A DNA stretch of 64,000 nucleotides, from the UHGV virus genome UHGV-0112899. One strand, given 5' to 3'. The translations under genes and the position numbers were made by a program. Each line of letters opens with the position of its first letter. Within the stretch, counting starts at the first letter, position 1. The notes beneath the pieces were generated by a model that had not been told where the DNA came from, searched no databases, and worked only from the letters and a program-made list of their open reading frames with translations. Positions 1-64,000 of the stretch are shown here, one piece after another. Origin of the DNA: a virus.

Positions 1-43
1 GCATTTATCATCTCCATAAAACAAAACTCGCCGTAGCGAGTTC

Positions 44-73
44 AGATAAAAGAAAACCCGCACTCGGCGGGTT
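44..73 (-). terminator. rho-independent terminator (minus strand)
   Basis: 7-bp stem aacccgc/gcgggtt at 55-73; on the minus strand it is followed by a T-rich run (plus-strand A-rich 45-54). Confidence 0.5.
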
Positions 74-352
74 CGCATTCGTTCAAATTGCGTTTACTTC
101 TTGGCGTTCTGCTCATCCATATCGATATACCATGGGTTGCTTCCCTTGGGCATGTTTAACGACTGCTCGCGATAGTATCTGATGCGCTCCATGAAATACT
201 CGCGTGAGTGCTCAGGTTGCTCTCATGATACCTGCTCAGTGATAACAGGTATGTTAAGGCGCTCTCTGTACTCCATGCCTGATGCTGCAAGGTCAACGTT
301 TACCTTGTTCTGTTTTTCTTTCGATTTCTCGGCGATGTTATGCCTGACATTG

Positions 353-637
353 TCAACCCGCCTCCTTCTGAACATAACGGTTATAAATCAGTCCCTGAGG
401 GCCATAAGGAAGCGGGATGTGCAACTCCTCTGGTTCAGAAACTATCCATTCCCCGGCCATCTCCGCTGGAGAGGTAATGATAAGTTGTTTGCTAATAAAA
501 GGACCACTCCTCTCAACAACAAGCTTACCATCTTCATTAATAAAAGCTTGGATGTCAGGTGTGCTTCCACACTTAGTGATGCAGCGTTTGAACATTTTGT
601 GTCCCCCCATTTTATGGACGGGGTAATTATAACACAT
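353..637 (-). CDS. hypothetical protein
   Basis: 94-aa ORF with balanced composition, same strand as the neighbouring operon; no clear RBS, start uncertain. Confidence 0.3.
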   Translation of the reverse strand: MCYNYPVHKMGGHKMFKRCITKCGSTPDIQAFINEDGKLVVERSGPFISKQLIITSPAEMAGEWIVSEPEELHIPLPYGPQGLIYNRYVQKEAG

Positions 638-721
638 TGAAATATAGTAATATTTGACGTAGATTTCTTTTGATCTATAAGCGATTTTTTAATGCTTTTA
701 AGTTATAAATACTTGTTTTCA

Positions 722-1330
722 TCACCCATCTTGCTGCGGTGCTACTATTGAAAAGTACTCACACCCTTTAGCCCAAATAGTTTTGATAGTTGTCCAAGTG
801 ACTGGAACCTTGATTTCGATTCTCCCGCTGCCGTCACAAGTTTCGCAATCATCATCACCAAAGCATTCCGGGCAGCTTATAAACGTAGTTTCTGAAAATT
901 CACCGGATAGCACACCCTTAGCGCCGTTCTCAGCGGTTAGTTTCTTCGGCACTATAACCCAACCATCCGGAGTTACCGGAGAGTTGCCCGATGGCTCGTT
1001 CAACTTGCAAGTTTGGCTTACAGGTTCGGCTTCCAGTTCTGCTATGCGCTTTTTTGCTGTTTCCAGCTCGCCCAGCAGCGCCAAGACGGTAGCCGGATTG
1101 GCTGCGGCGATGAATTCAGCATTGGCCTGCTGTTCCATTTGGAAATCTTCATCGAAACCGCTTTCAGGATGCGCTCCTTCAATTCTGCAAATGGGAAGAT
1201 ATCCAACAACTTCACGATGAATTAGTGCATCACCAGCATCAAATCTCTCCTCTCCATATTCGAGCGACCACACACCACTCGTTGCTTTCTCTGCCTTTTC
1301 ACGCAGTGCCTGATAGTCAATCTTGCTCAC
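722..1330 (-). CDS. hypothetical protein, coiled-coil with C-terminal Cys-rich motif (Ead/Ea22-like)
   Basis: GTG start 6 nt after AAGGAGG; GTGA overlap with upstream stop; CPECFGDDDCETCDGSG cysteine cluster. Confidence 0.45.
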   Translation of the reverse strand: MSKIDYQALREKAEKATSGVWSLEYGEERFDAGDALIHREVVGYLPICRIEGAHPESGFDEDFQMEQQANAEFIAAANPATVLALLGELETAKKRIAELEAEPVSQTCKLNEPSGNSPVTPDGWVIVPKKLTAENGAKGVLSGEFSETTFISCPECFGDDDCETCDGSGRIEIKVPVTWTTIKTIWAKGCEYFSIVAPQQDG

Positions 1331-1830
1331 TGGTTGCCTCCTTTGCGAATCTGTTCCGCCCATTCTTCAAGGGATTTCTCCGCATATTCACCGGACAGGC
1401 CATCAATCGGATGCGGTTCATTAGCCAACTCTTCTTTCGCTGACAAAATCATGCGTGTAACGTCGAAAACTTCACGCAAAGACTTATTGATAAATCCGTG
1501 ATTGAACGCAGCAGCAAGACGGCTTGCGGTGTAGTTAATCCCCTCGTTGCGTGCCTCCGCACGTATTTCAGCCAGGAAAGCGTCGGTGGCTGACATATTT
1601 CCTGTTGCCTTCATGGCCTTCAAAATAACCAGAACGCCATCTTGCCCAACCAACTCGGAGATAATCTCAGTGTTGTCGCCAACAACCTCACAGAATGCCT
1701 GAACAGCTTTACGAGCAAGTGCATTCTCCGCCGCCAGCGCCGCGCGCTCTTTCTCAAGTCGGGAAATTTCCGTTACATACTCAGCGTTACGCTCTGCCAG
1801 TTGTGCGGGCGTTAAACCTTCAGACTTCAT
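1327..1830 (-). CDS. hypothetical coiled-coil protein
   Basis: 167-aa ORF translationally coupled to the downstream gene. Confidence 0.5.
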   Translation of the reverse strand: MKSEGLTPAQLAERNAEYVTEISRLEKERAALAAENALARKAVQAFCEVVGDNTEIISELVGQDGVLVILKAMKATGNMSATDAFLAEIRAEARNEGINYTASRLAAAFNHGFINKSLREVFDVTRMILSAKEELANEPHPIDGLSGEYAEKSLEEWAEQIRKGGNQ

Positions 1831-2137
1831 GTACTCTCCTTTCGAAATAAACGTACTGATTAATCATTCCCAGGGGCATTTCGAGTTTTTCTGCGATCTC
1901 ACGGCGGGGAACACCACACTGATGAAGCTGCCGCGCCAGTTCTATATCGCTCTGCCGGTATTTGGCTGACTGGTGAAAGTCTCCTTTCAGAATCATGCTG
2001 ATCCGCAGTTGCCGCGCTTTAGTCCTGACAGCACCACCGGTACGCCCGATCAGTCTCCCAATACCCTCGACTGTCATAGTCCCGGCGCACTGGCGGAGTA
2101 TCATGATTTCTGCCCTTCCCCATCCCCGCCAGCTCAC
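1820..2137 (-). CDS. hypothetical small protein with HTH-like segment
   Basis: 105-aa ORF in the same operon; helix-turn-helix-like stretch GVPRREIAEKL. Confidence 0.4.
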   Translation of the reverse strand: MSWRGWGRAEIMILRQCAGTMTVEGIGRLIGRTGGAVRTKARQLRISMILKGDFHQSAKYRQSDIELARQLHQCGVPRREIAEKLEMPLGMINQYVYFERRVHEV

Positions 2138-2745
2138 GCAGAACTCCTTCTAACCAAAAGAACGCCATCTTCAGAAACAACGTTGCAGGACTTCAGGTAA
2201 TTCATTGCCTCTTTCGGTAATGGATTCTTTGGATCGGCGCTTGCCAGGGATTTCGATAACCTCATGATAAATTTGATCATTACCTTCTGACGGAGCTTGT
2301 GCTCATGAGATGCAGACAGGTAATAGGAAATGGTATGGGCTAAACGCTCACGAAGCTGTTCTGTGCCGTGATATACAGCAGCGATATCACGCAGTGCATT
2401 GACCAGTTCCCGGTAAATATGCGGAGCAACCTGGCATTCAATGTTGGTTGGTGACTCATAAATTACATTCAGCCCCAGCTTTTGAGCCAGCTCGTGCTCT
2501 GCACGAGCGCCAACTGATTCCTCCCACCCCTTGAGCAAATAGACCGCATTAGCCGAACGCACCATTGCAAGGCAAATATCCATGTATTCGCTCTGGCAGA
2601 GGCCAGCAGGTAACAGCGCCGGATTCAGAACAATATGCCCTACCTCCATCAGCTCTTTTGCTTTCGAAAAAAACGCTGTGCGGTTGTAGTCGGGATAACC
2701 AGTCATCGGACCCGCGATGTAAATTTTCATAATGCGTTTTGACAT
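2134..2745 (-). CDS. nucleoside 2-deoxyribosyltransferase-like protein (DUF4406-like)
   Basis: N-terminal MKIYIAGPMTGYPDYN motif typical of this family; ATG at 2745 with GGGGA upstream. Confidence 0.5.
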   Translation of the reverse strand: MSKRIMKIYIAGPMTGYPDYNRTAFFSKAKELMEVGHIVLNPALLPAGLCQSEYMDICLAMVRSANAVYLLKGWEESVGARAEHELAQKLGLNVIYESPTNIECQVAPHIYRELVNALRDIAAVYHGTEQLRERLAHTISYYLSASHEHKLRQKVMIKFIMRLSKSLASADPKNPLPKEAMNYLKSCNVVSEDGVLLVRRSSA

Positions 2746-2940
2746 CAAAGTTTCCCCAGGAACGTTACGCAAAAGTTGATGAGAGCAAAGAGTTCAATGC
2801 CCAGCTCAAACAACGCCAGGACAGTGAAAAACAGGGCATATAGCAACCCAATTTCTGTACCGGATTGCTGGTGGATTGCACTTATTGCGACAAGCATCAT
2901 GACCTCCTGATATAGCGTCTGAAAAAAAGTATCTTCATTT

Positions 2941-2974
2941 TGTGTTAGAAAATCAATTTTGATTTTCTAACACA
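2941..2974. promoter_or_regulatory. 34-bp perfect palindrome, putative repressor operator
   Basis: tgtgttagaaaatcaa tt ttgattttctaacaca in a divergent intergenic region; half-site recurs at five other loci. Confidence 0.5.
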
Positions 2975-3017
2975 TTTGATCAACCATAGCGGCGATGTAG
3001 ACAAACCGGGTATTTCT

Positions 3018-3593
3018 ATGAAGCAAAGCTATTGGGAGAAACAGACACAAAAAGCCCTGCAAAAACTGGCTGATCCGAAATGGCGGGAGGAACAAAGGGC
3101 AAAGCGTCTTCAGCAAGCTCAACGCCAGCAGCAGCGTGCGCGAGAAAAAGCCGCATCGCCTGAATATCGGCAAAAGAAAATTGAAAAAGCGAAGCAATAT
3201 GAACAGCGAAGAAAAGAGAAGGCCGCTTCTGCTCCTGTCAAAAAAACTCGCGCGTCACGCGGCCTGAAAGGCAGAACACTCACAGCAGATGAGCGCCGGA
3301 TACAAACTGCCATCGGTGCTCTCCCCTGCATTGCCTGCCATATGCACGGACAGCATAGCCCTGTGGTATCCCTGCACCACATCTTCGGGAGAACAGCAGA
3401 GAACGCGCATAAATACGTCCTCCCTTTGTGTAAATGGCACCATCAACACGCAGCGCCAGCAGAGATCCGCGAGCAATACCCCTGGTTGGTTCCTGTTCAT
3501 GCTGATGGAAAAATAGGCGGCAAAGCAGATTTCAGGCGGCACAATGCTGATGAAATGACGTTGTATCAGATGGTGACTGAATTAATAAATTAA
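3018..3593 (+). CDS. HNH-motif protein with basic N-terminus, Ref-like (DUF968-like)
   Basis: Lys/Arg/Gln-rich N-terminal half, then CIACHMHG...HHIFG...CKWHH Cys/His cluster; ATG at 3018. Confidence 0.45.
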   Translation: MKQSYWEKQTQKALQKLADPKWREEQRAKRLQQAQRQQQRAREKAASPEYRQKKIEKAKQYEQRRKEKAASAPVKKTRASRGLKGRTLTADERRIQTAIGALPCIACHMHGQHSPVVSLHHIFGRTAENAHKYVLPLCKWHHQHAAPAEIREQYPWLVPVHADGKIGGKADFRRHNADEMTLYQMVTELIN

Positions 3594-3607
3594 TTTTCTA
3601 ACATTTT
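3592..3607. promoter_or_regulatory. operator-like motif copy
   Basis: aattttctaacatttt matches the dispersed TGTTAGAAAAT core. Confidence 0.35.
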
Positions 3608-3924
3608 AAGTTGAATTGTGAGATCCACCGTTGTACATTCACAACCGATTGGTACACCGGTCAACTTTTTGAGACAAACCGTTTGGTTTTTCGTATGATT
3701 GCCGCCGCCATACCAATGGCGGTGCAATATAGGTGGCTGAAAAGCCCCCGTTGACTCACGGTGTTCCAGCCTTTATTGCGCCGCCACCAGACCGTGGAAC
3801 AGTCGATGGCGGCTCCGAAAGCAAGGAGTCACTACACTATGAACAGCTACTGTCTTTTCCCATCACTCGTTGTCCGCCACTCACGCGATAATCTGCATTC
3901 TTTACTCGCGCTGGGGGTGTCAAA

Positions 3925-4092
3925 ATGACCGTTCGCTACCTCAACTTTCAAATCCAGAACATCACTGGCGGTTGCTATGACTGGTTTGTCACTCTCGGAA
4001 AAGAAGTGATCACCGGGAAGCTGGATGAAGTGAAAGCTAAAGCAATGGCCTACGCCTGCAAGCAAGCCCAAAAGAAGAAAAGAAAAGCATAA
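3925..4092 (+). CDS. small basic protein (55 aa)
   Basis: ATG preceded by GGGGGTG RBS; below the ORF-track length cutoff; terminator downstream. Confidence 0.3.
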   Translation: MTVRYLNFQIQNITGGCYDWFVTLGKEVITGKLDEVKAKAMAYACKQAQKKKRKA

Positions 4093-4197
4093 GAAAACAC
4101 ACAGTTGCGCCCTGGCATTATCGTGGGGTATATTTCTACGGCACCTTAGAAAAACGGGTGCCGGGATTGGAACCCCGGATAATGCAAAAGGCGACAC

Positions 4198-4220
4198 AGA
4201 CGCCGAAAGCGTCTTTTTTT
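4198..4220 (+). terminator. rho-independent terminator
   Basis: stem agacgc/gcgtct with 5-nt loop followed by T7 run. Confidence 0.6.
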
Positions 4221-4229
4221 GTGTCATGC

Positions 4230-4400
4230 CATCGCACAGCCATGCGTAGCGTTTAGCTCAGAGATCAATGGTAGTGCTGGCTGGGCTGCCGAAAGGCAGG
4301 CCGGTTCCCTTTTGCGCCGGTAGTTCCAACCCAGTCAGTGCTACCGCCATTGAGATTGGAACCTCACGCGGTAGCTCCTTAAATTAGCAAAAGGAGGCTG
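4230..4400 (+). ncRNA. candidate structured leader / antisense-type regulatory RNA (c4-like by position)
   Basis: long-range complementarity (caatggtagtgctgg vs cagtgctaccgccattg) plus ggctgcc hairpin directly upstream of the coupled small ORF and Rha gene. Confidence 0.25.
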
Positions 4401-4405
4401 CCAAT

Positions 4406-4621
4406 ATGGCTACTATCCCTACCCCAACTCATTCTGAATTTATCTGGCGTTTCTATTCCTGCCAAAAACACCTCTATATCTGCGTAATGGCTGCTACCGA
4501 AGCAGAGGCGCGCTCATACCTTCCCGAAGAACCCTGTATTTTTGCTGCTCGCTTCACTCTTGATGCGATGGAGATCCTCAATTACTGGAATCTGCCGATG
4601 AACTGCGTGGAGGTGCACTGA
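4406..4621 (+). CDS. small protein translationally coupled to antirepressor (icd-like by position)
   Basis: AGGAGG RBS; stop overlaps the Rha start (TGATG); paralog at 55481. Confidence 0.5.
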   Translation: MATIPTPTHSEFIWRFYSCQKHLYICVMAATEAEARSYLPEEPCIFAARFTLDAMEILNYWNLPMNCVEVH

Positions 4622-5562
4622 TGAATCTGTCCATCTCTCAAAAAGCGACAATGACCAGCATTGAGATCGCGGAACTGGTGGGAAGTCGTCACTCTGATGT
4701 TAAACGCAGCATCGAAAGACTTGTTGCTAAAGGAGTTATCCAACATACGCCATTGGCTACAGTTGAGAATAATCAATCACTTAGCCCTAATAAATACACA
4801 AAAGCCTATTTCTTCGAAGGCGAACAAGGCAAGCGCGATAGTATTATCGTCGTCGCGCAGCTCTCTCCGGAATTCACCGCCCGGCTGGTGGACCGCTGGC
4901 GCGAACTGGAGAATGTCAGGGGACCGTTAAAATCAAAAGCCGAAATCCTGGCTGAAATGGCGCAAATGCATCTTGAGCATGAACGCAGGATCAACGCCGT
5001 AAATGCCCAGGTAGCCGAGGTATCGGCACAAGTGTCCAGGGTCACCGAAACACTTGAGCAGATCAAGAAAGGCAATATTCCAGAAGGCTACATTGGCTAT
5101 CGCCAGTTGGCGGCAAAATGCGGCCTGACTGAAGCCAAATGCCGCAACCTGGTCAACGCTTACCGGATACCCACTGATACGCATGAGTTTTTAACTCCCG
5201 ACGGTTTGCTTGCGCGACGCTCCATTGTGGCCCTGGCCCCCTTCCGGAAAGCCTTTAAGCAGGTTATGTCGGAGGCAGAACCACGTAACAAACGCTGGTA
5301 TCATCCCAGGATGGGGCTATTTCAGGCCATTCACCATCCTGTGCCTGAAAGTCCAAAGGCAAACCTGTCGTTGCATACCGCCAGAGAGAAGATTAAAACA
5401 GGGTATGCAACCGTATGCCGTCGAGCATCCTGGCCTGAAAGTGTCTGGGTATGGCCCGAAAGAGGCTCACGGAAAAACTGGCGCACCATTCGCGACGGCA
5501 AGATCTGTGCGATTGATTTACAGCCAGAAGATGTAGCAGCGACCGACTGGATTGTTAGTTAA
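4621..5562 (+). CDS. Rha-family phage regulatory protein / antirepressor-like
   Basis: N-terminal SIEIAELVGSRHSDVKRSIERL (Rha-type); paralog at 55705; extra C-terminal domain present here. Confidence 0.65.
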   Translation: MNLSISQKATMTSIEIAELVGSRHSDVKRSIERLVAKGVIQHTPLATVENNQSLSPNKYTKAYFFEGEQGKRDSIIVVAQLSPEFTARLVDRWRELENVRGPLKSKAEILAEMAQMHLEHERRINAVNAQVAEVSAQVSRVTETLEQIKKGNIPEGYIGYRQLAAKCGLTEAKCRNLVNAYRIPTDTHEFLTPDGLLARRSIVALAPFRKAFKQVMSEAEPRNKRWYHPRMGLFQAIHHPVPESPKANLSLHTAREKIKTGYATVCRRASWPESVWVWPERGSRKNWRTIRDGKICAIDLQPEDVAATDWIVS

Positions 5563-5600
5563 TAGATTTGCCCCGGTCATGCCGGGGCTTTAACTACTAA

Positions 5601-5939
5601 GTGACCGGACACAGCAAAATGTATGCCACGAAAAAAATTGATTTCACTTATTCTTCCGCCACAATTGAGCGGCGCTTCACCCTCATTAGAGAGTTGGAAC
5701 TGTCAAAAGTCTGGTATCAAATTCTACTGGATGAAGAGTTCTCACTGATGATAATGGCTAAAAAAGAAGCAATGCCGAATGACCGGCATAAAGTCATTGC
5801 CAGCCTTGACCTGGTGACAAACAGATACTGGGAGACAGAGGAACTGCGTGAAGCGGGAGTAATTCGTGACCTGATGGAGAGTTCCGTTCCCCGCCGCTAT
5901 CGTGCGGGAAACGAAATCTCCGTGATTAAAGGGGCTTAA
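5601..5939 (+). CDS. hypothetical protein
   Basis: 112-aa ORF; GTG or downstream ATG start uncertain. Confidence 0.35.
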   Translation: MTGHSKMYATKKIDFTYSSATIERRFTLIRELELSKVWYQILLDEEFSLMIMAKKEAMPNDRHKVIASLDLVTNRYWETEELREAGVIRDLMESSVPRRYRAGNEISVIKGA

Positions 5940-6379
5940 AGCTCACCAGCACGCTGTTTTTCAAGCGTAGATTTAACATTGGGCGCTTTCCCTTTAAAAG
6001 AATGGAAAGTGCCACATTTTTCTGTTTTAACCTCGCGCAGAGCTTCGCCATCGGCGTTCTGCCATTGATGAGATAACGTCATATCACCGCGAGAAGGAAC
6101 ATCCAGCGAGTACAACGTGTAAGTTCCCCCCATCTCGGCATACTCCTGGAACACATAGCTCATTACGTCAGATTCAGTTTTCCGGTGCGCGTTATCAACC
6201 TTATTCCCATTCAGAAATATGGCGTTCGGATAGATTTTTATATCAAACCTACCGCACTTTACCTGCAAATTCCCAGCATTAGCAATCAAAGGAAAAAACA
6301 TTAATGCCGCTATAGCCAGCTTATTCAAGTTTGATGTCTTTGTTGAAGAAAATGGTTTCTCTTTTTTTATGCGTATCAT
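5936..6379 (-). CDS. secreted protein of unknown function
   Basis: N-terminal signal peptide ending LIANA-G; GGAG RBS 8 nt upstream of ATG 6379. Confidence 0.5.
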   Translation of the reverse strand: MIRIKKEKPFSSTKTSNLNKLAIAALMFFPLIANAGNLQVKCGRFDIKIYPNAIFLNGNKVDNAHRKTESDVMSYVFQEYAEMGGTYTLYSLDVPSRGDMTLSHQWQNADGEALREVKTEKCGTFHSFKGKAPNVKSTLEKQRAGEL

Positions 6380-6422
6380 TTCATTAACTCCATACATTGT
6401 TGTCTTTTCATCCAATTTGAGG

Positions 6423-7052
6423 TTAATTAGTACAATTCATTTTTGCAGCGACTTCGGCTACCCCACGATCAATGTAAGGCTGCTCACTTAATATCTTTTG
6501 GATCTCACTACGAATGCATTCCGCTGTAGGTTGCTTAGGTGCTTGTTTTTGCTTCGCGGATCGTTCAAGTTCCATCATGTTATTGAATCCTGCCACATCA
6601 CTTTGCCGAAGCATCCCTTTCCGGATAAGAAACTGCTGCCCTTCAGGCACCCAAGCCAGCATATACAAAGGCTGCAATAGATCTCCCATTCCTTGCTGAC
6701 GATAAAGCTCAAACTGCAACACGCCGTTACTTAACACCGACATTGTGTCTTTGGTGGAATACCCTGTCTTTTGTATGGCTTTGCCTGTTTCATCTGCTGC
6801 ATATGCAAATACACAGAACTCAATGTTGCTTTTAAAGAATGGCTCTACAGGTTTCAGCGGGATATTTTCTTTCTGGCAATAGTTTGAAACTTCATCAGGC
6901 GTATAGTTTGTTTTGGCGTTTCGCAACACCTTCAGCCCAGCCTCATACTTTGCAGGTAACGCGCCTGCATAGGCAGCATTAAGAGAAACTCCCCCCAATA
7001 TAACCGCGAGCACTGCTCCCAAAACCCTTAACTTCACAAAACCATCCTTCAT
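6423..7052 (-). CDS. secreted protein of unknown function
   Basis: signal peptide MKDGFVKLRVLGAVLAVILGGVSLNAAYA; same operon as 5936-6379. Confidence 0.5.
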   Translation of the reverse strand: MKDGFVKLRVLGAVLAVILGGVSLNAAYAGALPAKYEAGLKVLRNAKTNYTPDEVSNYCQKENIPLKPVEPFFKSNIEFCVFAYAADETGKAIQKTGYSTKDTMSVLSNGVLQFELYRQQGMGDLLQPLYMLAWVPEGQQFLIRKGMLRQSDVAGFNNMMELERSAKQKQAPKQPTAECIRSEIQKILSEQPYIDRGVAEVAAKMNCTN

Positions 7053-7267
7053 GTAAACAAACTGAAGTTTTATGTTACAAAAACAAACATCTACGCCAAA
7101 ATGACTTAGGCCAAATTCAGCGCGAATAAAAAATTCAAAAAAATTGTTGACACTATTCTGGAAATCACAATCTGGACAAAATCCATTGCGCAAACGGCTC
7201 CCGTTGAAGGTTCTTTTGACGACTAACTTTCAGCCGATGCGCGGTAGGGAGTCATAACGCCAAAGCA

Positions 7268-7291
7268 GGCCGCCATGTGCGGCCTTTTTTT
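7268..7291 (+). terminator. rho-independent terminator / attenuator
   Basis: stem ggccgc/gcggcc, loop catgt, T7 run; lies 27 nt upstream of the 7318 start. Confidence 0.5.
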
Positions 7292-7317
7292 GTGCCTGCT
7301 ATCGTGGAGTAAAAGCC

Positions 7318-7971
7318 ATGCAAAAGATCGCAATATTCAGTCTTTCTACTAACAAGCCGCTGATGGCTACGGCAGTCCTGAAAGACGGCGCGCTTGTAAT
7401 TGACAAAGTAAAGCCGCTCCCTGCATCTGCTATTGAACAAAAACGAAAAATTCCACCAGCAATTGCCGAGCTGCGTAAAAGTGAATTTAAGGTGCTGGTT
7501 GACGAAATCACGCCAACCATTTCAGCCGGTACAGGTGCCAGCCAGGTAACATTAAAAACACGGCACGCCGACGGCAGAGCAGCGATCATTGTCGGCATGG
7601 AGAGATACCGGGAGCTGAAACTACAAAGGCTGCTATCCCTGCCTGACAAGAACAAAGGGGCATTTGAGATCCCCGACTCTATCGTCGATACCGAATACAA
7701 CGGCAACGGTGAAGAGGTTTATCGAGTTAACTGGCAAGATATCCGACCAGAGCACATCCTGATGATTCTGTGCTGCTATGCAACGGTATACCACAATGTT
7801 GCCAGCGCGGATTACCTGAAACAAATGACAGGAGCGGTAGAGAAAGAAAACAAAGCAGGGATAATGGCCTCGTTCCTGTCCATTATCAGCGATCAAAAAG
7901 CTAAAGCAGGAAATACCCAACCAAAATCGCTGGCCGGGCAAGTAATTGATGAAGATACGGTGATACTTTAA
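7318..7971 (+). CDS. hypothetical protein
   Basis: 217-aa ORF with GGAG RBS. Confidence 0.5.
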   Translation: MQKIAIFSLSTNKPLMATAVLKDGALVIDKVKPLPASAIEQKRKIPPAIAELRKSEFKVLVDEITPTISAGTGASQVTLKTRHADGRAAIIVGMERYRELKLQRLLSLPDKNKGAFEIPDSIVDTEYNGNGEEVYRVNWQDIRPEHILMILCCYATVYHNVASADYLKQMTGAVEKENKAGIMASFLSIISDQKAKAGNTQPKSLAGQVIDEDTVIL

Positions 7972-8302
7972 TCAACTCAGTAGCTTTGTTAACTCCCTTA
8001 ATACCAGGTAGAAGAGTAACAAAAATACTAACGCCAGTATTTGCGTGGTCAACGAGGCGTTCATAAACAGAACAATTAGCTTTAACAATTCGAGAATAAC
8101 GTCCATGTCATTCACACTATTTAATTTTTAATCTACAGCCAGCAAACAATGAAGCTGGCCCCCGCATAAAGATTAATGAAAGTCACTTGTCACCAGTGAG
8201 GGGATTTATGAACCACATCCCCCTGAACTGGTGGACTGTCTGTTTCTCGCATTTCACACCCTGCATACAGTTCCCCCCAGGTTATGACTGTGAGGAACTG
8301 TT

Positions 8303-8632
8303 ATGAGTTACAGCAGGCTCGACGATCGATGCATTGAAGACGATGTGCTGCGCGCACTATTCCATCAGGAGATGATCAAGCGGGTATCGGAGTATCACTC
8401 CGATAATTTCCAGTACACGATAAAAATTGATGAGGTTTATCGCTCAGACCTGGCGGCCTATCGCGCCTATGGCAACGCTGATTTGCGCTGGGTATTTCGC
8501 GTGCTGGTGGGCCATGAGTCAGAAATGGAAGAAATGCCGGTCGGGACAACGTTAACTCTTCCTGACGCAGCATGGCTAAGAAACAAGATTCGCGATTACG
8601 CTGGCTCGGCACCGGAGATAGAAAATGCCTGA
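8303..8632 (+). CDS. hypothetical protein
   Basis: 109-aa ORF with GAGGA RBS; 8-nt overlap with the next gene. Confidence 0.5.
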   Translation: MSYSRLDDRCIEDDVLRALFHQEMIKRVSEYHSDNFQYTIKIDEVYRSDLAAYRAYGNADLRWVFRVLVGHESEMEEMPVGTTLTLPDAAWLRNKIRDYAGSAPEIENA

Positions 8633-9821
8633 CTTCCTGAAAAATCAGGACGGGCGATATATCACTGACGGCCTGTCCTCTAAGGATTTCACACGCGTAT
8701 TTGAACTCATCAGGAAAGAGCAAAACCGCAAACGCCGCCAGGCGCACAGGACACTCACGCCGGGCAGGCTTAGGAATAAATCAGCTGAAGACATTCTTAA
8801 GCTGGGGAAAAAGAAAGGCGGCACGTTCTTTACGCGTGACGATCTGAAAGGCTTCGAAAAGCTGCGAAGCAAAGCACGCGAAAAATATGACAGCAAGACG
8901 GCTGGCATCACATACGCACAACTGGTAGCGTCCAGCCAGGCTATCGATATTAAGCGAGCAAATAACGCCGTAGACGACGGTTCTGGTATCAAAAGAGCTA
9001 CGCCCGTATCTCTTCGTCACAATGTGATTAATATCCGCGTGGAAGCGTCCGATATATCCGTTCACCAGCACCACATTGTCCGGGTACGTTTTGAAGAATG
9101 GGATCAGATGGTCGATGACATCGCAGAAGACGATAAATCAGCCCTGAAAGTCACAAAATCACTGTGTGCCGGGCGAGTGTCTTTCGACTGTGACTGCGGT
9201 CGCCATCAATACTGGTATCGCTACATCGCCACTGCGGGTAACTTTGCCCTGGCCCCGCCAAAAGAATACGCCTATCCAAAAGTTCGCAACCCTAAGCTGC
9301 AAGGCGTCGCCTGTAAACATGTGATCCACTCAATGACACGACTACAGTCTGCCAGTTGGCAGATGAGTATTGCTCGTGCGCTACAAAAGGCTGCAACGCA
9401 AATTGCATTTGGTGACGATCGCCGCCGTACAACCAAACACTTCTCAAAAGAAGACGAGAAGGAGTTTAATCGCAATCGTAGCAGTAAAACGAACGTTGAA
9501 GCCGCCAAACGCGAATGGAGGCTCTATCAGAAGCGCCAGGCAGCTTTAAGTACAAAACTGGCGAAGGACAACGGCAAGATCGACAAGCTACGTGACCAAC
9601 TGACCAGGGCCAGAAAGTTGTCAGACGCACAGAAAAAACGAGCGGCAGCAAAAGAAGCGGCCTTGCAACGTGAGAAACAGAAAAACAAGGAGCTTCAGCA
9701 ACGCCTTGCCGATCAGTTCGCACTGAAGAAGCAGGCGTTCATTGATGCGCTGGTCATGGCAGGAACGTCACCTGGGCAAGCTGAAAAAATGTTTATGGAG
9801 TACGTGAAGAAAGGTTCTTGA
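8625..9821 (+). CDS. SWIM-like zinc-finger protein with Lys-rich coiled-coil C-terminus
   Basis: CDC...CKH motif (CxC-x39-CxH) followed by a basic coiled-coil tail. Confidence 0.45.
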   Translation: MPDFLKNQDGRYITDGLSSKDFTRVFELIRKEQNRKRRQAHRTLTPGRLRNKSAEDILKLGKKKGGTFFTRDDLKGFEKLRSKAREKYDSKTAGITYAQLVASSQAIDIKRANNAVDDGSGIKRATPVSLRHNVINIRVEASDISVHQHHIVRVRFEEWDQMVDDIAEDDKSALKVTKSLCAGRVSFDCDCGRHQYWYRYIATAGNFALAPPKEYAYPKVRNPKLQGVACKHVIHSMTRLQSASWQMSIARALQKAATQIAFGDDRRRTTKHFSKEDEKEFNRNRSSKTNVEAAKREWRLYQKRQAALSTKLAKDNGKIDKLRDQLTRARKLSDAQKKRAAAKEAALQREKQKNKELQQRLADQFALKKQAFIDALVMAGTSPGQAEKMFMEYVKKGS

Positions 9822-9855
9822 TTGACAACAAAGGCGGTCATACAGACCGCCGAAC

Positions 9856-10215
9856 TCATACACCAACCAGGCTTTCAAGAGGAATGCCAAACTGGGAATG
9901 TAAACGACGAATCATAGGTAACGTTAAATTTCGTGTTCCATTTAGCACTTCGTAAACACGATTTGACTTACCAATCGCCGGTTCCAGATCCTTCACGGTC
10001 AGCCCTTGCTGTTCCATACGGAATTTAATGGCCTCAATAGGTGATGGTGGCTCAATTGGGTAATGTTTTTTCTCGTACTCCTCAATGAGAAGACACATGA
10101 CCTCAAAGAAATCACCTTCCGGGGTGTTCATTTCCGGTTCGTTATCGAACATCGGTTCGACCGCACGCAGTGCGGCCTCATAATCTTGTTCTGTACGGAT
10201 AGGTTTAATGTTCAT
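9856..10215 (-). CDS. HigA-type (XRE HTH) antitoxin-like protein, orphan copy
   Basis: C-terminal LEPAIGKSNRVYEVLNGTRNLTLPMIRRLHSQFGIP resembles E. coli K-12 HigA-type HTH; no adjacent cognate toxin. Confidence 0.5.
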   Translation of the reverse strand: MNIKPIRTEQDYEAALRAVEPMFDNEPEMNTPEGDFFEVMCLLIEEYEKKHYPIEPPSPIEAIKFRMEQQGLTVKDLEPAIGKSNRVYEVLNGTRNLTLPMIRRLHSQFGIPLESLVGV

Positions 10216-10271
10216 TAATTCCAAAGGAAAGCCCACTTGTTAAGTGGGCTTTTTGTATGTGTTTTACTATA

Positions 10272-10610
10272 TCAGGCTGCTTTTTTATTCAGGTTCCGCT
10301 GAGAAATAAATTTTTCAGCAGTATTGATACGACTTAACTCTTCCTGAACGCGCATATCATTTTCGACTTCCCACAGGTCTACTGCGGTCTGAAGATTAAT
10401 CCAAAAATCTACAGAAGTATCGAATGCTTTTGCCAGGCGATATGCCATATCCATCGTTAGCTTACGATTATTATTAACAAGAGCACTTACGGTGTTACGA
10501 TGAACATGAAGTATTTCTGCTAACTCGTTGATCTTAAGCTCTAACGGCTCCAGGTATTCGTACAGCAGGATATCACCTACAGTCGTCGGTTTTCTGGTTG
10601 CCTGTTTCAT
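10272..10610 (-). CDS. higA: HigA antitoxin (XRE HTH)
   Basis: VGDILLYEYLEPLELKINELAEILHVHRNTVSALVNN...FWINLQ HTH signature; downstream of higB. Confidence 0.7.
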   Translation of the reverse strand: MKQATRKPTTVGDILLYEYLEPLELKINELAEILHVHRNTVSALVNNNRKLTMDMAYRLAKAFDTSVDFWINLQTAVDLWEVENDMRVQEELSRINTAEKFISQRNLNKKAA

Positions 10611-10681
10611 TTTTTGCCCTTACTAGCGTGCGTATTAAGTGGACTCTGGTCAGTACCCGGTCCATCCGCCGGGTATTTGTT

Positions 10682-10984
10682 TTAGTATTTGTGAGGGTCG
10701 AGATACAAGTCCTCGGCCTTTCCGTTAACCCACTTAAAAATTAACCTGTATTGCTTATTCACCCTTATTGATGAATAGCCGTTTAGCTTCCCTGACAATT
10801 CCTCATACCGATTACCTGGTGGTGATCTCAAGTCCTTCCAAGTAGTTGCAGCATTGATAATATCCAGCTTCCGCAACAATGTAATCTGAATATCAGAAGG
10901 TATCTTTTTGTGTGGTATTGAAAATTCAAAAAAATCATCAAGCCACTCATCCCTGAAATTCTTTATGTTAATCTTTTTGCTCAT
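10682..10984 (-). CDS. higB: HigB toxin (RelE/ParE superfamily)
   Basis: 100 aa; ...PPGNRYEELSGKLNGYSSIRVNKQYRLIFKW... signature; toxin-first gene order. Confidence 0.7.
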   Translation of the reverse strand: MSKKINIKNFRDEWLDDFFEFSIPHKKIPSDIQITLLRKLDIINAATTWKDLRSPPGNRYEELSGKLNGYSSIRVNKQYRLIFKWVNGKAEDLYLDPHKY

Positions 10985-11147
10985 CGATCATTTTATCCTC
11001 CATGATTATTAATGAATGTCATAATGATAGCGCACCGTTGCACCGTGCGCAAGTGCATATTGTAACAATTCCCCTCCTCCATCCAAAATCACAATCTCCC
11101 GAAAATCTTCCTTTCGATACCTGATAAATCGACCTTTGAGGACGCTT

Positions 11148-11939
11148 ATGGGCCGTTTTGATGAATGGCTTGCTGATGATGCAAGCCTGATGAGAAAGGG
11201 AACAGAACATGACAGCACGCAGAGAGAAGAGACAACGACGGTTGAAGCGAATGAAGGAAGCACAACGGAAAATGGGAATGTCAGTGCAGGGCCATTCAGT
11301 ATTCTGGAAGAGCACGCCGCCACCCAATCTAATAGCCATGATAATTGGCCTGATAATGCTGGTGACTCTGTTACGGAAGTGATTGAACCTGACATCGCTC
11401 CCCTACCGGCATCGCTCGCTAACAGAGAACCAAACCAGCAGCTTAAAACCCGATATAACGGACATAAAGCGTTCAACGACCAGATCCGCGCCGATTGGAT
11501 GCTCATTATTGAATCAAGCCCTGACGCGTTCGAGGCGCTTTTATACCGCCCGGCTGATGGCACCTATGGCGTCGTAAACGATGAAACAGGTGAAGAGTCT
11601 TTCACGCAACTGGACAACAACCAGCGTGAGCTTACCTATCTGGAACCGGAAATCGTATACGTCCTGGATAACCCGGACGGAAGGGATTCGTTTCATGCCA
11701 TTGATGCCGATGGAGAACAGGATGGTCTTGCTGATGAAGTGCTAATCCTGCGTATTGCTGCAAACAACGTACCTGTTGGTTCAATCCTGGAATGGAACGA
11801 AGAAATGGCGAATGGCCTCGCCCGCCGCTGGTGGTACGTGCATCGAATCTTCAGCTACGGAACACAACACGTCGGCTCCCTTTATTACTGCATCCCGGCC
11901 AGGAACTTTGATACCACTCAAAACGGAGTGATCGAATGA
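11148..11939 (+). CDS. hypothetical protein (possibly tail/baseplate-associated)
   Basis: ATG 11148 after GAGGA; ATGA coupling to the next gene. Confidence 0.4.
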   Translation: MGRFDEWLADDASLMRKGTEHDSTQREETTTVEANEGSTTENGNVSAGPFSILEEHAATQSNSHDNWPDNAGDSVTEVIEPDIAPLPASLANREPNQQLKTRYNGHKAFNDQIRADWMLIIESSPDAFEALLYRPADGTYGVVNDETGEESFTQLDNNQRELTYLEPEIVYVLDNPDGRDSFHAIDADGEQDGLADEVLILRIAANNVPVGSILEWNEEMANGLARRWWYVHRIFSYGTQHVGSLYYCIPARNFDTTQNGVIE

Positions 11940-12703
11940 CACCCAACAAAACTCTCCTGTCCCGCATTGGCGAGTGGCAGACAACGCGTACTGGAAAATT
12001 CCAGACAACTGGTCTGGAAAGAGTGGATAACGCTTTTGCTACGCTAATCAGTGACATTTTTTCTGACGTAACGCTGGTGGAACCAGCAAAAGAAGAAAGG
12101 CGCTTTGCATCATTCCTGAGTCGCCCACCAGCGGAGCGTGTTTATGTTGCCCGTTTTGATAACGCGGTCGAGTTCCTTAAAGCGGTTCGCCGTGCTAATG
12201 CCGGGCAAGGGAGAAAGCCAGAGAATCCGAACATTAATCGCGATGCACTCCCTCTGATTAATATCTCGCGCTCAATGGATATCAGCTATATCAACAATGA
12301 CCAGCAGATAGACCGCAAAAGATGTGATCACTTCTGCGAACCTGGCAGCGGTATGCCTTTAGTAGCCCTGGAATACACCCAGGCAAATCTGACGTATGAC
12401 GTTACATTAATGGCGACGGATAAGGCGACCATGAGTCTGATGTGTAACTCGCTAGGAGCACGTCTTCGCTTGATGGCAGGAACGCAGTTTGAAGCAACAA
12501 CCCCGCTGGTACGAGTACCCGTCCCGCTAATTTGCGCGATTCAGGATGCTAAAGACATCAGTTTTACTGATGTTTCAGCCCCAATTGGGGAAGAGCGTAT
12601 TTATGCTGCACAAACGGCAATTAGTGTTATAGCAGACGTGATCACCGCCTGGGAGCTGGACGCGAAACGAATTATTACTGAAACCTCTCTGAGAATGGGG
12701 TAA
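11936..12703 (+). CDS. hypothetical protein (possibly tail/baseplate-associated)
   Basis: 255-aa ORF coupled to flanking genes. Confidence 0.4.
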   Translation: MTPNKTLLSRIGEWQTTRTGKFQTTGLERVDNAFATLISDIFSDVTLVEPAKEERRFASFLSRPPAERVYVARFDNAVEFLKAVRRANAGQGRKPENPNINRDALPLINISRSMDISYINNDQQIDRKRCDHFCEPGSGMPLVALEYTQANLTYDVTLMATDKATMSLMCNSLGARLRLMAGTQFEATTPLVRVPVPLICAIQDAKDISFTDVSAPIGEERIYAAQTAISVIADVITAWELDAKRIITETSLRMG

Positions 12704-12706
12704 GCC

Positions 12707-13687
12707 ATGTCCCAGGAGCTACAGCAATACTTTCTACAGTCCATTACCATCAACGGAAACAAAGTGCCCAGGGAGTGGATATTCACTGCCGTATATGTGG
12801 AAAAGGCAAACCTGCGAGCACCATTGCTGAAACTGGAAATTCACGACATTACCGGCACCATAATTGATGACTGGAAAACAAAATACGGCGCAGCACTGGT
12901 TGCAGAGATGGGAGATCCACAAGGCAATTCAGGCACGTTTAAAACAACTTTTTTCGTAACATCTGCGGTGCTGGCTGGTGATGTCATCACGGTCATTGCA
13001 GTCAGTGAAGACGTTCGGATATTTAAGATCCCCGCTATACGGGCTAACCTGCATACAAATAAAACGCCTGATACCATTTTCAAGACGTATACCGGTACAC
13101 TGAAAATCGCCTCCAGCGCATTGAAACGAAGCTGTACGTACCATCTTTCCGCCGGGGAAAAACCCTCCAAAATGCTATCTGAAATGGCCCGCGATAAAGG
13201 CGCTTTATGCTGGGCCTGCCGTGGTCAGTTTAACTTTTATACATTAGCTGACCTTATGAAAGCCAAACCATCATTCACCTATGAAGGGAACAACCCCAGG
13301 GCGGAATACACGATTTCAAAAATGAGGCTTATACAGCAAGAGTATGCCGTTACGGCAAATACTCAGTATCGATTTACCGGCTATTCAATGACTGAAGGCT
13401 ATGTCGAATATGGCGATAGCTCACTTCCAATACGCTATATATCCGATCCGGATATGGAAACTCTGCGCAATATGCAATTGTCGCTCGTACCCAAAATGGA
13501 TATTGAGGTCGCGGGTAATCCCGACATCACGCCGGGAATGGTTATTGAGATCCTCGTGTATCGTTACGACCAGGAAAATAAGCTGGACGAATCGTTGCCT
13601 CGTAAGCTGCTGGTGAAAAACGTAGCCCATTTTGAAGACCGGATCGGCTATACAACACGAATGATATTAGGAGTACCCAACCAGTGA
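12707..13687 (+). CDS. putative baseplate hub / tail protein
   Basis: 326 aa, immediately upstream of the spike-like gene; assignment by position and size only. Confidence 0.3.
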   Translation: MSQELQQYFLQSITINGNKVPREWIFTAVYVEKANLRAPLLKLEIHDITGTIIDDWKTKYGAALVAEMGDPQGNSGTFKTTFFVTSAVLAGDVITVIAVSEDVRIFKIPAIRANLHTNKTPDTIFKTYTGTLKIASSALKRSCTYHLSAGEKPSKMLSEMARDKGALCWACRGQFNFYTLADLMKAKPSFTYEGNNPRAEYTISKMRLIQQEYAVTANTQYRFTGYSMTEGYVEYGDSSLPIRYISDPDMETLRNMQLSLVPKMDIEVAGNPDITPGMVIEILVYRYDQENKLDESLPRKLLVKNVAHFEDRIGYTTRMILGVPNQ

Positions 13688-14361
13688 AACGCAGAGCGCA
13701 AATCGTAGGGACCAAACACCCTGCCGGACTTATGCGAGCGCAGGTCCGCATACTGCCTGACTGGGACGGTGTACCGGATGAAGACCTCCCATGGGCAGAG
13801 TATCAAATGCCTATCGGTAACGCCTTTACACCTACAGTCAGCGGCGATTTAGTCTGGGTCGAATTTCCTTATCTGGATGCTAAAGGCAGGATAGACACGC
13901 GCCGACCTTTAATCGTTGGCGCGGCGCAGGATGCCCCAGGAGGCGTACCAAATGTGCCTCCGGAAGCCTCCGGACAAGGAAGTGGATGGTCGCCAGAAGA
14001 AGTTGATGGTGCTCCTGCCCGCCCCCAGTTTTCGGCGACTGAAGATTTTGTTATTCACCGAAACAATATCCTTGAGGTCAGAACGGCTGGCGGTGGCTAT
14101 GAAATAGCAAACACCGCCGCAGGATCAAGGATAGGGATGAACGAATCCGGCCAGATTTACATAATCGGCCCGGCGAATATAGTGCTTAATGCTGGTGGTG
14201 AGGTTAACGTCAAATCAAGCAGCAAAACCAATGTATCCTCTGATGGAGACGTTAATGTAAAAGGCAGCAATGTAACCGTCGCCGCTGATGGTGATATAGC
14301 CCTGAAAGCTGGTGGCGCGCTAAAAGCAACAGCGAGCAATTTCTCCTTTGTAAAGGGATAG
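13684..14361 (+). CDS. baseplate spike protein (gpV-like)
   Basis: N-terminal VRILPDWDGVPDEDLPWAEY...GDLVWVEF OB-fold-like motif and C-terminal beta-helix-like repeats. Confidence 0.45.
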   Translation: MKRRAQIVGTKHPAGLMRAQVRILPDWDGVPDEDLPWAEYQMPIGNAFTPTVSGDLVWVEFPYLDAKGRIDTRRPLIVGAAQDAPGGVPNVPPEASGQGSGWSPEEVDGAPARPQFSATEDFVIHRNNILEVRTAGGGYEIANTAAGSRIGMNESGQIYIIGPANIVLNAGGEVNVKSSSKTNVSSDGDVNVKGSNVTVAADGDIALKAGGALKATASNFSFVKG

Positions 14362-14367
14362 CAAAAT

Positions 14368-14415
14368 GCAAAACTGTGTTAGATAATTGAGTTTTATTTT
14401 CTAACACAGTTTTGC
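14368..14415. promoter_or_regulatory. 48-bp near-perfect inverted repeat with operator core
   Basis: gcaaaactgtgttagataa ... ttttctaacacagttttgc between the spike gene and rdgC. Confidence 0.5.
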
Positions 14416-14420
14416 GAAAC

Positions 14421-15326
14421 ATGAGATTAGTCGCCTTTAAAAACATATACGTCTATCGCCTTGCCCGCGAAATTAAACTGGACTCAACCACCGTTAGTGA
14501 TGCCTTAAGCCAATTCACATTCACTCCATGCGCATCACAAGAAATGGCAAAAGTCGGATGGGTGCCGGTTCTGGCTGACAACCTGATCCATGAATACCAC
14601 GGTTTTCTACTTCTCCAGCAACAGCGAGAAATTAAGCTCCTGCCCTCCCATGTCATTAAGGAGGAAGTGCAGAAAAAAGTGGAAAAGCTCGAAAATGAGC
14701 AATCTCGTAAGCTGAAGAAGTCGGAAAAAAACACCCTGAAGGATGAAGTTCTCCACTCTTTGTTGCCTCGCGCATTCACTCGCAAATCATTGTCGCGAAT
14801 CCTTATTGATCGCGACAACTATCTGGTCTTCGTAGAAGCTTCCAGCGCCAGAAAAGCAGAAGAAATGCTGGCGCTCTTACGTAAATCACTTGGCAGCCTG
14901 CCAGTGATTCCATTCACGCCGATAGAACCGCTCGAAATGACTATGACCGAATGGTTCAAGTCAACATTTCCTCAAGGCTTTAAAGCAGGCGAAGAAGCCA
15001 TATTGAAATCTCTGTTCGATGACGGCGGCGCAGTTCGTTGCAAGAAAGTAGACCTACAGTCAGAGGAAATAATGACTCATATTGAAGCCGGAAAAGTTGC
15101 AACAACAGTTGCAATCAACTGGCAGGACCGCGCGACCTTCAGGTTAAACGATGACATGAGCATCAAAGCACTGACGTTTTGCGATGATCTCTATGACCAG
15201 AACGATGACATCGACCGTGAAGATGTTGCCCAGCGATTTGATGCTGACTTCATTCTGTTCACAAGCGAATTATCCGCGATGTTTAGCTCGCTGGTGGAGG
15301 CCATTGGCGGTGAAGCAGAGCATTAA
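14421..15326 (+). CDS. rdgC: recombination-associated protein RdgC
   Basis: strong full-length similarity to E. coli RdgC (FKNIYVYRL, FTPCASQEMAKVGWVP, KLKKSEKNTLKDEVLHSLLPRAF, DREDVAQRFDADFIL). Confidence 0.85.
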   Translation: MRLVAFKNIYVYRLAREIKLDSTTVSDALSQFTFTPCASQEMAKVGWVPVLADNLIHEYHGFLLLQQQREIKLLPSHVIKEEVQKKVEKLENEQSRKLKKSEKNTLKDEVLHSLLPRAFTRKSLSRILIDRDNYLVFVEASSARKAEEMLALLRKSLGSLPVIPFTPIEPLEMTMTEWFKSTFPQGFKAGEEAILKSLFDDGGAVRCKKVDLQSEEIMTHIEAGKVATTVAINWQDRATFRLNDDMSIKALTFCDDLYDQNDDIDREDVAQRFDADFILFTSELSAMFSSLVEAIGGEAEH

Positions 15327-15342
15327 TAACCGACCGCTGGCG

Positions 15343-15990
15343 GTGAGTCTTTGTGATTATACAGGGAATATGGTTTCCCCCTGGCTGGAACACGGCATTG
15401 ATGCAGTCATTGTCGATCCGCAACACCAGGAGTCCGGCAGCCAATTGATGGAGTCAGGTGCTGTACTCACACGTATCAGCGCAATTATTGACAGTGATGA
15501 GGTCTACAATTTCCTTCGGAAAAATTTGCACAGAGTTGTATTTTTAGCCGGTTTCCCTCCATGTACTGACCTGGCTGTATCTGGCGCACGCTGGTTCGCA
15601 GATAAAGCAAAAAAAGATCCGGTTTTCCAGTTCAAAGCAATGCAGGTTGTCTGGCAGTGTTACGACATTGCAAAGATGATTGGTTGCCCGTACATGATTG
15701 AAAACCCGGTCAGCCAAATATCGACATTCTGGCGTAAACCTGATCACATATTCCATCCTTATCACTTCACTGCATATTGCAAGGAAGACAATTACACCAA
15801 AAAAACATGCCTGTGGAGCGGACAAGGATTCATCATGCCAACTCCGCGAATCGACAAGTCGTTAGGTGATCCAGATAACCGAATACACAAGGCACCGCCA
15901 GGGCCTGAAAGAGCGAATTTTCGTAGCGCGACACCTTACGGTTTTGCAAGAGCTGTATTTGAAGCAAATAAGGAGGGAATCCGTGGCTGA
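15343..15990 (+). CDS. short C5-cytosine methyltransferase-like protein
   Basis: GFPPCTDLAVSGARW (PC-motif-like) and MIENP (ENV-like); only ~215 aa; start GTG 15343 or ATG 15370. Confidence 0.3.
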   Translation: MSLCDYTGNMVSPWLEHGIDAVIVDPQHQESGSQLMESGAVLTRISAIIDSDEVYNFLRKNLHRVVFLAGFPPCTDLAVSGARWFADKAKKDPVFQFKAMQVVWQCYDIAKMIGCPYMIENPVSQISTFWRKPDHIFHPYHFTAYCKEDNYTKKTCLWSGQGFIMPTPRIDKSLGDPDNRIHKAPPGPERANFRSATPYGFARAVFEANKEGIRG

Positions 15991-16900
15991 TATTGGTGCT
16001 AAATTTATTTCTTATAGCGACAATCATCGTCCTGCGGCGGAAGCCACTATCAGCCATATGCGACGTATTCGCTCGGAGGACGAATTTGATCGCCCAGTCT
16101 TTAAGTGGGTCGGCGGCAAATTTTCTGCACTGCCCATTATCTTCGAACACCTGCCCCACGGAAAACGGTTGATAGAACCTTTCGTTGGAGGTGGCGCTGT
16201 TTTCACTAATGCCGGATTTAAAAGCAACCTGCTGAACGATATCAATAATGACCTGATTAACTTCTATCAGACATTGCAGCGTGAAGGGCATTCTCTTATC
16301 ACACTGGCATATCGTTTTTTTCAGGATTACAACTCTGCTGATGCATTTTTGAATGTTCGCAATGCATTCAACAATGGTGCTTATGATTCCCTTCACCATG
16401 CAGCGGCGTTCCTGTATCTCAATCGTCATTGTTTTAATGGCGTCACTCGCTATAACCGTAAAGGAGAGTTCAACGTCGGATATGGAAAGCAGAAATCACC
16501 CCACTTCCCTCTCGCGGAAATGGAGGCGTTCCTGGCTGACGATATTTCAAAGTATTCGGAATTTGTGTCCGGCGATTTTGCTGGTGTAATTGAGGCTGCC
16601 GGGAATGATGATGTGATTTTCTGCGATCCCCCCTATGAACCATTGCCCGACACTACCGGATTTACAAATTACTCAGGGCATAGCTTTAGGTTTGAAGATC
16701 AACAACGGCTGGTGTCACTGCTGGTGGATGCCCACAGACGCGGAGCGAAAATTGTGATAACAAACAGTGGTGCGCCTAACATTCGCGAACTTTACGTTGG
16801 CAATGGCTTCAAGGTGTATCCTATGCCATCCCGTCGCTCTGTATCCTGTAAAGCATCAACGCGAATGATAGCTAACGACATTATAGCCACACTTAATTAA
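15983..16900 (+). CDS. dam: DNA adenine methyltransferase (Dam family)
   Basis: FKWVGGKFS, EPFVGGGAVF, FLYLNRHCFNGVTRYN, DPPY motifs; GTG start after AAGGAGGG. Confidence 0.85.
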   Translation: MADIGAKFISYSDNHRPAAEATISHMRRIRSEDEFDRPVFKWVGGKFSALPIIFEHLPHGKRLIEPFVGGGAVFTNAGFKSNLLNDINNDLINFYQTLQREGHSLITLAYRFFQDYNSADAFLNVRNAFNNGAYDSLHHAAAFLYLNRHCFNGVTRYNRKGEFNVGYGKQKSPHFPLAEMEAFLADDISKYSEFVSGDFAGVIEAAGNDDVIFCDPPYEPLPDTTGFTNYSGHSFRFEDQQRLVSLLVDAHRRGAKIVITNSGAPNIRELYVGNGFKVYPMPSRRSVSCKASTRMIANDIIATLN

Positions 16901-16901
16901 G

Positions 16902-16926
16902 AAAAGCCCCATATGGGGCTTTTATA
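16902..16926. terminator. bidirectional rho-independent terminator
   Basis: stem aagcccc/ggggctt with atat loop flanked by A/T runs; between convergent dam and partition operons. Confidence 0.6.
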
Positions 16927-16939
16927 ACATCAAACAAGC

Positions 16940-17030
16940 ACCGTTACGGTACACTAACAACACCATTCTGGTACTAAAAAGGAATCAAAGTAGCCTCAAA
17001 ATAACACATGGACCCAAAACGGTGTCATTC
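16940..17030. repeat. partition-site-like repeats (two direct, one inverted copy of CACCNTTNNGGTAC)
   Basis: caccgttacggtacactaa, caccattctggtactaaa and inverted gacccaaaacggtg; related copy at 18149-18176. Confidence 0.4.
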
Positions 17031-17035
17031 CGGCG

Positions 17036-17323
17036 TCATTTTGTATCCTCAGACTCTGCAAGCATGAGGATAGCATGGCGGATCATATTCAATTTGCTGC
17101 GATTATGCTTTTTGCTTAACGCATCAAGTACCTGGTACTCGTATTCATTGAAGCCAACACGAATGGATTTAAAATCACGTGGGGCGTCCTTATCGAGCAC
17201 TTTGTTGTCTTCTGGTTGCTCACCCGGCACCAAATCAGCTTTGCTGGCAAAAGCCTCAATTCGGCGTTCAAGATCGAGGTCTTTTACTTCGGGGGCTTTT
17301 ACCGATTTACGAGGCTTAATCAC
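17036..17323 (-). CDS. ParG-like ribbon-helix-helix partition protein
   Basis: 95 aa; C-terminal RHH-like segment; GTG start after AAGGAG; coupled to the upstream ATPase. Confidence 0.55.
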   Translation of the reverse strand: MIKPRKSVKAPEVKDLDLERRIEAFASKADLVPGEQPEDNKVLDKDAPRDFKSIRVGFNEYEYQVLDALSKKHNRSKLNMIRHAILMLAESEDTK

Positions 17324-17957
17324 TTAATAACTCCTTAACCAACATCTGGATTTCACCTTTAGCTTTCCCGTTGTCCATCTCAACAACGCCCTTCCCTTCA
17401 GCCATACAATCGCGGTAAACCTTGCGATCGCGAATGATGGTTTTCAGCAACTTCAGTTGCGGATATTCAGCCAGGTACTCTTTGGCCTCATTGGCTTCAT
17501 TCACAACCGGATTGGATGGGGCCATTGTTAAAACTGCGCACGCCTTAATGCTAGGATTAGGCATCAGATCCAAAGCCTCTTCAAAGACTTCAACAAAATG
17601 CGCCAGCGTGTCTAAATCTGGCTGAGATGGCCTGAATGGAACAAGCAAAACATCCGCCGCAGTAATACCGGTGCGCATCTCTTTGCTATCACGACCAGCG
17701 GTATCAACAACCACAAATTCATAACGCTTGTCCAGATCAAGAAGTGTTTCACGAATATTCCCAAACTTCTGGACGCAATGAATTACTGGAGAAACCTCTG
17801 CCGCATTACGGTCCGATGCCCAACGGGCAGATGTTCCTTGCTTATCTGCATCAAGTAGAACTACGTCCTTATTTGCGCGGGCAAGCTCCGCACAAATGTT
17901 TACGCTGGTGGTTGATTTGCCACAGCCACCTTTTTGGCTGGCTACCAATATAATCAT
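17316..17957 (-). CDS. parA: ParA/ParF-type partition ATPase
   Basis: deviant Walker A ASQKGGCGKSTT; 213 aa (small type Ib ParA). Confidence 0.8.
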   Translation of the reverse strand: MIILVASQKGGCGKSTTSVNICAELARANKDVVLLDADKQGTSARWASDRNAAEVSPVIHCVQKFGNIRETLLDLDKRYEFVVVDTAGRDSKEMRTGITAADVLLVPFRPSQPDLDTLAHFVEVFEEALDLMPNPSIKACAVLTMAPSNPVVNEANEAKEYLAEYPQLKLLKTIIRDRKVYRDCMAEGKGVVEMDNGKAKGEIQMLVKELLSD

Positions 17958-18099
17958 ATCCGTCCCTCGGTGTTATTTTGGTATCAAAATGGCTCCAAAC
18001 AGAAGCCTTATTGATGCGGTTTTGGCTCTATAGTGGAGTCACTATGCTTTGCAAAAGTATAACACTAAACACTCGAAATTTGCCCTCTGTTGCATCCTG

Positions 18100-18176
18100 T
18101 TTAACACGAAATCAGCCTCAAAGTGGAACCAGACACAAAACAGCACCACAACAACACCGTTTTGGTACTAAAAGAG
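18100..18176. repeat. partition-site-like repeat upstream of the ParF-like gene
   Basis: caacaacaccgttttggtactaaaagag matches the motif at 16957-16983. Confidence 0.4.
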
Positions 18177-18200
18177 CACCAAATTAGAACCATAACAGTA

Positions 18201-18224
18201 TAAAAAAGGCTGCAAATTGCAGCC
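18201..18224 (-). terminator. rho-independent terminator (minus strand)
   Basis: stem ggctgca/tgcagcc with 3-nt loop; followed by T-run on the minus strand. Confidence 0.6.
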
Positions 18225-18242
18225 TTTGAAGATGTAGATTTG

Positions 18243-18608
18243 TTAATCAGGGAGTGAGTTTGCCAAATTCTGTGCAGAGCGGCTTTTCGAAACGCCAGGT
18301 TTTTTAACATCCGCTGAGGCTGAGGGGTTTCCTTCAGGGTTTTCCCGAACTTCAGGCGAAATTTCAAGAAATGAAACCAGCATTTTTCTGATCACTTCAG
18401 GGCTATTATCACCGGATAAAAGCGATGCCAACATGGGAGGTAATCTGCTATCAACCTCGCCAAGAGCGATACCTGCAAGCATCGCTGTGCGCGCCATATC
18501 ATTGCGATCTCTTAATGGATGGCCCTCAAGTTTTGCATCAGCATATTGCTCACTGGCGTTAAGACCAGGACGAAGATAAAACAATACTTTTCGACGTTCC
18601 TGAGACAT
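18243..18608 (-). CDS. parR: ParR/StbB-like partition adaptor
   Basis: 121-aa ORF immediately downstream of parM; assignment by position and size. Confidence 0.5.
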   Translation of the reverse strand: MSQERRKVLFYLRPGLNASEQYADAKLEGHPLRDRNDMARTAMLAGIALGEVDSRLPPMLASLLSGDNSPEVIRKMLVSFLEISPEVRENPEGNPSASADVKKPGVSKSRSAQNLANSLPD

Positions 18609-18618
18609 GGCAACCTCA

Positions 18619-19578
18619 TCAACCGATAGATTTTAGACCATAGACAAGAGCAAGTTGTGGATCATCAGCAACGAAAAACCTATCGTCACGAATGTTTACC
18701 TGCTCACGGATAGCATCAGCAACAAGCGGCGCGCCGCCACCAATGACCATAACATGCGTGTATCCTTTGAAATCACTGATCACATCCAGTACGCGTGTAC
18801 GGAGTCGTTCTATGCTTGACGAAATGGCTTTCTTAACATCATCAATAGCAGACGGATCGTTAATATTGTCGGTCAAATAATCCTCATCATCACGATTAAT
18901 GATTAATTGATCGACATTATAATTAGAGGTTTCGGTATTCGCTTTTGCAAGTGCCTGTCTGACCTCTTTAGTTACCAGCGAAACGCCGAGATTAGAATCG
19001 CCAAATACGCGAGAAACGGCGGTCATTTGCCCGGCGACCATCGACACATCCAGAGTAGTCCCACCAAGATCAACAATAAGCACAGAATGCGCTGGCACAA
19101 GGCTGTCGCACAGACCGATCCCTGCGGGTATTGACTCCGGGCGCACAGTCACTTTTTTGATAGTAAAAACCTGACCTTTGTTAAGGGTGACTGGTCGCAT
19201 CAGGCTGGCCTTTTTCCGCTCAATATTTTTCATGTTGTATTGTGCGTCGTCGTCATAAAACTCTGCCAGTGGCAACGTGACAACTATTTCCACTTCTTGA
19301 GGCTCAATGCCACTTGTAAGCAGGGCATGATGAACAGCAAGCACATTAAGCGGGCTGTATTGCCATTCCACATTATTCGTCGGCAGCACATCCGGCGAAA
19401 TCAAGTCATATGAATATTTTTCGTCATCAATGATGTAGTTAAACGGCTTTCCTGCGCCAAATGTGGCGGACCATCCACGTTTAAAACTGTTCGGACAGAT
19501 ATGGGTTCGAGTTTCCCCGTCTTGTTCCCACAGCATTTTGATATTGGTAGAACCATCGTCGATAAAAATGCGCATCAT
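18619..19578 (-). CDS. parM: ParM/StbA actin-like partition ATPase
   Basis: N-terminal MRIFIDDGSTNIKM and VDLGGTTLDV, VIGGGAPL actin-fold motifs; 320 aa from ATG 19578. Confidence 0.75.
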   Translation of the reverse strand: MMRIFIDDGSTNIKMLWEQDGETRTHICPNSFKRGWSATFGAGKPFNYIIDDEKYSYDLISPDVLPTNNVEWQYSPLNVLAVHHALLTSGIEPQEVEIVVTLPLAEFYDDDAQYNMKNIERKKASLMRPVTLNKGQVFTIKKVTVRPESIPAGIGLCDSLVPAHSVLIVDLGGTTLDVSMVAGQMTAVSRVFGDSNLGVSLVTKEVRQALAKANTETSNYNVDQLIINRDDEDYLTDNINDPSAIDDVKKAISSSIERLRTRVLDVISDFKGYTHVMVIGGGAPLVADAIREQVNIRDDRFFVADDPQLALVYGLKSIG

Positions 19579-19589
19579 ATTGCTCCACT

Positions 19590-19770
19590 TCTGAGACACA
19601 TTTGAGAAAGAATTGAATTTTATATGAGAAAACAAAATAAGACCAGAAGTTAGATAGCGTAAAAAGCATCAAACTAGAGACGTAAAAGAGACACAAAAGA
19701 GACTTAGATGATACATGATGTACCCATGATACCCTTTTGAGACAAATCAGAGACAAATATGAGAAGTAAG
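19590..19770. repeat. parC-like centromere: two clusters of ~11-bp GAGAC(A/G) iterons
   Basis: agagacgtaaa/agagacacaaa/agagacttaga and ttgagacaaatc/agagacaaata/tgagaagtaag flanking a central segment, upstream of parM. Confidence 0.5.
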
Positions 19771-19827
19771 AAATCTGAAGAGTGAAAATCACAAAGTGGA
19801 GAAGATTTAAGAAAAAGGAGGTGTTAG

Positions 19828-20112
19828 ATGAGTGCAATAGCGACCAGTGACACAGTTTGTTCTGGTCATGGAGGATTCCCTCCGCGACCTGTAGCAGAAA
19901 CAGTTTCCTGGTTTACCGTAAATGGAAAGCCAGTAGTTGTAGATGGGGGAGCGTTCCCCAGCCATACAGACGGAAATAGCGCGCACCCCGGATCAGCCGT
20001 ATCGACGCGCTCATGGTTTGCAATAGGCGGGAAAGGAGTTGTTTGTGTGGGAGATCCCCTTTCTTGTGGCTCAGTCATCGCCAATGGTGAGGCAATTTTT
20101 CAGGTGTCATAA
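19828..20112 (+). CDS. PAAR-like spike-tip protein
   Basis: 94 aa; VGDPLSCGSVIANGEAIF and CSGHGGFPP motifs; AGGAGG RBS. Confidence 0.4.
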   Translation: MSAIATSDTVCSGHGGFPPRPVAETVSWFTVNGKPVVVDGGAFPSHTDGNSAHPGSAVSTRSWFAIGGKGVVCVGDPLSCGSVIANGEAIFQVS

Positions 20113-20906
20113 TGCTTGATTCAATCGCTGAAGTTAATGCATTCAAAATTCTAAATGCATCAGGCACAACTACGCCTGCATCTATCACGCTAAGTAAAAC
20201 AGCGTCATCCAATGCCAGTTCTCTGGAAGAGAATATCCAGGCTCTTATCCTGAAGGATAAAGCATACCCGGCGTCGGTGGTTTCATGGGTCAATCAGCTT
20301 TCTGTCTTTTCAGAACAACTGAAAACTGTCAGTGCAGAAGCAACCAATTTAGCCGACTCGCTGTCTCCGTATACTTCGCCAACTGAATTACTTCAGATGA
20401 AAATTGGCTGGGAATGTTACGTCAAAGGTAATGAGTTATCTCCTGCGCCAGAATTTGCTCTCGTAACAGTTATGGGAGATACCCTGCATCCGCAATCGCT
20501 TATTGACGCGTTGGCAGCATTTGAACTGGTGCCAATCACTTCAGCCATGACCGCTATAAATGCAAAAGTTCAGGCGTCAAGCGGGGAGGCTTCAGGCAAC
20601 GGAAGTTCCACCGGAACAACACAGCAACCAGCACTAACAGAAGAAGAGATCAAAGCACTAAAAGACGCAGTGGAAGCAGCAACAGAACAAATAAATGCAA
20701 TAAACAACACGAGCAGTAGTCTCTCAACACTTGTACAGCAAGTTAAGGACTCTACCGGAAAAGCCAAACAGGGACTGGAGAATGCTGTAGCTATTACGTT
20801 AACCGGTTCTCTACTGGGCGATGAAGTAATGAGTCCGGCAATCAGTTTGATCATGCCACAAGGTGTGATCGATGCGCTCCAAAGCAACACTAAAAAGGAA
20901 CCATAA
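20112..20906 (+). CDS. hypothetical protein
   Basis: 264-aa ORF coupled (TAATG) to the PAAR-like gene. Confidence 0.45.
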   Translation: MLDSIAEVNAFKILNASGTTTPASITLSKTASSNASSLEENIQALILKDKAYPASVVSWVNQLSVFSEQLKTVSAEATNLADSLSPYTSPTELLQMKIGWECYVKGNELSPAPEFALVTVMGDTLHPQSLIDALAAFELVPITSAMTAINAKVQASSGEASGNGSSTGTTQQPALTEEEIKALKDAVEAATEQINAINNTSSSLSTLVQQVKDSTGKAKQGLENAVAITLTGSLLGDEVMSPAISLIMPQGVIDALQSNTKKEP

Positions 20907-20976
20907 CTACACCATTTTAGCCCATAAATGGTTACAAATTGGTACACATATCACACCAACAAAAAATCTGAAGAGG

Positions 20977-21435
20977 ATGGTTTTGAAAAAGATAATTTTG
21001 ATAGTAGTTGCGCTTTTAGCCATTTATGGAATTTACCGTACTACGGCGGCAGTTATCGATCACATCAGGTATATCCGTTCCCTGGAAGACTCAAAATCAC
21101 AACTTGAAAGCGAGAACAACACGCTTTCTACCGCATTGCAGTTAAGTGAAAAATCGCGATCTGCCATGATGGCTGAAAACGAAAGAATTAAAACACTGGA
21201 GAAGGAGTACCAGCGCAAAACAGCAGAACTGAATACCAGCCTGATCAAACAACGGGAGGAAAGCCAGAATGAAATTACTCGTCTTGAAACTGCTTTACGC
21301 AATGCTGGGGTTAATGATGTGCGTGTGCCTGATGACGTTATCAGGATGCAGCGGGAACGGGCAAAAGAAATCAATCAGCGTGCCAGTGAAAATTACCGTA
21401 GAAGCCACCAGCAAACCACAGGCAAATCTGATTGA
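20977..21435 (+). CDS. Rz-like i-spanin
   Basis: N-terminal transmembrane helix followed by coiled coil; contains the embedded Rz1-like ORF. Confidence 0.5.
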   Translation: MVLKKIILIVVALLAIYGIYRTTAAVIDHIRYIRSLEDSKSQLESENNTLSTALQLSEKSRSAMMAENERIKTLEKEYQRKTAELNTSLIKQREESQNEITRLETALRNAGVNDVRVPDDVIRMQRERAKEINQRASENYRRSHQQTTGKSD

Positions 21436-21601
21436 TTATACCCCTTGCATAGTGCCAGAGGACACGCCTGTGCTGTTAAACAAGTATCCGGCATACACTG
21501 AACAGTTATTCAGCACTATCGATGAATGCAACCAAAGAAACGCACTGAATAACCAAAGAAACAGGGAGATTTGGGAAGGGAAGGGGGATCAAGGCTCCTG
21601 A
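21269..21601 (+). CDS. Rz1-like o-spanin lipoprotein
   Basis: +1-frame ORF overlapping the Rz-like gene; lipobox LSGC. Confidence 0.5.
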   Translation: MKLLVLKLLYAMLGLMMCVCLMTLSGCSGNGQKKSISVPVKITVEATSKPQANLIDYTPCIVPEDTPVLLNKYPAYTEQLFSTIDECNQRNALNNQRNREIWEGKGDQGS

Positions 21602-22047
21602 AGCCAGATGTCCTGGCTGTCAGCTTCTTCGAAACCGTGACAGACGTTAAAGTCACTCAAGCGATACTGGCGCTGACGGCCTCTATTTCGCTCATGCCAA
21701 TGCATATATCCACCAGCAAATGCCAGCGGACAATCGCTATAGTCGATGTAGCCAATACCATTACCCAAACGCGCTTCGCGCGCCCCGGCTTTCCAGGACA
21801 GCAGAAAAGAGTCACGATCTGCCAGCATGACTACAAAATCATCCGGATCGCCTATGCAGTGAAGAATGCCTGCCTTGCATAACTGTTTGAGTGCCTTAGA
21901 CTGACTCAGGATGTCTTCACCGTAATACTGAAAACAATCATCAACAATAGCGGGATAGCCAGCGGGTGGATTCAGTCTGGTTGGTATAGCTGACGCGATA
22001 GCCAGCATTAAACGATATTGTGTTTTCGATGGGTTCGCGTGACTCAT
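21589..22047 (-). CDS. hypothetical protein
   Basis: ATG 22047 after AGAGGA. Confidence 0.45.
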   Translation of the reverse strand: MSHANPSKTQYRLMLAIASAIPTRLNPPAGYPAIVDDCFQYYGEDILSQSKALKQLCKAGILHCIGDPDDFVVMLADRDSFLLSWKAGAREARLGNGIGYIDYSDCPLAFAGGYMHWHERNRGRQRQYRLSDFNVCHGFEEADSQDIWLQEP

Positions 22048-22058
22048 GTTTCCTCTAC

Positions 22059-22451
22059 TCACTGTCTCCATGCATTTTTCAGCTCCGGAATATCAGCCAT
22101 TTCAACCAGCTTCCGAAGCCCCGCGCTGACCTTCCCATTACCAACCGCAGCAAGCCAATCCCTTACTGACTTCGGCATATAAAGAGTGGTCGTTACAGGA
22201 TCTTCCACTCTTACAGGCGTGCCAATTTGAGGCCACTTAACAGATACCAAAACGTCAGAAGGCGGGGTAAGCGCGGGAACATTAAGAATAGCCTTTCCTG
22301 AATGGAGAATCACGATTCGTTCAGCCAGGGAAAGAATGTCTCTTTCAGTAAGGATTGATGACAGTTGAGCTTCTACAAGGCATCTGCTGCTTGTATTCAG
22401 AGAATGGCTTTTAGCACCATTTTTGTATGAAACGAAGATCTTGTACGCCAT
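22059..22451 (-). CDS. hypothetical protein
   Basis: 130-aa ORF adjacent to the operator cluster. Confidence 0.45.
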   Translation of the reverse strand: MAYKIFVSYKNGAKSHSLNTSSRCLVEAQLSSILTERDILSLAERIVILHSGKAILNVPALTPPSDVLVSVKWPQIGTPVRVEDPVTTTLYMPKSVRDWLAAVGNGKVSAGLRKLVEMADIPELKNAWRQ

Positions 22452-22453
22452 TT

Positions 22454-22531
22454 GTTCTAATGTTTTATGTTAGAAAATTAAGATTAAACCATACTAACAC
22501 AAGATTGTTAACGAAAATTATTTTTCTAATG
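22454..22531. promoter_or_regulatory. cluster of three operator-like motifs in a divergent promoter region
   Basis: gttctaatg (22454-22462), tgttagaaaat (22469-22479), ttttctaatg (22522-22531). Confidence 0.45.
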
Positions 22532-22610
22532 CTATTGACTAAATAACAAAGTGAGTATTGTCACCTCGTCAAAAGAATCTTCACGCCGCGCCCGAATTTA
22601 GGGTTTAACC

Positions 22611-24308
22611 GTGAACAAGAACATTGAGCCAGCTCGTAAGCGCGAGCGCGAGATTATGAATCGGGCGGCAAGCGTCATGGCTATGACCGTCGATCCAACC
22701 ACTGATGCTGCCGGTAACATGATTACCGACAACGAAGTGATGATGGCTAACCTGGAAAAAGCTATCCAGAAAGAGCCAATGTTTGAAGGCGTTGGACCAG
22801 AAGCAGCTCGCCAGATCATTGGTAGCTGGGCCATGTCTATTCATGAATACAAACGCCAGCATGGGCATTATCCGGCAAGCGATGTATTAGCCAACGCCCA
22901 TGTAGCACTTGAGCGCCTGATGATGGAGTCCGCTAAAGAGACGCATGAAGGCGCTGGCAAAGCCATGTTTGAATCAGTAGCCAAGGACATGCGCACCTCC
23001 GATGGTGTAATGAAGGTTGCACAATATGCCGCACTGATCCTGCCTGCTTCTCTCGGCGCAGCCACCAGCGACGCATGTACGTTTATCCCTTGTGATCGTG
23101 ATGAAACCAATATTTACGAGCTGACCAACGTTGCTGGTACAAAATTCGGTACATTCGAGCAGGGCGATGAACTGAACATGCAGTCTGCTGGCGTGTATTC
23201 GCAGATGAAACGCCTGTACATCCTGACCGAAAAAGGCGATGGCAGCAAAACCACCTTCCAGTTTGATATCCAGAACTTCGAAGGCCAGGCCTGCCCGCTG
23301 CGCCAGGGCTACAACAAACTGCTGATTAACCGCAAACCGTCCAAAGTAGATGATGGTGACGGCAACCTGTATTTCAACGACAAAGACGTCAACGGCAACT
23401 CTTTCTCTGCTACAGCAAAAGTTAAATACGATACCGGCGTTATCGATATCACCTTTAATGAAGCACCAGCAGAAGGCACAGAAATCGCTGTTCAGGTTGA
23501 AATCAACATTGAACGCAATCCGAGCCTGATACCAGTCATTAACCAGTCCATGCGCAATTACGCCCTGCGCCCGTCGCAGTACGTGATCGCATCCGAACAT
23601 ACGGTTATGACAGCATCTGACCTGAGCCGTGAACACGGACTCGAACTGGCAGCATTGCAATTCTCCGCAATGCGCAACTGGATTTCCCACGAAATCGATA
23701 TGATGCGCCTGCGCACTCTGGTATTCCACACAGTTTACGGTCGTGAATTTGATGTGGCACTGCCAGAAGCGCAGAACTACGAATCGTGGGTTGGTTTAAT
23801 TCGCCATGTAGTGAACGCGCTGTCACAGGACATGGCTGACCGCACCCTGACTACCGGTATCCGTGGTGGCTTTGCTGGTGGCGATGCTGCTAACTTCCTG
23901 CGTTCCTTACCGCCGCAGCACTTCCAGTTGGCACCGGGCTATGTACAGTCGCCGTACATTCAATACATCGGCACCCTGTTTGGTTCCATTCGTATCTACG
24001 AAGTGCCGAAGCCTATCTGCAAACAATTCCAGGAACATGGCTACGACTTTGGCCTGGACGACATCTACTTCTATGGTCGTGGCGAAGGCATTGGTAAAGC
24101 TGGCCTGGTCGCTGGTGATGCTGTGCCTGCTATTCCGTATGTCCACGAAACAAATCCAGCCCTGGTAAACCGCACCACTCTTTGGGGTACAGCAATCAAC
24201 GATGTGCATCCGCGCAACGGTGAGAACTATTTCACTCGCCTTCGCCTGACACGTTCGAAAGAAGGTGCGATTGACATGTTGAGCGGGCAAATCAACGAAA
24301 AAAAGTAG
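22611..24308 (+). CDS. putative major capsid protein
   Basis: 565 aa; followed by an Ig-like small protein and a terminator; assignment by size and context only. Confidence 0.35.
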   Translation: MNKNIEPARKREREIMNRAASVMAMTVDPTTDAAGNMITDNEVMMANLEKAIQKEPMFEGVGPEAARQIIGSWAMSIHEYKRQHGHYPASDVLANAHVALERLMMESAKETHEGAGKAMFESVAKDMRTSDGVMKVAQYAALILPASLGAATSDACTFIPCDRDETNIYELTNVAGTKFGTFEQGDELNMQSAGVYSQMKRLYILTEKGDGSKTTFQFDIQNFEGQACPLRQGYNKLLINRKPSKVDDGDGNLYFNDKDVNGNSFSATAKVKYDTGVIDITFNEAPAEGTEIAVQVEINIERNPSLIPVINQSMRNYALRPSQYVIASEHTVMTASDLSREHGLELAALQFSAMRNWISHEIDMMRLRTLVFHTVYGREFDVALPEAQNYESWVGLIRHVVNALSQDMADRTLTTGIRGGFAGGDAANFLRSLPPQHFQLAPGYVQSPYIQYIGTLFGSIRIYEVPKPICKQFQEHGYDFGLDDIYFYGRGEGIGKAGLVAGDAVPAIPYVHETNPALVNRTTLWGTAINDVHPRNGENYFTRLRLTRSKEGAIDMLSGQINEKK

Positions 24309-24449
24309 CAGTGGCGAACGTGTCAGTTTCACCAACGGCAATTGAAGTAAACGAAGGTGAAACTATCGCCGCAAGCACTTCAAAGACACGAAAAACACCC
24401 AAAAAGAAGTAAGACAAGCCCCTGAATAGGGGGCTATATGGAGGAAAAA

Positions 24450-24728
24450 ATGGCTGATATTCAGGTAACTATTACCCCACCAAATGCGACAGATAAAACT
24501 TTCACTGTCGAATCCGATCATCCGGAAATTGTGAGTGTTGATGGAACCACATGCACCGCAGTATCTGCTGGTACTGCGGTACTAACCATCAAAACTACAG
24601 ATGGAAATAAAACAGCAACATGCACTGTAACGGTTAATGAAGCCGCAGTAAGTGTCAACTCTGTCAGCGTTGATCCGTCAACCAAAGAAGTGACGGTAGG
24701 TGACAGCTTCACGGTCGGCGAAGCCTGA
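24450..24728 (+). CDS. Ig-like (Big_2-like) domain protein, possible decoration protein
   Basis: Thr/Val-rich beta-sandwich-like sequence; GGAGGA RBS; terminator immediately downstream. Confidence 0.45.
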   Translation: MADIQVTITPPNATDKTFTVESDHPEIVSVDGTTCTAVSAGTAVLTIKTTDGNKTATCTVTVNEAAVSVNSVSVDPSTKEVTVGDSFTVGEA

Positions 24729-24730
24729 TA

Positions 24731-24765
24731 AAAGCCTCCCCATGCAAATGGGGAGGCTTCTCTCA
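24731..24765 (+). terminator. rho-independent terminator
   Basis: stem agcctcccca/tggggaggct with tgcaaa loop followed by T-rich tctct. Confidence 0.5.
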
Positions 24766-24793
24766 TCCGCTCGATAAAGAGGAAAAGAGCAGC

Positions 24794-26449
24794 ATGAATA
24801 AAATTGGTTTTTCTGTTGGTCAGGCGGCGGGCGTTGCGGTAGCGGACGTAAATGCCGATGCTATTCTGTCCAACACATCTGGCGGTGCTTCCGTCTTTGC
24901 CGGGCTGGTGATTTCCCGCAGAGGAGCACCAGGCAAGGTTTTGCAGGTTACAGCAGCCAACTATCAGAGCGTGTTAGGTTCACCTCTTCACCCGCGCACC
25001 GGGGCCGCATTTGAACCATATCGCCACGTTGAACGCGCAGTAAAAGGCGGCACCGGTTATGTGGTTCGCGTATGCGCAAAAGACATGAAAGTACCGGGCA
25101 TTGCCGTTTCTGTTCAGGCCAGGTCGAAAAGCACCAAGTCAGCAAAAACTCTGCAAATTGCTCCGACCGAAGCAACGGTAAATATCGGCGATACACTGAC
25201 CGTTCGTGCCGTTTCTGGAGCCACTTCTCCGGTAACTTTCGCTGCAAGCGAAACACCTGAAATTTCCGGCAGTGAACTGGCTATTTTCTACATAAAGGAC
25301 GGTGATGCTTCGACAAACCGCACGTTATCACTGACCCGTGAGGACGAAGAAAATGACCTGTTCACTCTGGAACTGAAAGAGACACAGACCGATGGTTCTG
25401 TAGAAACTTTGGAAAGCTACCAGGTTTCTTTCGATCCGGATGCAACGAACGATATGGGCCAGCCAGCATGGATTCCTGCGTTGTTAGAAAGTCAGTCCTC
25501 CAGGCTTGGAGCTGTACTGGCTGATGGTGCCGAAGACTCCGCTCACTTGCTGACTTTCGAAGATGTAGCGTTTGAAGGCGGTACAGATGGCGATCTGTCC
25601 TCAATTGACGCTGATGATTATCTGAAAGCGTTAGAGGTTCTCGAAGCGTCAGAAGTTAATTATACCGCACTGCTTTCTATGGGCTGCTACGACGCATCCG
25701 TGCTGGCAAAAATTAATTCGCTGGCAGAAGACGTTCGCGTGGATATGTTCTACGACCTGAAATGTGCTCAGACTGGTGATAACGCTATCGCGGAAGCTAA
25801 ATCACATGGTTTCGGCAAATCCCACCAGGCTGCACGTTATCACTTCCCGTACTCATGCCGTGACACTTTCAGCGGTATGAATGTGGTTTACGGAATCAGT
25901 TGTGATGCGTTCGTGGCAAAAGCGAAAGGCGTTGCGCTTGTGTCTGATGTAGGCGGCTGGCATTACGCCCCGGCTGGTCTGTCTCGCGCAATCATTGATC
26001 GCCAGAACATCACCAGACTCTCCGGAATTGGCACAATCGATCGTGAAGCGTATGTGACCGCTCGTATTAACCCTGTAAGCGTTGCAGCGGATGGTTCTGT
26101 CTACATCGACGACTCCCTGACGACATACAGCAAAAATAACTATCTGCGATTCCAGCACGTTTCATCACTGATGAATGCAATTGCCCGCAATTTCTATGAA
26201 GTTGCTCAGGCAATCAAGCATGAACCTGATGGCGTTACGCAGGAAAGTCTGACTAACGCACTGACAGATCTTCTGGACCGTTTTTATGCGGCTGGTGCGC
26301 TGGTTACACCACGCGATGAATCTCAAGGTTCTGACCCTTATGTGGTCAAGGTAACTCAAAAAGACATCGACTTGTGGGAAGTGGAATGGTCCGTGTGCCC
26401 AACAGGCACTGCCCGTCGAATCCTCGGCAAACCAATCCTGATGCGTTGA
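24794..26449 (+). CDS. virion structural protein, possibly tail sheath
   Basis: 551 aa with internal Ig-like insertion; AGAGGA RBS; assignment tentative. Confidence 0.3.
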   Translation: MNKIGFSVGQAAGVAVADVNADAILSNTSGGASVFAGLVISRRGAPGKVLQVTAANYQSVLGSPLHPRTGAAFEPYRHVERAVKGGTGYVVRVCAKDMKVPGIAVSVQARSKSTKSAKTLQIAPTEATVNIGDTLTVRAVSGATSPVTFAASETPEISGSELAIFYIKDGDASTNRTLSLTREDEENDLFTLELKETQTDGSVETLESYQVSFDPDATNDMGQPAWIPALLESQSSRLGAVLADGAEDSAHLLTFEDVAFEGGTDGDLSSIDADDYLKALEVLEASEVNYTALLSMGCYDASVLAKINSLAEDVRVDMFYDLKCAQTGDNAIAEAKSHGFGKSHQAARYHFPYSCRDTFSGMNVVYGISCDAFVAKAKGVALVSDVGGWHYAPAGLSRAIIDRQNITRLSGIGTIDREAYVTARINPVSVAADGSVYIDDSLTTYSKNNYLRFQHVSSLMNAIARNFYEVAQAIKHEPDGVTQESLTNALTDLLDRFYAAGALVTPRDESQGSDPYVVKVTQKDIDLWEVEWSVCPTGTARRILGKPILMR

Positions 26450-26492
26450 TTTATCTTCCCCGCTGAAACGCGGGGATGAATGAGGTTTCCTA

Positions 26493-27239
26493 ATGAAAAA
26501 CTATTCTGTTGTTGATCCATTCATGCGCGCGCTATTTGCAGGCAAAACAGCCGATAACGCAGATACAGCCATACTGGAAAGCGCCAAAGATTCTGGTTGT
26601 TTTGAAAGTGGCGATAACGCCATCCTGGAAAGTGCCAAGAATGGAACAGATGGCGCGGATATCGAAGCCGCAATGATGGAAGCGGTGGAATCCCGTGCAC
26701 AAAGTGACATCCGCAGTCTGGCAGCTTCAATGCTGGCGAGCTGGGTAGAAGATGGCGACCCTGAAGCGGATTCATTTGATGCGCTGGCAATCACAATGGC
26801 TGGCCTGGCCGACATTGACGAAGACACGGAACTGACCGACGAACAGGTTGACGCATATAACGACGCACTCGCGGCGTTGGCTAACGCGGCTGTGGCCCTG
26901 GGCGCTGATCAGGACGACGTCACCGAGATGATCGATGACGAAGATGACGCGGCAGCAGAACGCGTATTTGACGCACTGTCAGAAAGCGATAGTGAAATGA
27001 TGGAAGAAGCCATTGCGATTTACACCGTTGCTGGTGGCAATGCAGCAATGCTCGAAGCTGTCAGCAAAAAAGTCGTTCGTGATGGCAAGGTTACTATCAT
27101 CCGCAAACGCCCGCGCCCGCGTCGCATGACGTCCTTACAAAAGCAGGCGCTGAAAAAAGCTCGCCGTAAGGCACATACGTCGATAGCTAACACTCGCCGC
27201 CGTAAGTCTATCCGCATCCGCAAAAAACGCGGTCTGTAA
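26493..27239 (+). CDS. hypothetical protein, acidic with basic C-terminal tail
   Basis: Asp/Glu-rich body and RKRPRPRR...RRRKSIRIRKKRGL tail. Confidence 0.45.
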   Translation: MKNYSVVDPFMRALFAGKTADNADTAILESAKDSGCFESGDNAILESAKNGTDGADIEAAMMEAVESRAQSDIRSLAASMLASWVEDGDPEADSFDALAITMAGLADIDEDTELTDEQVDAYNDALAALANAAVALGADQDDVTEMIDDEDDAAAERVFDALSESDSEMMEEAIAIYTVAGGNAAMLEAVSKKVVRDGKVTIIRKRPRPRRMTSLQKQALKKARRKAHTSIANTRRRKSIRIRKKRGL

Positions 27240-27257
27240 TGATGTAAGCCACCTGTA

Positions 27258-27875
27258 ATGGTGGCCTGTTTGGGAGAAATAGCAGTGATTTGCGGCGCGA
27301 TCATGGCAGACGGCATAAGCCCGCTAATGAAAGCCTACATCAAGTCAAGTGAGGATATGGTAGTCGGATATATCGGCGAAGGTTCCTCTGCCGAACTATC
27401 GTCTCTGTGGCAGTCGCCATTTGAAGATAAAGCGATGGGCAGCATGTTAGGCGCTATTAGCGAGGCTGCATCATCTCTTGCAGGCATCGTGCAGACATCA
27501 TCAGGGTACACGAGTAAAAGCCGGTTCAACTCCACCCTCGTGTGGGAAGGGCAACAACCGCCGGAATTTACCCTTGTCCTGGATTTTTTAGCTACATCCA
27601 GCGCAAAAATTGAGGTGAATGACGCCATCACGACGTTGCTGAAAATGGCATCGCCAGAACTAAACGACATTACGCCTTTTGGTCGAGTCCCGGAGGCCGT
27701 AACGATAAATATCGGCAGGAACGTGATGTTAACGAACGTTGTGATCAAAAGCGTCAGCTATCAGCTTGACGCCCCGCGCACATCGGAAGGCTATTTCACC
27801 CACAACACGGTCACTCTGCAATGCAGTGGCAACACATCTATTAACCGCAGCAATATCTCATCTGTTTTTGTTTAG
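27258..27875 (+). CDS. hypothetical structural protein
   Basis: 205-aa ORF in the structural cluster; start uncertain. Confidence 0.4.
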   Translation: MVACLGEIAVICGAIMADGISPLMKAYIKSSEDMVVGYIGEGSSAELSSLWQSPFEDKAMGSMLGAISEAASSLAGIVQTSSGYTSKSRFNSTLVWEGQQPPEFTLVLDFLATSSAKIEVNDAITTLLKMASPELNDITPFGRVPEAVTINIGRNVMLTNVVIKSVSYQLDAPRTSEGYFTHNTVTLQCSGNTSINRSNISSVFV

Positions 27876-27883
27876 GAGTAATT

Positions 27884-28375
27884 ATGGCCGGTTTTTCAAA
27901 CACAAAAGCCGATCTCGCCTTCCTGAAAGCCAGATTCAACAAGAACCTGGCAGCAGGCGAAAAATTAATTGGCACTGAATATTGGATGACCATTAAGGGA
28001 TACGAAAATCTGTCAGTGCTGATCCGCACCGCGCAGTTACCGGAAATGACGCGTGAAGACGTAGAAGATTACGCTCCAGGCGGTATGAAGTTCAACCAAC
28101 ACGGCCCGCTGCGTAACTCAGGTGAATTTCAGGTTACCTGTGCGGAGACGATTGAAGGTGTTGTACTCGCTGCCGTCAAAGAGATGGTTTATCAGAAGAA
28201 ATATCTGGATATCTCTTTCCAGGCTGCCGCTGAATCTAACAGCGGTGACAGCAAAGGTCTGTCACGTACTTACTCACACTGCAAAGTGTATTCCGATGCC
28301 GTTGATTTCTCATCAGAAGATGTAACGGCGGTTGTCAGACCGACCCTGCGTATTGTGTACAACTGGGTTGAGTAA
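27884..28375 (+). CDS. putative tail tube protein
   Basis: 163 aa with AGGAG RBS; assignment by size and position. Confidence 0.3.
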   Translation: MAGFSNTKADLAFLKARFNKNLAAGEKLIGTEYWMTIKGYENLSVLIRTAQLPEMTREDVEDYAPGGMKFNQHGPLRNSGEFQVTCAETIEGVVLAAVKEMVYQKKYLDISFQAAAESNSGDSKGLSRTYSHCKVYSDAVDFSSEDVTAVVRPTLRIVYNWVE

Positions 28376-28426
28376 TACCGATCCCGCTCAAAAGAGCGGG
28401 ATTATCCCCCTCCGTCCGGAGTATTT

Positions 28427-28978
28427 ATGACACCTTCTGAACTATTAGAAAGCGTTAAAGCGCGATTCAATCCTCTTCTTGTACGGGAAGAGGAAACACT
28501 GAAAGCATTCCTGCTCAAAGCGTTGACTACTTACCAGGACAGGGCAGGCGTAGTTAAGGCGTTAAAGCTGGAGAAATCAGACGGCACGGCGATCCCTGTT
28601 CCGGATGATTATCTGTCTCTGGTCCACGTCACTGACCACAACGGGCTTCTGGTTTACGCCGACGAGATTGCCGGTTTTGTCGAACTTGAGCTTACCGGTT
28701 CTGAACGCTGGCCTTTCAAGATGCAATACCTTGTAAATCTCCGCGATCGCAACCTGGATGAGTGGCAAGTGCCACCTGCGATTATCGGAATGCTTGAGGA
28801 ATATCTTGAAGCACTTATCAATGTCCGCAACGTTGCCCGCCAGCGAAGGGCGTCAATTGATGGCAAGTTTGATTACTCCGATCTTCCTGATGAGGCGACG
28901 CTCTACGCGCGTGTTCAGGAGATAGAAGAAAAAATGGCAGCCAACCGGGCCATTATCCCTGGTGCTACCATTTTTTAA
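28427..28978 (+). CDS. hypothetical structural protein
   Basis: 183-aa ORF with GGAG RBS. Confidence 0.45.
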   Translation: MTPSELLESVKARFNPLLVREEETLKAFLLKALTTYQDRAGVVKALKLEKSDGTAIPVPDDYLSLVHVTDHNGLLVYADEIAGFVELELTGSERWPFKMQYLVNLRDRNLDEWQVPPAIIGMLEEYLEALINVRNVARQRRASIDGKFDYSDLPDEATLYARVQEIEEKMAANRAIIPGATIF

Positions 28979-28991
28979 CACGGAGGGCTAC

Positions 28992-29699
28992 GTGAGTATT
29001 TTTAGTGCTACAACGCAAACGCTAGCCAGTGCGGTATCGTTTAGCGCGAAATCGTTCACCAGCAACCTTATCAGCGACATTCTGGATAGAGCGGTGTCTG
29101 GCAGTGGCGTTAGTGGGAGCTACGGCAATGACATCGCTTACGGAAAGAACGTAGTTGCTACGGCTATGCGTATCCGCTATGCCCAGGGCTGGCAGTGGAC
29201 GGTAGACGTAGACGGATTAAGCGGCTTTGATATGTTCGTTAAGGACATCACTTACAGTAGCGGGAATATTGAAACAGAAAGCAAAATCATTGGTAGCGTC
29301 GAGTTCAATAAGCCAACGCACGTAACCGCCGGGCCGGTAACAATGACGGTCAGAGACACAGAAGACGGCAAAATAATGAATTGGTTCAAAGAGCGCCGCG
29401 CTCGTGTAACCAATAGCGATGGTACGCTAAACCTGCCGCCAGATTATCTCATGAATATCAGGCTATACCGCGTTACACAGGAAGGCGGGAAAGAGCTGGA
29501 AGAGGAAATGCGTGTATTTCCGACTCAGATAGGAGAGATCAGCCGCTCACGTGATCAGGTGTCCGAATTCTTGTCCTATCCGATCACGTTCCAGCGATAC
29601 ACATCTGCCGGTTCCGGCCTGTCCGCATTAGTCAATGGAGCTGCTGGTTTAGCAACAAGCGCACTTAAAAGCGCCGCCAGCAACGTGATCAAGTTTTGA
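28992..29699 (+). CDS. hypothetical structural protein
   Basis: GTG start 4 nt after GGAGGG; an alternative start at 28962 is possible. Confidence 0.4.
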   Translation: MSIFSATTQTLASAVSFSAKSFTSNLISDILDRAVSGSGVSGSYGNDIAYGKNVVATAMRIRYAQGWQWTVDVDGLSGFDMFVKDITYSSGNIETESKIIGSVEFNKPTHVTAGPVTMTVRDTEDGKIMNWFKERRARVTNSDGTLNLPPDYLMNIRLYRVTQEGGKELEEEMRVFPTQIGEISRSRDQVSEFLSYPITFQRYTSAGSGLSALVNGAAGLATSALKSAASNVIKF

Positions 29700-29741
29700 A
29701 ATGCAGTATTAAAGTGCGAGAAGGTGGGGAAGGGGCAAACT

Positions 29742-30035
29742 TGAGGGCAATATCTACACCTGCTGTTTACGTCAATGATGGCATTTTTTACACATCACAA
29801 CAAAATCAACGCGTTACAACCATAAAACATTCAACAGTAGTGCGATAAAAATAGCTATAGCATACGATGCCATCTGAGGGTGATTTTTACACATTCCTTA
29901 TTAATCAATAAATTACAAATAATGTTAGCCGTTAAAGATCCAACCAACTAACTAATGATGTAAGAATTGCCCTCAATCTCCCATCTTTAAGGGCAAATCC
30001 TACACCTACAGAGAGGTGTAGAAATTGCCCTTAAG
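29742..30035. repeat. control-type iterons downstream of rep (incA-like), mixed orientation
   Basis: tgagggcaatatctacacct, tgagggtgatttttacaca, inverted gatgtaagaattgccctca, and inverted pair ttaagggcaaatcctacacct/aggtgtagaaattgcccttaa. Confidence 0.6.
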
Positions 30036-30786
30036 ACTGCTGATAGGTGAATTTTATTTTTGTAACTCTGCCACCTTCTGTAACCTCTGAGAAAACTATT
30101 TTCATTTTTGTGTTTTTTTCGATTTCAGCTACAGCTTTTGCCAGAAAGCTTCTCTTAAATTCGGCGTACCGTTGATAGCTTTTGGGAAGACCATAACGCT
30201 CCCGCATCCATTCAACGCCAAGTATAGCGAAGCCGCTCCCATCATCCTTTCTATACTGGCATAAGGACTCATAAAGCCGCATAGAATAAGGGTTTGTCAG
30301 GCGAGACACTTCAGTAAAATTCAGCCTCGTGAACCTCTTATCAAGCAGAGTAAAAAACGGCATGAGATATGGATTCAGATGAATAATGTAAGTCCCCCGG
30401 CGTGGTGAGTAAGCCTCCTTAATCATCCAGGGATAAGACTCATAACTGTCTTCTGATTCGGTTGATTCATCAGGGTTATATATCGTGACTTTCTTCTCAC
30501 TAAGTCCGGAGATAGCTTTACGAATATCCTTGCTGGCTTCAGCAGAGGGCAAATTATACATCTCTGCATATTCGTTGACCGTCAACTCACAGGCACCTGA
30601 ACCAAGAACGCCATCCTTAGAAGCATAGCGAAGTCTTCCCACCACAATAAACAACAGTCGCTTTTGGTCGCGTGTCAGGTGATAAGCCGCCTCTGTGATC
30701 TCATTGGCCTGCGCCAAGCTACGGCTAATTGGTGTCGCTGATTCAATCAGACTGACGGCTTTTGCCGTTAATTCCGCTCTGTTCAT
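30031..30786 (-). CDS. repE: replication initiator, Rep_3 family (RepE-like)
   Basis: strong similarity to F-plasmid RepE (TEAAY..RDQKR, NPYSMRLYESLCQYRK.DGSG, PKSYQR); 251 aa from ATG 30786. Confidence 0.85.
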   Translation of the reverse strand: MNRAELTAKAVSLIESATPISRSLAQANEITEAAYHLTRDQKRLLFIVVGRLRYASKDGVLGSGACELTVNEYAEMYNLPSAEASKDIRKAISGLSEKKVTIYNPDESTESEDSYESYPWMIKEAYSPRRGTYIIHLNPYLMPFFTLLDKRFTRLNFTEVSRLTNPYSMRLYESLCQYRKDDGSGFAILGVEWMRERYGLPKSYQRYAEFKRSFLAKAVAEIEKNTKMKIVFSEVTEGGRVTKIKFTYQQS

Positions 30787-30810
30787 AACCCTGTGTGATC
30801 CTTCAAATGG

Positions 30811-30930
30811 TGAGGGCAATTTTTACATCACTTTGAGGGCAATTACTACACCTTTTGAGGGCAAATCTTACACCTGCTGAGGGCAAATCTTACACCTCAA
30901 TAGCTTAATTGAGGGCAAATCTTACACCTT
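30811..30930. repeat. origin iterons: five direct repeats of TGAGGGCAAATCTTACACCT
   Basis: copies start at 30811, 30834, 30856, 30879, 30911 with mostly 22-23 bp spacing. Confidence 0.8.
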
Positions 30931-30959
30931 GGTCCTCTACAAGCCCCGCCACCCCTGGC

Positions 30960-31069
30960 CTCCGCGATGCCTAAAAAGGATCTAAAAAGGATTAAAAAGA
31001 GAAAAAGGTTTATAAAAATACTCTGTGGATATGTGAATTGCGTCACTTAAGGTGTAAAAATCACCCTCA
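30960..31069. other. origin-associated AT-rich region, DnaA-box-like site and inverted iteron
   Basis: A-rich 30975-31020; TGTGGATAT (31024-31032, 8/9 to DnaA box); inverted iteron aggtgtaaaaatcaccctca at 31050-31069. Confidence 0.5.
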
Positions 31070-31172
31070 ATAGTTGCTGTTCGATCGACAAAGATCCTTA
31101 TTCAATACTCCCACAAATCACACACTCCCTATCCTCTGAAAAACTAACTGAACCTAGCTTTCGGAGGAATCC

Positions 31173-31997
31173 TTGAACATTCCCAAATTCCCATTGCCTT
31201 CACAGCCTGAAATAGAAATTCAGTTTCATGCACCTACTGTGAAAGATGCCCTGAAATATTCAGACATCAATCCGGCAGAAGACGAGGCAACCACAACAGA
31301 ATACCTCAATGCTATGCAAGACGGCGAAATTAACGACAGCTCAAACTGGACAGTTCAGGATCGCAGAACCGCGCTTTGGTGGATCTTTGTTAATTCCAGG
31401 CCTGATGCCGTCATGACTTACTCATACGAGTGTGGTCACTGTGGAAACGTTCATCACGCAGATATTAACCTTTCAGACCTTGCCGAAACGGTAGAAATCC
31501 TGACTGTCCCGCCGTTTATTAAAACTATGGTCCCTATAAACGGAGTACCAACCGAGTGGACGCTTAAACCACTAACAGGGAAAGGAGCTGAATTGCTTGA
31601 GCGTATGCGCGCCACTTTGCCTGATATGAAAACTCCAGAGTACAGTGCTGAGGTTGCTCGTCTCCGCATAGCTGAGTTGGCCTTGTGTACATCTCTGAAC
31701 GACGATCCAGAAGACTTCACACAAGCTGCAAACAGACGATTCGATATCATTGAAAACATGGCTCTGGAAACCGAGTTTACCCCTCTGGTAGCTCGCATTC
31801 AGCTCATGCAGAAAGACCTTCGCCACGGCTTAAAAATGGCTATTGAACGAGGCACAAGCCGCCTGATCCTACCGCCACAACGCTGCAAAAACGCTAAGGA
31901 GGGTGCAGACGTGACTACCACGCTGTACGCCCCATTTCTCAATAGAGAATTTATCCCATCAATTAGATCTGAATGGATGGCTAACCATTATCAATAA
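31173..31997 (+). CDS. hypothetical protein
   Basis: 274-aa ORF; TTG start 7 nt after GGAGG. Confidence 0.45.
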   Translation: MNIPKFPLPSQPEIEIQFHAPTVKDALKYSDINPAEDEATTTEYLNAMQDGEINDSSNWTVQDRRTALWWIFVNSRPDAVMTYSYECGHCGNVHHADINLSDLAETVEILTVPPFIKTMVPINGVPTEWTLKPLTGKGAELLERMRATLPDMKTPEYSAEVARLRIAELALCTSLNDDPEDFTQAANRRFDIIENMALETEFTPLVARIQLMQKDLRHGLKMAIERGTSRLILPPQRCKNAKEGADVTTTLYAPFLNREFIPSIRSEWMANHYQ

Positions 31998-32048
31998 CCT
32001 GACGTTATACGGCTACCAGCCAGTTAGTGACGTTGAACAATTACCGCA

Positions 32049-35000
32049 GTGGCGGGCACTCCATATGGAAAAAGCACTGGAAGAGAAATACAAAGCCCAC
32101 GCCAAAAAAACAGGGTGATCACCGCCGATGTAAGTGAGGTTATTTTGAACGATAAAAAAGACCGAATAGCGATAATCGACGCAATACAAACGGCAAACGC
32201 GAAAGAGCTAGCTGCGCTTTCAGAAATAAAAAAAGCACTTGAGTCTTACGGACGCAATCCTGATACCAGCGACGCACCACAAGGACGCGTAAGTCGTCGC
32301 CTGGCCCGAACAGGGAAAGCAGGGGCGCAACGCAACAGTTTCACACAGGGGCCGTATAAAGACCGGCTCCCTACCAGGAAACAGAGATTACGTATAAACA
32401 ACACTAGCGAGATAGATAATCCGCAAAAAGCAGCAGCAGATCACCGCACCGCTCATTCGGAATCAAAAACAGCACCGCTGGCTGAAGGCAAAGCCACGAA
32501 GTCATCACCTGAGCGCATTCAATCGCTCACTCCTGACATTCAGCCTGCAAGGCAAGAACAACCAGTTAGAGAAAACCAGAGCATCGCTGGTGCACCGTTA
32601 CGGGATAGCAACGGACGATTTGCCTCTCAGAAAAAAAACGAGGATCTCGCACGCCAGAATGAGCTACGCGCACAGGCAAAACTACAGGTTGGGTTCCTGC
32701 GAAAACTCGGTTCCATTATGGGGGTTGATGGTTCAGGGAAAGCCGACGATGGAGCTGTAACCGATGCTGCCGGGGTAGGGGCTGGTGGTCCACTATGGAT
32801 GGCAGCACGGGGCGTATTTGATATCAGCCGCGAGATTACTGGTAAGGCTAAATCATTGAAAGAATGGATAGATAATGGCAACGACAAGGCGGCTGGCGCA
32901 CCGGTGGTCGCAAAAGCCCCCGCCATTACTTACCCGGCACCTGACAATGAAAGGAAGACTCCAGATAACGCGCCCGGTTCAGCAAAGGCATTTACTGAAG
33001 CCGTTAAAGAAAAATCTGTGCGTGCGATCGAAGAACAAACGAAAGTTCTTCAACGCAACGACAGCCAGATAATTGATGAGCTGGAAACTGTATCCGAAGA
33101 GATCCGGAAGCTAAGAAAGTCCCAGGAGAGTGGGCTAAAACTGAGCGACCTCCTCGGCGGTGGCAGATTACGTACCAAAATATCCCCTACACGCGGTCGT
33201 AGCAGTGCACGTGGTGGCAACACGGGCCGCACTGGAGACAGTAAAGAAAACAAGGGCAAGAAGGGAAAAAACACCAGCAAACCTACTGAGACGGGCAGGA
33301 GTCAGGAAGGCAAAGAGGGGAAAAAAAATCAGCCAGGCAAAAACAACAGTGCGGGCGAGGAAAAAAATCGGACAAAAAATGCTGGTGGGAACGAGGGTAG
33401 TACCTCACCAAAATCATCGGGTGATAAATCTTCAGTTAAAACCAGAGCAGGTAAGGTCACTCAAGAAAGCGTAGCCAAAACGGCGGCTGGTGGAGCGGCA
33501 GGGAAAGACGCTGGTAAAGCGGCAACTTCCGCTGGGGAAAGCCTTACCAGGAAAGAGGCGGGTAAGGTTGCCGTTGCCACTGGTGAAAACATCGCGAAAA
33601 AAGAAGCTGGAAAAGTGGCTCTCAAAGCTGCCGGAGGTGTTGCCGCAAGGGCCGGATTCAGGGCGATTCCAGTCATCGGCCAGGTGGCTATGGTTGGTTA
33701 TGATGCCGTAGACGGCTACAGCGACACAGAAGCGCAGAGGGCGACTTATAACCTGAAGGAAGGGCAGGACGTTACAACACAGCAAAAGAGCGCCTACGCC
33801 GCTGCTAACGTCCTGGATATGGGCGGTCTGGTGACGGGAGCGGCTAACCTCATTGGCGAGGGGATGTCCGCGCTAGGCTTTGAAGGTGTCGGACAAAAAC
33901 TTCAGAGTCTTGATACCAGCAATATTGCTCGCGGCATAAATAGTTCTATCGACGCGTCGAAGAACGCATTCAGCAGCCTAAAAGAATCGTTCTCATCAAG
34001 CAGCGAAGGCACTGCGCAGGTTAAGAAAGCCGTTGAAGATGGCACCAAGCAAACGGTAGCCGCAATTAATGATCTGGCCCGACAGCTACAGGGCGGGCGC
34101 AGAGGTGAGGATGGCGTGGGTGAACACGGCTACAAATCGCCAGACGAATTTAAAGCGCCTGAAAAAAATACAATAACGACTGATCTGAATATAGGCGGAA
34201 GCAACGCCAAGAACAGGAATTACCGGAATAACAACCTGGGGAACCTGGTTTTTGCAAATCAGGAGGGGGCGGTACTGGAAGCGCCGAACGCGAAAGGCGA
34301 ACAGCGTTTTGCGCGGTTTAATACGCCCGAAGAAGGGATTCGGGCATTGGCAAACCAGGTATCGAGTTATTACAACGGTACAAGTGCTGCCGCTGGGTAT
34401 CAGAAGCTGCAAACAGTATCCAGCATCATTTCAAAATGGGCACCACCAACAGAGAACAACACCAATCAGTACATTGAAAACGTCAGCAAATATCTAGGGG
34501 TATCCCCCAACGATAAAATAGACGTTAGCAACCCTGAAGTTATGACGCACCTTGTTCGCGCTATTGCGACGAAGGAGGGGGGTAACCCGGCGGTTAACAA
34601 CAATTTCATCAAAACAGCTCTTGGTTCATTCAACGCTAAAACTGGGCGTTGGGAAGGGCAATTCAATGATGAAACGCTGGAACACATTAATAAAATCCAG
34701 AAGGAAAAGGGCGGTCCTCTAATCGCTCGCAACTCCCAATATAGTGTCGGTAGCAAAGTCAAATACGCCAACGGCTCATCTTCTGCTATTCCTGCGTCAA
34801 GCGTAGCCCAGGCTGTAATGCCTAGCCCTACTGACGTGGTTCAACACGCACAGGCAGCTAAAAAACCGAAGGCAGCTCAACAGGAAAATGCCCAAGCGAT
34901 CAGCCACGCGAAAGCTAGTGGCAATTCTTCCGCCGCAGCCGGATTGACGGAGCGGTTAATGAGTGCAGACGGTGTTGGGGGCGTCATCGCCGGGATAGTT

Positions 35001-35912
35001 GGGGGAGATCCCAATATGGGGCTAAATCTCGGCCCTGTCAGTTCTCCGGAAGAGATGTCCTCGTTAGCAGCAAAAGCCAAGCAATTGGATAAGTTTCTTG
35101 TTGAAAAAATATCCAGAGCAACGGGCAAAAACTTTAGTTTCCAGAAGGCGGAACAGATCGCCGATATCACTACGGCTATACAGCAAAAGCGCAACGTTAA
35201 CCGCGATACAGAAACCATTGGCCTGCTTCCGGAGAGTCCGGCAACCATCAGCGAGAAGCGTGCCACATCGACACCGGCGGGTGTGCAGATGTACGACAAC
35301 GGCTACAAGGTGGTTGAAGGTGAGGACAGGGGCTTCTTTGGCTCGCTATTTGATTCAACTGTGTCAGGGCTTAACCAGGTAGGCTCCGCCGTCCTCCCCG
35401 CCGTTGGAGATAACCTCTCGCGACTTGTGGGCGGTATTGATAGCACCGGAATGTTAAATGACTTTGTATTGCAGTCCTCTGGACAGAATACCGATGTTGC
35501 TCGCGCTATTAGTCCGTTAACAAGGAGTGTTGGCGGTTGGCTGAATGGTGGCATACAGAAAACGGCGGATACGATCAGGGACACAACTGGCGCAATCAAT
35601 CAAAGCCTGTTTGCTTCGGGCGTGGCTGCTAAAGAACCGTTCCTTGCAATGCCTCCGCAGCTACCAATCGTCACGGACCTCGCACGAAGCGGAATAAGGC
35701 AGATGCTAACAACAGATACCGCAAATAACGATCCGGCTATGTTGAAAGCACTGGAGAACGTTTATTCCGTTCTTAAAGAGATTCTTGGCGTAAGCAAAGA
35801 CAACCGCAAAGGCGATCAGGACAAAGTTGTGAACACATCACAACCACAACCTCGTCAGCGTGCCAGCACGACTATCAATGACCCATCTCTTGACAAATTA
35901 CTGGAGGATTAA
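32049..35912 (+). CDS. tape-measure-like protein with putative transglycosylase segment (Sit-like)
   Basis: 1287 aa with Lys/Gly-rich low-complexity region and EGGNPAVNN-containing segment; precedes baseplate genes; non-ATG start uncertain. Confidence 0.45.
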   Translation: MAGTPYGKSTGREIQSPRQKNRVITADVSEVILNDKKDRIAIIDAIQTANAKELAALSEIKKALESYGRNPDTSDAPQGRVSRRLARTGKAGAQRNSFTQGPYKDRLPTRKQRLRINNTSEIDNPQKAAADHRTAHSESKTAPLAEGKATKSSPERIQSLTPDIQPARQEQPVRENQSIAGAPLRDSNGRFASQKKNEDLARQNELRAQAKLQVGFLRKLGSIMGVDGSGKADDGAVTDAAGVGAGGPLWMAARGVFDISREITGKAKSLKEWIDNGNDKAAGAPVVAKAPAITYPAPDNERKTPDNAPGSAKAFTEAVKEKSVRAIEEQTKVLQRNDSQIIDELETVSEEIRKLRKSQESGLKLSDLLGGGRLRTKISPTRGRSSARGGNTGRTGDSKENKGKKGKNTSKPTETGRSQEGKEGKKNQPGKNNSAGEEKNRTKNAGGNEGSTSPKSSGDKSSVKTRAGKVTQESVAKTAAGGAAGKDAGKAATSAGESLTRKEAGKVAVATGENIAKKEAGKVALKAAGGVAARAGFRAIPVIGQVAMVGYDAVDGYSDTEAQRATYNLKEGQDVTTQQKSAYAAANVLDMGGLVTGAANLIGEGMSALGFEGVGQKLQSLDTSNIARGINSSIDASKNAFSSLKESFSSSSEGTAQVKKAVEDGTKQTVAAINDLARQLQGGRRGEDGVGEHGYKSPDEFKAPEKNTITTDLNIGGSNAKNRNYRNNNLGNLVFANQEGAVLEAPNAKGEQRFARFNTPEEGIRALANQVSSYYNGTSAAAGYQKLQTVSSIISKWAPPTENNTNQYIENVSKYLGVSPNDKIDVSNPEVMTHLVRAIATKEGGNPAVNNNFIKTALGSFNAKTGRWEGQFNDETLEHINKIQKEKGGPLIARNSQYSVGSKVKYANGSSSAIPASSVAQAVMPSPTDVVQHAQAAKKPKAAQQENAQAISHAKASGNSSAAAGLTERLMSADGVGGVIAGIVGGDPNMGLNLGPVSSPEEMSSLAAKAKQLDKFLVEKISRATGKNFSFQKAEQIADITTAIQQKRNVNRDTETIGLLPESPATISEKRATSTPAGVQMYDNGYKVVEGEDRGFFGSLFDSTVSGLNQVGSAVLPAVGDNLSRLVGGIDSTGMLNDFVLQSSGQNTDVARAISPLTRSVGGWLNGGIQKTADTIRDTTGAINQSLFASGVAAKEPFLAMPPQLPIVTDLARSGIRQMLTTDTANNDPAMLKALENVYSVLKEILGVSKDNRKGDQDKVVNTSQPQPRQRASTTINDPSLDKLLED

Positions 35913-35917
35913 GACCG

Positions 35918-36292
35918 ATGCTTTATGAGATTGATGCCCGCCTTCAGACAAACGAGAGCGGGGTGGTAATCGCTGAAGGCGACACAAACGCCTGGATAGC
36001 CCGACTCGATGAATGGCTACGGACACCAAATGGCAGCGTTTACGGATTGCCGTCATGGGGGAATCCGATGGAGGAGTTCAAACACGAATCCTTCGGTTCT
36101 GATACGTCACACATTGTTGAAGTGGCGATTGAAGCGCGAATGATGACGAAGCTACAGCAGGACTTACCAGGGCTTGGACTCCAGGCGATCCGCTGCGCGA
36201 CTGTCTCTGAAGACCAGTTACTAATTAGCTTCCAGGCAAAAGGAGGCACCGTGAATGTTGTTATGCAGAAAGATAGCGGAGATACAGCGTGA
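35918..36292 (+). CDS. baseplate wedge protein (gp25/GpW-like)
   Basis: 124 aa directly after the tape-measure-like gene; GGAGGA RBS. Confidence 0.4.
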   Translation: MLYEIDARLQTNESGVVIAEGDTNAWIARLDEWLRTPNGSVYGLPSWGNPMEEFKHESFGSDTSHIVEVAIEARMMTKLQQDLPGLGLQAIRCATVSEDQLLISFQAKGGTVNVVMQKDSGDTA

Positions 36293-37719
36293 GTATTACC
36301 GAATTACTGGACAAGTTTAATGCCAAGCTGAACGAAAACCCCTGGTGGGCGCGATTTGTAAACAGCCAGTTTATTCAAATGCAGTCCGTTTTGGGCGCGC
36401 AGATTGTTTATATTGCGCGTACATTTGCAAGCCGTGCACTTACAGAAGGATTCATTTCCACCGCGACGCGTAGAGCAAGTATTCTCGCGGCAGCGGAAGA
36501 CCGTGGCTATGTCGGTCGTTTGGTCGATGCGTCATACGGCACTGTTTCCATCACCAACAAAACCGACAGGGATATTACTCTACCCGGAGGGGCTGAATTA
36601 CTGACAAGTGACCAGACACCAATTGCAACCAGCAGTAGTGTTGTTATCCCTGCTGGTGAAACAGTACCCGGCATAGAAGTAAAACAGCATGAAGCAGTCA
36701 GCGTAACGTTCGACGTGGTGCAAGAAACACCATTCTTGACGCTGTTACTTTCCCGTGAGTTAACAGCAGAAGTCGCCAGCCTGGAAGTTGTCGTGATAAC
36801 TAATGGTGTCGAGGAAAAATGGACACATAACCCCCTGTTCCGCATGTCCAGGGATAACAGTAAACATTATGTGTTGGTTTATAAGCCGACAGAACAGATC
36901 GGCGTGCGCTTCGGTGATGGATCAATGGGGATGATGCCAGCGGCAGGGAGTCAGGTACGCATTGATATTATGGCAAGCCTCGGTGATTACACGCTGGCTG
37001 AAGGCCAGAAACTTGAACCAGCAGGGAACATCTCCGGGTATGTCGAATCACTGGAAGTAAAAACCGATTCGATCATTTCTGGCGGTGGTGGCATGGAAAC
37101 TACCGAGGAAACCCGAAACAGGGCGCAGTATTATGTGGCCTACGATGAGCAGGTTGTTTGGGGCGGTGATTACCGCCAGTTCATTCAGAACGTGGTCAGT
37201 GGCACGTCATGGCTTAACGTGTGGGGGGAGGCGCTACAGGAGAAAATCACGGGCTTTGATGTGCGTAATATCAACAAAATTTTCTTTTGTGGGCACAAGC
37301 CCGGCGTAACACAGGAAGCTCTGAAAACAGAGATATTATCAGCCCTTGAGAGTATCCCTAATGAGCTGAATAAGAAGTTCGAATACGTCGCCACCAATGA
37401 ACAGCCGTTCAACATCAAATTTACCGGTATCGTAAAAAAGAGTGTGCTGGTGGATGACGCGCTAACTGCAATTAAAGCGGCACTGGAGGAGAACTTCGGT
37501 AAAGACTCCATGTCATTTAGCCAGCTATTGCAGAGTGATGACGATTCACAGCAATGTTATGCACAGGTCAAAGTAAAAGATATCTGGCGAGTAATCGAAT
37601 CGCTGGATATGTTCCTGTCTTATGACGTGGCTACGCAGAACATGAAAGAAGCTGTGTACTTTAATGATTTTGTTTATCTGGACGTGGAATCATCAACGTT
37701 CAGCATAACCTATCCGTAA
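36289..37719 (+). CDS. putative baseplate protein (J-like)
   Basis: 476 aa, coupled to the wedge-like gene; assignment by position. Confidence 0.3.
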   Translation: MSITELLDKFNAKLNENPWWARFVNSQFIQMQSVLGAQIVYIARTFASRALTEGFISTATRRASILAAAEDRGYVGRLVDASYGTVSITNKTDRDITLPGGAELLTSDQTPIATSSSVVIPAGETVPGIEVKQHEAVSVTFDVVQETPFLTLLLSRELTAEVASLEVVVITNGVEEKWTHNPLFRMSRDNSKHYVLVYKPTEQIGVRFGDGSMGMMPAAGSQVRIDIMASLGDYTLAEGQKLEPAGNISGYVESLEVKTDSIISGGGGMETTEETRNRAQYYVAYDEQVVWGGDYRQFIQNVVSGTSWLNVWGEALQEKITGFDVRNINKIFFCGHKPGVTQEALKTEILSALESIPNELNKKFEYVATNEQPFNIKFTGIVKKSVLVDDALTAIKAALEENFGKDSMSFSQLLQSDDDSQQCYAQVKVKDIWRVIESLDMFLSYDVATQNMKEAVYFNDFVYLDVESSTFSITYP

Positions 37720-37728
37720 GAGGTCACA

Positions 37729-38571
37729 ATGCAGAATAACTGGCTAAAAGAGCGTCTGACGCAATTTAAACAGGATTCTAAATTGTGGGCCGCCTTTGTT
37801 GATACGATTCAGGACGTGTGGAATGAATCGGTTGAACCTATTCTCACGCGAATAAGCAACCGTAAATCGTTTTTCACAATGGCAAGGGAGGATATGGACA
37901 CTCGCATTGCTGAATATGGTCGTTTCTTTGTTATCACAGAAACGGACAAAACACGCAGGCCAATGCTATTAGCTCAACGACTGGATGAGGTGCACTTCAA
38001 AGGAACAGTAAGGCCGATAGAGCAAACGTTCTGGCGTGAATTTGGCACAATCCCCGTCTCATGGGAACCTTTGTATGCGCCTGTCGATACAGAAAAACAT
38101 CCCTATGGTTCATTCTTCGCGACCGCAAATGAAATACCGACCGCTCAGGCACAATATGGTGAGTTTTTCCTGACATCCAGAGGGCTGGTTGTCGTCAACC
38201 AAAATAAGCTGTATCGAGCTTATGATAGCGATGACCGAGACGTTGCTGTACAGAAGCTACTTGCTGATTTTGATACGGTTATAGCGCCGCTATTGCCATT
38301 GCATATCGTGTTTGATGGTGTTTCTTTCCAGTTAAGCGCAACATTGCCGGAAATGGCGGAGATCCTGAATTGCTTATCTGCGGAAGTGTCCTTTATTGAG
38401 GGGGTGTACACGACGCAAGAGATGGTCGATGAGCTATCTATTAGCGATACGATCATTCAAATAGGCGGCATCCAGTTCGCAGGAAGGCCAGACCGGACGA
38501 CGGAAAGAGTGCTTCATCTCGATGAACTCCCGCTCGACGCCTGGGCGCTGGATTATAATTTTGCACCTTAG
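37729..38571 (+). CDS. putative baseplate/tail protein
   Basis: 280-aa ORF within the baseplate cluster. Confidence 0.3.
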   Translation: MQNNWLKERLTQFKQDSKLWAAFVDTIQDVWNESVEPILTRISNRKSFFTMAREDMDTRIAEYGRFFVITETDKTRRPMLLAQRLDEVHFKGTVRPIEQTFWREFGTIPVSWEPLYAPVDTEKHPYGSFFATANEIPTAQAQYGEFFLTSRGLVVVNQNKLYRAYDSDDRDVAVQKLLADFDTVIAPLLPLHIVFDGVSFQLSATLPEMAEILNCLSAEVSFIEGVYTTQEMVDELSISDTIIQIGGIQFAGRPDRTTERVLHLDELPLDAWALDYNFAP

Positions 38572-38687
38572 CAAACCAGGCCCCGCCAACCTGGGTGGGG
38601 CCATTTCTCAAAACAAAAGACCACTGGAAATCACAAACTGAACATACTGCCCTTCGATTTATTGCTTGTTAAAGGGGCTATGTTCGT

Positions 38688-39134
38688 ATGGCTGAAACTT
38701 TAAAATCCCAAAGCGATTCCAGTATTTACAAGGCGCAACTCCTTTCTTACTACTACTCTCGCCGTGCAGAGTCTGCAATCGGCAGAGGTGAGCGTTTTGT
38801 TATGACAAAGGCTTATTGGTGCAAGTCCGATCTTGTGACGGTAAATAGTGCTGGTGGCTGGACTATTTCTGATATTCCGCTCGACTTCAAGTTAAGTGAT
38901 GCACAGCATTTTGCTGAATCCAATCTCATTCTTTCCAGCCTCGATGGTGTCATTACGATTAATGCCGCTTTTCCACAAGAAACGATGCCGGACGATACAC
39001 CTTACGATTTCAATACGCTGGTTCTCGTAGATGCAGAGGATCAGGCTTTTGGGGTTGTTTGTACTCAACAGGACACCTTATTCAAAGGTAAGCGATACAG
39101 CTTGCTCATGACCATTGAACAGGTCGAGGGATAA
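38688..39134 (+). CDS. hypothetical tail-associated protein
   Basis: 148-aa ORF immediately upstream of the tail fibre gene. Confidence 0.35.
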   Translation: MAETLKSQSDSSIYKAQLLSYYYSRRAESAIGRGERFVMTKAYWCKSDLVTVNSAGGWTISDIPLDFKLSDAQHFAESNLILSSLDGVITINAAFPQETMPDDTPYDFNTLVLVDAEDQAFGVVCTQQDTLFKGKRYSLLMTIEQVEG

Positions 39135-39136
39135 TT

Positions 39137-42100
39137 ATGTGCGCAGATAAAGTAAAGAACATTGTCACCTTATCTTCGGACATTTCCGCTCCACTAATTG
39201 CAGACATGCAATACTTTGAGCTGTATAGCACCGAAGCTCTAAACAGGAAGATGAAAAATATCGTTCTGCCCGGTGTGTACTGTGGGTTTGAACCGGTGCC
39301 AGGGGATGGCCTGTTTGTGCGGATTACATCCGAGAAAACAGAGGGAAGAGGGGCGGCTTCAGTTGACGTGGGTAAATGTCAGATATCCGTGCAGCAAGTC
39401 AGTGATGTTGTTGTTCCTGTAGAAGCAGGTGTAACGACAATCATCGTTCTTGAAGCTAATTACGAACATGGAGTGAAAACCAGCCAGGTAGATAGTTCAT
39501 CGGATATTAGCGCAGCGAGAATTATAGCTCTCGTTGATGAGGGCATAGCATCTAACCAGATTGAGCTATGCCGAGTGATCGTGCCTGACAATGCTCAAGC
39601 CGTTACCGCAGATATGATTAGCACTAAATATCGCGCTAATCGTGCTGTAGGTGTTGAGTTCTCCAGTGCTTTGGATAGTGACGAAGAATATAAAGCTGCA
39701 ACCCCCCTTGCTATCAGCACGTTAAATAAACTTAAAGCTCCGGTTGATAGCCCGGAATTTATAGGTATCCCTACATCTCCAACTCCGGAACAAGGTACAA
39801 ACAGTACACAAATCGCAAACGCTGCCTTTGTTCAGGCCGCTATAACCGCACTTATTGATGGTTCTCCTTCAGCGTTGGATACGCTGAAAAAAATTGCAGA
39901 TGCAATAAACAATGATCCCCAGTTTAGCCAGACGATTAATGATGCTTTAGCTCTTAAAGCGCCGTTATTAAGCCCGGCATTTACGGGGGTTCCAACAGCT
40001 CCTACGGCGTCACAAGGTACGAACAACACTCAGATTGCAACAACCGCTTATGTTCGTGCCGCTATTTCTGCATTGGTCGGCTCATCACCAGAAGCTCTTG
40101 ATACTCTTAATGAGCTTGCTGCGGCGCTGGGCAATGACCCGAACTTTGCGACTACAATGACAAATGCCCTGGCAGGTAAGCAGCCTCTCGACGCAACCTT
40201 AACCGCGCTCGCTGGCCTGGCGACGGGGGCAAATAAATTACCGTACTTTACCGGAACAGACACTGTAGCCCAGACTGATTTAACGTCAGTCGGTCGCGAT
40301 ATTCTTGCTAAAACAAGCACACTGGCTGTTATCCAATACCTTGGTTTAAGAGAACTCGGAACCAGCGGAGAAAAGCTCCCCCTGTTGAGCACAGCTAATA
40401 CCTGGAGTGCACGCCAGACTTTCAGCGCGGGGATCACTGGTACGCTGACCGGGAACGCCGATACTGCGACGAAATTAAAAACAGCCAGAAAGATTAACGG
40501 TGTGGCATTTGATGGGTCGGCAGATATTACTCTGACCCCTGAAGATCTTGGCTTAACGGATATTGCTTCTCAAGCTGGTAACGCAGTTCAGCGTTCTGGC
40601 GACACAATGGGGGGGCAGCTAAAAATTGGCACAATAAATGCCCTTCGAATATTTAACCAGGACTTTGGCCTTATCTTCAGGAGATCCGAGGAATATCTTC
40701 ATCTTATCCCGACAAATGAAGGGGAGGGTGAAAATGGTGACATCGGGCCATTAAGACCATTTTCTATAAACTTAAGAACTGGGTTGGTGTCCATCGGTAA
40801 CGGCGTAAAAGTTGGCGGTGGTATTACTGGTAATTTGACGGGAAACGCAGATACTGCCACAAAGCTCAAGACAGCTCGAACGATCGGCGGAGTGTCATTT
40901 GATGGCAGCGCCAATATCGACCTGCCTGGCGTGAATAAAACGGGTAATCAGAGCACTACCGGCAATGCTGCAACCGCAACGAAACTTCAGACGGCAAGAA
41001 CAATCGGCGGGGTGGCATTTGATGGCACTGCCAATATCAACCTGCCGGGTGTGAACATTGCTGGTAACCAGAACACAACAGGTAATGCTGCAACCGCTAC
41101 AAAACTGCAAACAGCCCGCACAATCAACGGTGTTAAGTTTGATGGTTCTGCGAACATTTCGATACCAACAATTACGTCCAGAGGGCGTGTTACTGCGCTC
41201 ACCAGTACAACGCAAGGTGCTACTACTGGATTGCAGATGTATGAGGCGTACAACAACGGCTATCCTTCTGCTTACGGGAATGTGCTTCATCTTAAGGGCG
41301 CAGCTGCCGCTGGTGAAGGCGAGTTGTTCATAGGTTGGAGCGGTACAAGTGGTGCTCATGCGCCTGTACATGTACGTTCACGACGAGATGCTGATACAGC
41401 CAGTTGGTCTGAGTGGGCGCAGGTCTACACATCGAAAGATTCCATCCCTGGTGTAAATACCACGGGCAACCAGAACACAACTGGGAACGCGGCGTCTGCA
41501 ACGAAATTACTAACGGCAAGAACTATTGGTGGTGTTTCATTTAATGGCACCGCAAATATCGACCTGCCGGGCGTGAATAAAACAGGTAATCAGAGCACTA
41601 CCGGCAATGCTGCAACTGCAACGAAACTTCAGACGGCACGCACAATCGGCGGGGTTTCGTTTGATGGTACAGCAAACATCAATCTTCCGGGCGTTAATAT
41701 TGCCGGAAATCAAAATACAAGTGGTAATGCAGCTACAGCGACAAAGTTAAAAACTGCCAGAAAAATAAGTGGAGTGGCTTTTGATGGTTCTGCAGACATC
41801 AGATTAACGGCAAGTCATGTTGGTGCGTTACCAACAACAGGTGGTACTGTTACCGGTGAAATTATATCCAGCAGCCAAAATGCTATACGCCTAACTTATA
41901 ATAATAACTATGGATTCCTAATAACTAATACTGGATATAGTTTCCAGATATCAACCACTGGGCAAAATGTTAATGGTGATGTCGTTTACACTCCATTAAA
42001 GATAGATGGCGGTGATGGTCGCGTAGAATTAGGACGTGCTGATGGTCATGTAAGGGTTATGGGGAATTTATCTGCCGCTGGTCAGATTACCCCTGGTAAC

Positions 42101-42406
42101 TATAGTAATTTCAACACGAAATATCAGGCTAAAAACACAGCATATGCCAACATTCATGGATGGCATAAGGATACATCAACTAAGGTGATGATGCAGTGGG
42201 GGTTTATAACAAATTTAACTCCAGGAAGCGTGGTTAAATTTCCGACTGCTTTTCCTGAGGCGTGTGCGGTAGTTGTGATTTCGCCTCACAGCGGGAATGC
42301 TGTCAATTCAATTCTTTATACATACAACCACTCAGCCACTGGTTTTACAGTGAAAAGTAGCTCCACTGATAAAATATATGCACAGTATGTTGCTTATGGG
42401 TATTAA
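39137..42406 (+). CDS. tail fibre protein with internal tandem repeats
   Basis: 1089 aa; many copies of GN(A/Q)xT(A/T)TKL(K/Q)TAR(T/K)I(G/N)GV.FDG.A(N/D)I; followed by a tail fibre assembly gene. Confidence 0.7.
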   Translation: MCADKVKNIVTLSSDISAPLIADMQYFELYSTEALNRKMKNIVLPGVYCGFEPVPGDGLFVRITSEKTEGRGAASVDVGKCQISVQQVSDVVVPVEAGVTTIIVLEANYEHGVKTSQVDSSSDISAARIIALVDEGIASNQIELCRVIVPDNAQAVTADMISTKYRANRAVGVEFSSALDSDEEYKAATPLAISTLNKLKAPVDSPEFIGIPTSPTPEQGTNSTQIANAAFVQAAITALIDGSPSALDTLKKIADAINNDPQFSQTINDALALKAPLLSPAFTGVPTAPTASQGTNNTQIATTAYVRAAISALVGSSPEALDTLNELAAALGNDPNFATTMTNALAGKQPLDATLTALAGLATGANKLPYFTGTDTVAQTDLTSVGRDILAKTSTLAVIQYLGLRELGTSGEKLPLLSTANTWSARQTFSAGITGTLTGNADTATKLKTARKINGVAFDGSADITLTPEDLGLTDIASQAGNAVQRSGDTMGGQLKIGTINALRIFNQDFGLIFRRSEEYLHLIPTNEGEGENGDIGPLRPFSINLRTGLVSIGNGVKVGGGITGNLTGNADTATKLKTARTIGGVSFDGSANIDLPGVNKTGNQSTTGNAATATKLQTARTIGGVAFDGTANINLPGVNIAGNQNTTGNAATATKLQTARTINGVKFDGSANISIPTITSRGRVTALTSTTQGATTGLQMYEAYNNGYPSAYGNVLHLKGAAAAGEGELFIGWSGTSGAHAPVHVRSRRDADTASWSEWAQVYTSKDSIPGVNTTGNQNTTGNAASATKLLTARTIGGVSFNGTANIDLPGVNKTGNQSTTGNAATATKLQTARTIGGVSFDGTANINLPGVNIAGNQNTSGNAATATKLKTARKISGVAFDGSADIRLTASHVGALPTTGGTVTGEIISSSQNAIRLTYNNNYGFLITNTGYSFQISTTGQNVNGDVVYTPLKIDGGDGRVELGRADGHVRVMGNLSAAGQITPGNYSNFNTKYQAKNTAYANIHGWHKDTSTKVMMQWGFITNLTPGSVVKFPTAFPEACAVVVISPHSGNAVNSILYTYNHSATGFTVKSSSTDKIYAQYVAYGY
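40440..41800 (+). repeat. intragenic repeat blocks in the tail fibre gene
   Basis: ~120-bp repeat units; a ~200-bp segment at 40928-41120 recurs near-identically at 41572-41770. Confidence 0.6.
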
Positions 42407-42437
42407 AAATATAGTTAATTAGAATGAAGGTGCTTAA

Positions 42438-42860
42438 ATGGCAAAGTATTACAGCAAAGAGACTGGTGGTTTCTACGACGACAGACTAAAAGAAGATTAC
42501 GATAAAAACGGTTCATGGCCGTCCGATACTGTACATATACCTGATGACTTATATGATGAATTGTTATCAGGGTATGGCAATGGGAAAATAATAATTGCAA
42601 ATGGCGATGGTTATCCAATGTTATCTGACCCACAACCTATGAGCTTAGAGGATAGAGTCAGCATTGCTGAAAACACCAAAAGTAGTCTTATGAATGATGT
42701 GAGCATAAAAATATCAACGCTTCAGGATGCTGTTGATATGGATATTGCCACTGATGAGGAAATAGAAATGTTGACAAAGTTAAAGAGGTATAGAGTTCTT
42801 CTTAATAGAGTTGACACTTCTGTTGATGCAGATATCTCATGGCCTGAGATGCCTGTATAA
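42438..42860 (+). CDS. tail fibre assembly protein (Tfa-like)
   Basis: 140 aa; MAKYYSKETGGFYDD...DLYDELLSG signature typical of tail fibre assembly chaperones. Confidence 0.65.
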   Translation: MAKYYSKETGGFYDDRLKEDYDKNGSWPSDTVHIPDDLYDELLSGYGNGKIIIANGDGYPMLSDPQPMSLEDRVSIAENTKSSLMNDVSIKISTLQDAVDMDIATDEEIEMLTKLKRYRVLLNRVDTSVDADISWPEMPV

Positions 42861-42903
42861 ACAATCATAACAATCCAATCAGCACTGCTTTTTTGATATT
42901 TCA

Positions 42904-42930
42904 AGCCCTCTTTTGTTGAGGGCTTTATTA
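42904..42930 (+). terminator. rho-independent terminator
   Basis: stem agccctc/gagggct with T-rich loop, followed by tttatt. Confidence 0.55.
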
Positions 42931-43320
42931 GTGAGTGCTTTTGTGACCTTTTTTAGTAATACAATCCTTTGGTACAAAAAAGCCGCCGTCCAGTCAATGA
43001 CGGCGGGCAAAATGAACACTCAGTTAGTTGTATCTGAGAGGGGGGCATTATATTCACTGAATGACGCTTGTGAAGACTCACATGTCATCATTTTGTCCTC
43101 AAGAATCAGCTCACATCTTGCGCATTCAAGCGTATTTCTCTTTAAAGCCGTGTTTGGACCATTTTGTTGATACGCGAATTTGGCATCCTCCACGCTCTGA
43201 GTGACGAGGTTTACGGACCACCGGGCCATCATATGCATCCATTTTGTGTGAATGGCATTTAGTCGGGAAATAACAAACTGGATAAGTTGAAGCCGCGTTA
43301 AACGTCATTTCTGGAGGGGT

Positions 43321-43647
43321 ATGTTTGCAGATTATGAAAATCTGGCTGTAGCAGTCATAACATCCCTGCTGAGTGGAACCGGCGTATTCCTTCTCGGAGT
43401 TAGAGACGGGCGCATTTCTGCGTCACTGCTCAACCTCGCGAGTGAATTGTTTACTGCAGTAACTGCCGGGCTTGCGGGGTTTTGGGTGGCTGATAGCTAT
43501 GAATGGCCGGAAGGCATCATTTACTGCGTTGTTCTGATTGCCAGTAACAACGGAAGTGAAATTTTACAGGGCTTGAAGTCCAGAGCTAGTAACGTCTTGA
43601 ATCTCTTAAGCGTAATAGCGAGTGGGGGAAAAGGTGGAGAGAAGTAA
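43321..43647 (+). CDS. putative holin (LydA-like)
   Basis: 108 aa with three predicted hydrophobic helices; GGAGGGG RBS. Confidence 0.4.
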   Translation: MFADYENLAVAVITSLLSGTGVFLLGVRDGRISASLLNLASELFTAVTAGLAGFWVADSYEWPEGIIYCVVLIASNNGSEILQGLKSRASNVLNLLSVIASGGKGGEK

Positions 43648-44093
43648 TGGGTGACTTTGGAAATTATTTCATTTTTATCATGGCATTTGTTGCCGTTATT
43701 GACCGTTTCTTATTTCGTCGCAAGAGTGTTGATATTTTGAGCATTGGCGAAGCTGTAGTGAAAGAGTCTGCTATAGCGTTTCCCGTGTCGCTTCGCGTTA
43801 AGCGAAGCTGGGTAAGCAATGCACAAATCGAATATTGGTTGCAGGACTTGAAAAATCCATCTGTGGTTATTTCGGGGAAAACAAGACCAGTTGACGCATC
43901 AAAACGCGGTGAGAGAGAAGAATATTTGCTCATCGACACGAAATATCTTGAGCCAGCGAAGTGGGATCTAAAGGTCACATTGACTAACGGTAATTGCCGC
44001 CTGAATCCGCTTTATCGCATTTTCCCTATCAATGACTGCATAGAACGTCAGTTTATGATTGAAAAGTGTGAAGGAGACTGGAATGTCAAATAA
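43647..44093 (+). CDS. membrane protein, possible antiholin (LydB-like)
   Basis: 148 aa with N-terminal hydrophobic helix; TAATG coupling to the holin-like gene. Confidence 0.3.
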   Translation: MGDFGNYFIFIMAFVAVIDRFLFRRKSVDILSIGEAVVKESAIAFPVSLRVKRSWVSNAQIEYWLQDLKNPSVVISGKTRPVDASKRGEREEYLLIDTKYLEPAKWDLKVTLTNGNCRLNPLYRIFPINDCIERQFMIEKCEGDWNVK

Positions 44094-44700
44094 ATCTAAT
44101 TATGTTCTTCTTAATTATGATGAGTTAAACGAAAAGGGGCTGGCAAAACTCGTCAAAGAAATCGGTAAAGGAGGCTACAAGATAGCGAGGGTGATCCCCG
44201 CCAGTAATGGCAGGAAGAAAGACGGGATCATGACGCGCACGTTTACCCTTATCGGAATCGATGAGCAGACGATGGACGTTCAGGTTAATGATACTGGTGA
44301 TATTTCTGGTGTAAAACTGAACGGAAAAATTGTTCCTTTCAAGCCAGTTAAAACGCTGATGGCTTTAGGGCAATCACTGGCTGCTTTATTTAATAAAGGC
44401 GCATCATCATTTCAGAAATCATTGGCGCGTAAGTTAGCTCGTGCGGCGAAAGATATTGATGATGGGAATAAGAAAATAAAAGGCGTTAAGTCCAATGCGC
44501 AGAAACTAGCAGAGGCAAAGGAATCTCGCGATGCGATCCGCGAGGATATTGAAAGGGCCAAAGAAAAATTAAATCAGGTGCAAGGTAATTCAGACCGCGC
44601 AACAAGAGAAACTGAAATCATTAGAACCGAGATGGCGCAGGAACTGGCGAAAACTCGCGTATTGAAAGAAGAAATAGCGCGCCTGGAGGAAGATGCATGA
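44083..44700 (+). CDS. Hdf-like protein (homologous to a DarA-like fragment)
   Basis: 205 aa; coiled-coil segment resembles part of the downstream 641-aa protein; AGGAG RBS. Confidence 0.35.
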   Translation: MSNKSNYVLLNYDELNEKGLAKLVKEIGKGGYKIARVIPASNGRKKDGIMTRTFTLIGIDEQTMDVQVNDTGDISGVKLNGKIVPFKPVKTLMALGQSLAALFNKGASSFQKSLARKLARAAKDIDDGNKKIKGVKSNAQKLAEAKESRDAIREDIERAKEKLNQVQGNSDRATRETEIIRTEMAQELAKTRVLKEEIARLEEDA

Positions 44701-46622
44701 TAAAGAAACCTATTCGAATAAATATCCAGTCCACTTTTGCAGATACGCTCACTGGATATACGCCTAATCGTTGGGTGGCGGAAGATATCACCGAGGATGA
44801 TTTACTTATCGAGCCTGCGACGCTGGAAGATATCGAGCTGGCCTATATGGGCAACGAAATTTTGGTAACTACCAATGAGGCAATGTTCGAAGCTTTAACC
44901 ACAACAAAATTGCGGTTAGCGCAAACAATGCGAGCATTTGTCCGGGCGCTTAATCGCGGCCTGAATGGCACTGACATTGCTGCGGGTACGGATGAGGCAG
45001 GTGAATATGAAGACGGACGTAATAGTATCGGTGGGGCAATCATTGGGCGCGTGCGCCGGGTTGCTAATATCCCTGTTGTAACAGCACAAATACCTCTAAC
45101 CGATGGACAAACGACAAGCATAATTTTCCATTCTCCAACCGCAGACGGCACAAGAATTAAAGGGGATGACGAGCTGGTTGCGTTTCAGTTTCTTCTTAAC
45201 AAAAGAAACGTTACGCATGTTGTTGCGCCAATCGGTGGGCGTGATGTATCTCTGAGCCAGGTGTGTCAGGCGCTTTCTAACCTCATTGAGCGTAACAGTG
45301 CAAAATTCAAAAAAGCAAAGGAGCGCCAGGACAAAATGAAGGCTGATATTGAGGGGTATCTCAATGAAGCCGACAAGCTGGCAGAAGAACGTTCTGTGCT
45401 GATTGAGCAGGTTGAAGACGCACAGCGGGGGCTGGCAGAGAAACGCTCAACACTCAATGATATGCAGAATAAATTAGACGCACAAAAAGCCCTTAACGGG
45501 GAATTGCAGGCTAAGCGCGATAATTTATTGTCAGCTAAGAGCCAAGGAACTAAAGAGCGTGCCTTCAATGATCAACTGCGACACATAAAACATAATCTTG
45601 CTACAGAAGGCCAAACAACGCTGGATAATGGTGCTGTAGTTAAGTATGTCACGTCAGGCAGTGATAGCTTTGTCACGATTGAGGCACCAGAAGGCAATTT
45701 CAGTATTGATGTCAGTGCTGTTAAAGGTGGGAGTTCAGCGGACGCTGCAACCAAATTACTTAAAGCCTATCGTGAACATAATGCTGATCAATACAAAGTG
45801 GATGTGTTGCCGGGCCAGCCTGAGCCAACTGATCAGCCGCAGCCTGAACAGGAGCCACAACCAGCATCACATCCTGATCCCCTGGAGGTTGGTAAATATC
45901 GCTATGCGCTACAATCTCGCCCGGCGGGTGTTGGTGCGGTTCCTGAAGGAAATAAAGCTGTACTTGACCGTCCTGATCAGGCTGATCCGTATTACGAATA
46001 TGCTCGTCACGGAATCATTACGTATGACCGCAAACTGACAGACGAAGAAGTCAGTCAGTACGAATTACGCTATCTGCCTGATGACGATGAACTGAGAGGG
46101 ATGGCGAACGAGCTGGTTGCGTCCAGCATGGTAAAACATATTGATGGCTATGTAGATCTGTTTGGAAGTGACCTGAAAACATTCAAGGCGCAAGTTAAAA
46201 TTCTTTTCCGCAAAGCGTTCCCGAACGTGGCATATCCACTTGGTGATGGGGAGAACCTTTTCATTATGGACGTGTATAACGCCCTTCAAAATCATTCAAG
46301 CGAAGTAAAAACAGATCCTGTAGTTGAGCCAGAATCGCAACCTGCACCAGCACCAGAACAGGAGCCGGAGCCAGAAGAAGCGGGTGAATCAGCAAGCGAA
46401 GCTGACCAGGAAGCAGATAAAGCGCTTGAGTACCTGAAATCCGTTCCGGAGCAGTTCACATCCCGCGATCTGACGGTCATAAGTGCTGAACTTGATCATG
46501 TGCAGGAAGCTGCAAACGCTCTTATCAGTGCTGGTCGATATGACGAGAACGAAGCAACTGTAGGTGCAGCCGTTGACTACCTGATCAATATTCTGGCTGA
46601 AATTCAGCAGGGAGGTGCTTAA
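44697..46622 (+). CDS. DarA-like antirestriction protein
   Basis: 641 aa; size and operon position match the P1 darA operon; no catalytic motif seen. Confidence 0.4.
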   Translation: MIKKPIRINIQSTFADTLTGYTPNRWVAEDITEDDLLIEPATLEDIELAYMGNEILVTTNEAMFEALTTTKLRLAQTMRAFVRALNRGLNGTDIAAGTDEAGEYEDGRNSIGGAIIGRVRRVANIPVVTAQIPLTDGQTTSIIFHSPTADGTRIKGDDELVAFQFLLNKRNVTHVVAPIGGRDVSLSQVCQALSNLIERNSAKFKKAKERQDKMKADIEGYLNEADKLAEERSVLIEQVEDAQRGLAEKRSTLNDMQNKLDAQKALNGELQAKRDNLLSAKSQGTKERAFNDQLRHIKHNLATEGQTTLDNGAVVKYVTSGSDSFVTIEAPEGNFSIDVSAVKGGSSADAATKLLKAYREHNADQYKVDVLPGQPEPTDQPQPEQEPQPASHPDPLEVGKYRYALQSRPAGVGAVPEGNKAVLDRPDQADPYYEYARHGIITYDRKLTDEEVSQYELRYLPDDDELRGMANELVASSMVKHIDGYVDLFGSDLKTFKAQVKILFRKAFPNVAYPLGDGENLFIMDVYNALQNHSSEVKTDPVVEPESQPAPAPEQEPEPEEAGESASEADQEADKALEYLKSVPEQFTSRDLTVISAELDHVQEAANALISAGRYDENEATVGAAVDYLINILAEIQQGGA

Positions 46623-46990
46623 TGGCTATCTCTGTTTTAGAACGCCTGAAATTAGGTAAAGAGCTATCAGATCTAATGCAGGCGCAGAAAACCGCGCCAG
46701 TATTGCAACGCGTCTCAATTGGTAAGCAGATTGTTGATGTGATGCTTAAACTGGGGCTTGGGGCTGCGGCCCAATCAGTATCGGATCCGCAGGCGCAGCC
46801 AGATACTGTTGCAGGTGACATTCCTAAGATAGTGACAGACTTCCTTGGAGGTGCATTCACAAAGTCCACGCAAATGGAATTTATTGATGCGCTACGTGGG
46901 ATCTCAAACTATGTAGGCGAGTTCCTTACGTTGGAACAGGCTAAAGAGCAGACCATAAGCTGGGTGAAAGCCAACGGTTATGCAGGGTAA
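46622..46990 (+). CDS. DdrA-like small protein
   Basis: 122 aa, TAATG-coupled to the DarA-like gene. Confidence 0.35.
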   Translation: MAISVLERLKLGKELSDLMQAQKTAPVLQRVSIGKQIVDVMLKLGLGAAAQSVSDPQAQPDTVAGDIPKIVTDFLGGAFTKSTQMEFIDALRGISNYVGEFLTLEQAKEQTISWVKANGYAG

Positions 46991-47083
46991 TCAAAGGGGC
47001 TGAAATGCCCCTTTCACTTTCCTGTAAGTCCATAAATCACACACTTTTTACACTTCCTGCTTTCTATGTAAGGGGAGTGTATT

Positions 47084-50000
47084 TTGAACAAGTCAGTTAC
47101 TTCCGCGCTATCCGAAGCAGCAGACATTAACAGTGTTATTGCGCTGGTTTCTTCATTAGAGAGGCGAGAAACACGCCAGGGGCGCAGTAGTTACGTAGTC
47201 ACCAGTAAAGGGGCAGAGGTAAAGACGGCTTTTAAGGTCGTTGATGCCAGCAGTCTGATCATTTCGAACAACCTTGACGGTACGATTAATCCGGCCTTCC
47301 CGGAAGAACTCCAACCACGAGATCGTACCCGGCTATCCAGCAAACTCCAGGTTAACCGTATTGCCTCCAATTTACGCCCGGCACAATTAACGGATTCCGG
47401 TATGAGCAGCCACGGAGCGCCGATAGTTGGTCCGGACAACGTTGTTGAATCCGGCAACGGAAGGAGTATGGGTATCTGGCGTGCCTATGAGCAAGGACAG
47501 GCGGATGAGTATCGCCAGTACCTGATCGACCATGCGAAAGAGTTTGGTCTGAATCCTGACGAAATTTCGCAAATGTCTATGCCCGTACTGGTGCGAGAAA
47601 GACTCACAGATGTAGACCGCGCTCAATTTGCCCGCGATTCAAACATTAGCGATCTGCAAGAGATGGCAGCAAGTGAAAAAGCGTATGCGGATGCGCAATT
47701 TCTCACTGAGAGCGTCATGGCGCTATTTAATCCTTCAGATGATGGAAATCTGCTGGCGCGGTCCAATGATGCGTTTATTCGTGCGTTTTTGCGCGAAATT
47801 GGCGATACAGCGACGGCAGGCTTGCTTACTGCCGATGGGCGTCCCACGAAACAGCTTATCGATCGCATCCAGAATGCAATTTTTGCCAAAGCGTACAAGG
47901 ATGAAAGGCTTGTTCGGTTGGTGGCGGAAGAGCCAGATCCGGAAATGCGTAACATCCTTACCGCATTAAATACGGCAGCCAGCGATTTTGCGCAAATGCA
48001 GTCGCTTTCAGGTGATGTTCACCATGACACGGTAACCGGACTGGTAGACGGTATAGAGCAATTGAATGGTCTGGATAAACAGGCTATTGCCGCGCTACAG
48101 GAAGCAATTAACCTTGTTCGTGAAGCAAAAGATAACGGTCAGGCAGTAGAAGAGGTGATCGCACAGCGTGGATTGTTTGGAGATAGCACTCCGGAAGCAG
48201 AAGCGCTTGCTCTGTTTATTGTTGCCAACAACCGAAGCGCTAAGCGAATGGGGGCAGCTTTCAAGAAACTGGCGCAAAAAATTAACGATGAACTTATTCA
48301 CCAGCAACAAGCGTTAGGCGATATGTTCGGCGGCGGAGATGTCGATCTGCGTAGCATTTTATCTGCCGTTTCTGATGAAATTGAGGCTGAGTATGGCGAA
48401 GGTAAAGGGCTTAATTTCGCCATGTTCGAATCGGTTTCGGGAGATGTCGAACCATACATTTCAAAGCTAATTGCTGATGCGACCAGCGTGGAGGACTTGA
48501 TCCGAATCGTGAAGGCGTCAGAAAAAATTAAGGAGTCCGCAAAAAAAATAAAGCGCAATGTATTTTTGGAACTTGGTTTTTATATTCGCAATGTCACCGT
48601 TAATGAGATTAAGGCGTGGGCTAAACGTTATGGATACAGCAACGCTGTGTTAACAACGATGTTATTGTCTTATCAACGCAGCAATTTTTATGCTAACGCA
48701 CTGCGTGACGCGATTGAAAAAGGAGATGAAGCTCCTTCACTCGCAGATGAAAGAAATATTGATTGTGACATTGAAACGTTTTGCAATATGTCAGAAGAAG
48801 GCGTGCCCGCTGAACAATTTATACGTGTTTTACATAATGCAGCAAAACATATTCCTGATGACTTTAGCATTGATGAATTGCGCAATGGTTGTCTTGTTTG
48901 GTTAGGTAACTATTTAAAATCTCCAGCGTCTATTGCAGAGAAAACAGCTTTAAGATTTAGAAAGGAAATGAATAAAGCTGGAAGCGCAGAAGAGATGGTG
49001 CGCATAATCCAAAATACTTTGAAGTTATTCAAAAAGAGCTTGCATAATATCAACGATATTATGGCGGCTGGTAGGAAAATAACAGCCAGCGTCGGAGTTA
49101 GCTCCGAACTAACGGCAGAGGAGATCGCTGATGCGTATATTGAGACACTTGTCAGGCTTAAGGAGATAGTGGAATTAGCAGAGCATTCCTCATATTACGG
49201 AATCAAGGAGCGCGTTGACTTTACTATAGAACAAATCAATAAAGTTAGGTCAAATAAGGAAAAACTCACTGACTACCTTGCTGAGGTTTTGCACCAGAAT
49301 GATCATGGGATTGGATATGATCTGAAAAAAATGCTTGTTTTTAATCTGGACATACCGGAAGACTTGCAAGCAGAATTATATGAAATAGCTTCATTAACAC
49401 GTGGACAAAAAGCCTATCCTAATGCGCTTGAAAATGTAGTACATAAAAAAGTCAGAGCCGCATTTGACATGATTCTTGAATCGTCAAATGTGTCACATGA
49501 CCAGTCTAAGGAATGGAGTCGTGGGATTGCTATTTCTGATGAAGCAGAGCAGTTAAGTGGTCACGATAATGAAACTTTCTCCCGTAAAGCATACAGTATT
49601 CGCGAGACAATTGAAAAAGCCTATATTATTTCAGGAGGGACTTTATCTACATTAAAAAATATTAACCACAAGAACAATGTTCGTGCTTTTGCAAGTCGAA
49701 ATGGGAATATAACAATTGATGCTAATAGTGATCATGAGCGTGTATTATGGCATGAAATAGGTCACCATATAGAACATTCAAATCCCCATCTATTGGAGAG
49801 GGCCAAAGCCTTCATTAAATCAAAAACTAACGGTAAAGTTTCTTATCATAATATTGGTAGCCGTGGCAGTGCTGAGTATTTGGTGCGAACCGACCTAAGT
49901 CATGGATATATGTCTAAAATTTATATGGAAAATACGGTAAGTTCTGTCAGCGGCAGATTTATATCAAAGCCACCTGCATTAAGCAATTGCAGGGCGACTG

Positions 50001-50125
50001 AGATTTTTTCTATGGCCTTGCAGATGTATGCCGATCCTGAGCAGGCGACTAACTCTGTATTAAACAATGACGGCGTGCTGGAATTTTTCTTGGGATGTAT
50101 GAAGGAGTTGCAAAATGAAGTATAG
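47084..50125 (+). CDS. DdrB-like large protein with HExxH motif
   Basis: 1013 aa; HEIGHH at about nt 49751-49768; operon position matches ddrB; TTG start. Confidence 0.4.
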   Translation: MNKSVTSALSEAADINSVIALVSSLERRETRQGRSSYVVTSKGAEVKTAFKVVDASSLIISNNLDGTINPAFPEELQPRDRTRLSSKLQVNRIASNLRPAQLTDSGMSSHGAPIVGPDNVVESGNGRSMGIWRAYEQGQADEYRQYLIDHAKEFGLNPDEISQMSMPVLVRERLTDVDRAQFARDSNISDLQEMAASEKAYADAQFLTESVMALFNPSDDGNLLARSNDAFIRAFLREIGDTATAGLLTADGRPTKQLIDRIQNAIFAKAYKDERLVRLVAEEPDPEMRNILTALNTAASDFAQMQSLSGDVHHDTVTGLVDGIEQLNGLDKQAIAALQEAINLVREAKDNGQAVEEVIAQRGLFGDSTPEAEALALFIVANNRSAKRMGAAFKKLAQKINDELIHQQQALGDMFGGGDVDLRSILSAVSDEIEAEYGEGKGLNFAMFESVSGDVEPYISKLIADATSVEDLIRIVKASEKIKESAKKIKRNVFLELGFYIRNVTVNEIKAWAKRYGYSNAVLTTMLLSYQRSNFYANALRDAIEKGDEAPSLADERNIDCDIETFCNMSEEGVPAEQFIRVLHNAAKHIPDDFSIDELRNGCLVWLGNYLKSPASIAEKTALRFRKEMNKAGSAEEMVRIIQNTLKLFKKSLHNINDIMAAGRKITASVGVSSELTAEEIADAYIETLVRLKEIVELAEHSSYYGIKERVDFTIEQINKVRSNKEKLTDYLAEVLHQNDHGIGYDLKKMLVFNLDIPEDLQAELYEIASLTRGQKAYPNALENVVHKKVRAAFDMILESSNVSHDQSKEWSRGIAISDEAEQLSGHDNETFSRKAYSIRETIEKAYIISGGTLSTLKNINHKNNVRAFASRNGNITIDANSDHERVLWHEIGHHIEHSNPHLLERAKAFIKSKTNGKVSYHNIGSRGSAEYLVRTDLSHGYMSKIYMENTVSSVSGRFISKPPALSNCRATEIFSMALQMYADPEQATNSVLNNDGVLEFFLGCMKELQNEV

Positions 50126-50408
50126 CATTGTGAGTCCCGCTGGGATTAGAGGGATTGTTGAATGCTCTGATGACGGCACATTGCGTATATTTGAAGGCGA
50201 TATTTCGGAAGAAAATATTGCGCAAGATTTACGCTTTATCAACACAAATTCCGCAATGGGGATCGTGAATACCATTCATGCCGATGGGGTGTTTGTTCTG
50301 CGGAGCCTGGAAACTGTTGGCTGGGAGGTTGAGTGGCCAGAGGTGGAAGGAGATCCTGACGACGAAGACGATACTGGCGAATCATATCAAGACATTGATG
50401 TGAATTGA
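50115..50408 (+). CDS. small acidic protein
   Basis: 97 aa with acidic C-terminus DPDDEDDTGESYQDIDVN; AGGAG RBS; overlaps the previous gene end. Confidence 0.5.
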   Translation: MKYSIVSPAGIRGIVECSDDGTLRIFEGDISEENIAQDLRFINTNSAMGIVNTIHADGVFVLRSLETVGWEVEWPEVEGDPDDEDDTGESYQDIDVN

Positions 50409-50421
50409 TATGATTGATAAT

Positions 50422-50444
50422 CCCGCCGTCAGGCGGGTTTTTTT
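50422..50444 (+). terminator. rho-independent terminator
   Basis: stem cccgcc/ggcggg with gtca loop followed by T7. Confidence 0.65.
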
Positions 50445-50706
50445 AGCGTGGTGTAAGAATAAATTCAGGATGCTCTCCAGCAAGCAATAACAGGTACTCA
50501 AATTCACCAGCCATAAGGCGTCTCGGTTTATTTCTATCTTCTTTGAATTGCCAAGCCCGGAGTTGATACCCCATTTTGTGGGCTAACTCCGTTTGCGTTA
50601 GCCCCATTCGCTGGCGGATTTCAATTATGGTTTCCGGGGTGTTTGGTGGGAGTTGTTTCACAATATGCCCTTTGCCAATGCTGTGATTCGCAACGAAGTA
50701 TATCAT
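50443..50706 (-). CDS. XRE-family HTH protein
   Basis: 87 aa; IIEIRQRMGLTQTELAHKMG helix-turn-helix. Confidence 0.55.
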   Translation of the reverse strand: MIYFVANHSIGKGHIVKQLPPNTPETIIEIRQRMGLTQTELAHKMGYQLRAWQFKEDRNKPRRLMAGEFEYLLLLAGEHPEFILTPR

Positions 50707-50718
50707 CGTTGAATCGAT

Positions 50719-51023
50719 TCACAGAGCTGCGCCGAACAGACCGCAGCATGGCATCCCTTCATCACAGTACCTGGCCCATTCTTTTTGGCATTCTTCTGTT
50801 TGCGCGTATTGGCTTAACGCGTCATCCAGCATATCCCAGGCCTTATAGGAATCCTCTGCAACGCTAAACAAAGTCCTGCCTTCCCGGCTTAGAATTTGCA
50901 GATTGTAAATGTTTTCATTGCTCAGACATGCGTGGCTGATATGCATGTAAACCGACCATGCAGGAACTCGATTTTTGATAGCAAGTTGGTGTAATTTGGA
51001 ATTAATTAAAGAGCTTTTCATGG
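50719..51023 (-). CDS. hypothetical protein upstream of the HTH gene
   Basis: 101 aa from ATG 51023 with GGAG RBS; 12-nt gap to the HTH gene. Confidence 0.4.
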
Positions 51024-51204
51024 GATTTCTCCGCAGCAAAGTGGTCAACTTTTTCAATCTTAATACGCACAATGTGCATATGCAAGTTTTATTCTTCACT
51101 TTGTTACGAGAGGGGCCAGCCAATATTTCTAGTTGAAAAGATCCATCATCAAAAATCACATACTGATTATGCTGCCGCAAACTGAAAACATTTCGCGGTG
51201 ACTC

Positions 51205-52890
51205 ATGGCAACGAAAGACAAAAACAAAGGCTTTCTGTCGGCATTGAAGAAAGCCTTCAACAGTGGCGATGTCACGCCTGCTGATCCGGTCGTTTTTACA
51301 AGCGGTCATAGTGTCGTTGCGCGTTCTGGTCTGTCTGCTTTACGTCCGGGTATCCTGGGTGGCAATAGCGATGGCATGACAAGCGCGGCAGATACAGTAT
51401 CAATTTCGGCAGAACTGCCCGGCGACCGCCTGCAAAAATACAACATACTGGAGACGATGGCGAAAAGTCCGACTATCTCCACAGCATTAAACATTCACAT
51501 TGCGCATTCTCTGGCTCCATCAAAAAAAACAGGCCTCGCATTTATTCTCGCTCCGAAAAATGGGGCAGATAAGGAGGCTGTAAGTCGATGTGAGGAATTG
51601 ACCGCTGATTTAAGCTCAATGATTAATGATGGCCTGCCATCGTGGGCCATGATCATGGCTATTTTCGGTGTGTCGTATATCCGTCCATATGCAGAGCAAG
51701 GGAAGGGGATAACTGGAATTGAGTCGAGCTATTACACGCTCCCTCATTTCGTTCAGGAGTTTTATCGCGGTAGCCAACTTGTCGGATTCAGCGGTGATTA
51801 CATTCTGGATACGCATACTTTGCGCAGAGTTATAACCGAACCATGGAATCTGGTTTCCATGAAAAACCCGTACTGGACGCCTCAGCATAATGTAATGCCA
51901 GTAACTTACGGCACTAAAGGCTATTCCTTGCTTAGTGAACAGCAGGACAAGCCGTTAATGGAGACGCAGAACTACGGTACGTCATTTCTTGAATACAGTT
52001 ATGAACCCTACCTGAATTTATGTGCCGCGCTTGCTGCGCTGAAAGCAACGCGAAACAACGCTGCAAAAATTGATCGCCTGATTGCACTCACAACGAACAC
52101 GATAGATCCGGTAAATGCGGCGAATTATACGCGCGGGGTCAGCCAGGCACTGAAGCGTCATAGCGACCTCGTAGCGCAACGGTCGATTAATTCTAATGCT
52201 CTCCCATCTGTACTTAACCATCTGATACCCGTCATGGGGGATGGGAAGAACGGGATCACCATTGATACGCAATCTATACCCGCAGATATCAGTGGTATCG
52301 AAGACGTTATGTTTCATCTCCGACAGCTCGCGGCAAGCCTCGGTATTGACGCAACAATGCTTGGCTGGGCTGATCAGATGAGTGGTGGACTTGGAGAAGG
52401 CGGTTGGCAGCAAACAGCTATCCAGGCCGCCTTACGCGCGAACTGGATCAGACAGGCCGCCCAGCGGACTATTTATCGGCTTCATGACATTCACCTCGCT
52501 TATAAATACGGGAAGGTTTACACCGAAAAAAACCGTCCTTATGACGTGCAATTCAACTCAATGAACACAGCTATCCAGGAAGAGGAAAACCGAGAGCTGG
52601 ATGCGCGCGCCAACTTCGTAGCTGTCATCTCGCAAATAATGGACCAGATCCAGAACAACCCGAAACTGGCGGGTAGCGACGCGTTTATGCGTTATCTGTT
52701 CACCGAACAGCTTTGTATCGACGATGACACTCTCAACGTAATGATCAAAGAGTTTAAAGCGAATGAATCAGAGCAAAACAACGAGCATGGTATGTACGAA
52801 TCCGCGCCGTTGTCGTCCGGTGACGATCCGGAAAACTGGACGCAAGAACAATTAATCAACTTTGCAAAATTTGTGATGAGCAATAATTAA
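51205..52890 (+). CDS. putative portal protein
   Basis: 561 aa without Walker motifs, followed by a protease/scaffold-like gene; assignment by context. Confidence 0.35.
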   Translation: MATKDKNKGFLSALKKAFNSGDVTPADPVVFTSGHSVVARSGLSALRPGILGGNSDGMTSAADTVSISAELPGDRLQKYNILETMAKSPTISTALNIHIAHSLAPSKKTGLAFILAPKNGADKEAVSRCEELTADLSSMINDGLPSWAMIMAIFGVSYIRPYAEQGKGITGIESSYYTLPHFVQEFYRGSQLVGFSGDYILDTHTLRRVITEPWNLVSMKNPYWTPQHNVMPVTYGTKGYSLLSEQQDKPLMETQNYGTSFLEYSYEPYLNLCAALAALKATRNNAAKIDRLIALTTNTIDPVNAANYTRGVSQALKRHSDLVAQRSINSNALPSVLNHLIPVMGDGKNGITIDTQSIPADISGIEDVMFHLRQLAASLGIDATMLGWADQMSGGLGEGGWQQTAIQAALRANWIRQAAQRTIYRLHDIHLAYKYGKVYTEKNRPYDVQFNSMNTAIQEEENRELDARANFVAVISQIMDQIQNNPKLAGSDAFMRYLFTEQLCIDDDTLNVMIKEFKANESEQNNEHGMYESAPLSSGDDPENWTQEQLINFAKFVMSNN

Positions 52891-52903
52891 CCGGAGGGAA
52901 ATA

Positions 52904-53902
52904 ATGCAATCACTGAATACCGTTACGGATCGCTTCTCCCTGGTAGAGAAAATCCGCAAACACACACCTCAGAACAATCGCAATTACGTTATCCAGTCGG
53001 TACGAGACACATTCAACTCGCCAGAAACAAAAGAGCGTATCGCACTGGGTGAGATGTATGGTTATTACGGTCATGGTCGCCGGGCGATGCACTATAACAA
53101 AACGAAAAGCCTGGACTTGCCGGAAGTCTCTGTTGTGATGGTAGATGGGAAGCCTGTTGTATTGGAGAACGTGCCGTCAAACAGGACTATCGACATTTCA
53201 ATTGACGACAACGGCATTGTTACCCATACACAGGAAATACTGGATACGGACACCGGACGTATTGTTCAGGGTATGATTAATTCTGGCGCAGGTGGTTGGT
53301 CATGGGCTACATCTGGTCCAGATTACTCTGTATCCCTGGTAAAGTCTTTTCACGGTTTTGATTACGTAACTGTGCCTAACTATATCAGCCTCGACAAGAA
53401 AAGCCTGATGCTTGAATCAGCAGAAGAACGCGACGCGGCGATTCATGCGGCACTTATCGAACAAGGTTTTACCGATAATGCTGCTACGGATCTGGTTCAC
53501 CACTTTTCAGCAATGAAGAGTCAGCAAGCCATATTCGAATCAGCACAACGTGAAGTTCTGGAGTCGGAACTGATACATCTTGAAGTGGAAAATATGCAGC
53601 TTCGCGACAAACTACGCGACCAGGCCGCGATGATGGAAAGCCAGGGGGAGAACGCGAAGAAATGCCGCCGTATTTTGCGTGATGCTATCCAGGAAATGCC
53701 TGTTTTTATCAGCGCAGAACAGCGCCGGGCGCTCTGCCGTATGCAGTCAGAGGATGATGCACGCATTGTCGCAGCGATGCTTGAATCCCTGGGGGCTAAT
53801 GCCACTTATGGTCTGCCAATATCAGCCAATAAACAACAAGAAATACCGGTGAAAGAGAACAAGACGGTGACTCCGCTGATCTTTGTGTCTAAGAGGATGT
53901 GA
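52904..53902 (+). CDS. putative prohead protease / scaffold protein
   Basis: 332 aa with coiled-coil C-terminus; GGAGGG RBS. Confidence 0.3.
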   Translation: MQSLNTVTDRFSLVEKIRKHTPQNNRNYVIQSVRDTFNSPETKERIALGEMYGYYGHGRRAMHYNKTKSLDLPEVSVVMVDGKPVVLENVPSNRTIDISIDDNGIVTHTQEILDTDTGRIVQGMINSGAGGWSWATSGPDYSVSLVKSFHGFDYVTVPNYISLDKKSLMLESAEERDAAIHAALIEQGFTDNAATDLVHHFSAMKSQQAIFESAQREVLESELIHLEVENMQLRDKLRDQAAMMESQGENAKKCRRILRDAIQEMPVFISAEQRRALCRMQSEDDARIVAAMLESLGANATYGLPISANKQQEIPVKENKTVTPLIFVSKRM

Positions 53903-53917
53903 GCTAAAAGCTAGCTT

Positions 53918-53950
53918 AATTTTCTAACACAGTGTGTTTTTATACACTGT
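53918..53950. promoter_or_regulatory. operator-like motif with adjacent inverted repeat
   Basis: aattttctaacacagtgtg plus IR acagtgt/acactgt. Confidence 0.4.
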
Positions 53951-54016
53951 TGATCCGACGGCACGTGATCGAGTAGGATCGCGGTCACTGCTCCGGTAGC
54001 GACTGCCAAAAAAAGC

Positions 54017-54042
54017 AAAAGCCGCTGAGTAGCGGCTTTTGG
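54017..54042. terminator. rho-independent terminator (potentially bidirectional)
   Basis: stem aagccgct/agcggctt with gagt loop flanked by A-run and T-run. Confidence 0.55.
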
Positions 54043-54101
54043 GTGTATAAATCCACTGGCATAGATTTATACGGTAGATAGATTTTTCACGGAACTATCT
54101 G

Positions 54102-55064
54102 GTGAGTATTTTAAATTCAGTTTCAGTTACTTTCAACACTTCTGAGTATAAAAACAACACTGAATACCACAAAAAAATCAAAGGTCATCAGTTGAGTTTT
54201 TTTGCTCGTCATAGCGGTTTTCTTTCCCCTTCACATAGCGCCATTATTGCCGAGTTCGCCAACCTGGCAGGAGCTACCGATGAATACATGATCCGTCGCT
54301 CATATGCGGATATGTCCGAGATTACAGGACGCAGTATTTCTACTGTGCGCCGGGCATTTGCCGAAGCGACGAAGTGCGGAATGCTTGTTAAGCAGCATCA
54401 GGTAGCGAATAACAATGCTCAGGTGTGTAACGTGTACCGGTTTACAACACAATTTCTCCACTTCATTCATGTAGCAATGGAGATAGGGAGTAAGCAGGGC
54501 ATCAAATTTGCCAACGCCACAAAACTGGTTAAGCAGTTGATTTCAAAGGTTCGTTATTTTTTTGAAACTGGGAACCCCCTGTTCAAATTGAACAAGTCCC
54601 CCCATGTTCAAAATGAACAGCCAATAGAAAATAAGAGTCACTCTATAGCCAAAAGAAGAGAAAGATCATGCGCGGTTCAGCCAAAGGCTTCACCAGCAGA
54701 TAGTTCTCAAGCGGATAATGGGGGGCTGGATAAAAAACCAGTAATCAGGGAAGAACATACCAACCACTGCCTGGCGGCGGCAAAAGCGAGAGCTGCAAAG
54801 CGTCGTTCAGATGAGGGGCACGCAAAACGGCAGGCTCTGTATCGTACCGCTGAAAAGCTGGCAAAAAAATTTGCATGGATACGTAGTGCCGCTACAGCAG
54901 TGAATAAGCCTAAACAATCCAGTGCCCTGGATTTCTCAATGGATTATTCTGGCTCCCAGGGGTGTGCAACCATTGGTGAAGCCTTTGACCTGATGAAACA
55001 GCGTGGCTATCGGTCTGAATTTGACCGGGAAGACTGGTCAATTCCGGAGGGCTTTCGGGGATGA
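54102..55064 (+). CDS. HTH-containing protein, possible replication initiator (RepL-like by position)
   Basis: 320 aa; HTH-like SISTVRRAFAEATKCGML; flanked by operator-like motifs; GTG start uncertain. Confidence 0.3.
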   Translation: MSILNSVSVTFNTSEYKNNTEYHKKIKGHQLSFFARHSGFLSPSHSAIIAEFANLAGATDEYMIRRSYADMSEITGRSISTVRRAFAEATKCGMLVKQHQVANNNAQVCNVYRFTTQFLHFIHVAMEIGSKQGIKFANATKLVKQLISKVRYFFETGNPLFKLNKSPHVQNEQPIENKSHSIAKRRERSCAVQPKASPADSSQADNGGLDKKPVIREEHTNHCLAAAKARAAKRRSDEGHAKRQALYRTAEKLAKKFAWIRSAATAVNKPKQSSALDFSMDYSGSQGCATIGEAFDLMKQRGYRSEFDREDWSIPEGFRG

Positions 55065-55121
55065 TGTTGCGATTGACTGTACAATAACCGTGCGGCGGGA
55101 ATTTCATCGCTCGAAAATGTA

Positions 55122-55221
55122 TGTTAGAAAATTAAATTGATGTTTCTAATCAAGAATGTATGATTTATATCGTCACTAAAAAACAGCATCTGATAAAAAT
55201 TCTGTTGATCTTTCTAATGTT
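55122..55221. promoter_or_regulatory. cluster of three operator-like motifs
   Basis: tgttagaaaattaa (55122-55135), tgtttctaatc (55141-55151), tttctaatg (55211-55219). Confidence 0.45.
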
Positions 55222-55239
55222 CAGGCTTATATTCATGCC

Positions 55240-55470
55240 GTCGTAGCAAATTCTGCGACCGGGTTTAGCAGCCTGAATGTTAGTGCGGACAACCGCAGAT
55301 ATCCGATATTGCGGTATTTTTGTGTCCGTAAAACCGCGTTACGCCCAAATTATGGTGGGGCGTGATGGGGAGGCTTCGGCCTGCTGGTTTCACTAACGCC
55401 AGTCTGCTAACCCCGTCACGTCCTGCCACCTGTTTAGCAGCGGGTAGCAGGTTGTTAAACCTGTTAGTGA
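55240..55470 (+). ncRNA. candidate structured leader / regulatory RNA of second immunity cassette
   Basis: multiple complementary segments (gtttagcagcc / cctgtttagcagcgggtagcagg) upstream of the coupled small ORF. Confidence 0.2.
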
Positions 55471-55480
55471 GGCCGTAACT

Positions 55481-55705
55481 ATGGTTAATGCCAATCCTTG
55501 CTCACGTCCAGAATTCATCTGGCGTTTTCACTCCCTGCAAAAACACTGCGATCACTTCGCAATTGCCGCAACTGAAAAAGAAGCCCGTTCTCTGATCCCT
55601 GATCAGTATGGCGTTCTCACTGGTCGTTTCTCTACTTCCCCACAACCAAACACCAATCCCTGGTATCGCAATATTACCAATCCCGGCATTGCGGAGGCTC
55701 ACTGA
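55481..55705 (+). CDS. small protein coupled to antirepressor (icd-like by position), paralog of 4406-4621
   Basis: shared EFIWRF...AATE.EARS motif with the first copy; TGATG overlap with the Rha gene. Confidence 0.5.
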   Translation: MVNANPCSRPEFIWRFHSLQKHCDHFAIAATEKEARSLIPDQYGVLTGRFSTSPQPNTNPWYRNITNPGIAEAH

Positions 55706-56412
55706 TGGATATCTGCATTCTCGAAAAGCCATCAATGACCAGCATTGAGATCGCGGAGCTGGTGGGAAAACGTCATGACAATGTGAAACGCACTATTGAG
55801 ACATTAGACAAAGGTGGCGTTATTGTTCGTCCTCAAATTGAGGTTTTCGAAAAAATCAATAACTTAGGACTACGACGTAGTGTTGAGGCTTACGTCTTCG
55901 AAGGCGAGCAAGGCAAGCGCGATAGCATTATCGTCGTCGCGCAGCTCTCTCCCGAATTCACCGCCCGGCTGGTGGACCGCTGGCGCGAACTGGAAGAACA
56001 AGTACGCCAGCCGTTGACCGAAATAGAGATGATCGCTGCAATGGCTGCAAATGCAGTTCAGCAGCAAAAGCGGCTTCATGTTGTTGAGTCAAAGGTTAGC
56101 CAGGTTGCTGAAACCGTCGAGCAGATCAAGAAGGGCAACATGCCAGAAGGTTACATTGGCTATCGTCAGTTAGCGGCGAAATGCGGCCTGACTGAAGCCA
56201 AATGCCGCAACCTGGTCAACGCTTACCGGATTCCCACAGATACGCATGAGTTTATGACGCCAGAGGTGGTATTGTCGCGTCGTACTATTGTGGCCTTATC
56301 TCCCTTCATGAATGCCTTTACCCTGATGATGTCGGAGGCTGAACACCGAGGAAAACGCTGGTATCACCCAAGGATGGGACAATTCCAGGTGATCGGTTGG
56401 GGAGGCGAGTGA
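55705..56412 (+). CDS. Rha-family phage regulatory protein / antirepressor-like, paralog of 4621-5562
   Basis: SIEIAELVGKRHDNVKRTIETL; ~105-bp and ~110-bp stretches near-identical to the first copy. Confidence 0.65.
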   Translation: MDICILEKPSMTSIEIAELVGKRHDNVKRTIETLDKGGVIVRPQIEVFEKINNLGLRRSVEAYVFEGEQGKRDSIIVVAQLSPEFTARLVDRWRELEEQVRQPLTEIEMIAAMAANAVQQQKRLHVVESKVSQVAETVEQIKKGNMPEGYIGYRQLAAKCGLTEAKCRNLVNAYRIPTDTHEFMTPEVVLSRRTIVALSPFMNAFTLMMSEAEHRGKRWYHPRMGQFQVIGWGGE

Positions 56413-56609
56413 TGGATATCATGCAGGCGGTAAAAAAAATCAGGGAAGGACAGGCTGAAGTGTGCCGCCGTAAAGCATGGAGTGTTGGTATATGGATCTG
56501 GCCTGATAATTGCTCTACTACCGGATGGTTTTGTATTAATGGATGCCAGATCCGGGAAGTCGATTTATCGACGGCGGATGCAGTCGGTAATGATTGGATC
56601 GTAACTTGA
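56412..56609 (+). CDS. small protein homologous to the C-terminal domain of the 4621-5562 product
   Basis: VCRRKAWSVGIWIWPD...DWIVT vs VCRRASWPESVWVWPE...DWIVS; TGATG coupling; GGAGG RBS. Confidence 0.5.
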   Translation: MDIMQAVKKIREGQAEVCRRKAWSVGIWIWPDNCSTTGWFCINGCQIREVDLSTADAVGNDWIVT

Positions 56610-56617
56610 AGTGTGAT

Positions 56618-56641
56618 GCCCCGGCCTGGCCGGGGCTTTTT
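56618..56641 (+). terminator. rho-independent terminator
   Basis: stem gccccgg/ccggggc followed by T-run. Confidence 0.55.
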
Positions 56642-57132
56642 CATGCCTCATTAGTTGAGGTTGCTGCGTCGCCGACAGGTAACAGAGCTGTATTGCGTGG
56701 TTCGCCAGCAGGCCAGCGATAGCCAGACACTCTTGATGTTGGGAATGCGCGAATATTAACAGCATCCCCCTGGTTCCCACCCAAGACAAGCAGATCGCCA
56801 TTGGCGCGGCGTCCGACAACAAAGCCTACATGCCCACCGCCTGCGCGAGTAAATACAACGATACATCCGTATGCCGGTGTATCTAATTTCTCGCCCCAAT
56901 CCAGATAGGATTTTGCCGACTCAAATCTTGTTGAGCGGATGCCTACACGTTCCAGCATTGCACCGACAAATGCTGCGCACCACGGCGTTTCATCGTCTTT
57001 AATTCCACCGCGCTTAATATCCCGCCAGAACTGGACGATCTCAGGATTGTGTTTCGCTCCTTTTATTTCGGTGACTCCAATATTTTTACGGGCTTCAATA
57101 AGCCAGCGAGGTTCATTATTGATCATAATCAT
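56641..57132 (-). CDS. putative peptidoglycan hydrolase (TIGR02594-like / CHAP-like)
   Basis: 163 aa; GVTEIKGAKHNPEIVQFW...TPWCAAFVG signature with candidate catalytic Cys. Confidence 0.45.
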   Translation of the reverse strand: MIMINNEPRWLIEARKNIGVTEIKGAKHNPEIVQFWRDIKRGGIKDDETPWCAAFVGAMLERVGIRSTRFESAKSYLDWGEKLDTPAYGCIVVFTRAGGGHVGFVVGRRANGDLLVLGGNQGDAVNIRAFPTSRVSGYRWPAGEPRNTALLPVGDAATSTNEA

Positions 57133-57319
57133 GCTCCGAATGAAAAAAGAGCAATAACTATGTTGAGAATGTGATTTCTATTACACCAAACATTATTAAA
57201 CGGCATTCATCTTTAACTTTATTCAATGTATTATCTAACAGAAAAGTTAAGTTGCGCTAAGTTAATGATAACACTGGTTATTATTTGTTTGCGTTATTTA
57301 TTTGAGAAAAGAGAAAGTT

Positions 57320-57817
57320 ATGAAAAAAGCAATATTAGCGACTATTGTTTGTGCATTTGCATTATCAGGATGCGCTCCGGTTCAGACATACAACAAGCCT
57401 CAGCAAGTAAAACAGTTTGTTAAACGCCCAGCATTCCCTGTAGAGGAATATCAGGCATTGCCGAAAAAAGGCACAGGTAAGGTTAAGGGGGAATTATTTG
57501 GAGTAACTCGCGGAGGGGATGTGAAGATTGGTGCTGGCTCCAATATCATACTGCGTCCGTATACTTCATATATCAAAAATACCCCCAAAATTGATTACGA
57601 CACTCAGACCTTAGAAATAATCGACGGCAGGGTTGCGGAATATGACAGAACTGTCCTGACTGATGCTCAAGGCAAATTTGAGTTCGAAAACGTACCACCA
57701 GGCCAGTATGAAGTGATTGGTTCGTTCAGTTGGTATGCTGGAAATTTCCCGCAAATCGTTCTTCTGAACAAAATCATTACCGTTAAGAACGGTGATGTTA
57801 TCCAGGTTCAACCATGA
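57320..57817 (+). CDS. lipoprotein with carboxypeptidase-regulatory-like domain
   Basis: signal peptide with lipobox ALSGC; TDAQGKFEFENVPPGQYEV beta-sandwich-like motif. Confidence 0.55.
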   Translation: MKKAILATIVCAFALSGCAPVQTYNKPQQVKQFVKRPAFPVEEYQALPKKGTGKVKGELFGVTRGGDVKIGAGSNIILRPYTSYIKNTPKIDYDTQTLEIIDGRVAEYDRTVLTDAQGKFEFENVPPGQYEVIGSFSWYAGNFPQIVLLNKIITVKNGDVIQVQP

Positions 57818-57928
57818 TCCCCTTTTGAGTAAGAACCTTCGGGGTGTGATTCTGCGAAATTAACACACTCCATACCCTCTCAAACCGTACCGCTTAAGGC
57901 GGATTTAACGGTTTTGAGGGGGCTTCCT

Positions 57929-60900
57929 TTGGACAAAATAATTGATTCAATTAGCCAGGCCACCAGCATTGGGGCGCTGATTGAAATTGTTAGTCGGTTG
58001 CATAAACCGCGAGCTGTAGTGACCTTTGGCGTTAAGAAAGTCGATGGCGTCAGTATTCAGAAAACACGCCGGGCAGCAAACAACGCCGCAGTAAATCTTC
58101 TTAATTCCCTTCCGCCTGGCTTCGATGGGGCGAAATTAACTGACGAACAGCGCCAGATTCTTGCCGGGTATACCGGTGAAGGCGGCCTGACAGATGGTGA
58201 GGGCAGCCAATACGAATACTATACGCCACAGTTTATGGCAGAAGGTATATGGGATCTCTTCGGCGACTACGGTATTGATAGCGGTCACGTACTGGAACCG
58301 TCAGCAGGCACAGGTATTTTCCAGGAGACAAAACGGCAGGGCATGATAATGACCAGCGCCGAACTGTCTCCGATCTCCGGTCGAATAAACCAGCTTTTGC
58401 ACCCGGAAGATGATGTGAATATCGGGGCGTTTGAGGCGCTGGCGGCGAAAGATGCAATGTATGACCACGCAGTTGGTAACGTACCGTTTGGCGAAGGGCG
58501 TTCCGGCGTCGCCGGGCTTGATCCGGCATATGCAAACGAGAAGAACGTTGGCAATTATTTTGTGCTGCGCACGATCGACAAGGTTAAGCCTGGTGGACTA
58601 ATTGTATTGGTGGTGCCGAATGGCATGACCGATGGTACGAAATACAAAAAATTGCGCGATAAAGTCAGCCGTAAAGCGGAATTTTTGGGCGCGCATCGTA
58701 TGCCTTCTGGTACGTTCAGCGAATCCGGTACAGATACCGTGGTGGACGTATGGGTATTGCGTAAACACCCGGAAGCCTTTCTGGAGATGATCCCCGATAC
58801 GGATGATTCGACGCTCAAATCGGCAAACGTCCTTTGGGATACCTTCCTCAAAGGAAAATGGTTTACAACCGAAGGGAAGCGATTTGTTTACGGCGATATG
58901 GAGCGTACCAGCTTCCGCAATACCCTGGTGGTGAAAAAGGACGGTCGTGTATCCAATGAGTCGATGAAAACCGCTCTATCGCGCCGCTTTGAAAGCCGCA
59001 TTAATTGGGATTTGCTCGGCGTAACTACTCAGGCATGGCAGGGCGCGAAAGTGGGCGATAAACGCCTTGTAGGCGGCATCTGGCATGAGTTTGATGGCCT
59101 GAAATGGGTCAAGGACACGACAACCAAATCCTCCGCGCTTGATGTAAGCCGATATGGTGTTTCGACGTTTGGCGATCTGCAGATCGCGTTTCAGTCAACA
59201 AATGGCATTCTGGCGTTGTCATGGGACCAGATATCGGCGATCGCGTCCGACTATCCATCGGTTATCAGTGATGAAGTAGCGGCAATGATTCGCTTTGCTG
59301 GCAAGCAGAGAGAAAAAGACAGAGAACGCGTTATGCGCGGCGCACTGATAGGGCAGTTGATCAACAAGGCGCTTGATAAGCGTAATCTGGGGGAAAATGT
59401 TGATGATGAACTTGCTGATGCCGCGCGCCTGGCGGAAGCCGAAATTGCGAAGTATGGTCCGCCGCACGCGATTAAGCTGAATGGGATTGCTGAAGCTGGC
59501 GCTAAAAACTGGATGACTTTCACTGGCAACGTGAAACAGGACGGCTCTGCTTCTGACCTCCTTGCTGGACGACTTGATGTAACGGATGGTGCTGCCGGTA
59601 TTGACTTTACACGCCCGGAACAAGTTGTAACCCACCTTTTCAGTGACGTGGCACTTAATCCAATCACACTGGACGATTTTCGTGAGGCGTTTGCTGGCGA
59701 ACTGCCAGGAGACGACGATGCTGCTCTGGAATACCTGGCGAAATTTGATGATATCGCTATTGATGGGTATGGCTGCCTGCTGCCGATGGACCGCGCCACC
59801 AGCGGCGATATTGCAACCAAAACAGCATTGCTGGTGGGCTGGCGTGATGCGTCAACAGGTGAGCAGAAAGCGAACTTTGAGCGTCAGTTGGCGAAAATCG
59901 AAGAGAAACGCATTTTTACGCCGCTAAATAAAGTCACCGTTAATCTGAACGCCCGCTGGCTGGATCGCCGCTTGATAAAAGAGTTCCTGGCAGAGCAGGG
60001 CTATGACGAGTTTAAGTATACAGAACCCGACCTTAAGGTTGAGGACGGCATTCTGGTATCTCCGGACGATTACGAAGGTAAGGACGGGGTATTTACTGGC
60101 TATCAACTACGAACCGTAAACGGCAAAAACGGGAATGAGTTCAAGAAGGCCAACAATAAAGACGGCTTCCTGAACCAGTTAGAAAACTACCTGAACGGCA
60201 TTAAACCGCGTGGGCAGAACGCTAACGAGTACCTGGATAAGATTGCTCAACTGGAAATTAGCTTCAACGACTGGTTACGCACTCACCCGCAGGCTGATCA
60301 GATAGCCCGCGACTATAACGACGCATTTAATGGCTTCATCCCGTTTACGCATTCTGACGCACCGCTTGGCCTGGAGGGGATTAGTGGGAAGCGCATTCCT
60401 CTGACTTATCAGAATGAAGAAGTTCGTCGCTTATCAGAAGATGGGCGCGGCATCATGGGATTTGGCACCGGGCTGGGTAAAACCACGACCGCGCTTGCGC
60501 TTGAAGCGTATAACTTCGAAACAGGTCGCACTAAACGCACGTGTATTGTTGTTCCGAAGGCGGTTTATCAGAACTGGTATCACGAGGCACAGAGTTTCTA
60601 CAGTGCTGATGCCTTCGCCAATATGATGTTTATCGGTTTGGATGAAGTTCGTGATGACAGCGGAAATATTCTGACCGCGCCGGTGCTTGATGAAAATGGC
60701 GAACCACGCCTCGACAGTAACGGGCTGCCTCTTACCCGAAATGTTGTGAAAGAGTCCGCCAGTGCCGTTATCGTTCAGCGCATGAACATGATCCCGTCGT
60801 CAAATTGGCGAACGGTCATCATGACAAAAGAGCAATTCGCGTCTATCCCGCTACGAGAAGAAACCATTGAGGAAAACTCACAGCAAGCGGTCTTTAATGC

Positions 60901-63900
60901 TGTGGAAATGGGGCGTCTTGACCTGGCATCTGGCAAACACCGTGACGCGCAGAAGAAGAACAAAATTAAGGACCAGGCCGCAAATACCGGTACAACGAAG
61001 AAGCAGAATATCCCGTACTTTGAGGATATGAACTTCGATAGCGTGATAGCCGACGAAGGGCATAACTACCGCAACTCCTTTAGCGCCGGGCGCGAAGCGG
61101 GGCAACTGGCATATTTGCCTAACCCGGCAGTATCCAAAATGGCTCGTGATATGGCTGTAAAAGCTGCGTACATGATGAAACGCAACAACGGGCGTGGTGT
61201 GGTTATGCTGACGGCAACACCGCTGGTGAACAGCCCGATTGATGCTTTCAACATGCTGTCTACTGTCATTCCGCAGGAAGAGTGGATGCGCATGGGCATC
61301 ATTACGCCGGATGATTTCGTTCGCGTGTTCGGTAAAACAGCCACAGTTCAGGTTCAGAAAATTTCCGGTGAGGTGGAAGAGAAGCAGGGGCTGGTGGGCT
61401 TCCAGAACCTGGATGGTCTGCGTGGTATTTTCCATCGCTGGACTACTCTGAAGACTGCTGCGGACGTCGGGGCGACGGTAAAAATCCCTGATATTGTCGA
61501 GAATACCTTGCAGATCCCGATGACAGGAGAGCAAGAGGCCATTTACGAAGAACTTCGTAAGCGTGCACAGGAGTTAAGTAGTAAAGATGCGCTGACGGTC
61601 GATGAAAACGGGCATATCACAAACGAAAAACCGGATGATTTCATCTTCTCCATCATCCGCGACATGGATAAGGTTGCTATAGATCCTGATCTGTATGCCA
61701 GTGCGATTACATTCCAGTTCCCCGTTGAGCTTGCAGACAAGGTAAAAGCTATTGCTGATGCCCTGCCAAAAGTAGCTGGCGGTAAAGTGGCAGATGATGC
61801 GGACGAGGCCGAAGAAGATGGCGCTGGTGGGCTGGTCAGTACGCGTACCAGCAAGGTAGTGAAGACCACCTTTAGCGAACATCCGTCGCATGTTGAAATA
61901 CGTGCTGGCATTGAACTGGAAGCTGAAATACTGAAGGCCATTGCGGCTGCCGGTATTGATATGCAGCAGGTATCACACCCCATCCCGCCGAAGTATGCCG
62001 CGCTGATCGAAAACCTTCGTGAAGGTCTGAAGAACGGTAAACAAATCGTCTTCATTGATGAAAAAGCCCAGCACCAGAAGCTGCGCCGTATTATTGCCAG
62101 TGCACTGCAAATGCCGGAGCAGGAGATAGGCATTATCAATGCGACGACAGTTAGCCAGGCTGGCGGCGTCAAGCTGAAGAAGGTGAATAAGCCGACTGAA
62201 CCTACGCCAAATAAAAACGGTGAATACAAAGAAGGCGCATGGGAAACCTACTACAGCAAACTTGCCCAATATGAGGATTATCTCTCAGCTAAAAATGATG
62301 CTGGCCTTGAGGGCATGGAAGGTATTGCCGCCGACTATAACGAAGGTCGCACGCGCATCATAATCTGTAACAAGAAGGCTGAAGTAGGTATTAACTTGCA
62401 CATCGGGACAACCGATATCCACCATCTGACACTACCCTGGACTCCTGCCAGTATCGACCAACGTAATGGGCGCGGCGCTCGGGTAGGCTCACCACAAGAA
62501 AAGGTCAATGTTCACTACTATTGTGGCAAAGGCACATTTGATGACTTCCGTCTGGATACGCTGAAACGTAAGAAGGACTGGATCAATATGGTGATGACCT
62601 CCGACATGTCAGAGATCGCCAATGGTGATGCGGATGACGCAGATGAACGCGCCATTATGCTGGCGGCAAATCCGGAAGAACGCCGTGCAATCATGAGTCG
62701 TCAGGCGCAAGAGCGTGAAGAACGTCTGAAACTGAAAGCCCTACGCGAAGCCAATAATGCTCTCGATAACTACCTGAAAGCGGCGAATGCTGCCGGGAAA
62801 GATATCGGCATGATGGAGACAGAACTGAAAAGCGCGATGGAGCAGGTAGAGCATTACCAGCGCAATCTTGACGACCTGATTAAAGCGGGGACGAACAGGA
62901 ACGGGCAGAAATATGTTCTGGAACAGTTGCGAGACTACAGAAAACGTGTGCGGGAGCTACGCTTTGCGATCACCAGAGCTAAAGACGCTGACACCGTTAT
63001 GAAACGTTCTCGTGGTGATCTGGAACGTGCGATTAAAGCCGGGGTTCTGGAGCTTGATGCCGATGTATTGCAGAACCCACAGGAGTATGTACGCACTGAG
63101 AAAAATATCTTGTTGCACAAGGACAGCCATTATCGCGCGATCATCGATGAGAATCACAATACGACAGCAATTGTTCGTGTTACCGCCATTGATGCGGAAA
63201 GGGGCGGGTGTACGTGCCGCATATCCTGGCTGGATGTGGCTAGTCGTTACTCTCGTTCTCCGGGTACGGCATTATTTTTGCCCTTTAACCTGATAATTGA
63301 ATCGGTAACCTTTGAAGAGGGAGTTGCAGAATCGCGTGAAACAGCTGCACGTGGTGTTCAATGCCACCAGCTATCAACAACACTTACGCGCGATCAGTTC
63401 TATGATGCTATTCGCAATGGGGTAATGAATGTCACTGCCGGGAAGCCTGGTAGAGTATGGGGCGGTGGTTCAGCTATTAAATACTGGGCTTATCGCACCG
63501 ATGATGGTCAGATTGCACTGTCATCGGCTTATGATGGCGTAATAGGTCAAAAAATCGGGCGAGCATCGGATATAGCGCCTGAGCGGTGGATTTACCCTGA
63601 TGGCAACGATGAGGCGCTGAAGCGTGAAGTGGCAAAAATACAAGCCAGTGATAACCCGCTGAATATCGTGGACGGCGAGGGATTCCTCCAGGCATTGTAT
63701 GGGTATGATTACATCCAGGGAATGCAGGCATGGGGCGCACAGGCAACGATGGATGATGTTGTCCAGGAGTTCGAAAACTGGATGGCTGGGCGTGGTCTGT
63801 CAGGTCGTTCGCTTAATAAAGTCACTTCTGAAGATATTCTTAGCTTGTTCCGCAAACCGTCCGGAGAAGGTCTGGAATCATTCTGGAGGACCGTGCTGGC

Positions 63901-64000
63901 ATACCGTTTATTCCAGGGCAGAATGAAAGCCTTTAGCAATATCGATGATATTGAACGGATGTTTAATCAGGTCAAGATCGCGAAAATTAAGACGAAGATC
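57929..64000 (+). CDS. giant N6-methyltransferase plus SF2 helicase fusion protein (DarB-like), 3' end beyond window
   Basis: single open frame over 2000 codons; EPSAGTG and NVPFG methyltransferase motifs; GTGLGKTT, DEGH and QRNGRGAR helicase motifs; TTG start after GAGGGGG is tentative. Confidence 0.6.
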   Translation, partial: MDKIIDSISQATSIGALIEIVSRLHKPRAVVTFGVKKVDGVSIQKTRRAANNAAVNLLNSLPPGFDGAKLTDEQRQILAGYTGEGGLTDGEGSQYEYYTPQFMAEGIWDLFGDYGIDSGHVLEPSAGTGIFQETKRQGMIMTSAELSPISGRINQLLHPEDDVNIGAFEALAAKDAMYDHAVGNVPFGEGRSGVAGLDPAYANEKNVGNYFVLRTIDKVKPGGLIVLVVPNGMTDGTKYKKLRDKVSRKAEFLGAHRMPSGTFSESGTDTVVDVWVLRKHPEAFLEMIPDTDDSTLKSANVLWDTFLKGKWFTTEGKRFVYGDMERTSFRNTLVVKKDGRVSNESMKTALSRRFESRINWDLLGVTTQAWQGAKVGDKRLVGGIWHEFDGLKWVKDTTTKSSALDVSRYGVSTFGDLQIAFQSTNGILALSWDQISAIASDYPSVISDEVAAMIRFAGKQREKDRERVMRGALIGQLINKALDKRNLGENVDDELADAARLAEAEIAKYGPPHAIKLNGIAEAGAKNWMTFTGNVKQDGSASDLLAGRLDVTDGAAGIDFTRPEQVVTHLFSDVALNPITLDDFREAFAGELPGDDDAALEYLAKFDDIAIDGYGCLLPMDRATSGDIATKTALLVGWRDASTGEQKANFERQLAKIEEKRIFTPLNKVTVNLNARWLDRRLIKEFLAEQGYDEFKYTEPDLKVEDGILVSPDDYEGKDGVFTGYQLRTVNGKNGNEFKKANNKDGFLNQLENYLNGIKPRGQNANEYLDKIAQLEISFNDWLRTHPQADQIARDYNDAFNGFIPFTHSDAPLGLEGISGKRIPLTYQNEEVRRLSEDGRGIMGFGTGLGKTTTALALEAYNFETGRTKRTCIVVPKAVYQNWYHEAQSFYSADAFANMMFIGLDEVRDDSGNILTAPVLDENGEPRLDSNGLPLTRNVVKESASAVIVQRMNMIPSSNWRTVIMTKEQFASIPLREETIEENSQQAVFNAVEMGRLDLASGKHRDAQKKNKIKDQAANTGTTKKQNIPYFEDMNFDSVIADEGHNYRNSFSAGREAGQLAYLPNPAVSKMARDMAVKAAYMMKRNNGRGVVMLTATPLVNSPIDAFNMLSTVIPQEEWMRMGIITPDDFVRVFGKTATVQVQKISGEVEEKQGLVGFQNLDGLRGIFHRWTTLKTAADVGATVKIPDIVENTLQIPMTGEQEAIYEELRKRAQELSSKDALTVDENGHITNEKPDDFIFSIIRDMDKVAIDPDLYASAITFQFPVELADKVKAIADALPKVAGGKVADDADEAEEDGAGGLVSTRTSKVVKTTFSEHPSHVEIRAGIELEAEILKAIAAAGIDMQQVSHPIPPKYAALIENLREGLKNGKQIVFIDEKAQHQKLRRIIASALQMPEQEIGIINATTVSQAGGVKLKKVNKPTEPTPNKNGEYKEGAWETYYSKLAQYEDYLSAKNDAGLEGMEGIAADYNEGRTRIIICNKKAEVGINLHIGTTDIHHLTLPWTPASIDQRNGRGARVGSPQEKVNVHYYCGKGTFDDFRLDTLKRKKDWINMVMTSDMSEIANGDADDADERAIMLAANPEERRAIMSRQAQEREERLKLKALREANNALDNYLKAANAAGKDIGMMETELKSAMEQVEHYQRNLDDLIKAGTNRNGQKYVLEQLRDYRKRVRELRFAITRAKDADTVMKRSRGDLERAIKAGVLELDADVLQNPQEYVRTEKNILLHKDSHYRAIIDENHNTTAIVRVTAIDAERGGCTCRISWLDVASRYSRSPGTALFLPFNLIIESVTFEEGVAESRETAARGVQCHQLSTTLTRDQFYDAIRNGVMNVTAGKPGRVWGGGSAIKYWAYRTDDGQIALSSAYDGVIGQKIGRASDIAPERWIYPDGNDEALKREVAKIQASDNPLNIVDGEGFLQALYGYDYIQGMQAWGAQATMDDVVQEFENWMAGRGLSGRSLNKVTSEDILSLFRKPSGEGLESFWRTVLAYRLFQGRMKAFSNIDDIERMFNQVKIAKIKTKI

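Follow-up and report, generated by a model that had tools for sequence, protein, structure and literature searches.

A D6-like, P1-related E. coli phage-plasmid carries two small adjacent genes on its minus strand, with the Dar anti-restriction operon on one side and the portal gene on the other. The first encodes a protein of no recognisable family and the second encodes an HTH protein. Is this pair a toxin-antitoxin (TA) system, a regulator of the phage life cycle, the remnant of a larger operon, or a cargo gene that travels with its own repressor? The question is examined here for the module found in a window of 64,000 nucleotides (the window is the whole stretch of DNA that was analysed). 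Module: geneA and the HTH gene 3′ of it, both on the minus strand. geneA: name given to the first gene. Related loci are designated by L and a number.

The best explanation found for the module, given a probability of about 0.5, is a small, accessory and horizontally mobile operon of a D6/P1-type phage-plasmid that is under negative autoregulation by an Aca-like repressor accompanying the cargo.

Position and gene structure

On one side, the module is flanked by lydB-hdf-darA-ddrA, the long ddrB and the gene of a 97-aa acidic protein, in this order; prt, pro, repL and icd are found on the other side. The features are listed in Table 1. A preliminary description of the same DNA had placed the module at 50443-51023, with a first protein of 101 aa. 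Two co-directional minus-strand ORFs are indeed present, but position 51023 is out of frame and the first protein has 100 aa when read from its ATG. The divergence from the portal gene that was described there is correct, and the intergenic region measures 183 nt.

Table 1. Features of the module and of its immediate neighbours in the window.
Feature	Position	Strand	Details
geneA, 100-aa orphan protein	50719..51021	-	ATG 51021; stop TGA 50719-50721; Shine-Dalgarno GGAGA 51028-51032
XRE-type HTH repressor (putative), 72 aa	50443..50661	-	GTG 50661; Shine-Dalgarno AAAGGG 50668-50673; stop TAA 50443-50445
Predicted sigma-70-type promoter	51057..51085	-	-35 TTGCAT 51080-51085; 17-nt spacer; -10 TAAGAT 51057-51062; sequence reading
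Predicted operator GCACAATGTGC	51067..51077	.	Conserved dyad GCACA-A-TGTGC in the -35-proximal part of the spacer
Palindrome TGCATATGCA of the preliminary description	51075..51084	.	Overlaps the -35 hexamer and the left operator edge
ddrB, long P1-type DdrB (1013 aa)	47084..50125	+	N-terminal ddrB-ParB domain; Pfam PF18763 E=1e-41
97-aa very acidic protein at the P1 hxr position	50115..50408	+	11-nt overlap with ddrB; PHROG 2292 E=2e-39
prt, portal gene, divergent from the operon	51205..52890	+	PHROG 1497 'portal protein' E=2e-226
G+C-rich hairpin CCCGCCGTCAGGCGGG	50422..50437	.	Between the convergent hxr-like and HTH genes; terminator scan

Two neighbours have features of their own. The C-terminal part of the long DdrB carries an HExxH motif (WHEIGHHIEH). 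The 97-aa protein has a net charge of -18 and a pI of 4.05, and no HTH match was found for it in Pfam. P1 and P7 both have the gene order ddrB-hxr, and P1 hxr is annotated 'homolog of Xre, possible repressor'. This name may be misleading for the 97-aa protein, which looks more like an acidic accessory or packaged protein than like a repressor. Identity of the HTH gene of the module with P1 hxr was considered and rejected, since by position hxr corresponds to the gene of the 97-aa protein that overlaps ddrB.

The hairpin has a T-run on the plus strand; on the minus strand, it is preceded by the stop codon of the HTH gene and by an A-run. It is a probable terminator common to the hxr-like and HTH genes. 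A search of 50000..51400 against Rfam matched no RNA family.

Distribution of the module

The module was found in six of 5,426 complete E. coli genomes, each time on a plasmid of ~90 kb, and on 4 of 121 PLSDB plasmids with a match to the beginning of prt. In each of the four other D6-like plasmids that were examined, the ddrB-like gene is short (~450-461 aa) and prt comes directly next to it. In D6, the place of the module is taken by two unrelated ORFs. Similarity between the window and D6 or most D6-like plasmids restarts at ~51153, which places the promoter region of the operon within the cassette. The long ddrB and hxr are linked to the HTH module in L003, L007, L013, L054, L056 and L068. 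A rare cassette made of the long ddrB, the hxr-like gene, the HTH gene and the cargo agrees with a preprint in which ddrB is reported from only four D6-type sequences (10.1101/2025.09.12.675607).

Copies of the module on independent E. coli plasmids share 98.9-99.5% identity, and the HTH protein sequence is present in 356 index blocks (375 contigs) of an assembly collection. The neighbourhood of the module behaves like a variable accessory region.

Other conflict genes were seen near relatives of the module: a SduA_C (Shedu) protein adjoining ddrB in L007 (7751-8279), a ParE toxin and HTH pair with a CHAP-domain hydrolase near the related region of L003 (1816-2555), and a Tlde1-domain protein near that of L024 (4299-4667).

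The first gene product

The product of geneA is a real protein: its Shine-Dalgarno sequence is strong (6 nt 5′ of the ATG), its motifs VPAW and EC..W.RY..EG.P are kept down to 37% identity, and its AF2 model reaches a pLDDT of 85. The model has an alpha-beta3-alpha2 fold, followed by a tail predicted at low confidence (residues 88-100, 50722..50760, pLDDT 46) and conserved across the family as E-G-x-P-x-x-G-(L/T)-(F/L)-G-x-x-L. This C-terminal tail could be a short partner-binding motif. The protein is mildly acidic (pI 5.5).

The family is tiny and orphan. The earlier statement that the first product has no recognisable family is borne out: no match was found in Pfam, PHROG, NCBIfam or PADLOC, nor among the PDB sequences. 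Three matching clusters were found among 5.8e9 proteins, and ~8 genuine small relatives (94-102 aa) among 1.84e9 cluster representatives. Long matches to P0022 (tetratricopeptide, TPR-like repeats) and P0025 (simple repeats) were also returned by the exhaustive search and were discarded as spurious. No similarity to any known anti-defence protein or known Acr was detected; PADLOC, which models defence systems, was also blank. Solitary homologues of geneA, without HTH gene or DUF905, are found in L071 (an integrase island) and in L078 (a 291-kb Citrobacter plasmid).

The second gene product

The longest ORF of the HTH gene starts at ATG 50706 and encodes 87 aa. The gap of 12 nt between the two genes given in the preliminary description holds for this ORF only. 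In five diverged homologues, translation starts (ATG or TTG) three codons before a conserved LPPNTPE motif, each time behind a Shine-Dalgarno sequence. These N-termini and ribosome-binding sites point to a start at GTG 50661, hence to a 72-aa protein and to a gap of 57 nt. In identical plasmids, PGAP calls a truncated product of 54 aa, named XRE family regulator.

The same fault is seen elsewhere in the family: gene callers cut it at an internal ATG, which gives products of 54-58 aa that have lost helix 1 (L019 ~3445-3671; L001 6444-6608; window 50443..50706). The true starts in this family are GTG or TTG codons located behind Shine-Dalgarno sequences.

The second product is an HTH protein, as had been proposed. 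It matches PHROG 7950 'transcriptional repressor' (E=4e-6), and its AF2 model (pLDDT 87) consists of four helices only, with the motif LTQ.ELA in helix 2. The match to Pfam HTH_3 (17.3 bits) lies below the 23-bit cut-off, and that to the C-terminal part of Pfam MqsA_antitoxin is also sub-threshold. The protein belongs to the XRE / lambda-repressor-like HTH superfamily. Its top PDB sequence matches, all sub-significant, are Aca10 (7xi5, E=0.024), Aca3 (9vt3, E=0.1) and the C-terminal domain of MqsA (E=0.13).

Relatives at 64-78% identity were found in P1/D6-type elements only; a tblastn search of 50,697 phage records with the HTH protein gave a single weak match, in a Yersinia phage. Distant relatives that share a GEFEYLLLLAGEHP motif are found in many Enterobacterales and on at least 3,726 PLSDB plasmids, most of which are conjugative. 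On pOXA-48, the GEFEYLLLLAGEHP-motif protein is a tandem double HTH (L041 5001-5480). On IncX3 (L042 5007-5249) and IncI2 (L043 5004-5246) plasmids, the HTH gene is located at the 3′ end of operons.

The order in these plasmid operons is DnaJ-domain protein, 180-aa protein, 88-aa protein, HTH. The plasmid HTH proteins with this motif are all annotated as hypothetical, with no function given in the annotation.

Constant regulator and variable cargo

Four cargo configurations are found on phage-plasmids. geneA and HTH: the window, ~356 index blocks of E. coli assemblies, and L056. geneA, DUF905 and HTH: L003, L057 and L068, with the DUF905 gene located between the two others (L068 has the DUF905 domain within a product of 161 aa). 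DUF905 and HTH, without geneA: L007 and L054. HTH gene alone, without cargo: L024. In a Klebsiella locus, the upstream region is replaced by an insertion sequence (IS). What stays constant across these loci is the HTH gene, together with a promoter that carries the predicted operator; the cargo is facultative.

These configurations bear on the toxin-first TA reading given in the preliminary description. According to this reading, the pair is a type II system in which geneA encodes the toxin, the HTH protein is both antitoxin and autorepressor, and the phage-plasmid is stabilised by post-segregational killing. The order and sizes of the genes resemble those of mqsRA and higBA, a palindromic operator is predicted in the promoter, and the HTH gene is always downstream of geneA in the phage-plasmid loci that carry geneA. 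The HTH protein also weakly matches the C-terminal domain of MqsA and the HTH models of HipB and of Xre-like antitoxins. The pair is nevertheless not obligate: the HTH gene occurs without geneA in three of the phage-plasmid loci, and the two solitary homologues of geneA have no HTH gene. DUF905 is interposed between the genes in three other loci. Neither the family searches nor the fold searches linked geneA to a toxin, and the HTH protein is modelled as a bare 72-aa four-helix domain that would have no toxin-binding extension, although HipB-like antitoxins are small too. Because the pair is not obligate, DUF905 is interposed, the HTH protein is bare and geneA has no toxin-like feature, a TA system is improbable. 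The preliminary description had also offered a 'small immunity module', and this second wording fits the regulator-plus-cargo layout.

A cargo repertoire of just two families in a fixed order counts against the preferred reading of a self-repressed operon with cargo: what looks like a slot for exchange could instead be a three-gene operon in decay. In a stronger form of this alternative, an ancestral geneA-DUF905-HTH operon would be undergoing piecemeal loss through various deletions, and the version in the window would be a remnant with no current function; the 3-nt deletion in the promoter spacer of the window (see below) speaks in its favour. The state of the module speaks against a remnant. 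Both ORFs are intact and have Shine-Dalgarno sequences, the near-identity of the module across independent plasmids and the presence of the HTH protein sequence in hundreds of contigs have been given above, the motifs of the protein families are kept down to 37-50% identity, and the operator dyad is preserved. A functionless remnant is highly improbable, the least probable of the alternatives considered.

DUF905 as alternative cargo

DUF905 (UPF0401: YkfF, PDB 2hjj; YeeT; YubL): proteins of the leading regions of conjugative plasmids and of CP4-type islands, and slot-mates of geneA. They are among the commonest unknown proteins of plasmid leading regions. The cargo neighbours in L003, L007 and L057 match Pfam PF06006 at 33-75 bits (cut-off 22.3). 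DUF905/UPF0401 is found on >5,000 PLSDB plasmids, in the leading region near ssb, ardA and psiB; on conjugative plasmids, the gene lies upstream of psiB and downstream of ardA or of another antirestriction gene. The association of DUF905 with psiB was noted in a recent paper (PMC12826799).

In L060, L062-L064 and L066, DUF905 is found just upstream of a gene encoding a ~650-aa ParB-like protein, and it follows ssb in L062-L064 and L066. The DUF905/geneA slot of the phage-plasmids likewise adjoins a ParB-superfamily protein (DdrB), which may be a coincidence.

Homology in sequence between geneA and DUF905 was considered and rejected (hhalign probability 0.25%). geneA and two of its homologues gave no match to PF06006 at E<=1, a Foldseek search for a link between the two gave nothing significant, and a word-indexed protein search with the DUF905 protein of L003 returned the query itself only. 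The link is at most suggestive, and is notable mainly because DUF905 genes fill the same slot in sister loci. It is possible, if doubtful, that geneA and DUF905 are two branches of one old fold, whose members would be early-expressed establishment or counter-defence factors under an Aca-like repressor.

Promoter and operator

On the minus strand, the proposed promoter reads TTGCAT (51085-51080), atGCACATTGTGCgtat, TAAGAT (51062-51057). An alternative -10, TATTAA (51060-51065), would leave a spacer of 14 nt. The promoter of the window agrees with the consensus at 7 of 12 positions and is therefore weak. A consensus promoter scan of 50300..51300 found none, and the proposed promoter rests on comparison with homologous loci. 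The layout TTGnnn-16/17-TAnnnT is found in all eight related operons, the window included.

In seven of these eight operons, a dyad lies inside the spacer and abuts the -10. In the window, the eighth, it lies at the upstream edge, toward the -35; it is displaced by 3 nt compared to L003, and the spacer has a 3-nt deletion relative to that locus. This displacement and the weakness of the promoter count against the preferred reading. A (G/C)CAC-N3/4-GT(G/A)(C/G) core is found in the spacer of L003, L007, L054, L024, L057 and L068. Its stricter form, GCAC-N3/4-GTGC, is found in L003 (twice), L007, L024 and L057 (twice), and is degenerate in L068. The intergenic DNA that flanks the core is not alignable by eye between loci. 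In L056, where the HTH protein has diverged further, other perfect dyads occupy the corresponding place of the promoter. The promoters of L007 (~3727) and L054 (~2185) are nearly identical and differ by a symmetric change of the half-sites (GCACaacGTGC vs GTACaacGTAC), which is the kind of change that would be expected for the binding site of a dimer. The IncI2 and IncX3 operons whose last gene encodes a related HTH protein likewise have perfect dyads in the promoter spacer.

The preliminary description had named another element, the 10-bp palindrome TGCATATGCA, with binding of the HTH protein to its region as a check. The palindrome is present in the intergenic promoter region, but it is not conserved: L003 has TGCATAATATGCA at this position and the other related loci have none. 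Conservation is seen instead in the dyad beside it, GCACAATGTGC. The idea of an HTH protein acting on a palindrome of its own promoter is thus supported, with a predicted operator that differs from the one named. TGCATATGCA was rejected as operator because of its absence from related loci. By our own arithmetic, ~0.18 perfect 10-bp palindromes are expected in 183 nt, so that its presence is not improbable. A second exact copy of TGCATATGCA is found at 6798..6807, far from the module.

The predicted operator GCACAATGTGC occurs as a single exact copy in the 64-kb window, inside the promoter of the operon itself, which points to self-regulation. It thereby also argues against a regulator of the life cycle or of immunity, in which the HTH protein would mainly control other genes (for example the prt-pro head genes or ddrB-hxr) or act against incoming related phages, with geneA and DUF905 as passengers or co-factors. 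That reading draws on the persistence of a cargo-free HTH gene in L024, which implies that the regulator may have another target, on the location of the predicted operator in the intergenic region common to prt, on the linkage of the module with the long ddrB and hxr in most loci, and on the wide occurrence of the related HTH family on conjugative plasmids. In L003, L056 and L068, on the other hand, the divergent neighbour of the operon is a CHAP-domain hydrolase gene instead of prt, and the operator moves with the operon. The module is also missing from most D6-like plasmids and is thus not a core regulator. Such a role is unlikely, if less so than a TA system.

Proposed functioning and significance

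The structure of the genes, the distribution of the families, the variation of the cargo and the recurrent promoter-dyad arrangement are observations; for DNA binding, repression and any function of the cargo of the self-repressed operon, we infer the following course. The weak sigma-70 promoter (TTGCAT-17-TAAGAT) would drive geneA, then the gene of the 72-aa XRE-type HTH protein. A dimer of this protein would bind the dyad within the promoter and block RNA polymerase. Entry of the DNA into a repressor-free cell would lead to a pulse of expression, followed by low and steady expression. The HTH gene and the operator-promoter would be a conserved chassis, whose upstream slot accepts geneA, DUF905, both or nothing. 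Aca repressors control acr operons in this way. The cargo would bind a factor of the host or of a rival during establishment or counter-defence; this is the most likely role, and it is suggested by the partner DUF905 and by the place beside the Dar anti-restriction operon. Against it stand the failure to find any known anti-defence protein similar to geneA and the merely mild acidity of the geneA product.

Cargo genes with an HTH autorepressor 3′ of them form a familiar arrangement; the parts found here are uncharacterised. Members of the repressor family occur on thousands of conjugative plasmids of clinical importance (pOXA-48, IncX3, IncI2), and are frequently mis-annotated with truncated starts. 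The conserved promoter-operator offers a simple testable handle on the timing of cargo expression. Guilt by association with the HTH gene could reveal further cargo genes, as Aca proteins did. If geneA and DUF905 do have a common fold and act as early-expressed factors under such a repressor, this would be the first functional handle on DUF905/UPF0401, and a new regulator family would be defined by the GEFEYLLLLAGEHP motif, on >3,700 plasmids that include pOXA-48, IncX3 and IncI2. If the cargo has no role in anti-defence or establishment, the module is merely another small regulated moron of a phage-plasmid.

Comparison with known systems

Known systems were compared with the module. Controller (C) proteins of restriction-modification (R-M) systems: XRE-type HTH dimers of ~80 aa, with dyad operators that overlap their own promoter; they time expression after entry into a new cell. 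Unlike the HTH gene of the module, C genes are usually first in the operon and their products both activate and repress; no R-M genes are found here.

MqsR/MqsA and other toxin-first type II TA systems: the first gene encodes ~100 aa, the HTH gene is second and the operator is palindromic (predicted here). The C-terminal domain of MqsA aligns weakly with residues 8-68 of the HTH protein, which differs from MqsA by the lack of a zinc-binding N-terminal domain that binds the toxin. No match to MqsR or RelE was found for geneA in fold searches, and the pair, unlike theirs, is not obligate.

acr-aca operons: the module differs from them in that two cargo families only are found here, neither resembling a known Acr. 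The similarity of the HTH protein to Aca10 and Aca3 is not significant and is nearly equalled by that to the HTH of the MqsA antitoxin, which counts against the preferred reading and leaves the protein outside the named Aca families. Aca10 itself represses its operon, acrIC7-acrIC6-aca10, as a dimer bound to a 21-bp palindrome in the promoter (PMC9410881). The layout, by contrast, is that of Aca systems: small, poorly conserved and variable cargo, a small HTH gene as the last of the operon, and location on a mobile element. In both, the cargo changes while the HTH gene and the promoter remain constant, and a palindrome in the promoter serves, or is predicted here to serve, as the site of the repressor.

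What the first reader, a model, noticed from the sequence alone, without database searches (positions are those of the whole stretch)
55481..56609. Domain fission/fusion between the two antirepressor paralogs
The first Rha protein (313 aa) carries a C-terminal ~65-aa domain (VCRRASWPESVWVWPE...DWIVS). In the second locus the Rha gene stops at 56412 and a separate 65-aa ORF begins on the same nucleotide (TGATG) with the homologous sequence (VCRRKAWSVGIWIWPD...DWIVT). The domain is therefore a separable module, and one paralog may have arisen by a stop-creating or stop-removing mutation.
Basis: seen in the sequence. Interest (0 to 1): 0.55.

Follow-up and report, generated by a model that had tools for sequence, protein, structure and literature searches.

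The report
Detachable Tad2-like module on phage antirepressors
Two paralogous antirepressor operons of a D6-like phage-plasmid carry the same 65-residue module, fused to the protein in one and made as a separate coupled gene in the other; the split is real and old, and the module appears to be a divergent relative of the phage Tad2 proteins that soak up bacterial immune signals.

Summary
The window is a D6-like P1-type phage-plasmid with two complete C4-RNA/icd/ant (immI-like) operons. Ant1 (4621-5562, 313 aa) ends in a 65-aa domain. Ant2 (55705-56412, 235 aa) stops at a TGATG, and a 65-aa ORF (56412-56609) encodes the homologous sequence (37% identity, no gaps, E 1e-16).

It is not a sequencing error. 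Phage D6 and 15 of 15 IMG/VR type-2 loci have the identical junction. It is also not a single stop mutation: the ORF lies in the -1 frame, has its own GGAGG-N6-ATG, and the linker region does not align.

New here: the module is a divergent DUF2829/Tad2-like domain. Pfam hits are below threshold but colinear, hhalign gives E 8e-5, and the AlphaFold model's best PDB and viral fold matches are Tad2 proteins. The module also occurs fused to an ORF6N-type Ant, as an 81-aa remnant in IncY plasmids, and as the only gene behind a C4 RNA in distant D6-like elements. It is therefore autonomous.

Its function (immune-signal sponge, ligand sensor or partner-binding unit) is inferred, not shown. This is a new variant of a known kind, of moderate interest.

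The parts
55205..55233 (+). Sigma-70-like promoter candidate of operon 2 (TTGATC-17-TATATT), just upstream of and overlapping the a1/b1 element
   Evidence: Consensus scan. This is a match only; the number found equals the number expected by chance.
55227..55279 (+). a1/b1 target element of C4 antisense RNA (Rfam RF03163)
   Evidence: 53.9 bits against gathering score 46.7.
55348..55433 (+). C4 antisense RNA gene of operon 2 (Rfam RF01695)
   Evidence: 70 bits against gathering score 45.
55481..55705 (+). icd-like gene (74 aa). Its TGA shares a base with the ATG of ant2 (TGATG).
   Evidence: NCBIfam NF033153 phage_ICD_like, 40 bits against cut-off 25. phrog_1426.
55705..56412 (+). ant2: Rha-family putative antirepressor, 235 aa, lacking the C-terminal module
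   Evidence: Pfam PF09669, 36.8 bits against 29.9. phrog_63 anti-repressor Ant, E 3e-46. 64% identical to Ant1 residues 1-237.
56401..56405 (+). GGAGG Shine-Dalgarno for the 65-aa ORF, 6 nt before its ATG, inside the last codons of ant2
   Evidence: Sequence. Conserved in all 15 IMG/VR type-2 loci and in D6.
56410..56414 (+). TGATG stop/start overlap (ant2 TGA 56410-56412, ORF ATG 56412-56414): a translational-coupling junction with a -1 frame change
56412..56609 (+). Free-standing 65-aa Tad2-like (divergent DUF2829) module. D6 orf17 homologue, phrog_7385.
56618..56641 (+). Intrinsic terminator of operon 2 (GCCCCGG-CCTGG-CCGGGGC followed by T5)
   Evidence: It aligns with the hairpin after ant1.
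4141..4219 (+). isrK-like RNA element upstream of C4 in operon 1, at the position of a1/b1
   Evidence: RF01394, 62.5 bits against 50.
4264..4351 (+). C4 antisense RNA gene of operon 1
   Evidence: 76.7 bits against 45.
4406..4621 (+). icd-like gene (71 aa), joined to ant1 by TGATG
   Evidence: phrog_1426, E 4e-41.
4621..5562 (+). ant1: 313-aa fused protein. It comprises a Rha winged-helix domain (residues ~11-98), a long helix (~106-149), a middle domain (to residue 237), a linker and the Tad2-like domain.
   Evidence: One search supports only the N-terminal parts at moderate confidence.
5332..5364 (+). Pro-rich linker HHPVPESPKAN (residues 238-248), present only in the fused form
   Evidence: This stretch has no alignable counterpart in locus 2.
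5365..5559 (+). Fused copy of the Tad2-like module (residues 249-313)
   Evidence: E 1e-16. phrog_7385, E 3e-12. dN/dS 0.10 among 27 copies.
5570..5591 (+). Terminator-like hairpin after ant1 (GCCCCGG-TCATG-CCGGGGC followed by TTT)
   Evidence: Sequence. Aligned with the operon 2 terminator.
4805..4890 (+). Tract 96-98% identical at nucleotide level to 55889-55975 in ant2, within flanks of 30-60% identity
5060..5165 (+). Second tract, 87-100% identical to 56122-56227 in ant2

Best explanation
Shown. The window is a D6-like P1-type phage-plasmid with two paralogous immI-type operons. Each has a promoter, an a1/b1 or isrK-like element, a C4 antisense RNA, an icd-like gene, a Rha-type ant gene and a terminator. 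Both operons end with the same 65-residue self-contained module. In operon 1 the module is tethered to Ant1 by an 11-residue Pro-rich linker. In operon 2 it is a separate gene whose ATG shares a base with the ant2 stop codon and which has its own GGAGG ribosome-binding site, so it should be made from the same mRNA by translational coupling. The icd-to-ant junction is built in the same way. The two states are old, fixed alternatives in the whole D6 lineage. The module has been rearranged repeatedly: N-terminal Rha swapped for ORF6N, a 5' truncation to an 81-aa ORF, and a version that stands alone behind a C4 RNA.

Inferred from sequence profiles and a fold model. The module is a minimal, divergent member of the DUF2829/Tad2-like superfamily (alpha1, beta1 to beta4, a short helix, beta5). 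It keeps the family core G...R..W...P...D....DW, including the equivalents of SPO1 Tad2 ligand contacts W25 and D79, but not N26 and W73.

Inferred mechanism. The module is an autonomous small-ligand-binding and oligomerising unit. It is released together with Icd and Ant whenever C4 control is lifted, at infection or induction. My single most likely reading (about 35-40%) is that it sequesters a host nucleotide immune signal, as characterised Tad2 proteins do, with a changed specificity. Whether it acts in cis or in trans with Ant is then secondary.
For: Anatomy.

Homology of the two copies.

Fixation of both states:
- D6 annotation.
- Plasmid records annotated with the three genes.
- 15 of 15 IMG/VR type-2 loci are split with an identical junction.
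- 19 of 25 type-1 loci are fused at 308-313 aa.
- The 65-aa cluster has 165 member sequences, against three singleton truncated variants.

No frameshift fusion is possible: D6-type variants have an in-frame TGA two codons before the ATG.

Tad2-like assignment:
- PF11195 is the best or near-best, full-length colinear hit for all five family members tested, with E 6e-5 for P0124.
- hhalign of the family against 51 bona fide PF11195 proteins gives E 7.8e-5 over 62 columns.
- The hhalign score is 28.9, against mean 10.5, sd 2.3 and maximum 20.2 for 100 column shuffles.
- The AF2 model has pLDDT 75 and a topology matching the published Tad2 description (paper 10.1101/2023.05.01.538930).
- The top 13 Foldseek PDB hits are all Tad2 chains.
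- The top BFVD hits are DUF2829/Tad2-like proteins, with probability up to 1.00 and TM up to 0.64.

Autonomy:
- Standalone homologues P0124 and P0125 sit directly after a1/b1 plus C4 and before a terminator, with no icd or Rha gene.
- ORF6N fusion.
- 81-aa remnant.

Constraint: dN/dS is 0.10 for the fused copy.

Versatility of Tad2 pockets: known members bind 3'cADPR, His-ADPR, cCMP/cUMP and N7-cADPR (paper 10.1101/2025.08.24.671296).
Against: - No family member reaches the Pfam gathering score (16.9, 10.9 and 23.9 bits against 25).
- The family profile finds no Tad2 chain in PDB by sequence, even at E 10.
- The fold model rests on three sequences. In the full-length Ant1 model the domain has pLDDT below 50.
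- Two of the four main gcADPR contacts are not conserved. The alpha2 insertion used for Tad2 dimerisation is absent.
- No characterised sponge is fused to a DNA-binding regulator or placed under antisense-RNA control.
- Among close relatives the split ORF has dN/dS of about 0.6 (8 nonsynonymous and 4 synonymous changes, window against D6), so recent purifying selection on it is not demonstrated.
- No expression or binding data exist.
Confidence: 0.55

Rival explanations
1. The module is the partner-binding or oligomerising part of the antirepressor itself. It binds the C1-type repressor or assembles Ant into tetramers, without any small ligand. It works in cis in Ant1 and as a stoichiometric non-covalent subunit of Ant2.
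For: - The module is found only in C4-controlled immI-type contexts, or in remnants of them.
- It is attached to two different DNA-binding heads through the same middle region.
- TGATG coupling gives equimolar synthesis.
- In L005/L006 it is the only protein under C4 control, as an antirepressor would be.
- Tad2 proteins are obligate tetramers.
- The fused copy is under strong purifying selection.
Against: - No DUF2829 protein is known to bind a repressor.
- The residues equivalent to Tad2 ligand contacts W25 and D79 are invariant across four deep lineages, which a pure protein-protein role does not predict.
- The alpha2 dimerisation element is missing.
- Ant2 has kept its full Rha and middle body without the module.
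Confidence: 0.25
2. The module is a ligand sensor that makes the antirepressor respond to a nucleotide second messenger, for example a host abortive-infection signal. Immune signalling in the cell would then tip the prophage toward induction.
For: - The architecture of an N-terminal winged-helix DNA-binding domain plus a C-terminal small-molecule-binding fold is that of one-component regulators.
- The Tad2 fold binds many immune nucleotides.
- The pocket residues are partly conserved.
Against: - The split and standalone forms cannot transmit a signal covalently.
- No such regulator has been described.
- All of this is inference from domain identity.
Confidence: 0.12
3. The 65-aa ORF in locus 2 is a decaying, non-functional remnant left after a fused ant2 was broken. 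Only the fused copy is functional.
For: Among type-2 loci, dN/dS is about 0.6 for the ORF, against 0.23 for ant2 and 0.04 for icd. Rare truncated variants exist (P0002, P0003, P0126).
Against: - The ORF is intact in 17 of 17 copies examined, and its 90% cluster has 165 members.
- The SD, ATG and TGA junction is conserved.
- There are no indels and 37% identity to the paralogue although synonymous sites are saturated.
- The family-invariant residues are kept in 16 of 17 copies.
- Standalone homologues are maintained in two other lineages.
Confidence: 0.06
4. The apparent split is a sequencing error or a programmed -1 frameshift, so that locus 2 really makes a fused protein.
For: The ORF is in the -1 frame and the frame is open 69 nt upstream of the ATG in this window.
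Against: - The junction is identical in D6, in plasmid records and in 15 IMG/VR loci.
- In the D6-type variant a TGA closes the -1 frame two codons before the ATG.
- There is no X XXY YYZ slippery heptamer in 56343-56410.
Confidence: 0.02

Closest known systems
Tad2 / DUF2829 (PF11195) phage sponge proteins: SPO1 Gp34.65, ModTad2, SptTad2, AcrIIA7/HgmTad2
   Same: - Small size and the same order of secondary-structure elements.
- Shared core motif G...R..W...P...D....DW.
- Best structural matches in PDB and in BFVD.
- The equivalents of ligand contacts W25 and D79 are invariant.
- Phage-encoded, and found both alone and inside larger proteins.
   Different: - Below Pfam's threshold, and only about 15-20% identical.
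- Lacks the alpha2 insertion.
- N26 and W73 are replaced by S/P and by V/I/Y/F.
- Sits in an antisense-RNA-controlled immunity operon, and is fused or coupled to a DNA-binding antirepressor.
- Ligand binding and tetramer formation are untested.
Phage P1 immI operon (c4 antisense RNA, icd, ant1/ant2)
   Same: C4 RNA and its a1/b1 targets, an icd-like first gene and ant downstream, joined by a TGATG-type stop/start overlap. From established knowledge of P1, two Ant polypeptides also come from one region.
   Different: - Here there are two (in some relatives three) such operons per genome.
- Ant is of the Rha or ORF6N type.
- The second polypeptide is a different domain made from a separate coupled ORF, not an in-frame internal start.
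- P1 has no detectable copy of the module: tblastn found only D6 among phage records.
Phage D6 orf82, and orf18 plus orf17 (NC_050154)
   Same: The same genes in the same states (313 aa fused; 235 aa plus 65 aa), about 90% nucleotide identity.
   Different: In the D6 record orf17 is 'hypothetical protein'. The record does not annotate the relation of orf17 to the orf82 C-terminus or to DUF2829. The D6 genome paper could not be read.
Rosetta-stone gene fusion/fission and phage mosaic domain shuffling
   Same: One domain is found as a separate gene next to its partner in one copy and fused in another. The heads and tails of the Ant proteins are exchanged as cassettes.
   Different: Here both states coexist as paralogues in one genome, under the same kind of RNA control.

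Membership tests
DUF2829 / Tad2-like (Pfam PF11195) | Match to the Pfam model at its gathering score (25 bits) | tested here: not met
   65-aa ORF 16.9 bits (E 0.0095), fused copy 10.9 bits, P0001 16.5, P0125 14.0, P0124 23.9 (E 6e-5). All hits are colinear over nearly the full model.
DUF2829 / Tad2-like (Pfam PF11195) | Statistically significant profile-profile similarity to bona fide members | tested here: met
   hhalign A3 against A4 (51 PF11195 proteins): E 7.8e-5, 62 aligned columns, probability 62%. Score 28.9 against 100 column shuffles with mean 10.5, sd 2.3 and maximum 20.2.
DUF2829 / Tad2-like (Pfam PF11195) | Fold: N-terminal helix, antiparallel beta1-beta5 sheet, short helix between beta4 and beta5 | tested here: met
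DUF2829 / Tad2-like (Pfam PF11195) | Ligand-contact residues of SPO1 Tad2 (W25, N26, W73, D79) | tested here: inconclusive
   By the hhalign alignment, the PDB sequence fragments and manual register, W23 corresponds to W25 and D56 to D79; both are invariant in the family. N26 becomes S or P, and W73 becomes V, I, Y or F. hhalign places W23 one column off the family W, so the register there is uncertain.
DUF2829 / Tad2-like (Pfam PF11195) | Homotetramer that sequesters a nucleotide immune signal and inhibits Thoeris or a related system | not testable with these tools
   Needs biochemistry and plaque assays. No multimer prediction was available.
P1-type immI operon | C4 antisense RNA gene upstream of the operon | tested here: met
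   RF01695 at 4264-4351 (76.7 bits) and at 55348-55433 (70 bits), gathering score 45.
P1-type immI operon | a1/b1 C4 target element upstream of C4 | tested here: met
   RF03163 at 55227-55279 (53.9 bits against 46.7). Locus 1 instead gives an isrK (RF01394) match at 4141-4219.
P1-type immI operon | icd-like first gene joined to ant by a stop/start overlap | tested here: met
   NF033153, 40 bits against 25. TGATG junctions at 4619-4623 and at 55703-55707.
P1-type immI operon | ant product homologous to P1 Ant1/Ant2 and able to inactivate the C1 repressor | not tested
   The proteins are Rha family (PF09669) and 'Ant' only by position and by PHROG name. No comparison with P1 Ant was run, and activity cannot be tested here.
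Rha family regulator (PF09669) | Match above the Pfam gathering score (29.9 bits) | tested here: met
   Ant1 33.6 bits, Ant2 36.8 bits, residues 11-98.
Programmed -1 ribosomal frameshift product | Slippery heptamer in the overlap and a -1 frame open across the junction in all relatives | tested here: not met
   No slippery site in 56343-56410. D6-type loci have a TGA in the -1 frame two codons before the ATG.

The most novel reading that the evidence does not exclude
The Tad2-like module is a sensor of host immune second messengers wired to the antirepressor. When an abortive-infection nucleotide signal appears, for example because another phage attacks the lysogen, the module binds it and switches Ant on, so the D6-like prophage induces and escapes. 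The fused, split and standalone forms would be variants of one signal-eavesdropping switch kept silent by C4 RNA.
Probability: 0.1. Interest if true: 0.85.

Novelty: new variant of a known kind. Interest (0 to 1): 0.5.

Why it matters
D6-like phage-plasmids are common in clinical and livestock E. coli and Salmonella. More than 100 PLSDB records carry these loci.

If the module is a working Tad2-type binder, these elements carry one to three copies of an unrecognised anti-defence or signal-binding domain. The copies would sit inside the very operons that decide between lysogeny and lytic growth, under antisense-RNA control.

That would link two fields that are usually treated apart: immunity-region antirepressors and sponge proteins for bacterial immune signals. 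It would also widen the DUF2829 family beyond what Pfam currently detects.

The coexistence of fused, split, head-swapped and standalone forms gives ready-made natural constructs for testing what the module does on its own and when tethered.

If the module turns out to be only a structural tail of Ant, the case remains an ordinary, well-documented example of phage domain shuffling.

Tried and rejected
- **Sequencing error or assembly artefact at 56410-56412.** Rejected: the junction is identical in D6, in plasmid records and in 15 IMG/VR loci.
- **Programmed -1 frameshift fusing Ant2 to the module.** Rejected: there is no slippery site, and D6-type variants have a stop in the -1 frame.
- **Single nonsense or stop-loss mutation.** Rejected as sufficient: the frames differ, there is a 16-nt length difference, and the linker does not align.
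- **Sequence search of PDB with the family profile.** No Tad2 hit even at E 10. Only spurious weak hits appeared (a hexosaminidase and a Smad).
- **Exhaustive profile search of 1.84 billion representatives.** Only seven hits, so the family is very narrow at sequence level and no deeper alignment could be built. One of the hits, P0127, is a spurious repeat protein.
- **Word-index search with the 65-aa ORF.** Only three proteins.
- **Full-length Ant1 structure prediction.** Mean pLDDT 55, with the C-terminal third below 50. It was of no use for the domain or for inter-domain contacts.
- **AFDB50 fold search.** The library was not available.
- **Genome-contig scan with the domain pattern.** No relatives found.
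- **D6 genome paper (PMC5800970).** Not held, so I cannot say whether its authors commented on orf17 and orf82.
- **NCBIfam.** It has no model for the module.
- **Ancestral state.** The domain tree has four deep, nearly star-like lineages and does not resolve direction. Three of the four are free-standing, which mildly favours fusion in the type-1 branch. The 81-aa IncY ORF, however, shows that fission by 5' truncation of a fused gene also happens.
Full report
**What the window is.** The two loci match E. coli plasmids of about 90 kb at up to 99.5% identity, and phage D6 at 88-91%. The window is therefore a D6-like, P1-type phage-plasmid. An Rfam scan finds a C4 antisense RNA gene in front of each locus, at 4264-4351 and at 55348-55433. 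It also finds the a1/b1 target element at 55227-55279 and an isrK-like element at 4141-4219. The small ORF in front of each Rha gene is Icd-like (NCBIfam NF033153; phrog_1426). Both loci are thus complete immI-type operons: C4 RNA, icd, ant, terminator. A second such region in D6-like plasmids is mentioned in PMC6799933.

**The observation.** It holds exactly as described.
- Ant1 (4621-5562) is 313 aa and Ant2 (55705-56412) is 235 aa. A 65-aa ORF runs from 56412 to 56609.
- TGA at 56410-56412 shares its A with ATG at 56412-56414.
- The 65-aa ORF aligns with Ant1 residues 249-313 without gaps: 37% identity, E 1e-16.
- Ant2 aligns with Ant1 residues 1-237 at 64% identity.
- The DNA of the two cassettes aligns from upstream of icd to a shared GC-rich terminator hairpin.

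**Not an artefact and not a point mutation.**
- Phage D6 has the same pair: orf82 of 313 aa, and orf18 of 235 aa plus orf17 of 65 aa.
- PGAP annotates three genes at locus 2 in plasmid records.
- Of 41 IMG/VR loci recovered with the domain, all 15 full-length type-2 loci have the identical GAGTGATGGA junction. Fourteen have a 235-aa Rha ORF and one has 230 aa.
- Of the 25 type-1 loci, 19 are fused at 308-313 aa.
- The 65-aa ORF lies in the -1 frame relative to ant2. It is preceded by GGAGG at 56401-56405 with a 6-nt spacer.
- In D6-type variants a TGA closes that frame two codons before the ATG, so no frameshift can fuse the proteins.
- The junction region is 16 nt shorter than in locus 1 and shows only 27-36% nucleotide identity.
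- The icd-to-ant junctions use the same arrangement of SD plus TGATG. The split copy therefore looks like a normal translationally coupled gene.
- A promoter-like site lies only upstream of a1/b1, and a strong terminator follows the 65-aa ORF.

**What the module is.** At sequence level the family is tiny.
- A profile search of 1.84 billion representatives finds only the D6-type fused protein, fragments of the split ORF, and two free-standing proteins, P0124 (96 aa) and P0125 (68 aa).
- PHROGs holds it as phrog_7385, of unknown function. The tail of the large 'anti-repressor Ant' phrog_63 profile also matches it.
- Pfam's PF11195 (Tad2-like, formerly DUF2829) is the best or near-best hit for every member tested. 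The hits always cover nearly the full model in order, but they stay below the gathering score, with E from 6e-5 for P0124 to 0.7.
- To test this, I collected 120 bona fide PF11195 proteins, aligned 51 of them and ran hhalign against the family alignment. The result was E 7.8e-5 over 62 columns, with probability 62%.
- The hhalign score of 28.9 compares with mean 10.5, sd 2.3 and maximum 20.2 for 100 column-shuffled controls.
- An AlphaFold model of the 65-aa protein (pLDDT 75, built from only three sequences) has a helix, four strands, a short helix and a last strand. This is the order described for SPO1 Tad2 in 10.1101/2023.05.01.538930, minus the alpha2 insertion.
- Foldseek against PDB returns Tad2 chains as the top 13 hits, although E is only 0.2-1.
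- Foldseek against viral models returns DUF2829/Tad2-like proteins at the top, with probability up to 1.00 and TM up to 0.64. These include 65-66-aa versions and multi-domain proteins.

Each line is weak alone, but they agree. I put the Tad2-like assignment at about 0.8-0.85.

**Ligand-contact residues.** Real Tad2 sequence fragments from PDB let me map the published SPO1 contacts W25, N26, W73 and D79.
- W23 and D56 of the module correspond to W25 and D79. Both are invariant across the four deep lineages.
- N26 is S or P, and W73 is V, I, Y or F.
- The register around W23 differs by one column between my manual alignment and hhalign.

**The module moves.**
- In E. coli plasmid pF801-4 a third operon (a1/b1, C4, icd) encodes a 332-aa protein. 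Its first ~100 residues are an ORF6N domain instead of Rha. The rest, including the linker and the module, is nearly the same as Ant1.
- In IncY P1-like plasmids an 81-aa ORF next to a tyrosine recombinase is exactly the last 81 residues of a type-1 Ant. It starts at the Met of ...RMGxFQAI and carries D to N in the DW motif. It is a truncation remnant annotated as 'transcriptional regulator'.
- P0124 and P0125 lie on contigs of 88-90 kb that share structural genes with D6 at about 70-77% identity.
- In those elements the module is the only ORF between an a1/b1-plus-C4 pair and a terminator, with no icd and no Rha gene. Their C4 region aligns best with that of locus 2.
- The module therefore has a function of its own that is worth keeping under C4 control.

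**Selection.**
- The fused copy is under strong purifying selection: dN/dS 0.10 at dS 0.59 over 27 copies.
- The split ORF shows few changes among relatives (dS 0.065) and a ratio of about 0.6. The replacements are concentrated at residues 27, 29, 34, 45 and 57. Its neighbours ant2 and icd give 0.23 and 0.04.
- This could be relaxation or diversifying change, and the sample is too small to tell.
- The ORF is intact in all 17 copies examined, and its 90% cluster has 165 members against three singleton truncated variants.
- Long-term constraint is clear: it keeps 37% identity with no indel although synonymous sites are saturated.

**Direction of the event.** The domain tree has four deep branches: type 1, type 2, P0124 and P0125. 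Three of them are free-standing, as are most DUF2829 proteins. This mildly favours a fusion on the type-1 branch. The IncY remnant shows that the opposite process also occurs. I do not consider the direction settled.

**Mechanism.**
- Shown: the anatomy, the fixation of both states and the mobility of the module.
- Inferred from profiles and a model: membership of the Tad2-like superfamily.
- Inferred only from family knowledge: what the module does.
- All characterised Tad2 proteins are tetrameric sponges for nucleotide immune signals, with widely varying specificity. The immI operon is expressed when C4 control is absent, that is, early after infection or at induction.
- My most likely single reading (about 35-40%) is an autonomous ligand-sequestering module with altered specificity.
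- The main rival (about 25%) is that the module is the partner-binding or oligomerising subunit of the antirepressor. The exclusive immI context and the C4-only standalone copies favour that rival.
- A ligand-sensing antirepressor is a less likely but more interesting third reading.

**Verdict.** The finding is real. As a fission/fusion alone this is ordinary phage mosaicism that is already visible in the D6 annotation. The Tad2-like identity and its tie to C4-controlled antirepressor operons are, as far as I could find, not described. I rate it a new variant of a known kind, with interest 0.5.

Noticed in passing
window 4805-4890 vs 55889-55975, and 5060-5165 vs 56122-56227: Two tracts inside the ant paralogues are about 87-100% identical at nucleotide level, while the flanks are 30-60% identical. 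The same tracts stand out in D6 and in NZ_CP085065. The first tract also matches roi genes of Stx phages at about 78% identity. This suggests gene conversion or a shared recombination-prone mosaic segment. The exchange does not extend into the Tad2-like module.
   Followed up: partly
L049 (NZ_OY757137.1) 1204-2671: Some D6-like plasmids have a third immI-type operon (a1/b1, C4, icd) beside the capsid gene. Its Ant has an ORF6N head in place of Rha but the same middle region, linker and Tad2-like tail as Ant1.
   Followed up: partly
L005 3752-4320 and L006 3746-4207: In distant D6-like elements of about 90 kb, the a1/b1 and C4 RNA pair is followed directly by a free-standing homologue of the module (96 or 68 aa) and a terminator. 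There is no icd or ant gene. The site is the same capsid-proximal one as the third operon in L049.
   Followed up: partly
L050 (NZ_CP080067.1, IncY) 2459-2704: An 81-aa ORF annotated 'transcriptional regulator', next to a cre-like tyrosine recombinase, is the last 81 residues of a type-1 Ant, with D to N in the DW motif. It is seen in at least three IncY-type plasmids. It is probably a recombination remnant.
   Followed up: partly
L037, L038, L039, L047: nt 617 of the ant1 homologue (window equivalent about 5237, C-run GGCCCCCTTCC): A +1 insertion in a C5 homopolymer breaks the type-1 gene into a truncated Rha protein of about 208 aa and a 120-aa ORF that still contains the module. L037 and L047 have different N-terminal sequences. 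This could be a recurrent slippage site or a sequencing error in a homopolymer.
   Followed up: partly
window 56432-56439: There is an A8 homopolymer within codons 8-10 of the 65-aa ORF. Rare singleton database variants (P0126, P0003, P0002) are truncated or frameshifted forms of this ORF, one of them starting at this run.
   Followed up: no
window 4141-4219: Upstream of the locus 1 C4 gene Rfam reports isrK (an Hfq-binding sRNA of a Salmonella prophage), where locus 2 has the c4-a1b1 element. The two elements occupy the same position and may be related.
   Followed up: no
window 56412-56609 (residues 27, 29, 34, 45, 57): Replacements among type-2 copies pile up at a few residues. Residue 45 is C, L, Y or R, and residue 34 is C, Y or S. 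This gives dN/dS of about 0.6, whereas icd2 is 0.04. It could reflect diversifying selection or relaxation.
   Followed up: partly
window 56641-57132 (- strand): A TIGR02594-family peptidoglycan hydrolase gene converges on operon 2. The GC-rich hairpin at 56618-56636 lies between the two stop codons and may terminate both.
   Followed up: no

Follow-up and report, generated by a model that had tools for sequence, protein, structure and literature searches.

The window analysed here, the whole stretch of 64,000 nucleotides from the UHGV virus genome UHGV-0112899, ends within a reading frame of unusual length, which raises the questions of whether a single gene occupies this locus and of what its product may do. 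A sequence-only reading had described the frame as open for more than 6 kb and cut by the window end, with a tentative TTG start after GAGGGGG and a missing C terminus, and as fusing an N6-methyltransferase to a helicase within one gene, in the manner of the DarB antirestriction protein of P1.

Extent and identity of the reading frame

Translation of the plus strand yields a single stop-free frame of 2024 codons (57929-64000) that is still open at the window end; the random expectation for such a run is (61/64)^2024, about e^-97. All of the motifs quoted in the earlier reading (EPSAGTG, NVPFG, GTGLGKTT, DEGH and QRNGRGAR) are found in the translation. The proposed start also gains support, since D6 and two plasmid relatives have darB annotated from the same codon:

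57929-57931, + strand: darB start codon TTG, used also in D6, L003 and L004; aligns with Met1 of P1 DarB

A Shine-Dalgarno sequence, GAGGGGG (57916-57922), lies 6 nt 5' of this codon, and upstream of it there is an in-frame stop at 57830 and, as the sole alternative in-frame start, a TTG at 57914. The C terminus is indeed missing: since full-length orthologs comprise 2278-2280 aa, and about 2279 aa would be expected here, some 255 C-terminal residues lie outside the window.

The proposed relationship to P1 DarB was borne out by BLASTP, which gave 43% identity over 2001 aligned positions (query 1-1936, subject 1-1924, E=0), collinear from residue 1, and the P1 DarB cluster P0091 was retrieved at 43% identity. 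Among PHROGs, phrog_1685 was matched full-length, and phrog_10089 ('DarB-like antirestriction') was also matched. The closest known system is orf15 of D6 (ASR76325.1), annotated in GenBank as 'defense against restriction; similar to P1 gene darB', with 92.3% nucleotide and 95% amino-acid identity to the window gene across all 2024 aa, together with near-identical copies on D6-like plasmid prophages of E. coli, Salmonella and Shigella. A cluster of 4384 member sequences (P0001) is 98% identical to the window protein, 103 PLSDB plasmids and 91 complete E. coli genomes carry near-identical DNA, and at the protein level 943 homologs were recovered. We consider it highly probable that the frame is darB of a D6-like, P1-family phage-plasmid and that its product has an antirestriction role.

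The dN/dS ratio of darB is uniform and low (0.05-0.09), and 121 homologs, reaching down to 39% identity, show next to no variation in the catalytic motifs (SAM-binding motif I, N[VI]PF, Walker A, DE[GA]H, TATP and QRNGRGAR); hence darB is a real, single and intact gene under purifying selection. It is also a gene already known, annotated in phage D6 and very common, and nothing in the window amounts to a new kind of system. As a discovery it matters little, considering that the D6 annotation exists and that about 100 sequenced E. coli plasmids carry near-identical copies. Its value is comparative, in that the alignment sets a conserved methyltransferase-SNF2 engine apart from a C-terminal third that diverges fast.

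Domain order and divergence from P1 DarB

Both fused domains were found, and the helicase, earlier placed in SF2, can be refined to the SWI2/SNF2 type (Pfam SNF2-rel_dom). The segments of the protein are as follows:

57929-58018, + strand: N-terminal aa 1-30, matching in position the capsid-targeting sequence of P1 DarB (aligned to P1 residues 1-30)
58019-58210, + strand: N-terminal helical region with an LPD36-type GxGG motif (GEGG, aa 83-86) in a YTGEGG block; G-x-G-G in 121/121 homologs
58211-58828, + strand: gamma-class N6-adenine DNA methyltransferase domain (Pfam N6_Mtase, PDB 7eew, motifs)
58829-60430, + strand: middle region, aa 301-834, mainly helical with small beta elements, family unassigned
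60404-62578, + strand: SWI2/SNF2-type ATPase/translocase module, aa 826-1550 (Pfam; motifs I, II, III and VI)
62579-64000, + strand: first part of the fast-evolving C-terminal third (aa 1551-2024; full length about 2279 aa), truncated at the window end

The LPD36 assignment is made at the level of the motif (GxG[GAS]), the domain itself being defined in PMC5512222. Within the methyltransferase we located the TP cap (YYTP, aa 99-100), motif I (EPSAGTG, aa 123-129, nt 58295) and motif IV (NVPF, aa 184-187, nt 58478), the last kept as N[VI]PF in 121/121 homologs. Pfam N6_Mtase scored 25.4 bits against a cut-off of 20.4 with the N-terminal 324 aa alone and 19.8 in a scan of the whole protein, and a direct sequence search of the PDB gave a single weak match, to the type I M subunit 7eew (E = 3.6e-4). 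The SNF2 module carries motif I (GTGLGKTT, aa 846, nt 60464, with K851), motif II (DEGH, aa 1042, nt 61052), motif III (TATP, aa 1095) and motif VI (QRNGRGAR, aa 1511, nt 62459), and is matched by Pfam SNF2-rel_dom (51.6 bits, cut-off 24.9, aa 840-1050), Helicase_C (24.5 bits, cut-off 23.5, aa 1464-1520) and ResIII (24.5 bits).

The stretch of about 500 aa that links the methyltransferase to the helicase is itself conserved (40-59%). Neither the middle nor the C-terminal region is matched by Pfam even at E = 1. The model of the middle region is confident, but a fold search with it gave no match; that of the C-terminal region, likewise confident, predicts three long helices (aa ~1582-1704), an SH3/Tudor/BAH-like beta-barrel (aa ~1720-1793) and then helices, and the match to the barrel in the fold search was generic and uninformative. 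Pfam and the fold searches recognized no target-recognition or partner-binding domain.

P1 DarB (YP_006479.1, 2255 aa) has the same order of targeting region, LPD36 GxGG, N6-adenine methyltransferase with NVPF and SNF2 ATPase, and is collinear with the window protein at 43% identity overall, whereas in the C-terminal third identity falls to ~20-30%. The N-terminal 30 aa are also poorly conserved, 5/30 residues being identical to the P1 targeting sequence in a by-eye count over the aligned N termini. The first 30 residues of P1 DarB suffice for capsid targeting of a reporter (PMC9024508), and by analogy aa 1-30 of D6-type DarB would serve the same function. The window protein further resembles the methylase-helicase dyad of the 'polyvalent proteins' that phages and conjugative elements encode (Iyer et al. 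2017, PMC5512222), of which DarB is the archetype and for which translocation-coupled methylation was proposed (PMC5512222). In both, a single chain combines LPD36 with an adenine methyltransferase of the EcoKI/TaqI kind and a SWI2/SNF2 ATPase; in the polyvalent proteins this chain is delivered with the invading DNA. Such proteins, exemplified by the 3764-aa DarB-like protein of Serratia phage Parlo (PMC6606913), often add effector domains such as peptidases, ParB-like nucleases or UvrD, none of which was detected in the window protein.

Partner genes and possible modes of action

The partner set of P1 (Hdf, DarA, DdrA, DdrB and Ulx) is shared, with four of its genes lying in the window:

44059-44700, + strand: hdf homolog, 40% to P1 Hdf, E = 1e-29, Pfam DarA_N 65 bits; P1 packaging of all Dar proteins requires Hdf
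44697-46622, + strand: darA homolog, 41% to P1 DarA, E = 2e-144, Pfam DarA_N and DarA_C
46622-46990, + strand: ddrA homolog, 34% to P1 DdrA, E = 6e-21
47084-50125, + strand: ddrB homolog, full length (1013 aa), 44% to P1 DdrB over 1036 aligned positions, E = 0, Pfam ddrB-ParB 142 bits

A Ulx homolog is encoded directly 3' of darB in 6/6 relatives whose downstream DNA was examined (P1, D6, L003, L007, L008 and L009); in this genome the position falls beyond the window end, where a ulx gene is predicted. On the pattern of P0001, D6 and L003, the missing ~765 coding bases of darB would close with a motif like '...FWNFE.NPVAD...PAWMVSTRY...', and a ulx homolog of 144 aa would come ~35 nt further on.

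In P1, DarB is a head protein, detected in the virion at 250 kDa (PMC9024508) and in ~40 copies (PMC9024508), and its deletion leads to sensitivity to EcoB/EcoK (PMC9024508, PMC11109961). The P1 phenotype is protection in cis of co-injected DNA against EcoK/EcoB-type type I restriction (PMC9024508, PMC11109961, PMC12707154), Dar action being in cis only (PMC12707154), and Dar packaging is ordered and dependent on Hdf/DarA (PMC12810830); the mechanism of P1 DarB is undefined in the literature (PMC11109961, PMC12707154). By analogy, D6-type DarB would be produced late and drawn into the procapsid by its N-terminal ~30 residues, after Hdf/DarA, DdrA and DdrB and with the assistance of Ulx, and ~40 copies per head would be ejected with the DNA, to work only in cis on that DNA against restriction of the EcoK/EcoB type. 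We suggest that the SNF2 motor may track along the entering duplex while the methyltransferase engages its adenines, so that the DNA would be modified, or type I complexes would be blocked or dislodged before translocation starts. These enzymatic details are possible rather than probable; protection against EcoK and EcoB but not EcoA is not obviously explained by a non-specific methylase. That an ortholog of 43% identity retains all catalytic motifs intact argues for a need for both enzymatic activities.

DarB could instead enter with the DNA as a passive, DNA-bound shield or occluder, its methyltransferase and ATPase folds being mere binding scaffolds and catalysis unneeded. Dar proteins act in cis only and reviews favour physical occlusion (PMC12707154), DarA and DarB have been described as binding transferred DNA (PMC5512222), and methylation by DarB is not reported in the literature cited on the Dar system. 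We nevertheless regard a purely passive role as unlikely, considering the near invariance of the catalytic motifs in homologs down to 39% identity, the low dN/dS, and a copy number (PMC9024508) too small for the sites in a 90 kb genome, which ~40 molecules cannot coat.

Far less credible is a function in DNA metabolism (replication, recombination or RapA-like remodelling of transcription) or in epigenetic marking of progeny, to which antirestriction would be secondary. SNF2 ATPases such as RapA do work in transcription (PMC5512222), and darB lies near repL and an anti-repressor module; but the location of P1 DarB in the head and the EcoB/EcoK sensitivity of the deletion (PMC9024508, PMC11109961) speak against it, as does the conservation in the window of the Dar packaging genes.

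Slightly less credible again, and largely refuted, is a defence or restriction enzyme carried by the plasmid and directed at other incoming DNA. The pairing of a methyltransferase with an SF2 helicase is typical of restriction-modification and defence systems, and local PADLOC/NCBIfam matches to DrmD, ZorD, DpdE and BrxH were obtained; the SNF2 ATPase core is shared with DISARM DrmD, Zorya ZorD and DpdE. However, the matches are confined to that core and fall far under the curated NCBIfam cut-offs (in bits, DrmD 43.2 vs 610, DpdE 32.1 vs 500, ZorD 17.5 vs 1500), and membership among the defence-system SNF2 helicases was rejected. Pfam found no nuclease or TRD family in the window protein or in full-length P0001, the partner genes of those systems are not adjacent, and the gene, an ortholog of P1 darB, has virion and late genes around it; its role would be the opposite one of counter-defence. 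An enzyme of the type I, III or ISP restriction-modification classes was likewise discarded, the nuclease and TRD families being absent (Pfam), the middle region having no fold match and an hsdS- or res-type neighbour being absent.

That the long frame is an artefact, or two genes for methyltransferase and helicase joined by a sequencing error, is already refuted, no supporting evidence having been found: orthologs are uninterrupted single polypeptides in P1, in D6 and the fetched relatives (2278-2293 aa) and in hundreds of plasmids, the many near-identical copies and protein homologs counted above stand against it, and both the uniformly low dN/dS and the conserved linker argue for one gene.

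Returning to DarB as an antirestriction enzyme carried with the DNA, the fast-evolving C-terminal third (a predicted long coiled coil and an SH3/Tudor-like barrel) may decide which restriction or BREX systems of the host are countered. If so, the systems countered by D6-type DarB would not be those countered by P1 DarB. The C-terminal third is a sensible target for domain swaps.

The darB leader and its surroundings

Upstream of the TTG, the Shine-Dalgarno sequence appears to be buried in a hairpin:

57875-57922, + strand: 5' leader stem-loop, the 3' arm of which holds the Shine-Dalgarno GAGGGGG (RNA fold)

The predicted fold of 57860-57945 has a free energy of -27.6 kcal/mol (z = -3.9), and 0/200 shuffles were equally stable. 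Hairpins that bury the Shine-Dalgarno sequence, with differing stem sequences, are also predicted in D6, L004, L007 and L009, and the feature is conserved in the D6 clade; this evidence comes from individual folds, the RNAalifold covariation counts being unreliable with a five-leader alignment that is poor because stem sequences and lengths differ. P1 darB, in contrast, has an ATG start and no such hairpin, and is divergent from prt/pro. We found no P1-type late promoter (AAGTKAYTN-N4-TAnnnT) directly upstream of darB, the sole nearby match (57711) being without a -10 element, and a sigma-70 scan gave hits no more numerous than in shuffled sequence. A box just 5' of the hairpin, ACACTCCATACC, was considered as a repeated regulatory motif and rejected (6 matches with <=2 mismatches vs 3 expected, not significant).

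The stem-loop and the TTG start may together act as a translational gate on darB of the D6 clade, which, if true, could hold back synthesis of the 250 kDa product until the late phase or tie it to some other event. It is doubtful that these D6-clade features, the stem-loop with its TTG and the C-terminal third as a system-choosing module, carry new biology.

Besides the TTG start and the hairpin, D6 and the window have in common a TIGR02594/CHAP-type hydrolase gene 5' of darB and a dar operon elsewhere, with a ulx-like gene 3' in the relatives. They differ in ddrB, which is full length in the window vs 454 aa as annotated in D6, and in a variable lipoprotein gene (57302-57817), present in the window and absent from D6, that separates the hydrolase gene from darB; the remainder of the window is just about 83-84% identical to D6. 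As a separate observation, Chi sites are strongly enriched.

Identity and extent of the darB gene

The reading frame at the right end of the window very probably encodes a DarB-type protein with antirestriction as its biological role; it is a known kind of gene, annotated before and very common. A megablast search of phage genomes aligned the whole query (100%) with Escherichia phage D6 (92.3% identity); the D6 CDS concerned, orf15 (2278 aa), carries the annotation ‘defense against restriction; similar to P1 gene darB’ and shares 95% protein identity with the window product. The likeness to P1 DarB proposed from sequence alone is upheld by direct comparison: the two align collinearly from residue 1, with 43% identity across 2001 positions (E=0). 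The best-matching cluster in a large protein collection is P0001 (98% identity, 2279 aa), with 4384 member sequences; P0091 (2255 aa, E. coli), which agrees with P1 DarB at 2224 of 2255 positions, has 16340. Of 5426 complete E. coli genomes, 91 carry near-identical DNA, defined as at least 80% of 56000–64000 covered, and so do 103 plasmids in PLSDB; the carriers are almost always ~90 kb non-mobilizable plasmids. Together with the collinearity of the remaining window with D6 (~83–84% identity), the D6 match and the plasmid carriers show that the window is part of a D6-like, P1-family phage-plasmid.

57830: in-frame stop upstream of darB
57914: TTG, the sole other in-frame start upstream of 57929
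57916–57922: GAGGGGG, followed after six bases by TTG 57929
57929–64000 (+): darB-type reading frame, running off the window end

The frame, first noted as staying open for more than 6 kb, comprises 2024 sense codons and 0 stops when translated; chance cannot account for so long an open frame. A dN/dS of 0.05–0.09 against four relatives shows that the ORF is genuinely coding and subject to purifying selection. The tentatively assigned TTG start coincides exactly with that annotated in D6 orf15, and the C-terminus is indeed missing: because full-length orthologs have 2278–2280 aa, ~255 residues lie beyond the window.

Domain anatomy and proposed function

Features of the darB product:
aa 83–86: GEGG, the GxG[GAS] motif of the N-terminal region
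aa 99–100: TP cap
aa 123: EPSAGTG
aa 184: NVPFG
aa 846: GTGLGKTT
aa 1042: DEGH
aa 1095: TATP, helicase motif III
aa 1511: QRNGRGAR

All motifs quoted in the sequence-only reading are present in the translated frame, and its pairing of an N6-methyltransferase with an SF2 helicase in one protein is matched by Pfam N6_Mtase, SNF2-related and Helicase_C domains. The SNF2-related domain (51.6 bits, cut-off 24.9), ResIII and Helicase_C lie together on aa 826–1520; N6_Mtase fell slightly below its cut-off when the whole protein was scanned and reached 25.4 bits (cut-off 20.4) with the N-terminal 324 aa alone. The sole direct PDB sequence match is a type I methyltransferase subunit. Every feature of the DarB-type ‘methylase–helicase dyad’ defined by Iyer et al. 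(PMC5512222) was found, including SAM-binding motif I, an NPP(Y/F)-type motif IV (NVPF) and the SWI2/SNF2 ATPase. Across 121 aligned family members, with identity down to 39%, the dyad motifs are nearly invariant (N[VI]PF in 121/121, QRNGRGAR in 117/121); conservation is highest in the methyltransferase (~65%) and the ATPase lobes (70–80%), intermediate in the 500-aa middle region (40–59%) and lowest in the C-terminal third (20–30%). Neither the middle region (aa 301–834) nor the C-terminal region (aa 1541–2024) matched Pfam; the latter was modelled confidently (pLDDT 87.9, pTM 0.73) as three long helices, a small beta-barrel and further helices.

P1 DarB, a 250 kDa head protein, is present in ~40 copies, and its first 30 residues are enough for targeting to the capsid (PMC9024508); Dar packaging is ordered and needs Hdf and DarA (PMC12810830). 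P1 lacking darB is sensitive to EcoB and EcoK (PMC11109961), and Dar acts solely in cis, on the DNA packaged with it (PMC12707154); antirestriction by plasmid-borne darB was a DNA (Chi/EcoKI-site) artefact (PMC11109961). The mechanism is described as undefined in the 2024–2025 literature (PMC11109961, PMC12707154), and Iyer et al. proposed translocation-coupled methylation of entering DNA (PMC5512222). To this, the present analysis contributes the finding that family members keep both catalytic centres almost unchanged, under strong purifying selection. Considering this invariance and selection, and the low copy number, we argue against DarB working as a purely passive shield and favour an active enzyme that may track along entering DNA. 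Tentatively, such an enzyme could modify that DNA, or block or displace type I complexes on it, with the variable C-terminal third as a candidate specificity module; these details we hold as possible rather than probable. A primary role in replication or transcription gains no support from the P1 phenotype. We reject a defence or restriction enzyme, given that matches to DrmD, ZorD and DpdE are confined to the SNF2 core and score far under curated cut-offs (43 vs 610 bits), and that neither a nuclease domain nor partner genes were found. Two fused genes or an artefact, with the domains belonging to separate genes, are excluded by the many intact orthologs.

Dar partner genes and the variable slot

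Homologs of other P1 Dar proteins lie within the window, listed here with two further genes upstream of darB:
44059–44700: hdf, 40% identity to P1, Pfam DarA_N
44697–46622: darA, 41% identity, Pfam DarA_N and DarA_C
46622–46990: ddrA, 34% identity, no Pfam domain
47084–50125 (+): ddrB, 44% identity over the full length, Pfam ddrB-ParB
56641–57132 (-): TIGR02594/CHAP-type peptidoglycan hydrolase gene
57302–57817 (+): small lipoprotein gene, probable ATG at 57320

Before the genes hdf-darA-ddrA-ddrB lie lydA and lydB, and after them come portal and prohead-protease genes. The ddrB homolog has 1013 aa, compared with 995 aa in P1 and only 454 aa annotated in D6. A Ulx homolog, found directly 3′ of darB in six relatives (P1, D6 and four others), would be expected just beyond the window end. 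Upstream of darB, the hydrolase gene is placed and oriented like D6 orf16, its best PHROG match being the C-terminal part of the ‘baseplate hub subunit and tail lysozyme’ family. The lipoprotein (signal peptide, lipobox MKKAILATIVCAFALSGC, CarboxypepD_reg/prealbumin-like domain, phrog_14789) is encoded between hydrolase and darB, where D6 lacks it; among the relatives compared, the same slot holds a different small ORF in L004 and a MazE/PemK toxin–antitoxin pair in L007, and looks like a moron slot.

Leader hairpin, promoter-like strings and Chi sites

A stem–loop in the darB leader (57875–57922; -27.6 kcal/mol, z = -3.9) pairs the entire Shine–Dalgarno GAGGGGG just 5′ of the TTG. Equivalent hairpins that bury this element, with unlike stem sequences and always with a TTG start, occur in relatives at 95%, 79% and 69% protein identity (L001, 8940–9000; L004; L007, 2940–3000; L009, 2960–3000), whereas P1 and the relative at 57% start with ATG and lack a leader hairpin. 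This distribution suggests that the hairpin may be a translational restraint of the giant protein particular to the D6 clade. Strings with the layout of P1 late promoters (AAGTKAYTN as the -22 box, a 4-nt gap and TAnnnT) occur in the window at 51907 (-) and 8188 (-) (AAGTTACTGGCATTACATT and AAGTGACTTTCATTAATCT); none lies directly upstream of darB or lydA.

Chi (GCTGGTGG) occurs 30 times in the window against 1.6 expected from shuffles (22 on the + strand, 8 on the -), at positions including 2867, 4884, 8503 and 61823, with six sites within darB. P1 is known to be Chi-rich, a property common to P1 and the D6-like element.

At the left end of the window, 2–1592 matches Stx-converting lambdoid phages (~93%) and not D6, whose match begins at 1721; judged from these matches, it appears to be a mosaic or inserted segment.
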